This document shows positions 1 through 64,000 of a DNA stretch of 64,000 bases, one piece after another. The notes under the pieces were generated by a model. It did not search any database. It saw nothing but the letters and a program-made list of their open reading frames with translations, and was not told the origin of the DNA. The translations under genes were made by a program, and so were the position numbers. The stretch lies in NCBI RefSeq assembly GCF_032062105.1, contig NW_026920665.1, positions 62,001 to 126,000 of the forward strand, given 5' to 3'. How positions within the stretch are numbered: position 1 is the first letter of the stretch; each line of letters starts with the position of its first letter. This DNA comes from Saccostrea cucullata. Lineage: Eukaryota.

Positions 1-14100: not shown

Positions 14101-17001
14101 AACTATATGCGGTATTAACCAACATTTGCCCCCAAAATCAAACTTTGATGGAGTAATATTTAATTAAGTCCTTAAACAGGGGAGTATATGCTGACATCAA
14201 AGCACTGAATAATTTCATAAGTAATGACGTCATATGTACGTAATGACGTCACAAATATGACGTAAATTTCAGTTTTTTATGAATTTTGCAGAAAAATGTA
14301 CATATTTCGTCGATATTTTAAAGAAAAGTCACCGAGCGCATGTGTGTTCAGGATAAATATTTTGATATAATGTGTAGAATGATAATATCAATGAAATATG
14401 TCAATATTGTTCCTGAACACACATGCGCTCTATAAATTTTAAAGCTTAAATTGTTGAAATTTTGTCCATTTTGTCCTCTTTCTAAAAAAGAATATTAAAT
14501 CAGACTAGTTTGTGACGTCACAAAAACAGAAATTGTGAATACACTGCTCTGGAACTATAATATTTTCTGTTAATTTATATTTCTCGTACAATTTATTGAA
14601 TTCAGCACATTTCAGGAAGTTTTCAAAATTTGACTTTTGTGGGGGCAAACATATGCAATATACCGCATATAGTTCTTTAAAGATGTGGTCCCCTAGAAAT
14701 GCAGGTTAGAGATATGTAATAATATTTGATATGGAGATAAGCTTTTCTGTTTTCCCTTTAATTAATATAGTAGGTCATTGCACCTCTTGAAAAAGGTGTT
14801 GGATTCAGAAAAACTGAAATATTTCAGATTAAGAAAAGACTTTTAATACTACATATACATGTATTTACCAAGATCATTTTGCTTTAAGGCATAAAAAATA
14901 AAATATATTTATTTTCACAGAAAAATCCAACATGGTTTCCTAAACCAACAGCAGCAGGAGGAAGAACCAGTGCAGAGAAAACAACCAATCCAGCTACCCA
15001 CAAATCCCCCCAAACCAGAGCGTAGTTTTGCTGAACCAGAACCAAGTGGGCCAACCTTCTCCTCTCCCCCTAGAGAACCCTCCCCTCCTCCCAGGGAACC
15101 TTCCCCACCCCCCAGGGAGCCATCCCCACCCCCCAGGACACCCTCACCTCAGTTGCCAAAGGTTCAGAAGAGTGAGCCCGAACCTCAGCTTCCTCGGGCC
15201 AGGAACCTACTGGCTCAGGGCCTTCCTCCCAGACAGGACTCCGACGAGGAGAACAACAATGACGATGAGTGGGGAGAAGGTAGGGGCCAGTTTTCTCATT
15301 AAACTAACGAAGTTCTTGTATTTATACTCGAGTGAATCATTTCAGATTAATTTAGAGGAAGGTAGAATTAGCTAGAAGTGTTTAAAAGTATTAGCTTGAG
15401 GTTGTCATAAAATGATTTCTAGTTAGAGGTGGAGTAAATATATGATTTTGTTAAAAATCGACTTTTGAGATACTGTGAAATTTTTTTTATCAGGAACCTA
15501 TTCTAATTGTAAGTTGATTTGCTAAAAAAGATAATTTCAAAAAATGCATGAAACATCAAGCTCATCTTATACTCAGTAAAAGTCTTTATACATGTACGTA
15601 TGTATATACTTTCAAGGTGTACCTTTTGTTTCATTATCACATTCTTCTAGATTTTAATTCTTTCTCTGTTTTCAGACTATTTAATATCCTTGCAATAAAT
15701 TTTGATTATGTGAAGTGTGATAATATTCTCTAAGTTCAATTTGAATGACTGTAACAGTAATCTCTATTAAAAAAATGAATGATCTCTACTGTAACATCCA
15801 AAATAATCAGATATTATGTACAAGTATTTCATTCAGAAAAATTATCATTATCATTATAGAATTTATGATATATTTATTTTTTAAAAAATAAAGAAGCACT
15901 CAGGGTTTTACAAAGTTACTTATTCATTCCTTTCTCCATTGGTTTGTCTCTCTTGCACAAAGTTTCTGACATTAATGTGTTTCATTCATGTGTCTTTGAA
16001 AATAGAAACTTGTACATGTATCTCTTATTTATCTCTCCTTATTATCTCCCTTTATTCTCCTTATATCTTTTCTGTTTAATCCTTTACTTTAATATTTGAT
16101 ATTTGTCCAGGGGACGAATATCAATAACATGCAGTAGAATGGGTATTCTCATAATCTGTATTTTTTTTACCTTCCCTAAGATAATGCGGAGGAGTCACAT
16201 ATCCCTGCGGTGGTGTCCCACCCCCCTCCAGACGAGGACCAGTACCCTCCAGAACCATCCCCCACACAGAACGGACATGACCAGTATTACGATGACCAGG
16301 AACAACAGCAGCAATATCACGAGGAACAGAACACGTCCGGGATCCTTCCAGAACATGGGCTGTGTGCCAGGGCACTGTACGACTATCAAGCAGGTACGCA
16401 GAGTTAGGACATATGTGGTATTGTTAGATACACAGGGAATCATACTAGTTGGGCTAGGAGTTTAACCTTTTAGCTTGATCGGTATTCCACTGGATTGGCA
16501 TTCCAAAGGTCCTGGGTTGAAATTCTTTGGAGGCACATACATGTCTCTGTTGCACACAAAATATAGGGAATTTTCACCATGATGAAAGGATCAAACAAGC
16601 ACAATCATGAATGAAGAATATTCACCTTGATAGAAAATAAAGTTTATCATAAATGTACAAAGTGCTTCTTGAAAGAGGCATATTAATTTTTACTCTGTTT
16701 GCATTTATGGCATAGTAATAGGGAAATTGACTTTGCCATGTTTGCCAAAGTAAAAGTTGTCATCAATAATCAATAAATTGATTTTCGTACTTATCATTAC
16801 TCTGAAATATGAATTTTATTTATACGCTGTATTTGCATTGGTTTTATTTTATTTACAGCGGATGATTCTGAAATTACCTTTGATCCCGACCAAATTATCA
16901 CAAACATCGAACAAATCGACGAGGGTTGGTGGACAGGAATGGGACCAGACGGACAGCACGGAATGTTTCCTGCTAATTACGTGGAATTAATTAACGGATG
17001 A
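2181..17001 (+). CDS. DBNL: Drebrin-like protein / actin-binding protein 1 (ADF-H, charged coiled coil, Pro-rich region, SH3), ~563 aa, 13 exons
   Basis: Phase-consistent GT-AG exons: 2181-2263, 4160-4215, 4537-4649, 4904-4978, 5471-5644, 5920-5997, 6209-6295, 8009-8128, 13337-13417, 13764-13873, 14921-15279, 16181-16393, 16859-17001. The N-terminus [35 protein letters not shown]...[17 protein letters not shown]...[14 protein letters not shown] is a drebrin/Abp1 ADF-H domain. The C-terminus [35 protein letters not shown]...[11 protein letters not shown] is an Abp1-type SH3. Confidence 0.96.
2422..3677. mobile_element. Non-autonomous hAT-like element in DBNL intron 1
   Basis: Imperfect TIRs caggcctttcaaaa ... 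ttttgaaagccctg. Flanks tgcatcat(g) and tgcatgat resemble an 8-bp TSD. Confidence 0.5.
4288..4388. repeat. ~100-bp foldback (inverted repeat) in DBNL intron 2
   Basis: tatatataggtctacccctccatac ... gtatagaggggtagaccttatatata, extended by gataagta/tacttatc and aatgac/gtcatt. Confidence 0.75.
6438..6647. mobile_element. MITE with TA TSD (Tc1/mariner-type ends)
   Basis: TA|ctgtatacaaggaaattttcgccc ... gggcgaaataaccctgtatacag|TA, with internal ttttcgccc/gggcgaa repeats. Confidence 0.8.
7181..7230. repeat. Short tandem duplication (2 copies, ~26-bp period)
   Basis: ttactagacagttgcattgagatt occurs twice. Confidence 0.85.
8555..8939. mobile_element. MITE with TA TSD
   Basis: TA|ccatattctccctattaa ... 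ttaatagggagactatgg|TA. Related to 30489-30891. Confidence 0.75.
10001..12975 (+). mobile_element. Non-autonomous Helentron/HINE-like element carrying a ~156-bp tandem array (~9 units), interrupted by a nested element
   Basis: 5' sub-terminal repeat agctctactggt (10005-10016) is inverted at accagtagagct (12939-12950). A (GTCY)n microsatellite lies near the 5' end and a 3' hairpin reads agtctc-gaca-gagact. The anchor caaaatgct recurs at 10106, 10262, 10418, 10574, 10733, 10889, 12457, 12607, 12763. Confidence 0.85.
10984..12396 (+). mobile_element. Second Helentron/HINE-like element nested in the T-run of one 156-bp unit
   Basis: subTIR atacgcccgtc (10986-10996) is inverted at gacgggcgtat (12362-12372). 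It has a 5' IR cccgtc-ttaa-gacggg, a (GTCC/GTCT)n tract and a 3' hairpin tgctgtggcgcggca. The host unit ...tcggttttt|...|ttttgataaacgg resumes after it. Confidence 0.85.
14097..14678. mobile_element. TIR element, possibly a Kolobok-type MITE
   Basis: aaagaactatatgcggtat...atttgccccc and gggggcaaac...ataccgcatatagttcttt. TTAA occurs at the right end. Internal inverted gagcgcatgtgtgttcagga / tcctgaacacacatgcgctc. Confidence 0.75.
15064..15150 (+). repeat. Coding 21-bp tandem repeat (PPREPSP)x~4 in DBNL exon 11
   Basis: Translation [29 protein letters not shown]. Confidence 0.9.
16414..16554 (+). mobile_element. tRNA-derived repeat, candidate solo LTR of a tRNA-LTR TRIM (or a SINE head)
   Basis: Begins tgtgg and ends ctgttgca, similar to the LTRs at 32270-32638. 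Contains A-box-like tagcttgatcgg and B-box-like ggttgaaattc. Flanks are cata/caca. Confidence 0.4.
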
Positions 17002-19174
17002 ACGACGTGCCTTGAACACTTTTATAATGAAGACTGCTGATCTAAATGATGAATAAAAGTTAAGGTTCAATGCCATAGACAGTTTAAAAAATCCATATAC
17101 AAGATAGATTGATTTGAGTGTTTAGGAAATATTGTAATTGATATGTTCAAGAAATTTAAATTTGGAAATTTTTATTGATAAGGGAAAATAAATGGTATAT
17201 ACATGTAAGAGCTTAGCTTTTCTGTAAGATTCGTAGAATTATTCAAATTAATGCAGTGTAAACATGCACGCCAAGCTTTTTATTATACAGTGTACCCTCA
17301 AAGACTGTATGTTTATTCCTGATACATATCAAATACATGTACTTAATAGGTGGTCTATGTTAAATGTTTATTTTTTACACTAAAAAATCATTCAGTGATT
17401 CATGATCAATTGGAAATATTACATTTTGATTAGCTAACAGCAATGGATATTTACTTGTAAACATGTTTTTTTCTTAGTTTTTACATTCTGTATAATCCAC
17501 AAATTTGCTATAATAATCTTACAAAAGCTAGTCCTATTTGTCTCTTGAAAATCCATAATAATAATACTAGATAGTTTTATTTGTAGATTGTTATATAAGA
17601 GTTTTTGTAAATGTTCTAGAGTATTTTGTGTGTAAGTGCTAAAAATTGATTGTATATGGTTTATTTTTCTACTGATAAGTGTAAAGGAATTGTGAGTTTT
17701 TCTGTATTTTTTATAAAACTAGTTTAAGAAATTCAGAATCTGCATGTGGCTAGGAGACTCTAATTAATTAACAGGTATATTAGCAGTTTTTTTTTATATA
17801 TATACTGTTACTCTGTGGAATTGTCAGATAATATTTCAAGCTGCTTCAATTTTGTAAACAGATGATGCATGCTTCTGATTTATCCAGGATTTTAAAAATG
17901 GAATAGTGTACATGCATATACTCACTACAAAATGCCATCAGTTGTAATCCCCAAAATATCCACATTTTACATACATTAAATAATAATATATTTGTCCCAG
18001 ACTATACGCTGTTTTGACATGGGTAAATGTTATTCTCAGCTCAGCTGATTTGCAGAGAATCTTATTTTGTACAGGTGTGTTTTTCATTATGTTAATCACA
18101 GGTATAGTAATGCAATTGATTTTTGTTCTAAATGTTTACAATTTTGAGATGCGTTTTTCACGATTCATAGGTATACAGTGTAAATAAGGGCAACATCCTT
18201 TTATATCAAAGCATATGGCTGCAAGTTTTTTATACATGAAAAAAAGGACATCTTATCAGCATATACATGTATACAAGCTTAATCGTGTATAAAAGTGTTT
18301 GATATAACTTCTACATGTACATGTTACTAACAAAATTTGATATTAGCTTGGAAAAAGAATGAACATAAGAATTATGTATGCAACTGATATCTATAGCTGT
18401 CACCTGATTTTTAACTGAAATAATCCTATACACTGGATATGAATATTTAATAAATTATTTGATAAATTATATCGATTGATTATTCTTTACTCCTCACCCC
18501 ACCCCTCCTCCCACATTAACAAAAGGGGACATACATGTATATGGCTCTACAGTTCATTGTTAGTATGTTGGTTGAAGAAGTGTTGTCCAATCAGTATTTT
18601 GAGAGAATATAACTTCCCTTTTTCAAATTGTTTATTTTAATGAATACTCAGTTGACTCTAGGGCAGAAGTTTGTCCTATGTTCATTGGAAAGAACAGCTT
18701 ATAGAACCACTGTTAAAACATTCATGTTGATGGATTATTGAGATTCATTTATTGACTGAATTCTTTTTTAAAAATGTCTTTTTGAATTTTATTTACCAGG
18801 TATATTCTGTGTCTCTTACATCTGGATGCAAATCAATTCGAATTTTGTAGGATTCTGACCTCGGAGAGAAATGTGGATGTCCTTTTATGACTACTATACA
18901 CAAGTTAAAAAAAAATACAGTGAACTGCATTCAATATTCAAAATAGTTTTATATTAAATTTATGAATTCCAGTAAACATAGGTTAATGAAAGCTTAAAGT
19001 TAAACATGTAAAAAATAAAATAATAATAATAACTTGATCGTCTAGCATCCATTTGTAAAGGTTTTGTTTGTTGGTTTAACTTCCCTTCGATAATTTTCCC
19101 CTCATATAGAGATGCCACCAATTGCAAGTGGAGGGTACAAAATAAGGTCATGTAGACCATCAAAATAAAGGGGC

Positions 19175-19366
19175 TAGTGTAAGGTTTGATTTTAATCAGA
19201 CTGTCATGCCATCACCTAGTCCACTTATAGTTAGATGCACACTATGGTCCTGGAAGAACGACTGGTCTCCACATTATACGGTTGGAACTGAACATGCTAC
19301 CTAGGGATTAATTCCTTATTCCATGACTCTATAGCAAACATTCTGACCACTGCACCAAGTGGGCTT
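19175..19366 (-). mobile_element. Degenerate tRNA-derived SINE-like fragment
   Basis: The minus strand begins gcccacttggtgcagtggtcaga (A-box-like), followed by a decayed B-box region, in a GC-richer patch. Confidence 0.3.
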
Positions 19367-22173
19367 ACCTTTATAAAAGATTATATGAGACACAGACTAG
19401 AATGTAAATATTGATAACAGTTTATTTCAAGATAGCAATTTATTTAACAGGTGCAATGTATATTATAGGTCTCTTTGTTTACAATATAAGTAAATAACAA
19501 AGATAAAAAAAAATTATAGCACTAGAGAAAAAAAATATATGTCCATCATACATTGTTACAGTAGCTTTAATACCTGTATGGTAGAAATATCCTAATAAAA
19601 CAAACACCTACATTGTAGCTAGCACTTTTTTCTGATTGACATATTTATCTGACTTTTATGTAAAACTTTTAACAGGAATATAAAGCATATTCTTGCAATT
19701 AATTTTTGCCAGCACATACATGAATGTATGTTATGATTCTCAGTATCATATAAATCTCTCATTTGACTGCCACTATTTGACAACAAATATTCAAAAAAAA
19801 AAAAAATTGATGAAAAATTGTATTGTCTATATTAACTTATCACTAATGACTTGCATAATTTATAATTATAAATTCAATCAAGTCCATTTCAAAAAATAAA
19901 AAAAGAATTCAATTTGTAGTTTAATATATACATGTATAATACATGTAGTCTCAAATAATATTATCTATTATACATGGAATTTTACTTATAAATGTACAAT
20001 GTATATAAAAGTATAATGCCTCGATCACATATTCATTTGCCCAAACTAGAAAACAGTTAACATACAGACCCTGCAGTGGGGTATGCATTTCTAATGTAAA
20101 GGATAGAGGGAAATGATTGCAATCTCTTGATTTGATGTAAAAGTATGAAAATGGAAAATGAAAAAAATAAGAACCTAAAGATATTTCCAATATATAACAC
20201 ACAGAGATTAAAAGTCTTGAAATATTCTGCTACAGCCAACATGAGTAATTCAACAGAAGGAAAAGGGAAAATTATAGTTATCAATCTTAACTATTAACTT
20301 TTTATTAATAAGAAGAAAATGTTGTGCAAAGGAAGAAATGGAATGTAGATCCAAAGAGTTTATAAAATAAAATTAACTTAATGATCTGTTTTCAACAGCA
20401 TTCTTGTAAACTTTTACCATCTTCCTAAAAGGTATAACTCCAAAAAAAAAGTTTCGCTAACCATATTTCTTATTTACAAAAATCATTAAACTTTCAACCT
20501 TCCAGTATAATCCATGTTTTATACAGTATTTATGAAAACAGAAAATTTGTGGATAAAGAAATTCCTGTGGATCTCTAATTGAAATTTAAAATGTTTGTCA
20601 AAAACTATTGCTTCAGTACACATAATGCATTATAGGGGGGTTAGGGAGCATGCAAAAACCCACACAATGACACATGTACATGCATAAATGTAATAATTAA
20701 CTCATATACTAAACATGTGCAGCATATGTGTTTCCTTACGCTGATAGCTAAAAACATTATAAATTGCAAAACTAAGCAATCCCTTTTAAAAAACAAGCAA
20801 AAATACATGTAACAAAATACTAGTATTTAAAACTTGATAAATTCAAATAAGGTATATAAAATGTTATGATGAGCAAATACATGACTGTGTAATGCCTTTT
20901 ATACAGTCTAGAAAATCTACAGCACATTGCTCTCCCCTTCTGATCATCCCTCACATAGAATTAAGTGTGGAATTACCAGGAATATTCCACACAAACGTTC
21001 ACAATATGGCACCTTACAGGTCAGAATTGTTTCATAATGCTACGAGGCCTCCCACTGTACAATATACAAGTATTAGTGGAAAATTTGGCTGGATGCAAAT
21101 TTAGGGATTTCTCCTTAAAAATTGGCATTCTACTTTTAGCAAGAAGTAATTTTAACAATTTTTAAAATGACTACTAAAGAAGCTATTGCAAATAAAATGC
21201 AATTTATTTTTAGCGATATCAACACCATCGCTAATAATGCCAAAATTAAATCAGCGCTAAAAATTCCGCTTATATGGTACATGTATCTTGAGATCTAGCA
21301 TTTAGAAGAGCATTTACTTCAGCTTTCCAAGAAGTAGAAAACATGAAAAATTTAGACAGACTGTTTTTTTTAATTTAAATTTATAACCCCACATTTTTTG
21401 GACGTAAAAAAAAGACTTACAATCTATAACACTGCATCAAATACAGTAAATAAAAATATTTTCCAGTAAGTTAGTATGAAAGCTATAATTATCGAGTGAT
21501 AAAAAAAATCAGCAGTATTATATTATACATTGTACATAACTCACAAAAAAAAAAGAAGACTGCAATAGTAAATCTATAATTCATCACTTATTGTATGTTT
21601 ACGTGTATTTCTTCATACAAAATAAAAATCTTTACTAGTATATACTACTAAAACTGTTACTCGATCCCTTTCCATCTTGACGAAAAATATATATGTTGCT
21701 ATGTTGTCATATCTCCTAGCTTGTACAGTTTAAAGTAGTTGTCATGACTATTTCGTCAAATATCTTCAAAAATAACATTAATTTTTTGGCTACTGTGAGA
21801 GAAAAATAAAGCTCTAAACTACCTGTAATAACTACTTAATATATTTTGAAAATATACAAATTGAAAGTAACTATAACAGTACTGAAAATAAATTATCTTC
21901 AAAGGAAACAAAATGACACTTAAATAATTGTTAAATATTGAACCCATTTCAAGATGGTGAATGAATCCTTAGCAATACTGAGCACCTTTTATAAACAGTC
22001 TCAGGTGAACAAATAAAATTTTCAACATTCTCAGCACTATTAAGTTTTAATTGTGCATGAATTAAAGATCAATTAGGTTTATACATTGCATATACAGCTA
22101 GGGAAGTACCAATGGCTATATTAAACTAACATCCATATCATAAATTGGTATAAGAACAGTACCATAGTCCATA

Positions 22174-22300
22174 TACTGTAAATCACGTTTTATTCGCGAG
22201 AACTTAATTTTCGCGTAATTACGCGAGACAATGAGCTAATAAAGAGTCAATGAATATCTCGCGAAAATAAGGTGTCGCGAAAATTTAGTGATCTACAGTA
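22174..22300. mobile_element. Short MITE with TA TSD (internally deleted relative of 27299-27510)
   Basis: TA|ctgtaaatcac...ttattcgcgag ... gcgaaaatttagtgatctacag|TA. Shares agagtcaatga..atctcg.gaaaataaggtgtcgcgaaa with the 27.3-kb copy. Confidence 0.8.
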
Positions 22301-22738
22301 CATGTATGTGTAAATCAATTCCAAAATTTGCATAAATGGCACTTCTTAAACATTTTGACTAAAACTATGAAAAAATGGTGTAAAATTTCATCTCAATCTT
22401 TACATTTATAATGTAATAAATAAAATTCAACTAATTAAATACTATTAATGAACTAGCTAATTTGTTGGTTGTTCAATCAGCATGTGAATGCATCAAATGT
22501 ACATATACATGTATGAACAAAATAATTAGCGTATGTTTTGGAACTTGGAAGACATAATTTTTATAAAGTATATGTACATGATTGTATATACATGATTATT
22601 CTTTAGGATAAGAATCAATGTCAAACTGAAAATAATATACAACATATGTACATAACATTTATATCCAACAACCAAAAACTTCTGTGCTAGTTGGTGTACT
22701 TTTGGTTATTGTATAACTGGGTGCAAATGAACTGTTCT

Positions 22739-23279
22739 TTATACATTATTTGTCCACTCGTGTATAACAAAGCATTCTATCATACCTCATTATAATTATT
22801 CTAGACAATGTGTTGTCTGATTGGTTCTAGATTATCATGTGATCGGGCCACAAAACTTCATATTTCCCAGTCCTCGGCATGCTTTTCATCCTATTCCACC
22901 TCTTCGGATACTTAGTGTATTTTCCCACAATACAGTTATCATGCGCTGAAAGAAAACTCCCGAGAGTGGTAGACGCCACAATAACCTGGTTTACCTCACA
23001 AAATTGTTGATTAGTGATGTGTCAAAGGGTTTCAGTAACTTTGCGTTAAAAATGAAAGTGAATTTGATTTTGAAAGTTTATGTTTATTTAATAAAAGTTT
23101 TTGCTTGTTTCAGTATAATAAAGAATTTATTGCATGAATGTTCGGAAAACATGAAGATTTATTCAGCCAAGAAATATCTGCATTTATATTCCCTTCGGAT
23201 AAAACCCTTGGGGAATATGATTTTTCTTGGCTGAATAGGTCTTCATATTTCCCTCACTATCATGCAATAAATGTATAAT
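22739..23279. mobile_element. Possible TIR element in the presumed RING-H2 gene 3' UTR
   Basis: Termini ttatacattatt ... aataaatgtataa. Internal inverted atgaagatttattcagccaaga / tcttggctgaataggtcttcat. Confidence 0.4.
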
Positions 23280-23800
23280 ACCACAATTCAAAATAAATTA
23301 AGATTCAATATCAGTTCATATATAATGTAGACTATTCAGTACACCACCTAAGCATGAACAAAAGAACAAAAGTCCATAATGCCTAGAATGCCATACATGC
23401 AGTGATGTACATGTACAGTATATATACTCATGAACATTAATTCTTTTAACTTCAAGACAGTTAAGTAACACCATATTCACTGTATTGTACTATGATCTAT
23501 ATTGTATACTGAACAAACTAGTACAATACCATGTCATGAAAATGTTAATAAAACATATAACAGAAAAAAATTAATAACTACCGGTACACAAGAAGATAAT
23601 CAATTTAAGCACCTCAAAGGTTGATGTGGACATAAAACAATCCAGAACTGACAAAAACCAAATTAAAAAAAATCAAAACTTATATCTACTTCAACTGACT
23701 CAGAGATATAATAAAACTGCCCATACAATTGCTACTAATCACAAAATATATACAAAATTCAAAATGACTGTAGGAATAACCACAGTTTATGAACATAATA

Positions 23801-26800
23801 TCACACATGGTTGACTTGAGCGGGGATACTCCTGGGGGGTATAGGCAGGGAGACCAGACCTGTTCTCTCTGTAAGGCAGCCTGACTGCACCGGGGCCTTA
23901 CACATTGGACACATGTTCTTATGATGTAACCAATCAAGAAGACATCTGAAGACAAGAGGAAAGGTCATTAATGGGAGGAGTGGTTAGCTCTTTTATTGTT
24001 TAAAATACAGATGTACAAGAAAGTCAGTCTTCAAACTGAACATTTCCCTAATTTCCAATTTCTAAGTGCGTAAAATTTATGTAACTTCCAACAGGAGAAT
24101 ATGCACTTTTTCGTTTAACTTTCAACTCTGTTTTATTTTGTTCTCTTTTGCCCTCATCGTCAGTGGGCCATTTCAAAACCAGGAAATAACACTAGAGTTA
24201 TCTCCCTTTAACACAACTGTGTCTGGTAAGAATTAAAACATTTCAAGTGAAATTGTTTGCAAAAGTGTTGAGACAAAAATGACATATACAGCATAAATTA
24301 CTCTATAATTCTGTTGTGTTCTTGATTACAGAGCTAACTGCAAAACAAAATTTCAAAATGTTCTTTGGCATTTAAAAAAAAAATACAGTGTAACTTGTCT
24401 TATCTGGATGTTATATATTCCCATATCTTGCCACATATGGTCTAATTTTAAGTTCCTTTGAGTTAAATCACTTGTTGCATAGGCGTCGGAAACGGTGGGG
24501 CTAGGGGGGGCTTAGCCCCCCCACTTTTTTTCCAAATATATACTTAGTATTGACTTAGCCCCCCCACTTTTTTTCCAAATGTATACTTATATTGACATTG
24601 AACATTGCTTCGTAGGTTTAGCGCCCCCACTTTTCACAGGCATATCGCAGTACATGTATAGGTAAAAAATGTTTAAAAAATGGTGCATAAGAAAAATTTT
24701 GGTACTGAAGTTCGAATTTCCCCCGCCCCCCCCCCCCCGAAATAGGATTTTCGCGTTGGGTCAATGGTTCTGTTTTCCTTTTTTTTTTGCTTGTCAGGTT
24801 TTTTTGAAAAGGTATAAAAAAAAATTATTTAACACCTAGCCCCCCCACTTTCAATTTGCTTCGGACGCCAATGTGTTGAAAATGTTGTCTAAGCTGGGAT
24901 TTTATCTATTTCGGCCAATTTCTTTGAAACCAGCAGTGTCCAGAATAGACAAGTTTTACTGTAGATGTCTGTTTTTAACTTACTTCATGTGAAAACAGTG
25001 GGTGCATCGACAAACAGCAATGTACTCTTTCAGTTCAAAATCTTCTAAACAAACTGGGCATGTCTATGAAAGAAAATACAGATTACCAGAATCATCTTCT
25101 GACAAATGCCAAATTTTTAGTGCAGAAAAGTACAGGTACAAAATCATAGTACTGTAACTGTATGAAGATTTTGTTACTCATCCAGAACGAGGTCATTGAA
25201 TGAATTTTTTTCTTTCCCTCCCCATCTGTTCATGAAAAAATTAGAGGTGAAAAAAAACTGGCAAAGAGTGCAGATTAAGAAAGGACAACAAGAGGCCTAG
25301 GGTGACATTGCTCATTTGAGCAATGTGGCTAGGAAAAAAGTGAAAATCAAAAAATCAATCAATATATTAAAAAGCTTGTAAATGCATTAGTGATCTCGAC
25401 CTACCTCTAAAGGGTGTGTGTGTGGGTGGGTTATGATTTCGATTAACTTGAATCAACATTATTAAGGATGCTAACATATTTCTTTGAATTACTACCGTGT
25501 ATGTCTTTTTTCCCTCTAAGTTTGAACTATCATTTTTGTCCCATCCTACCTCTGGGGATCATGATTTGAACAAAATTGAATTTACACCACCTGAGGATGC
25601 TTCCATGTAAATATGACTAATGATGCCTTTGTTGTTCTTGAGAAGAAGATTTTTTTCAAGAACCCAGTGGTTCTTGACAAGAAGATTTTTAAAAGATGCT
25701 ATTTATTTTTCACAAATTTTTGATTATCTTCCTTAGGGAGAAGGTATGGCCCTTCATTTAAAGAAATTTAAACCCCTTTACAAAAGGATACTTTGTGGTA
25801 AGTTTGGTTGAAATTGGTCCACTTATTCTGGATAAAAAGTTGAAAATGTGAAAAGTTTACCGACAGACAGACAGAAATGAACAGCTTGACTAATGCCGAA
25901 CAAAATGTGATCAGGAAAGCTCATTTGAGTCTTTGGCTCGGGTGAGCTAAAAATGTTCAACTCTGACTTTTCAGGTTTGAACTTAAAGCTAGGGTCCTTT
26001 CTAGGACTGAAGAAATTCAACATTTCAAAAGCCTACAGAGAACTTATCATCTAAGTATGCAGTATCTAAATTCCTGACTTTGGTTTGGTCTTTTACCTTT
26101 TTACCCTAAAAATGAATAGGAGTCTTTTTAATAAGATAATCATAGTATTTTTTATAAAAGCCCCCCACTTCTGGTTCAAAAGCTAAGGACCAAATTTGTT
26201 TTTGTTAATTTAAAAGTAGGTCAAACTTTAAGGTCAAAGTTGCAAGGTGCTATATCACAGTGTCTTATCAAAGGTAATGCACTTGTAAAATATGAAAGCT
26301 TTATCTTCTCTCATTCATAAGTTGTGAAAAAGATAAAAGATTTTGCAAGAGACAAACAGACTGTCAGATGGATGGGCAGGTATGCAGATGAAAGACTTTT
26401 ATTTGTATACTTTGTCCATCTGTCAGTCTGTGTAGAGCTATAATGACCTGGTGCTTTCTGACAAGTGGCTGACAATAAAATTATGTGAAGTGCATTTGTG
26501 CTTGATATTCTAATAAATGGCTTCTAAATTCATGTTCATATATACATACAATAATACTTACCTCATTTGCTGCCTTTTTTCTACTGTTAAATTGAACCTA
26601 TAATGAATATATAAGTTTATTCCAATTTAAATTAAGTGTGTCAATATAAATTAAGGGGGAAAAAAGTGAATTGAGTATATTTTAATTACTTGTTAATAAA
26701 TTACAATCATGCAATCTGAAACACATTCAACAAATTTTACACTCCCAGTAGTAAAATACAATTTATAGTAAAACATATAAATGTATAATGTATAAAGCTA

Positions 26801-28859
26801 CATATTCAGTTTCCTTGCACAGGAAATTAAATAATTACCCTCCTATAGCCTTGTTCTTGTTTTGCCTTCCATCTCAGTCTACAAGGTTATTTAAAGAAAA
26901 ATTACAAATGAACATGATTATAATTACATTTCCTACAGTAATTTTTTTTTATGGAAAAATTAAAGGAAACTAGTTTGTCAGAGGAATTTTGAGCACTATA
27001 AGCTCACAAAATGATATACCCTCTGCTCCCACATGAGTTTAATTTGCAAAGTGAATTTGTTGGTAGATAGATGAATGAAAGTTCCATTGAATTTTGTTAA
27101 GGGGTTGAGGAGGAGTAAATGCAAAATGGGTATCCCTTGAATTGAGTATACATGTATTTGCATAATGCATTTTTTGCTAAGGAAATCTCTAAATATGTGT
27201 CCAATCAAAATGATCTGAGTGAAAACATAAAATAGGAGGTCACAATGGCACTCTGAATAGAATCTGTGACAGTCTCATGGAATTTTTTTAGTGATATATA
27301 CTGTAAATCACTTTTTATTCGCAAGAACTTTATTTTCGCATAATTACGCGAGACAGTGTGCTCGCGAAAATTTAATTCTTGCGTATAATAGCATTCCTTA
27401 AGATTATATAAAGCAATAACCACAATTCATGAAAATTTTGTCTTGTTAATCAAGAGTCAATGACTATCTCGTGAAAATAAGGTGTCGCGAAAATATAGTG
27501 ACCTACAGTATAGTTGGGGATACTGGTATTTCCTATGTTGAATTATAAATAAATGAAAAACTTGCAAGAAACAAACATAATTAAATATGAATTGTTTTGC
27601 TAAATATCATGCTGGGAATACAAGACAAGCAAAATGTCATCTGTGTGGCTTTTTCTAAATGTAGACATTTAAGTCTTCATGTGTCGCGCTTTTTATATGT
27701 CCTTCTTGATATAGGGAATAATTGTGAGTTTCTGCAACACTCTCTTTCATGAAATTGCTGTCAGTTGTGCAAGAAGAGTTGCGGGAAAGTGATGGCAATA
27801 TACCCTCAAGGATACCAAGAATGGAAAAGTCCATGGTTTGCAAAGGGAAACTCCAAATATGTGTACAATTAAAACATAAAAAAGGTGATATATAATGTCA
27901 CTATGTAATAAAAAGTAGGGCTGGGTATTGGCCAGAGATTTCGTATTGCGATATATTGCGATATTTTTAACTGTGTGCGATATGTATTGCAATATTTTCA
28001 ATGAAAATTACAATGGAATTTTCTTTTTATATTAACTTTAATTTACATGCAAAATGTACATAACTATGAAAAGTAACCAAAAGGAAAAAAAAATCTTGAA
28101 TCAGTTGATTTTATTAAAGTTATGCTCTGAAATACATCCATAAAACAGCTTTTGTCTTACTGTTTGGCTTAATAACAAGCATTTCTTACATTTATTTTCA
28201 TATTTATTGATAAAATTCCTTAGTCTAAGCAATTTGCCAATATATCCATATTACAAAAATGTATTGCAATACGATATTTTTTGTCATATTGTATTGCAAT
28301 ATACAGAAATATCGATATTTTTGCCCAGCACTAATACAAAGGAAAGTTTCAATAAATTGCATTCAGCGATATCCCTAGCAAGAAGAATTCCAAATAAGGG
28401 ATGGAAACCCCCGAGTGTAAATTTTAAAGATGAACATAATGACAACACAATCACTGTATACTGAGTACTCCCCCTTTTTTCCAAGTGGAGGGTAATAAAA
28501 AAGAGGGAACTATGTACTTTAATTAATTGTACTGCATGCAAACTAATTATGCAATACTGGGGTTATATCATGTATACATACATACACTCCGTACAAGCAT
28601 TTACATGTATATATATATTGATCTATGAATAATTTATTTTCTTTAATATATTTTAAATGATGGGATTTTCACCTGTATCCACAGTTTTCTTTATTATTTT
28701 ACTTCTTTAACAATGCTTTAGCAACTGAGTATGTGGTTGATCAGTAACTATATTAACTCACCTCCACATGTAGCAGCAGAAGATGAGACTAAGGATGAGA
28801 GATAATGCTCCAATACCAAGCAGCGGCAAGGAGATGTTAGCAGGGAGGTTATCAACCAT
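23801..28859 (-). CDS. Small transmembrane RING-H2 E3 ubiquitin ligase (RNF24/RNF122-like), ~132 aa, 5 coding exons
   Basis: Exons 28859-28762, 26878-26839, 26597-26562, 25063-24984, 23945-23801. Translation: MVDNLPANISLPLLGIGALSLILSLIFCCYMWRLRWKAKQEQGYRR...TCPVCLEDFELKEYIAVCRCTHCFHMKCLLDWLHHKNMCPMCKAPV. A TM segment ending SLIFCCY followed by a C3H2C3 RING is typical of RNF24/RNF122. Confidence 0.92.
24478..24873. mobile_element. MITE with a 5-bp TSD
   Basis: tgttg|cataggcgtcggaa ... ttcggacgccaatg|tgttg, with internal repeated tagcccccccacttt. Confidence 0.75.
25287..25953 (-). mobile_element. Helentron/HINE-like element (ttagctcacc.gagc family)
   Basis: The 3' hairpin end aacaagaggcc...gctcatttgagc is at 25287 and the 5' end ggtgagctaaaa at 25941-25952. 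It has a (GACA)n tract and degenerate catgatttgaacaaa.ttgaat.tacac.acctgaggatgcttcc units. Confidence 0.75.
27299..27510. mobile_element. MITE with TA TSD
   Basis: TA|ctgtaaatcactttttattcgc ... gcgaaaatatagtgacctacag|TA. Confidence 0.8.
27916..28333. mobile_element. hAT-type MITE
   Basis: TIR tagggctggg ... cccagcacta. 8-bp TSD ataaaaag/atacaaag (7/8 match). Subterminal tattgcga/tattgcaa repeats. Confidence 0.8.
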
Positions 28860-29177
28860 CTTACGGCGACTTACATTGTGTCCCTGTTAACTAAAAATAA
28901 CCACAAATTAGGTCAATGCTCCAAATAATATTACACCATCTTAAAGCTAATGAGTATATAATTATCAAAGTTTGCATATGAATACAGGTACATTGGAACA
29001 ATTAATCTTAGAATGAAATATGTCATATCTACCGGCATATTAAAATGACTTATTAGCATGAATTCATCATGAGCAAATATGTTCATTTTTAAGTGTAACT
29101 TACTGTACCTTAATTACTTTGCCATATGCCAAAGATTTATAATTTTTTTCATCCAACAATGGTCTCTCTGTTTAAAA

Positions 29178-30192
29178 AACAAGAGGCCCATGGGCCACAT
29201 CACTCACCTGAGCACTTTGGCTAGTTCAGTTTTTATGAGTGGTATCAATGTACCATTTCCTAAAGGGAGGGAGAGTGATTTAAACAAATTTGAATCTACA
29301 CTGAGCAAGTTAATAAATCTCTTTGAAAAATCATGGCTCTAGAAGATTTGAAAAAAAATCCTATAAGTTTAATTTACCTTCTATTGTGGCCATATCCTAC
29401 TTCTGGGGTCAGGATTTCAACAAACTTGAATCTAAACTACCTGAGGGGGCTTCCATCTAAATATGACCAATCATGACTCTGCTGCTGTTAAGAATAAGAT
29501 TTTTAAAGATTTTTCCTATGTATTCCTTAATAAAATGTGATGCTTCTTTGCTTTCCGCCCCATCCTCAGGGGTCATGAATTGAACAAATTTGAATCTTCA
29601 CAACCTGAGGGTGTTTCCACATCAGTATTAGTTTCATTTTTCCTGTCCCAGTAGTTCTGAGGAGAAAAAGGATTTTCAAATGTATTTTAATGTAAAATTT
29701 GATCATCCATTGTGGTCTCACCCTACATCATGCTACATGTACGCCTTGGGGTCATGATTTGAACAGACTTGAATCTACACTACCTTACATGTAATTAGGA
29801 TGTTTCCATATAAATATGATTTATCATGGCTTTGCTGTTCTTGAGAAGAAGATTTAAAAGATTTTAAGCTATAGAGGTCATGATTTGAACAAGCTCGAAC
29901 CTACAGTACCCCAGAGGATACATAAGTTTCAATTTTCCTGGCCCAGTGGTTCTGGAGATGAAGATTTTTATAAATTTTTCCTATTAGTATGTATTCTTAT
30001 ATAAAATTGACAATTGCGGCAATGTCCTCCCCCAAAGGGTCATGATTTGAACAAACTTGAATCTACACTACCTGAGGATGTCTCCATATAAGTTTCATTT
30101 TTCCTGGTCGAGTGGTTCTTGAGAAGTAGATTTTTAAAAGATGCCATTAATTTTGCACTAATTTGTGTTTATCTCCCCTTGCAGGATGGCAT

Positions 30193-30224
<32 letters not shown>

Positions 30225-30375
30225 TATCCAAGGATGCTTTGTGAAAAGTTCGGTTCAAATTTACCCAGTGGTTCTTGAGAAGAAGTCAAAAATGTCGAAA
30301 GTTTGCTGACAGATGGATTGAAAGTCGGATAGCTAGAAAGATGTACTACATGGACAAAATGTGATTGGAAATGCA
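29178..30375 (-). mobile_element. Helentron/HINE-like element with a degenerate internal tandem array
   Basis: End reads aacaagaggcccatgggccacatcactcacctgagc. About 6 diverged copies of ggtcatgatttgaacaaacttgaatctacactacctgagg lie between 29275 and 30080. Confidence 0.8.
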
Positions 30376-30488
30376 ATTTGGCAATAAACATGTACATGTA
30401 GACTTTTTGTCTGTCTATTCTAAATCACAGAGCCAATTGTCTGAAGAAACACAGGTACTAATAAAATATTTTCCTGTGATGCAAGCTA

Positions 30489-30891
30489 TACCGTATAATC
30501 CCTATTAACCATCCCTGCCCCTATAAGCGCCCCCTTAGGTATTTTTCAATTGTCATGAAATAAGGGCTCCCTGTACAGTGATTAAAATCAACTAGAATCA
30601 TATAAAAAAAATTGAAGAATAAGTGAAAATGAAATTTGTCCATTTTCCAAATTCTCAACAGAAAATGAATAATTAAGCATAATTTGAGTGGATTATCTTA
30701 CTTTAAGTAAATTAAGTAAATAGGTTAGACATTATTTTAGTGGTTCCTTTTATCTATTTATTTTTCAAAAAAATTTTGAAGTTAAAATATGACATTAAAT
30801 ATTATAAACTAATTAAAGAGAATCCCAAAATAACCGCCCCCTTTTTGCAATTTTCTAAGTGCCCGGGGCGGTTAATACGGATTATACGGTA
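30489..30891. mobile_element. MITE with TA TSD
   Basis: TA|ccgtataatccctattaacc ... ggttaatacggattatacgg|TA. Confidence 0.8.
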
Positions 30892-32269
30892 ATTAGAACA
30901 TTATGTCACTCTACAGATTTGTCATTTCTCATATTATTATGCATCCAGAGCAAAGTTCATCAGAAGGAATTGCTTGGGAAAATTTTCTCAAGTGACTGAC
31001 TTCTTGGAAGGTCTTGGTGTTCAACAATTACTAACAACTCTATAATTCCTGATCAGATGCCAGATACAGCTGTATTGTCAGAAAACCCATGACAGATTTC
31101 TTTATCTAGGACAAGTGTTACGAGCAACTTCTTTTTTTATATATCATATGCATTCATTGCCTTCATTATATTATAGTACATCTGAGTCTAGATTCTGTCT
31201 GTCGAGCAATGAATCAGGGAAAAAGGCTCATGCATGGACAAGAATGCATACCTGAAAGAATTATCAGATATCTGGAGCCAGGAGGAATTAAAATTATTAA
31301 CAACCTGTATAATATTGAACATGCTTATGTCCTAGCTTGAATATTGTGTGAAAATTTGCTTATATATCAACAATTAATTAAAGCATTCTTTTTAATATCA
31401 AAAATATTTCTTTGTAAAAATTTTCACCCAAATTAATCATGCAAAGCCTATCTCTAAAGATATAGTGAACGTATTATTTTTTAGTATACTGTATTCTTGT
31501 ATTTTTTGGAAAGGGTAATTTTAATTAATTTGCTTTCTTTTACAAAAAGTATACTCATTTCTTAATTATATCCCTTACCTCAAATTCATGGGACCATTAG
31601 ATTAGTTTATCATACCCATAAATTGTTCACTGAGTTTATTCAACCTTCACAAAAATTTAAGAAATCTAGGCAATTTATTAATTTCAAATCAAATCAAGTT
31701 AATAATTACTTTCACTGACTTAGCTCAAACATGTACAACTAAGACTTTCTATAGTTTTTGTTTTTTTCAATTTGAATCAGTTTTGCCCTAAATAATGCAG
31801 CTAAAATATATAAAATGGAAGTTTTGAAGATAATATTACATACAAAATTACAGATACATTATTACATGCATATGTATTTACAAGTCCCAGGCCAAAGGAC
31901 TGAAAATCAAATTATTTAAATTCCTCCCCAGATAGGACGACAAGAATACAGGAAAATATATAATTAGTGAGTAGTAATAATTTTATATAGCCTCACTACA
32001 TCCTATAGTATTTTAAGAAAAATAGGTCGTATAAGTTGAGAGCACACTGTCAGTAACTACTGAAAGTATAGTGTTACTGTGTTACGAACATGCAATACAT
32101 GCATGCATGCATTTCATTATACATTAAATCTTCCATCTATAAAGTTGACAAAATGACTTAATATTATTAGAAGGTTAATTTCATTTCATCACAACCATAA
32201 AAATAATGATTACATCCACATTAAATCATTTTGATTTTAATGTGAACACCAGCAATTAACCTGTGTGCA

Positions 32270-32638
32270 TGTGGTGGTCAGTGGGGTCCGATCGCTGGTG
32301 GCCAGATAGATCAGAGTTAGAGTACCTGACCAGAGAATCAGGGGGGCCCTGGTTTGAATCTGGTCCACTGCATTTTTCTCCTTTGCTGTTACAGTTGGTG
32401 CTGTGCCATGCCCTGGAACTGACAGGTGAGGGCTGCAAGGCCTGCCAAGAATGAGTCTCCGTTGGCGTCTTTGAGGGACCATTTAAGACCTTTAAGGAGG
32501 GAGGAATGTGGCATTCAGCCGGATTTGATCACTGATGGCTAGATAGCTCAGTCAGAGGAGCACCTGACTAGAGATTCAGAGGCCTGGGTTCGAATCCGGT
32601 CTGGTACACTGCATGCATTTTTCTCCTCTCCTGTTACA
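32270..32638 (+). mobile_element. Miniature non-autonomous LTR retrotransposon (TRIM) with tRNA-like LTRs (biv-TRIM/Helenus-like)
   Basis: LTR1 32270-32393 and LTR2 32507-32638 both run TG...CA (tgtgg...ctgttaca). PBS-like tggtgctgtg starts 2 nt after LTR1. Polypurine tract aaggagggaggaa (32494-32506) abuts LTR2. LTR2 carries A box tagctcagtcag and B box ggttcgaatcc. Confidence 0.85.
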
Positions 32639-33046
32639 TGTGTAAGGTGTATGTTAAATCATGCAAGAATTTCTATCAAACTGCTAGCGATGGATCATTT
32701 CAAAGCACTTAAGTGTAATCATCCACACCTTAAGCATGTTAAGCTCAAGTTTTACTGCAAAGTTCTTGAAAGAAGTGGACACTACAGGATGGCCAATTGG
32801 CCATGGGGTTGTGGGTCATACTGTTAGTGGATCTAGGCTAGAAAAAATATTACTATATCGAGAAAAACAATTAATTCCTCTCTAATCTATGAAAAAGAAC
32901 AAACCATTATCATGATTAGGCCTACAGTATAGTTGCTTGGCAAGTTAACTTCATAAAGTTTCGTAACCATTGTCCATCGAGTCAGCTGATTCTGTCAAAA
33001 TCTGTCAAAGTTACATCATTTTACCAAATAAACACCACATAAATAC

Positions 33047-33421
33047 CTGTTGTAAACGCTCCAAATCAGTTCTTCTCTCTGCAAACTCCTAGAAATTTTT
33101 GAGAATAAAGAAAACTGTAGGATTTTGCCATCTTATTGCCTTGCCAGCTTCTTCGGTCCAAATGCGAAAATATTTAGGTCAGTGGGATAGAGTCGCAAAA
33201 GGAAAGCATTGCGTACGTGCATCGAAATTCACGATAAAGTTCAAATAAACCAATAATCACAATTGTTATCAAATTTATCGACTATTTAAAAGTTACACAA
33301 GCATGTTTATTTAGATAAAATATCAAACAATGGGTAAAAATATAGCGACAACAGTGTTTATTTCGAACCTATTTTCGGTATGTGACCTAGAATTGACACG
33401 GAAATAACGCGGGAAATTTTC
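33047..33421. promoter_or_regulatory. Putative bidirectional promoter plus non-coding first exon of the RING-H2 gene, head-to-head with UNG
   Basis: Minus-strand donor cag|gtattt at 33047/33046. The patch is CpG-enriched and has a YY1-like gccatctt at 33127-33134. The UNG ATG is at 33422. Confidence 0.55.
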
Positions 33422-35649
33422 ATGGTCTTCATTAACTTGATCAAGAGCGCAAGTAAATGCAGTGTGTTTGCGTTATTTAAACCGGTAAGCACATTAAAAA
33501 AAATGAGTGGGCAGGCGAAAATTTCGGCTTTCTTCACACAGTCTACCAAGCGGACGATCAACAATGTCAATAATGGAGAAATCGGAGAAACAGTGGTAAG
33601 GGGGGAGGGGCGGGGGTATTGACTGCCTAAATATATTGTGCAGTTCCATTTCTTGATAATATGTATAGTTTTGTAGTGCAACATTTAGGTTTCAAACAAG
33701 GCCACAAGCAGTCCAAGTCCCAAGATTTGGACAGTATTAGCTGTTGAAAATGATGTAATTTTAGCTCACCTGAGCTGTCTCTGATCAAAGAAAGTCTGTT
33801 GACAGTGTTGTTCTTCTGCATTATATTCTGCATTCTGTTGTACATCTCTTAATAAAGCTTTATTATCTTGATTTAACTATTTTATGACATCAACTGTCAG
33901 TCACTGCATGGTTACAGATGCTTTTTAAGATATGATATATAAGTATACTAGTCGATTGTCTTAATTGACAGTCTTCATGGTTTTCAACTTGAGTTGATGT
34001 TTTCCCATGAAGGTCCAGGAAAGTGAACCTACTGTCAACATGATGTAATGTATACCAATATTGTTTTATGTAGTTGATGATGCTGAATTACTATCCAATA
34101 TTTTCAATTTCTGTTTTTAGCCTAAAACACCAAGCCCAAAGAAGCTCAAAATGGATGAAAAAGGGGAAGATGTCTCATCAATGAAAGAGAATATAGAAAA
34201 CAGTCCCAACAGCAATGTACCATCAGCCCCTTTATCTCCTGAACAAAAAGACAGGATAGAACAGAACAAGTTAGCAGCCAGAGCTAGACTAGCATCCAAG
34301 ACATCTAATGGTCTACTGGTCGATGTAGGACCATCGTGGTTCAAAGCCCTGGAGAGTGAATTCTCAAAGGAGTATTTTACCAATGTGAGTATGTATCATG
34401 CAAACTTGAAAGTGCAGCAATTTCTAAAAGACTTCCATTCCAGATTGAATTTTTTTTCTGGTGTTATATCTTTCAAGAATGCATATTATGTCTTTGTTAA
34501 TGATTGTATATTCTTCAAGTACATATTTCTGGTATGTTAATAAATTGTTTATTGATTAACTTCTAAATTTTAGCTTTCAAGGTTTGTGATGTCTGAAAGA
34601 AGCAAGCATACAATATATCCCCCAGTCCATGATGTGTTTAGCTGGACCAACTACTGCAGTATTGATAAAGTAAGGCTTTCTACAGGTTCAAGAAAAAACC
34701 TCCTTGACAAAACTAAATATGACAAGACTAGAAGCATTCATGATTTAAAGATGATCTTGGATTTTACAAGCAAGATTTTGATAAGTTGATTGAGATGTAT
34801 CAAATGAATATAGTTTTTCAACTTTCATTGCACAAATGAGGTATAAAAAGTAAAATTGTCTTGTAGCATGATAAAGAATTTCCAGTTCATTTAAGAGTTT
34901 TGTGTTCACAGGTTAAATTGGTCATCCTAGGACAGGACCCTTATCATGGACCCAAACAAGCTCATGGTCAGTGCTTATTATCCCTCCCCTCACAACAAAG
35001 TTGAGGGGATATATAACTCATTTGTGAGTGCGTAACAAAAGTTATATATATAATAACAAGATTGATTTGCCCTTTTGAGAGGATGCTCCACTTTGTGGTT
35101 TCCTTCTTGGTTTCAAAGTTTTGAGACTAAAAAACAATGATCTTTAATAAAATAGCTCTCTGGAAGATTTAAACAAGCTATATATTGACAAAAACTGATA
35201 CTCCTAATTTACCATACTAAATGGATCAAAGAGCTAATGCACCGTAATACATGTACTACATTTAGTAGACTCAGAGAATTTTTCAAAGCAAGACAGACAG
35301 AATGAGAATATATGCAAAATCACTGAAAATTTATGCATATAATGATGAGATTCTTAAAATACCTGCTATTTAAGTTAATGTTAAGAATTATCTGGAATAT
35401 ATGTACCTTTAATAATATCTCTGATATTGCAGGTCTGTGTTTTAGTGTCCAAAAGGGAGTGCCACCACCACCAAGGTAATTAATGTTAATGTCATTTATC
35501 ATGCTGTGCTGATCACATACATATTGCTGCTTAAGTATCTGCAGTTTCTTATATGTACATGTAGCTTTTCAAGTTCATCTCTGCATTGTAAATTCAGGAG
35601 ATCAAAGTTTTTAGATGGATCTAACTTTAACTGACTCTGTTAGGGATTA

Positions 35650-35680
<31 letters not shown>

Positions 35681-36674
35681 ATTTTCTGATCACCTGTTGT
35701 TTGTTGTCCATCAGTCTACTTTTCACATTTTCATCTTCTTCTCAATTTAAATAGCCACTGGGCCAGTTTTAAACATATTTGGTACAAAAAAAAAATTGGG
35801 TTGAAACTTTCAAGAACCACTGGGCCAACTGCAGAAAAGTTTAAATTTATGTGAGAGCATTGTGGGGTATTGATTCTATATTGTTCAAATTATGACTCTG
35901 AGAGTAGGTAGGTCCACAATAAGGAATTAAGTTAAACATTGAAATATATAGGAAAAGTATCTTAAAAGCTTCTCAAGTATTGCCAAGCCAGAAAAGCTGA
36001 AACTTATGTAAGAGCATCCTGGGATAGTGTACATTCTCAGTTGTTCAAGTAATGACCCTGGGATAGGATGGGGCCATAACAAGGAATCTAAGTTTCACAT
36101 CTAAATATTTTGGAAACAATCCTTAAAAACCTTCTCTCAAGAACCACTGGGCCAGAAAAGCTGAAACTTATGTGAAAGCATCCTAGGGGGGATTCTAAAT
36201 TGTTCATCTATGACCCAGGGGTAGGATAGGGCCATAATGAGTATTACAAGGGGAAACTCTAATCCAAAGTTACTCAGGTGAGCATTGTGGCCCATTGGTC
36301 CCTTTGATACAAGAAGTTTATTTATATATTATAGATTGACTGTTTGTGTTCAGTAATTTATACCTCTAGTTTCATTATTTTTTCCAGTTTACAAAATATG
36401 TACAAGGCCCTCTCAGAAGACATACCTGGATTTTCCCATCCTGGACATGGTACTCTCATAGGATGGGCAAACCAAGGTCAGTTTACTATACAACACATTT
36501 TTACGACATTCTTGAAATATAAAACTTGATATATTTTGATTAAATAATAAATATAATACATTTTTCACAGTCTTTGTTTCCGGCGTCCAGGTCTGTTGTA
36601 AACTTTTTTCACATTAAAAGACTTCATCTTTACAAATTTTTTCTACGTCCGGTAACCAAATAAACCAAACTTGC

Positions 36675-36707
<33 letters not shown>

Positions 36708-38050
36708 CTTTTCAAATAAAGGGCCACGACCAACAATAAATTTGTAAGGGGAGATACTTATATTAAAGTGAAAATTTGATTATTAAATGTTTTAAAAATC
36801 TTCCAACATAGAACCACTGTGCCAGGAAAGATGAAACTTATCCGGGAAACATCCTCAGGTAATGTAGATTTAAATTTGTTCAAATCATGTCCCCCAGGGG
36901 TAGGCGGGGCCATAATGGTATTACAAGGGGAAAGTTTTATATAGAAATATATAGGAAAATTCTTTAAAAATCTTCTTTGATACAACAACAAACCAATAAT
37001 TGACATATTTATATGGTAATGCATCCTCTAGTTTCAGTGTATATTCAAGTTTTTACAAAATATGTATAAGGCCCCCGGGGGTAGGGCGGGGCCTGGATTT
37101 TTCCGATTTAAACTTTTCAATAGTAAACCAATTTCTACTTTTTCCTAGCCACAATGCTCAGGTGATCGATGTGGCCCATGGGCCTCTTGTTTCGGGAAGG
37201 GGGGGGGGGTTACTCCTTCAAGTTAAAGCCTGCCCTCGGTTTATTTATAGAAAGTGTCTTTTTAAAAATGGTTGCCAATTAAAGTTTGTTTGTATCTTCA
37301 TTAAAATTCTATTATAGGAGTCCTGCTTTTGAATGCCTGTCTGACGGTGAGGGCGGGGCAGGCTAACTCCCACAAAGACCAGGGCTGGGAGAAGTTTACT
37401 GACGCTGTCATATCGTATCTAAACAAAAACAAACGAGGACTGGTGTTTATTTTGTGGGGATCCTATGCTCAGAAGAAAGGAGCACATATTGACAAGGTGA
37501 TTTCTGTTTTACATTTGTAGTTATATTGATAGAAAGAATCTGTGCTCTTTTCTAATATTGAAGAGCATATATTGTACCTTGAAGTTGTTTACAATAAAGT
37601 GTTTCCTCTGTACACATTGAAAATTACAAGAATGCAATGTTCTTTCATCAGTGCTGCAGTATATTTACATGTATTTCATCACTTATGCACAGTGATCTTT
37701 AGTTTCATTCACATATTAGACAAATTGTATCTGCCATTCATTATTTTGAACTTACTCGTCAACTGTTGGAGTGCAATGTTTATTTAATTGTCAGAAGTCA
37801 AATGAGGATTCAGTCTTCAATACTTGAGTGTATACATTTGCTTTACTTGATGTCCGTTTAAAATACTAATTGGTTTATTAAACACAATTAATTACAGAAG
37901 AAGCATCACGTGTTGACCGGTGTCCACCCCTCGCCGCTCTCTGCTCACCGGGGATTCTTCAGCTGTAAACATTTCTCAAAGTGTAACGAACTTCTTAAAA
38001 AGGAGGGGAAATCGGCCATCGATTGGAGTCATCTCCCACCACAAAGTTAG
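33422..38050 (+). CDS. UNG: Uracil-DNA glycosylase (family 1), 350 aa from ATG 33422 or 323 aa from ATG 33503, 8 exons
   Basis: Exons 33422-33595, 34121-34384, 34574-34669, 34912-34966, 35433-35475, 36388-36476, 37318-37496, 37898-38050. Motifs: PIP box [11 protein letters not shown]-binding-like [20 protein letters not shown], catalytic [43 protein letters not shown]. Confidence 0.97.
35650..36306 (+). mobile_element. Helentron/HINE-like element in UNG intron 5
   Basis: 5' ttagctcacctgagctgaaagctcaagtgag and 3' ctcaggtgagcattgtggcccattggtcc. About 3 internal units containing caagaaccactgggcca. Confidence 0.8.
36570..37191 (+). mobile_element. 5'-eroded Helentron/HINE-like element in UNG intron 6
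   Basis: 3' end gctcaggtgatcgatgtggcccatgggcctcttgtt. Internal units are the reverse complement of those at 29.2-30.3 kb. Confidence 0.75.
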
Positions 38051-38144
38051 ATCAATACACAAAAGTGGGGAACTTCATTCATAAAGACATAGTAACTCTT
38101 CATAATCATGTAGCACATGTTGTCATTATTCATTCGTCAATAGT

Positions 38145-38940
38145 TTTATTAGCTCAGCTGAGTCAGAGCGTAACATAAAGTGAGCTTATCTGATCAGACT
38201 GATTTTAACTGTTGTCATTTGATGTCTGGCTGGGAATTTTCACATTTTCTAATTTTTGAAAAAAAATTTCTCTGATCCTAGATTGGATATTTGAGAGGGA
38301 GGGGGTTATCTTGCATGTATTGTTAATATTTTTATCCAGAGGATTTCTATTAAAAAAATTAAAGAATATTATAGCCCTTACAGTTGCAGAGCATTACAGT
38401 TATGCTCTAATTATGCTTTCACAAAGTGATTTATGAATTGTTCCATGCATGCAGAAAAGCTGCTAACCATTATATTGGAAATCCAAAATGTTCTGTTTTT
38501 ATATTATGCTGGAGATTTAATCAATTTTTTTTTGTTACAAGACAAAGTTTTGTCACTATTGTTGATTTAAACTGCTTTAATAGTACTATAAAGTGAAGTT
38601 GAATTTTTAAATAAAATACTTGAAATCTTTTAAGTTTTGCTTCAACATCTTTGTCAAGGGATAGAATGTACTGTAAGGAACAGAATGTGCAGTACCTCAG
38701 ATGTAAGCCCCCCACAGTTGTAGTCTTATTGCCCACAATTGTAGATATATTTATTGCAATATATTGCAGGTCAACAACTCTCAATGAAATCAGATAGACT
38801 TGATCGTACTATTGGTTATAAGGAACATTATACTATTTATTGCTGTTGTAAAGTTTCAAGTCCCAATTGCTACTTATCTCTTCCTTTGTTATTAAAGTAC
38901 AAACCAGTCGAGCTTCAGTCTTGACAGAGACTTCTGGTTC
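38145..38940 (+). mobile_element. Degenerate Helentron/HINE-like remnant between the converging UNG and SoxH 3' ends
   Basis: 38833-38940 closely matches 12866-12975 (tatttattgctgttgtaaagtttcaa...aaaccagt.gagcttcagtct.gacagagacttctggtt). A 5'-like ttagctcagctgag is at 38149. Confidence 0.65.
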
Positions 38941-50805: not shown

Positions 50806-52240
50806 ATGAGCGACAACGGAGGATCAAATGTCGAGGAGAGCGACGAAGCCGATGATTTTCTTGATTACGATGCGGTTCTACGATGTCATATTTGTCATCA
50901 CCTTTTCCGGAAGCCTCGGATTTTGCCATGCGGTCACACGTTCTGTGAGGAGTGTTTGATTCAGCTGAGGGATAAAACTGCAAGGGAGTGGCGGATGAAG
51001 TTCCCCCTAAACAACAAACGAGGAGATGGGGGGACACTCCATTGTCAGATTCCTGGATGCCAATATTCAATGAAGCTAATGAATTTGACACGTTGGGCGC
51101 CGAGGAACAGAGTTGCATCTGAAGCAATAAAGGTGTTGAAACGAAACAGTTTTGCACAAATGGTAAGATATTGATTCCAACTTATACAATGATAACAAAA
51201 ATTGCATTAACTTTATCACATACAAGGTATTCTTATTTTGTCAAAACATACATATATTCTTGTCCATGTACCGAAAAAGGCATCATATAAACTAAAAAGA
51301 TAGATTTCTTGTTTTTGGATAGGCATAGTGATAGACATATAATTCCCATGAATGTATAGTCAATCTGATTCACTTTACCGCAAGTCTGCAAATGCAAATG
51401 AATAATGTATGTAGTGAACTCTACTATTGATCACTTTATATCAGTGTCTGTTTGAAATACTTCTTTTTGCATAATCGTAATGACACACGTAATAACATAC
51501 AAAACGCATGCAAATGCTCGTACTGATTGACACATGAGAGCAAAAGTATGCATTATTGTCATGACATCACTGATTAACACTGATTAACAAACACAAAAAT
51601 TAATTCAACAAGATTTCTGTATCGATAGATCAACTCAAATTAATAGTAAAGGTTTACCCTAGATGAGGGTTTGGTTACTAGTAATTAATTTTGAGTTTTG
51701 GCTGTAAACTACACATTGTTTTATAAATCAAGCGTACTTAATATACATATAATGTATTTAAACGCTTTATATTAAAACTTTGCATCGCGAATTATGAGAG
51801 TATTCATAAAAAGAAACCACTAAATACAAAGTTTCCATTTGTAGGGTCCTACCAAAAGAATATCTGAAAACTCCTTAGATATGCTTGACTGTCATTCAAA
51901 TCATTATGGAAAGACGCGTAGAAACCTCTGTATTACGACAGGGGAAGGTGGTAATGCAGAAATTGTCAGCAAAGTAGCCTATACAAATCATCGTTATAAT
52001 AAATTTGCAATTGCCATGCAGTTACGTCATACTACACTTAATGGTGCCCCTCCACCAGGATACACCGATAATGTTGACGGAAAATCTTTCTGCACCAATG
52101 CTATTTATGACGCTATAATACAGAGTGGATTTGGATCGGCAAAAATGATACATGTTCCACCAAAGGCTGTCCAAGGATGGAGATCTTTTGCAGTTGTCTT
52201 TGGCATCCAAGCTATTGGTGAATGCTTCTCCTTTCAGTAA
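50806..52240 (+). CDS. RING-HC (C3HC4, TRIM-like) finger protein, ~250 aa, 2 exons; 3' end uncertain
   Basis: Exon 50806-51162 encodes CHIC-x11-CGHTFCEEC...CQIPGC and ends at ATG|gtaaga. Acceptor ttgtag| at 51845 is in phase with the 51881-52240 ORF. No B-box seen. Alternative start at 50773. Confidence 0.7.
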
Positions 52241-52815
52241 GATTTCAATCTTAAAATCTATTATGTTCGTTACTTCTGCGAGTGAAAGGAAAAATGAATG
52301 AAGTCTTCTGGAAAAGATTTTATTTTCATTGTGGATTTTCGCTATTGTCTTATTTATCATAAGAACACCACAGAAGGAATTTCGCTCCATAATGAAAATA
52401 AAAATTCGACATTTTTCGTGACGAAGATTTAAGAAGCTGTGATATATTGTTATGATGCTTGTTATTAATGTTTCATTTATTACTTAATAAAGCGGTGTAA
52501 AGGATATTTAGTTTTTGTGGATATGTTTTATAAATATGAAGTCGACTTGGAACCAGCCTTCGTTGAATTTTTAAGGGATTGATAATGATAAATTATTATT
52601 ACCTGTGTCAAGGCCTTTACGATTCTTTTTTTTTTTTTTTTACTCTCTGACCTTGGACGTTTTGGCATAATTTTCATAAAATTTAATATGGTAAAATTTT
52701 GCACGAGAGAAGGATGGGCTTTCACAGTTCATATGTACATCATCATAGACATCACTACTATCACAACCTCAAGGCCTCAGTTTGACCTACTATAGTACTT
52801 CTTCAATCGCTTGGA

Positions 52816-53038
52816 NNNNNNNNNNNNNNNNNNNNNNNNNNNNNNNNNNNNNNNNNNNNNNNNNNNNNNNNNNNNNNNNNNNNNNNNNNNNNNNNNNNNN
52901 NNNNNNNNNNNNNNNNNNNNNNNNNNNNNNNNNNNNNNNNNNNNNNNNNNNNNNNNNNNNNNNNNNNNNNNNNNNNNNNNNNNNNNNNNNNNNNNNNNNN
53001 NNNNNNNNNNNNNNNNNNNNNNNNNNNNNNNNNNNNNN
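52816..53038. other. Assembly gap (223 N)
   Basis: Run of n characters. Confidence 1.
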
Positions 53039-54105
53039 TGACCTTTTCCAGTGCTAGCTGCAGAACTGTATCGTTATGGTTTCATATATTAGTCTTTGAC
53101 CATAACGTCTCAGAGGAAAGTAGCAAATCAGAAATCTTTGGCTAGCGAAGATATGTAATACACAGTGTACTAAGATTTTTTTTATACCGTAGGACCGAAT
53201 TCAGTTTAACTTTCAAGAACTGTTTATATCTTGGCCATACAAGAAACTTCTGCACCAGAACAAGGGACTTTCAAAATGTAAAAATTTTACATCATGGTCA
53301 TTAATGAACAGACTACACAATTTAAAGGTGACATAAACCATTGCATCCATAAGACCCTGAACTAAGTCTCATATCATTATCATTTATCAATTTCTTTTAA
53401 TGAACCATTGCAAAAGACATTGGTAAATTCAATTTTATTATCCAGCAGTAATATAACAGATTACAACATGCTGCCATAGTAACCAATATAGCAATAAAAG
53501 ACTATAACTAACATACAACAGCAAAGTAAAAAAAATACCAGGTCAAATGTGTCTTCTATTCATCATTACTGAAATTATCAGAGGGAAATCTGCATCTTTG
53601 TATGAACTTTTTAAAATACTGTATATGATTTTAGCAGTATAAAATGTGTACTTAATTTTTAACCAAAAAAAGTATGATTAAATCAGTTTTTGTAACTGCA
53701 AATCCTGAAATTAAACATTTTACTTTGTTATTTTACAATTGAACAATGGAGCAGTTTTCAGTACTATAGGAAACACATTTGACATGGTCCTTAAGTAAAG
53801 GTAAAGCTTGCCTTTAGCTGTCAAAAAAAAATGATAACACTTCTGGTATAGTAGAAAAAACACAGTATAAAAGTAGCTTTTGAAACTGATTACAGTACAT
53901 ATGCTTAAGAATAAAGCTAAGCCCTGGCGCACAGGGGGAAAATTATGTCAATATATAAAGCTCCTCTTTAAGGTAAATTATGAAAGTACAAAATGTCAAC
54001 CAACAAAAACAAACAAATGAAACAAAGAATTATGTTCCGTAATCACACAGTTTTAACATAAACTCTTTCTAGGAAAATATATCAAAGCTGCAGTTTATGG
54101 ACCAG

Positions 54106-54324
54106 GCCCCGGGATCATGAAACAGACTTCGACTTAAGTCAAAATTTCAAATTACTATAAAATCTTTAAAACTTGTTAAAGGAAACTCATAATTTGCATA
54201 CAACAGCAGACTGATGATACAAAATCGGAGAGCATTTTCATTTTGGGCTGCTTGACCTCTAAAGAAATTTCAGCATCTAAGACATTTTTTGACTTAAGCT
54301 TAAGATGCTTCATGATCCCGGGGC
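54106..54324. mobile_element. MITE with a probable 3-bp CAG TSD (PIF/Harbinger-like)
   Basis: cag|gccccgggatcatgaa ... ttcatgatcccggggc|cag. Confidence 0.75.
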
Positions 54325-55500
54325 CAGATGAATGTTCCTTGATCTATAAATTTCTTTTCTTTTCTTTTCAGAATGGAGGTAGACAAGTGCTTCTAAAGCA
54401 AAACATTCTATATACCCCATTTCATACTCAGTTTTAAAGAATGGAAAAACTGATTTGAATGTTTTGTTTCTTTTTTACAAAACTTCTTAAATACCCTAAA
54501 ACCGAGCTTCAGTAAAAAAATGAAATGTCATGGCAAAAACTTATATATTTAATGTAGATAAAACAGAAAAAGATTTTGAAACATACATGGAACTGTCCAC
54601 TTTATTGAAAAGGAGCTGTACCTAGTGATTTCTATCAATCACTTCTATTTAAAATACATATATTTTTAAAGTCCTGAAAGTGGAAATGTTCATATAACAT
54701 TTTATGTTTAATTGAAATGTTTGGTTCCCCCTCCCCAATAATTAACAAAAAAGATTTTTTAAAAAGAGAGAGCGTGATTAAATTTGTGTTGCATGTAATA
54801 TACTAAATTCAAAATTGCAACAATAAATCTTTACATTTTCCACTAAATGATATTTCATAGTGTCTGTAATGGAATCATAAAAGTGTGAAATGCAGATATT
54901 TTGAAAAAAAAAATATTTTTGTTCAAAATTCAATAGAAAAAACAAATCCTTCAAAAAAATTAATTAAGCAGAATTTGATTCATCCCTTCTCTAGCTTTTG
55001 CTTCTGCGCATCAATTGTAAAAAAGACATAATGAATCACTTTACAGAAATAAAGCACATGCATTATTATAAATGTATCCACAAGCAAAAAATTATATTTT
55101 TTCCCTAATAATTCTACTAGCATGAACATTTCTGTGCATTACATGCATATGAATGAAGAATTAAGAACTTTAAGATTCCATGAAGTACAAGTAGGCACAA
55201 TCTTTGAGAGAGACATATGATAAGAAAAATATTGTTGGTAAGCTTTCAAATGAAGAAATACTGGTACATACAAACATTACCATAACACTAAAAACCACTA
55301 AAAACTTGTATAAAATGCAAAGAAAAAAAACAAAAACAAAACATACATGATTATAAGCACCAGAAAATGAAGCTAACATATACAAAATACACATGTATAC
55401 ACCCTTAAAAATTATTTGTCTTAACAAACCATTTGCTTTTGGGATGGATTGTATAAGTACATGTAAGTTTTTGTACATATAAAAAATTCTTATTCCTTAA

Positions 55501-57183
55501 GGTAGGTCGCGGGTTTGCTTTTGTCATCAATTTTGGTACACAATTTCGACGATTCGAGCGGCTGTTTTGTGCACATTTGATTATGACGTCAGTTACGTCA
55601 CAAAGGCAACGTTGCGTTGTTTCCCGTTTTATTCTCTGCAAATGACTTCAAGTCTGTACGAATCAAGTATACTGTGCATGCTATTGTACGCAAACCTCGT
55701 ACATGTTTTATAATTGAATTTCAGTCTGAATTCTGATGTAATTATAAGTAATGTCTTAAGACAAATTAAATAAAATACCAAATGAAAGGAATGATTTATA
55801 TTGTAAGTGTTACCAAACTGCTAAAAGTCAATCAGAATAAGTCGGCATAAAGTTACGGTATGCAGAAAAAAGTTATCATAAATAAAAATTGTTTAGCGTA
55901 AACTTGCATGAGAGGTTGTATTTTCGCACGTTATTTGCAAATCAGGGGAACATACGTACTGCAGCACGATTGGCAATCAAACCGGGGGCGAAAATAAGCG
56001 TATTATTTTAGGATGGAATCAATCAACACTACAAACGCGTTAAAGTTAATAATATGTATTTTCCTGGGTTTTTTTTTTTCATTATTATCATCATTTTTAT
56101 TATTTGGTTATCATGTATTTAACAAATTTATTCTAACACCTGGACCATAAGATCTATATGACACTGTAACAATTCACAAGTATTTTTTTTTTCTATATTT
56201 AGAAAAAATTAAAACAAAAGCTCTAAGTGTAAAAGCTAAATGCAAGTGCTTTACATTTTGCGCATGGAAATTTGAATAAGAGAATTCGAAATTAACAAAT
56301 GTTTGAGTGTTAGGCCCATATACTGGCTTGCGACTAATATAGAAGAACATTGCAAGTAACCCCCCCCCCCCCCTGCTAATTTCCCCAGTTTCTGGATGTT
56401 TTTTCGTCACGGTCGAATAAAGTGATCAAATTTATGTGTTAAGACTGAAATCCTATTGACCATGAATTTACTAAAAATAGAGGAACTAATATTTATCACT
56501 TGCGTTGTCGCTGCATGTTAATTCTCATGCACGAGGAATGTTTATACTGTTCATTCATACTTTGTGAGCAGAATATGAATTTCACAATACTAGTGAAAAG
56601 ACTAGTAAGTTGCTGCTCTTCCTAGTAGCTCTCTGCAATAAGTTAAATGATGAATAAAATTAAAATTTGCATTGATGTCACCTTCTAAAGCTCTCTTATT
56701 CCAAATGTCAAGATATTTATACTCGTACTTTAAACGTGAACTGCGTTCAACAAATGACGTTGTAGACATAAATAACGCCATAAACGCAACATTTTAGCAA
56801 TATAAAAACAAACTTTGAAATTATATAGCGAAAAATCTAGCGAGAAGACATATTGATTTTTTTATATCAATAGTTTTAATTTTACCTCATCTTGACATTT
56901 TGAAATTCCTGACTAATTCGCCTACGTCTTTAAAAAGTTATCCAACCTTTTTAAAAGAAACTATTTTCACAAAATTGTCTTAAAAACGTCATTTTCCCAT
57001 ACATTTCAATAGTAAAGCGTAAAAAAAGTACTAACAACAATACCGCGTTTCAAGTAATATAGCATTAAAACTACGTAGGCAAATTTCATAAAAATTGTAG
57101 ATAATACGCTGTAAATTTCAAGGAACATTTTTCAGGATATGTTTTCTCATAAAAATTTTTATGCAGTAAACCCGCGACCTACC
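55501..57183. mobile_element. 1.7-kb non-autonomous DNA transposon with TTAA TSD and purine-purine termini (Kolobok-like)
   Basis: ttaa|ggtaggtcgcgggttt ... aaacccgcgacctacc|ttaa, a perfect 16-bp TIR. No transposase ORF inside. Confidence 0.85.
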
Positions 57184-59498
57184 TTAACATATTTAATACA
57201 GTGGTATTGATTTCATGAAGTTTACAGAAATTTTAATAAAAAAAATAACACAATATTTCCTCCCTCCTACCCCCCTTCCAAGAAAAAAAAAGGTTTAGAA
57301 ATTGTTTCAGTTAAGGAGACTCTAAACATGAATGAATATTTTTGACATTGAAAATTTTTAAAAGTTGTACAAATTAGAGTTATATTATTTATATTCAACA
57401 TCTGGGGTTTATCCCTATTTCAATAAGAAAAATGTTCCAAGAGAATGAAGCATTAGTGATCTTGAGGAATGAATGCTGTTTAATAGATATTGGGAATCTC
57501 CATGTAAATACATGTACACTATTCAATTAGATTCTCTTGGTCGAATAAAAAAATTAAAGAATTCATTGTGCAGTGTTAAGAACCTTCTTATTTCAAAACA
57601 AAATTGGGCAGAAATCATATTAACTGGCCACAAGAACTATAATAAGTAAACATAACTATGGCTTTTGTTTGGGTATTGCACAAACACTGGACAAAGAACA
57701 TATACTAATAGTACATTAAATGCATAACAATATTTAAAAAAAAAACAAAAAACAATAATATAATTTTTTCATTACACATGGAAAAAGAAAACAAACAACC
57801 TATCCCCCCTAATAACATTTTGATTTAATAAACCTTTATGCACACTAGTATAGATGTAATAATCATGAATTGAGAATTCTCGTACTCAATCAGAAACAAT
57901 CTCAAATGATTTGATCAAGCATAGAGAAATGTTGTTACCCTTTCAACAAAGCATTTGCATTTCAATTACCATCTAATCTATGAATATGTATGCATGCATA
58001 TTTTAATGGATATACATATGTACAGATTATACCAAAACAAATATTCATGAGTTTTTATATTGGTAAAAAATAATTTCATCATGCAAAATTGGTAAACACA
58101 AAATTTTTACCCAAATTCAGAGGAAATTTGTTCATGTTCATATAGGTAGGAAATAGTAAGTTCAAAAGACTGTTTTTAAAAAAGTCTTCCAGAGAGCCCT
58201 GTTCTTCGACTTTTTAAAAGATATCTTTGCTTATTTTTTGTACTTTACCCTTGGCTTTCCAAATCAAAAATGTGTCACTTAGTATATGGTATCTTTAATA
58301 ATACGATTTTTCCATAACTATTTATAGGCAATTTTATTATTTCATTTGAAATTAACACATTGGGACTTCTAAATGACAACTAATTAAAACTCTATCAAGA
58401 CACACCCACTATGTAAGTCTATTTTCAATTAAGTACATTTTACTGATAGAAAAATGCAGAGCAAAAAATGAATTTAAGATCTTGTCAATGAAATAAAGTC
58501 AAAGTGATGAAAATTTTCAGCTGCCACAATATTTTCTCAATAAAAAAATCTAGATTTTTGAATGATACGTGCATATTGCTTCAACCGGGTTTGGTAAATT
58601 TATATCATGTTACTCTTATAAAAATGCTTGCTTTGGTAGTCTAATTATGGTTTGGTAAGTAAAGAAAGGGTCAATGATATGTAAAGGTAAAATGTGTACT
58701 CTCGCTTTTTAGAAGAATTCTGATGCATGTTCTCCGAGTTATCCTAGTTTCTGAAACTATTCGTCACATGGATATAAATTATTATAGAATGTCAGTCTAC
58801 ATAAAGCATGTTCAATCTAACCTATACCCTAATGATATATATTCTTTCTACTAAAAATCTGCAGAATAAACACATGATAAATATCTTGTACACATTATCA
58901 TGCTGTTTAAACAAAACTATAACATGATAAAGCTCAATAAGTAATGGCTAATCAAGCTAGCTTAAATTATACGTAAATTGCATGGATATGAAAATGTTTA
59001 AATTCAGTTCTATGAACTCCTATAACATACAAAAATAAATCAAAACACATACAAGTACCTGTAACATGTGATGAAGCTATTTTGCCAGAGTGTACTTAAT
59101 ATATAACCATTGTATAAACATGCAAGATATTTCCCCAGAAATGCAAAAAAAAAAAAGAAAAAAAATTAAGAAATATTGCATAATTAGTAAATAAAGTTTT
59201 GTTCAGTATCAGTACATGGCAATGATAAGTTATAAAATAAATCTAGAGATCTTTATTACATCAAGTGAAACAAAAGGGAAGCTACTCTTGTGAAAATCTG
59301 TGCACTGAGATCAAAAACTTGAGTAAAAAAAAATAATGAACTGAACAAAACATTTGTACATTCACAATACAACAAACTGAAGTGCAAAATGCTTCCAATA
59401 TAATTACTTTGTTGTTCAATATGTTTTGATAATAATTACTAATTCTTGTCCTTAGTGTCCTAGAAAAATTCAAAGTTAAACATTTGTGAAAAACTTTT

Positions 59499-61600
59499 TC
59501 AGCACTGATGTCCTCTCATAATATGAGAATAGAAACCATATTTGTTACCACACTGTTTGCCACAGACATTACACACGAACGGGTCAGTGTGGCTATGGCA
59601 ACCTACATGAATGTAATACAGAACTTCATCTTCAAATGATATGCCGCAATGGTGACAGCGATTGGCTGACTGCAAACTTGACCCTGTGTCATTGGTTGAT
59701 GACCTTTGATGTTGTGGCAGGTGCCCTAGTTCACACTGCACACCTTGGTCTGTTACAGAAACGAAAGAGTCAAAGCAAGCCTCTGTCTTAATGTGTGGAA
59801 GATTGCACTGAATTCCCCTGTTTTGAATTTCTATTTTCACCGTGGTGTTGACACTGTTAGACCGCCCCTCCGCCTGAGATGAACTGGTTGATTCCGCTGA
59901 ATTTGCCCTGACAGAAGTAGATGCCTCATTACTATCTAATCCCATAAGATTCTTCTGATGCTGCAGACGATATGATGATAGACTTCCTAGACTGTCAGGG
60001 AAACCCTGCTGGCGATTTGAAATCACTGAACTGGAAACGTCTGGGGTGTCTTCACGCTCAGGCGGTTCCACTTTAATTTTAACTGGGTGGCCCCTGCCAT
60101 CCGACACTAAAGTGGGTTGGGCTACACTGACATGAGGATGGTCTCGTCCTGAGGGGCTAAGATAGTACCCAGATGATGTAATAGTGCTGCTGGGGGGTAC
60201 TCTCTGAGGTGGGTGAGTATTCATTATTGATGAAACAATTGAGCGTAGGTAATTAGAGGCCAGGTGATTTTCCTCATTGGCCTGTTGCCTCATGGGTGTC
60301 ACATAGCTTCCAAACTGTGTCTGAAGTCCCTGTGTCTGAGCAGTATATGTTTGGTGTTGAAAGTTCACTGTAGGAACCTGATGGTGGATTCCTGTCAGCA
60401 GAGAATGGAGGGCATTTGATGCCGAGAAGTTCCCACTTCCTGTCGTGTGCCGTAGGTTCTGACCTCCGAGATCCGGTTGATTGATTCCGTAGTGAGCATC
60501 TGGATAATTGGCTGGTGGGTAGGTGCTGTGTGTGGGTAGAGAGTATGGAAGATTTGGACCAAGGTGTTCATTGTGCACCTGCACAAAGTGTTCTCGAAAT
60601 TTTCGAGGCAGTATGGTTGAGAATGAGCACTTCCCACACTTGAGAACATTGACGGGATTGTTTCCAACATGGAGTCTACGATGGCGACGGAAGTTACTCT
60701 TGTCATTGGTGGTATAGTCACAGAGGTGACATTTCAGTGCCTTTACACCTGAAAAGATATTAAAGTGAAACTTAATAGTCTGTTATTTGCTTTTAAATGT
60801 TGTAATTAAAATAAATATCAACACAAAATTATGTGACACACTTCCCTAATTACCTTTCACTTCACTGTTAGTCAATTTCGACTTAATGTAAAAAAAAAAT
60901 CGCTAAAAATATACCTAATACATCAAATATATCAAGTAAACACTGTGATATACATGTGTCCATGTTACTCCAAAGGGATTAGCTTCTTACCTCCATGCTT
61001 TGGCATGTGTAACTGCAGCTGTGTGTAGGTTGAGGTACAAAAGCTACAAAGTCTACATTTATAAACGTTGGTCATCACTGGGTCCATAGGGGAAGACTCC
61101 GGTGAGGAATCAGGTAACAGGTACGTCGCATCCTTCCCATAATCCATCATGTCAGGCTGCATACTGTCAATCTGGGAATTCCCCTGTCCAACACCAAGAC
61201 CATCAGAGTTTTGTTGCACATCAGACACGGGTGGTGATTGACTGTGATTGGACGATCCAAAACTTCTAACATCTCTGCTCACCAGCGAGTTTTGATGCGG
61301 GGAGTGTCGGTGTTTACCGCCGTGATCTGGAACAGAAAGGTTTAGGGCACTTGAAGGTGTCTCTCGGTCAATTATTGCCATGTCACGCTGAGCCATGGAG
61401 CTGGCAAGAAGAAGTCTAGCCATTGCACTGTCACTGCTGGGCTCCTCAAGCCTTGATCCCAGAATGAGGCTAGGGGTATCCCGACTTTGTTGACTTTCTT
61501 GAGGGACATCTTCAGATGCTCTGTCGTCTTCATTCTGACTGCCTTCAGTTTTCACATCATCATGACTATCAATTTTTCCACTGTCTGGTTCTTCTGCCAT
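59499..61600 (-). CDS. Ikaros/Pegasus/Hunchback-family C2H2 zinc-finger transcription factor, ~619 aa, 2 coding exons
   Basis: Exons 61600-60991 and 60748-59499. Three central fingers: YKCRLC...LHMPKH, LKCHLC...RHRRLH, LKCGKC...EHFVQVH. The C-terminal pair CHHCGISFEDEVLYYIHVGCH-SHTDPFVCNVCGKQCGNKYGFYSHIMRGH matches the Ikaros-family dimerisation fingers. Confidence 0.92.
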
Positions 61601-62389
61601 TACCTACTGCAGTAAAATAAATAAAATGAAGATTAACCACACTTTATATATAATATGTTGTTTAAAATTAAACCAGAGAAATAATCACATAGATTCACAA
61701 CTGTTTGGAATCTCGTAATATCTTGCAGTCCCTGTCGTTTCCTTTTTTCCAAATCTTGCCCTTGCTAAAACACACCAATCTTGAAAACTATTAGTCTTTC
61801 CCCTAATCATGATAATTTCAGCTAATGCATCATGCAGTCAGCTGTCATCTTCATTACTAGATATCATAGAATGTTCATGTTTTATTGTTAAAATGATATT
61901 GTACTATGGATCAGATATAACAAATAGAATTAGTTCCGTGTATTGGTAATGTAGCAAAATACATAGGCTATATAACTGGTTCCAACTTAATGCATTTACT
62001 ATGTATAACCCAGAGAGTTCCGGATTTAAACATGGCTGGTAAATTTAAAGCGAGAAAAACATTGAAAAAAAGTTTGATTTTCATCTATAAATGGATTTAT
62101 CTTTTGGGATAAAAGGCATATAAAATCTCATAAAGGTTTGTTTTTGATAAATTGGTAGTTAATTTTACACAACATTTGTATTCTTCAAAACTATGTCAGA
62201 GCGGATCCCCTTTGATTTGCTACATTGCAAGCATACAGGACATATTCTAACTGTGGCTTGTCCCGAAACACAGATTTTTCTAAATACCTTAAGACCATTT
62301 GTAAAATTTTGTTATCATTGTCTTTCATTCTCGGTGAAAGTCTTTATTATCGGTAATCATGCTCAGAAAGTGTTCAAAATACAGTGTAA

Positions 62390-63068
62390 AACAAGGAATC
62401 TGTGAGCGAATGCTCACTAGTAATACCCCCGCTCTGATACGAATGTATGCTTTTATGTGAATAATTATACACGTGTTAAGTTAATGAAATGTAACTTTTT
62501 AAGTATTTATTTTCATTTAAGGTAAATTCTTTATCATCATTAAAGTTTATGCAGAAAGTATCTGTAAAAATACATAGAAACCAAAGCATCTTGTTAGAAC
62601 TATATATATATACCGATATTGTGCTGAGAAAAATGCGACGAAAATTTGTTATGTATAAAACAGACAGACGGACGGATAAACAGGAAGTTGACATTGGATT
62701 TGAACAAAAATGAATCCCACCGTATGACATGCCTTGGCAAAGATTGTGCTAAAATTTCAGTCATCTGCGATGAACGGTTGCTGAGAAAAATGCGACGAAA
62801 ATTTGTTATGTATAAAACAGACAGACGGACGGATAAACAGGAAGTTGACATCAGATTTGAACAAAAATGAATCCCACCGTATGACATGCCTTGGCAAAGA
62901 TTGTGCTAAAATTTCAGTCATCTGCGATGAACAGTTGCTGAGAAAAATGCGACGAAAATTTGTTACGGACGGACAGACGGACGGACAGCTGGACAGACAG
63001 ACAGACAGACAGACAGACACACAAGGATAAAACAGTATACCCCCCACTCCTTTGGAGCGGGGGTATAA
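62390..63068 (-). mobile_element. Helentron/HINE-like element with a 157-bp tandem array
   Basis: subTIR atacccccgctc (~62423) versus gagcggggg tat (~63055). 3' hairpin gtgagcgaatgctcac. (GACA/GACG)n at 62966-63020. The anchor gctgagaaaaatgcgacg recurs at 62623, 62780, 62937. Confidence 0.85.
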
Positions 63069-63260
63069 TAAAAATTATAATGCAGTTCATTGAATTTATT
63101 GTCTTGTATACCTTAGAAGAATTAAATAAAATATTTTGAATTTTTTATGTAAAAAAAAAAAATGATCGTTTTGGAGAAAACATGAATAAACAGTGTATTA
63201 TTTAAAATTGGAATTATTTTGATTATTGGAATTTGGGGTTTTCAAGAAAAAATCCCTTAG

Positions 63261-63440
63261 TTAGACTAACTTAGACAACTAACAAGAATTTCCTTTGCAT
63301 TTTGTGTTATTATTTGACTAACTTAGACAACTAACAAGAATTTCCACTGCAAATTGTTTTAGTTTGACTAACTTAGTCAACTAACAAGAATTTCCATTGC
63401 AAATTGTCTTAGTATTTGACTAACTTAGTCAACTAACATG
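63261..63440. repeat. ~50-bp minisatellite, 4 copies
   Basis: gactaacttag(a/t)caactaacaagaatttcc repeated at about 63264, 63316, 63366 and 63418. Confidence 0.85.
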
Positions 63441-63619
63441 AACATTTCTATTAAAATCTAGTTTAGTTAATAATTTTAGAATATAAGTTTTTTTTCTATT
63501 TATTTTATAATTATCTTGTTTTAAATCATTTTATTTGTTTCTGGAATGTTGTTTGTGCTGGTGTTCTTTTTTTTTTTAATTTTGCATGCATTTTATTTTT
63601 TGGACTTTGCCTAAAGTCA

Positions 63620-63960
63620 AGGCTTAGTCAGTTTTTTGTCAGTCTCAGCAGGGTTAGTTAGCGCACGCGTAAATGGGGTTAGTCATGCCAGGCACAACTA
63701 ACCCCCTACTGCGCATGCCTGGCTACTTTCTAATCGTAGATTTTGATTAAAAACGTTCAAATTAATATCCCATCGTGAATAATGTTCAGTAAATACTCTC
63801 AAAAGATTCCAGAATCCTCACCAGCTTGCGTAAATTTCGTAATTCGTAACGTAGTTCACACTCAGACGCCGAGGGAAGATCGTGTCGTTTCGTTGTTTCC
63901 AATTTTTCACTAACCTTGCAGTTTGCATTCGAAAAATCCCATCCTTCGTGTCAACATTGC
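63620..63960 (-). promoter_or_regulatory. Putative non-coding first exon / promoter-proximal region of the Ikaros-like gene
   Basis: CpG-rich patch with a minus-strand donor ctg|gtgagg at 63822/63821 and NRF1-like tgcgcatgc at 63710-63718. A matching acceptor (cagtag) lies just upstream of ATG 61600. Confidence 0.45.
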
Positions 63961-64000
63961 CAAGAAAATGCTGCAGTAGATAAAGATATGTTAGCAATAG

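What the first reader, a model, noticed from the sequence alone, without database searches (positions are those of the whole stretch)
32270..32638. 369-bp LTR retroelement whose LTRs are built around a tRNA-like Pol III gene
Directly visible: two ~125-130 bp TG...CA direct repeats, a TGG-starting primer-binding-like site, a 113-bp non-coding interior and a polypurine tract. Each LTR contains a cloverleaf-like segment; LTR2 reads ggctagaTAGCTCAGTCAG...ctga-ctagaga-ttcag...GGTTCGAATCC. This is a SINE-like promoter inside an LTR chassis, analogous to 5S-bearing Cassandra TRIMs in plants and probably related to biv-TRIM/Helenus elements. The two LTRs are clearly diverged, so the insertion is old. 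It sits in the first intron of the RING-H2 gene ~400 bp from the shared RING/UNG promoter, where TFIIIC-binding B boxes could act as a boundary (inference).
Basis: partly seen in the sequence, partly recalled or inferred. Interest (0 to 1): 0.7.

Follow-up and report, generated by a model that had tools for sequence, protein, structure and literature searches.

The report
Decayed copy of known Helenus retrotransposon
This is an old, decayed copy of a gene-less jumping element with a tRNA look-alike in each end repeat, a family already published from rock oyster (Helenus-1_SaGl); sister copies in the same genome carry footprints of the histidine-tRNA primer and hybrids with a full-size Gypsy retrotransposon, which is therefore likely the helper that moves it.

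Summary
The element is real: LTRs 32270-32393 and 32507-32638, a tRNA-His primer site, a 113-bp interior and a polypurine tract. It is a ~80%-identical, CpG-decayed copy of an abundant family. A young copy differs from the published Helenus-1_SaGl consensus (Kojima 2024) at 2 of 361 bases by eye, and 22 of 29 complete insertions have exact 4-bp target duplications. So the family is already known; the scan also noted Helenus elements in other genomes before. It is not biv-TRIM. The boundary idea is unsupported: the 5' B box is broken, survival of one B box fits neutral decay (p~0.5), and the promoter lies 520-760 bp away. New evidence came from sister copies. Twenty LTR junctions carry a 16-20-nt tRNA-His match in place of the family's 10-nt primer site. 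Three hybrids join Helenus LTRs to Gypsy interiors, two with a young His-primed Gypsy family that shares the polypurine tract at 15 of 16 bases. That family is the likely helper; I found this only inferred, not shown, in print. Pol III transcription is untested.

The parts
32270..32638 (+). Whole Helenus-1_SaGl-type TRIM copy, decayed, older subfamily states
   Evidence: 79.9% to young copy L003 over its full 361 bp; L003 matches the published consensus at 359 of 361 by eye
32266..32269 (+). Left half of the likely 4-bp target site duplication (TGCA)
   Evidence: 2 of 4 differ from the right half; common origin from a CpG-containing site is inferred
32270..32393 (+). 5' LTR, 124 bp, TG...CA
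32300..32368 (+). tRNA-like unit of the 5' LTR; A box decayed (32307), B box broken at its CpG (32351-32361)
32373..32377 (+). T5 run behind the tRNA-like unit (T4 in young copies); predicted Pol III terminator
   Evidence: function inferred
32396..32405 (+). Primer-binding site for host tRNA-His (9 of 10 here, 10 of 10 in young copies)
   Evidence: host tRNA-His genes found in this genome; PMC10886601 Fig. S2C
32394..32506 (+). Non-coding interior, 113 bp (103 in young copies, two small insertions here)
   Evidence: two hairpins predicted in the young copy (z -2.81) but not supported in this copy (z 0.22)
32491..32506 (+). Polypurine tract with T-rich lead-in, unchanged from young copies; 15 of 16 bases shared with two His-primed Gypsy families
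32507..32638 (+). 3' LTR, 132 bp, TG...CA
32537..32607 (+). tRNA-like unit of the 3' LTR; A box 32544-32555 has lost its final GG, B box 32587-32597 intact
   Evidence: Rfam tRNA 20.6 bits, E 0.27
32618..32622 (+). T5 run of the 3' LTR
32639..32642 (+). Right half of the likely target site duplication (TGTG)
33047..33162 (-). Non-coding exon 1 (covered part) of the host RING-type gene; the element lies antisense in intron 1 (28891-33046)
   Evidence: contig pieces 33047-33154 and 33053-33162, and a loose end that matches exon 2 at 28890
33402..33592 (+). Exon 1 (covered part) of the divergent uracil-DNA-glycosylase-like gene, spliced to 34120
   Evidence: joint in 4 of 4 runs; weak UDG hit on the last exon

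Best explanation
The 369-bp element is an old, decayed and likely dead copy of the published non-autonomous LTR retrotransposon family Helenus-1_SaGl, whose active members are predicted to be transcribed by RNA polymerase III from the tRNA-like unit in the 5' LTR, are likely primed by host tRNA-His, and are likely copied and inserted by the proteins of a His-primed Gypsy family of the same genome. Steps: (1, inferred) Pol III starts near LTR position 31; the T4 run behind the tRNA-like unit would give a short ~83-nt RNA or, on read-through, a ~315-nt template ending at the T4 of the 3' LTR. (2, strongly supported by sequence footprints) tRNA-His primes reverse transcription on a 10-nt match; the primer is sometimes copied into the DNA, giving 16-20-nt tRNA-identical primer sites. 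(3, supported by hybrids and shared ends) the RNA is packaged and reverse-transcribed with Gypsy RNA. (4, shown by 4-bp target duplications) an integrase inserts it. This copy then decayed in intronic DNA that is likely methylated, losing the 5' B box; a host role is unlikely.
For: Family identity: all six short motifs of a young copy occur in the Helenus data file, and the entry Helenus-1_SaGl (LTR 129, interior 103, total 361, TSD 4) matches L003 at 359 of 361 bases by eye. 22 of 29 distinct complete insertions have an exact 4-bp TSD, 4 more have one mismatch. PBS matches host tRNA-His. 20 LTR-PBS junctions carry 16-20 nt of tRNA-His complement, control pattern 0, with at least four different re-entry points into the interior; with the same left anchor the count is 15 against 62 family-type junctions. 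Hybrids: L178/L170 (Helenus-2 LTR, His PBS, ~660 bp 97% like Gypsy L179, Helenus PPT and LTRs, exact TSD), L164 (Helenus-1 LTR, His PBS, two pieces 96% like L179), L125 (Helenus-1 joined to the 3' 2.3 kb of a Lys-primed Gypsy, exact TSD). L179 and L126 have Gypsy domain order, His PBS, 4-bp TSD and the PPT at 15 of 16 bases. Decay: 15 of 20 CpGs lost, 5' B box broken.
Against: Pol III transcription was not tested; the laid runs are contigs and show neither start nor strand. The window copy is only 79.9% identical to a young copy and carries three states absent from young copies, so it belongs to an older subfamily, not the published consensus itself. Its own TSD is not exact. One of three hybrids involves a Lys-primed Gypsy with a different PPT, so hybrids do not single out one helper; they could also form by DNA recombination or cDNA capture without co-packaging, and no TSD was established for L164. 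No interior similarity beyond PBS and PPT was found between Helenus-1 and L126 or L179. The primer-copy pattern selects for matches of at least 15 nt by construction, and some of those copies may be one amplified variant.
Confidence: 0.88

Rival explanations
1. This copy has been kept as a TFIIIC-bound boundary or regulatory site for the shared RING/UNG promoter.
For: The 3' LTR keeps an intact B box. The copy is within 0.8 kb of two transcript starts. The left junction seems present in a related oyster sample whose flanks differ by 4-5% (one sample). Kojima 2024 proposes SINE-like regulatory roles in general.
Against: Chance that at least one of two B boxes survives at this copy's decay rate is about 0.48. 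The copy lost 15 of 20 CpGs, and the DNA between it and exon 1 is as CpG-poor as the rest of the intron (o/e 0.31 against 0.26; promoter 1.25). Both A boxes are damaged.
Confidence: 0.06
2. Two tRNA-derived SINE copies in tandem that mimic LTRs.
For: Each repeat is mostly a tRNA-like unit, closest among the host tRNAs retrieved to tRNA-Lys(TTT) (50 of 74 columns; only a few isotypes were retrieved).
Against: Fixed 103-bp interior with PBS and PPT, TG...CA ends, no poly-A or microsatellite tail, 4-bp TSDs in 22 of 29 complete copies, and LTR-interior-LTR-interior-LTR arrays.
Confidence: 0.01
3. The family is Helenus, but its helper is another Gypsy (for example the Lys-primed L142 family) or any of several; the hybrids with L179 reflect DNA-level recombination at the shared PBS.
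For: L125 joins Helenus-1 to the Lys-primed family with an exact TSD, and that family shares the last ten LTR bases with Helenus-1. A third His-primed Gypsy (L127) exists.
Against: Two of three hybrids use L179 and join exactly at the His PBS; L179 and L126 share the PPT at 15 of 16 bases, while L142 and L127 do not.
Confidence: 0.25
4. The LTR unit is a working tRNA gene carried by the element.
For: The young unit folds into a cloverleaf as its minimum-energy structure.
Against: 59 of 60 ARAGORN calls have a four-base anticodon; the fold is not better than shuffles (z -0.70); the window copy falls below both detectors.
Confidence: 0.02

Closest known systems
Helenus-1_SaGl (Helenus, TRIMp3), Saccostrea glomerata; Kojima 2024, Biology 13:119, PMC10886601 (read: main text parts 1-5 of 6; supplement parts 1, 6, 10 of 11 and two searches)
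   Same: LTR 129 / interior 103 / total 361 bp, 4-bp TSD, tRNA-His PBS, same PPT; young copy L003 differs at 1 of 129 LTR and 1 of 103 interior bases by eye.
   Different: The window copy is ~80% identical, with two interior insertions, a T5 run and older states shared with Crassostrea Helenus-2/2C entries. The paper infers primer and Gypsy helper from PBS similarity only; it reports no primer copies or hybrids in the parts read.
Helenus-2C_CGi and Helenus-2_CGi (Crassostrea gigas), Helenus-2_SaGl; same paper
   Same: His PBS, near-identical PPT, related tRNA-like unit and interior; the window copy keeps two of their diagnostic states (by eye).
   Different: Different U3 part of the LTR and different interior loops; separate families.
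Cassandra TRIMs of plants (as summarised in PMC10886601; original paper not read)
   Same: Pol III-type small-RNA gene inside each LTR, non-coding interior, tandem arrays.
   Different: 5S rRNA rather than tRNA; Pol III transcription validated for Cassandra, not for Helenus.
biv-TRIM of bivalves (PMC6934838, passages read)
   Same: Short non-autonomous LTR element of bivalves.
   Different: biv-TRIM has no canonical PBS; tRNA similarity is reported for its inner domain. No sequence comparison was run.
Gypsy-39_CGi (named in PMC10886601 as a His-primed Gypsy of C. gigas)
   Same: His PBS like L179 and L126.
   Different: Only its PBS is given in the supplement; whether it is the counterpart of L179 or L126 could not be tested.

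Membership tests
Helenus (TRIMp3) | Short non-coding element with two LTRs (TRIM; 311-1263 bp) | tested here: met
   369 bp, 124 + 113 + 132
Helenus (TRIMp3) | tRNA-derived sequence with A and B boxes inside each LTR | tested here: met
   Young copies: ARAGORN calls in 26 of 26 loci. Window copy: degenerate, 20.6 bits in LTR2, one B box intact
Helenus (TRIMp3) | PBS complementary to a host tRNA 3' end just behind the 5' LTR | tested here: met
   10 nt to host tRNA-His in young copies, 9 of 10 here
Helenus (TRIMp3) | PPT just before the 3' LTR | tested here: met
   32491-32506, unchanged from young copies
Helenus (animal type) | 4-bp TSD | tested here: met
   22 of 29 complete insertions exact; 1 has 5 bp. 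The window copy itself has 2 of 4 mismatches
Helenus (TRIMp3) | Transcription by RNA polymerase III | not testable with these tools
   Contig-only runs show no start, end or strand; also unvalidated in the paper
Helenus-1_SaGl | Sequence identity to the published consensus | tested here: met
   L003 359 of 361 by eye; window copy 79.9% to L003 over full length, borderline, older subfamily
biv-TRIM | No canonical PBS; conserved central segment in the inner domain | tested here: not met
   A canonical His PBS is present; the central segment quoted is not visible in the interior (by eye)
Cassandra | 5S rRNA-derived sequence in the LTR | tested here: not met
   Rfam scan to E 10 gives tRNA, no 5S
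tRNA-derived SINE (SINE2) | Single tRNA-headed unit with a 3' tail and variable long TSD | tested here: not met
   Paired LTRs, fixed interior, 4-bp TSD
LTR retrozyme | Self-cleaving ribozyme in each LTR | tested here: inconclusive
   No ribozyme family to E 10 on the decayed window copy; young copies were not scanned, but only 30 and 26 nt flank the tRNA-like unit in the LTR

The most novel reading that the evidence does not exclude
The oyster genome records the whole life cycle of a Pol III-type TRIM in its own mistakes: tRNA-His primer copies fixed in about one in five young primer sites, and integrase-inserted hybrids that name a young His-primed Gypsy family (L179/L126 clade, shared PPT and LTR tips but unrelated LTR bodies) as the helper of Helenus-1 and Helenus-2, with occasional use of a Lys-primed Gypsy. 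This would be direct genomic evidence for the autonomous partner of an animal tRNA-bearing TRIM, and would show that PBS, PPT and a few terminal bases suffice for parasitism.
Probability: 0.65. Interest if true: 0.45.

Novelty: already known. Interest (0 to 1): 0.25.

Why it matters
The element as found is ordinary: a dead copy of a family whose consensus was published in 2024. What may matter is the by-product. Kojima 2024 states that it is not known how a TRIM's dependence on its autonomous partner is maintained and that no partner is indicated for Cassandra. The primer footprints and Helenus-Gypsy hybrids give a concrete candidate helper family and a short list of shared cis-signals, which makes that question testable in oysters. 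For annotation, these LTRs are false tRNA calls (60 ARAGORN calls in 26 loci).

Tried and rejected
ARAGORN on the window: no call. Rfam on 31800-33200: nothing over cut-off; the best E-value (snoRNA GlsR6, 22.7 of 75 bits) was rejected as chance. Search with the window's interior for a close sister subfamily: best 84% among 40 scored of 485 candidates, so no near sibling was seen. Parent tRNA: tRNA-Lys(TTT) is closest among the few isotypes retrieved (His, Lys, Ala, Arg, Met, Thr); not a complete test. Covariation of the two interior hairpins: MAFFT misaligned Helenus-1 and Helenus-2 rows, so the 12-sequence consensus fold is uninformative; the window copy's interior folds no better than shuffles. 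Interior similarity of Helenus-1 to L126, L127 and L179: none beyond the PPT region. Empty-site allele: no joint that skips the whole element among the 15 joints listed (7 not shown); the right junction is covered by only 25 letters on the element side, under the tool's 31, so presence in the related sample rests on the left junction in one sample. All 19 sequencing runs had shares of 0.10 or less; they were used only for splice joints and junctions. Helenus-like contigs occur in RNA runs but cannot show strand, start or source copy. Pfam gave no hit for the UNG N-terminal exon or the 708-aa ORF at 39343-41466. Literature searches for primer copies, hybrids or a named helper of Helenus gave no such report; subscription journals and Repbase entry notes are not covered, and supplement parts 2-5, 7-9 and 11 were seen only through searches.

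Full report
Observation. The sequence at 32270-32638 is as described. LTR1 (32270-32393, 124 bp) and LTR2 (32507-32638, 132 bp) start with TG, end with CA and agree at 97 of 121 aligned columns. The 113-bp interior starts with a PBS (32396-32405) and ends with a PPT (32491-32506). The tRNA-like part of LTR2 scores 20.6 bits against Rfam tRNA, below the 29-bit cut-off; ARAGORN finds nothing in the window.

Sister copies. A search of the window's own genome gave 1167 candidates; 40 were scored and the best other copies are full length at about 80% identity. From 55 fetched loci I built 51 distinct LTR chains; 29 had two or more complete LTRs with intact outer ends, and 22 were dropped as single, truncated or running on into an array. 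Of the 29, 22 have an exact 4-bp TSD, 4 have one mismatch, 1 has 5 bp, and 2 (the window copy and L021) have none; two of the 22 lie in TA repeats and two others share flanks and may be one insertion. Young copies have 129-bp LTRs, often identical, a 103-bp interior and frequent tandem arrays. ARAGORN makes 60 calls in 26 of 26 loci, 59 with a four-base anticodon. The exact PPT-LTR junction pattern occurs 654 times, summed over several families.

Identity. [quoted passage not shown] Its data file holds Helenus-1_SaGl from Saccostrea glomerata (LTR 129, interior 103, total 361, TSD 4). By eye the young copy L003 differs from it at one LTR base and one interior base. The host is therefore likely a rock oyster. 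The window copy is 79.9% identical to L003. Both its LTRs and its interior carry three states absent from young copies; four other chains of 51 carry all three, and two of the states also appear in the Crassostrea entries Helenus-2/2C. It is an older subfamily of the same lineage. biv-TRIM is excluded because it lacks a canonical PBS (PMC6934838, passages).

Age and state of this copy. Against L003, 16 of 40 CpG positions and 34 of 312 other positions differ; 5 of 20 CpG dinucleotides survive. The flanks TGCA and TGTG would both follow from one CpG-containing target (inference). The 5' B box, which would drive the template RNA, is broken at its CpG, and both A boxes are damaged. A contig of one sample of a related oyster, whose flanks differ by 4-5%, runs from the left flank into the LTR, so the insertion likely predates that split; this rests on one sample.

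Position and the boundary idea. Contigs place exon 1 of the minus-strand gene at 33047 to at least 33162, spliced to 28890, and exon 1 of the plus-strand gene from 33402 or earlier. The element lies antisense in intron 1, 408 bp from the splice donor and about 520-760 bp from the promoter. Gene names rest on weak single-exon hits (RING-H2, E 0.001; UDG, E 0.004). Under this copy's own decay rates at least one of two B boxes survives with probability about 0.48. CpG observed/expected is 0.26 in the intron, 0.28 in the element, 0.31 between element and exon 1 and 1.25 in exon 1 and promoter: the change lies at the exon, not at the element. I give the boundary role 6%.

Primer. Host tRNA-His genes were found (18 pattern matches; ARAGORN His calls in 4 of 7 loci sent). 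The family PBS pairs with the tRNA 3' end over 10 nt. A pattern for LTR end plus extended tRNA complement found 20 junctions, control 0; they match tRNA-His for 16-20 nt and re-enter the interior at four or more different points, mostly with short deletions. With the same left anchor there are 15 such junctions and 62 of family type. Two Helenus-2 loci carry 33 and 39 nt of tRNA complement. Copying of the primer tRNA during second-strand synthesis is described for retroviruses, with PBS reversion proposed for mouse ERVs (PMC7472051, passages). The pattern selects for long matches by construction and some copies may be one amplified variant, but several re-entry points argue for repeated events.

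Helper. A His-PBS pattern gave 131 places; 30 were fetched, 10 with Helenus LTRs and 20 others in seven LTR-end classes, of which one (L091/L126) ends like Helenus-1. L126 is a Gypsy-order element with 960-bp LTRs, a 4-bp TSD and a PPT equal to Helenus-1 at 15 of 16 bases. A related young family, L179 (70-73% to L126; 1158-bp LTRs 99.8% alike; 4-bp TSD; same PPT; Gypsy domain order), has 27 further matches of 93-98% to its 5' interior. Of 10 junctions inspected, 7 have the Gypsy LTR and 3 a Helenus LTR. L178 and L170 (98% alike with flanks, likely one event) read Helenus-2 LTR, His PBS, about 660 bp of L179 interior, Helenus PPT, LTR, Helenus-2 interior, LTR, with an exact 4-bp TSD. L164 reads Helenus-1 LTR, His PBS, two L179 pieces, then an inverted Helenus-1; no TSD was established. 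L125 joins an inverted Helenus-1, a part LTR and a 17-nt tRNA-His copy to the 3' 2.3 kb of a Lys-primed Gypsy (L142 family), with an exact 4-bp TSD in AT-rich DNA. Template switching in a shared particle is the simplest reading of these three events; DNA-level recombination is not excluded, and the third shows that the partnership may be loose. Kojima names Gypsy-39_CGi from PBS similarity only. Chimeric TRIMs and template switching are reported for sugar beet (PMC13570524, passages). Six searches found no report of primer copies or hybrids for Helenus; a meeting report only cites the 2024 paper (PMC12859917, passages).

Transcription (inferred). In L003 the tRNA-like unit starts at LTR position 31 and a T4 run follows at 110-113. 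Pol III would give a short RNA of about 83 nt or, on read-through, about 315 nt ending at the 3' T4, with the tRNA-like unit as the repeated region for strand transfer. T runs at this place are visible in many published Helenus LTRs (by eye, not counted; some lack one). The paper's two uses of 'terminat' concern Cassandra. None of this was tested.

Verdict. Already known family; this copy is a decayed passenger. Interest 0.25, nearly all of it from the primer footprints and the helper evidence found in sister copies.

Noticed in passing
G000:C13277 (L178:1142-2306) and G000:C7847 (L170): Helenus-2 tandem element whose first interior is replaced by about 660 bp of the 5' interior of the His-primed Gypsy family L179, with an exact 4-bp TSD; the two loci are likely alleles of one event.
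   Followed up: yes
G000:C20932 (L164:1382-2720): Helenus-1 LTR and His PBS joined to gag-start and integrase pieces of the L179 family, inside a nest of further Helenus copies.
   Followed up: partly
G000:C4640 (L125:740-3407): Inverted Helenus-1 plus part LTR and tRNA-His copy joined to the 3' part and LTR of a Lys-primed Gypsy; both outer ends are U5 ends and the whole has a 4-bp TSD.
   Followed up: yes
G000:C23134 (L165:1300-1710): A different Helenus-like tandem unit whose interior begins with an antisense copy of nearly the whole tRNA-His (61 of 75 positions), suggesting read-through copying of the primer that was then propagated.
   Followed up: partly
G000:C6263 (L058/L094) and G000:C10545 (L064): Helenus-2 copies with 33 and 39 nt of tRNA-His complement at the PBS, beyond the usual 18-nt stop (the stop length is recalled).
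   Followed up: partly
L003:1508-1530 (U3 part of the Helenus-1 LTR): A second B-box-like hairpin lies upstream of the tRNA-like unit, one base longer than the consensus; a similar motif is visible in the published Helenus-2C_CGi LTR. Role unknown.
   Followed up: no
L023:1501-2090; L007; L053: Mixed arrays and clusters of Helenus-1 and Helenus-2 units; L023 runs from Helenus-1 into a Helenus-2 interior and LTR inside one 4-bp TSD.
   Followed up: partly
window 39343-41466 (-): 708-aa acidic, low-complexity open frame ending in a basic tail; no Pfam hit.
   Followed up: no
window 33047-33600: CpG-rich bidirectional promoter region (o/e 1.25) with at most 240 bp between the covered 5' ends of the two genes.
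   Followed up: partly
L096-L111: Repeated host tRNA clusters (Lys, Ala, Arg and an intron-bearing tRNA that ARAGORN labels Met or SeC) spaced about 3 kb apart on several contigs.
   Followed up: no
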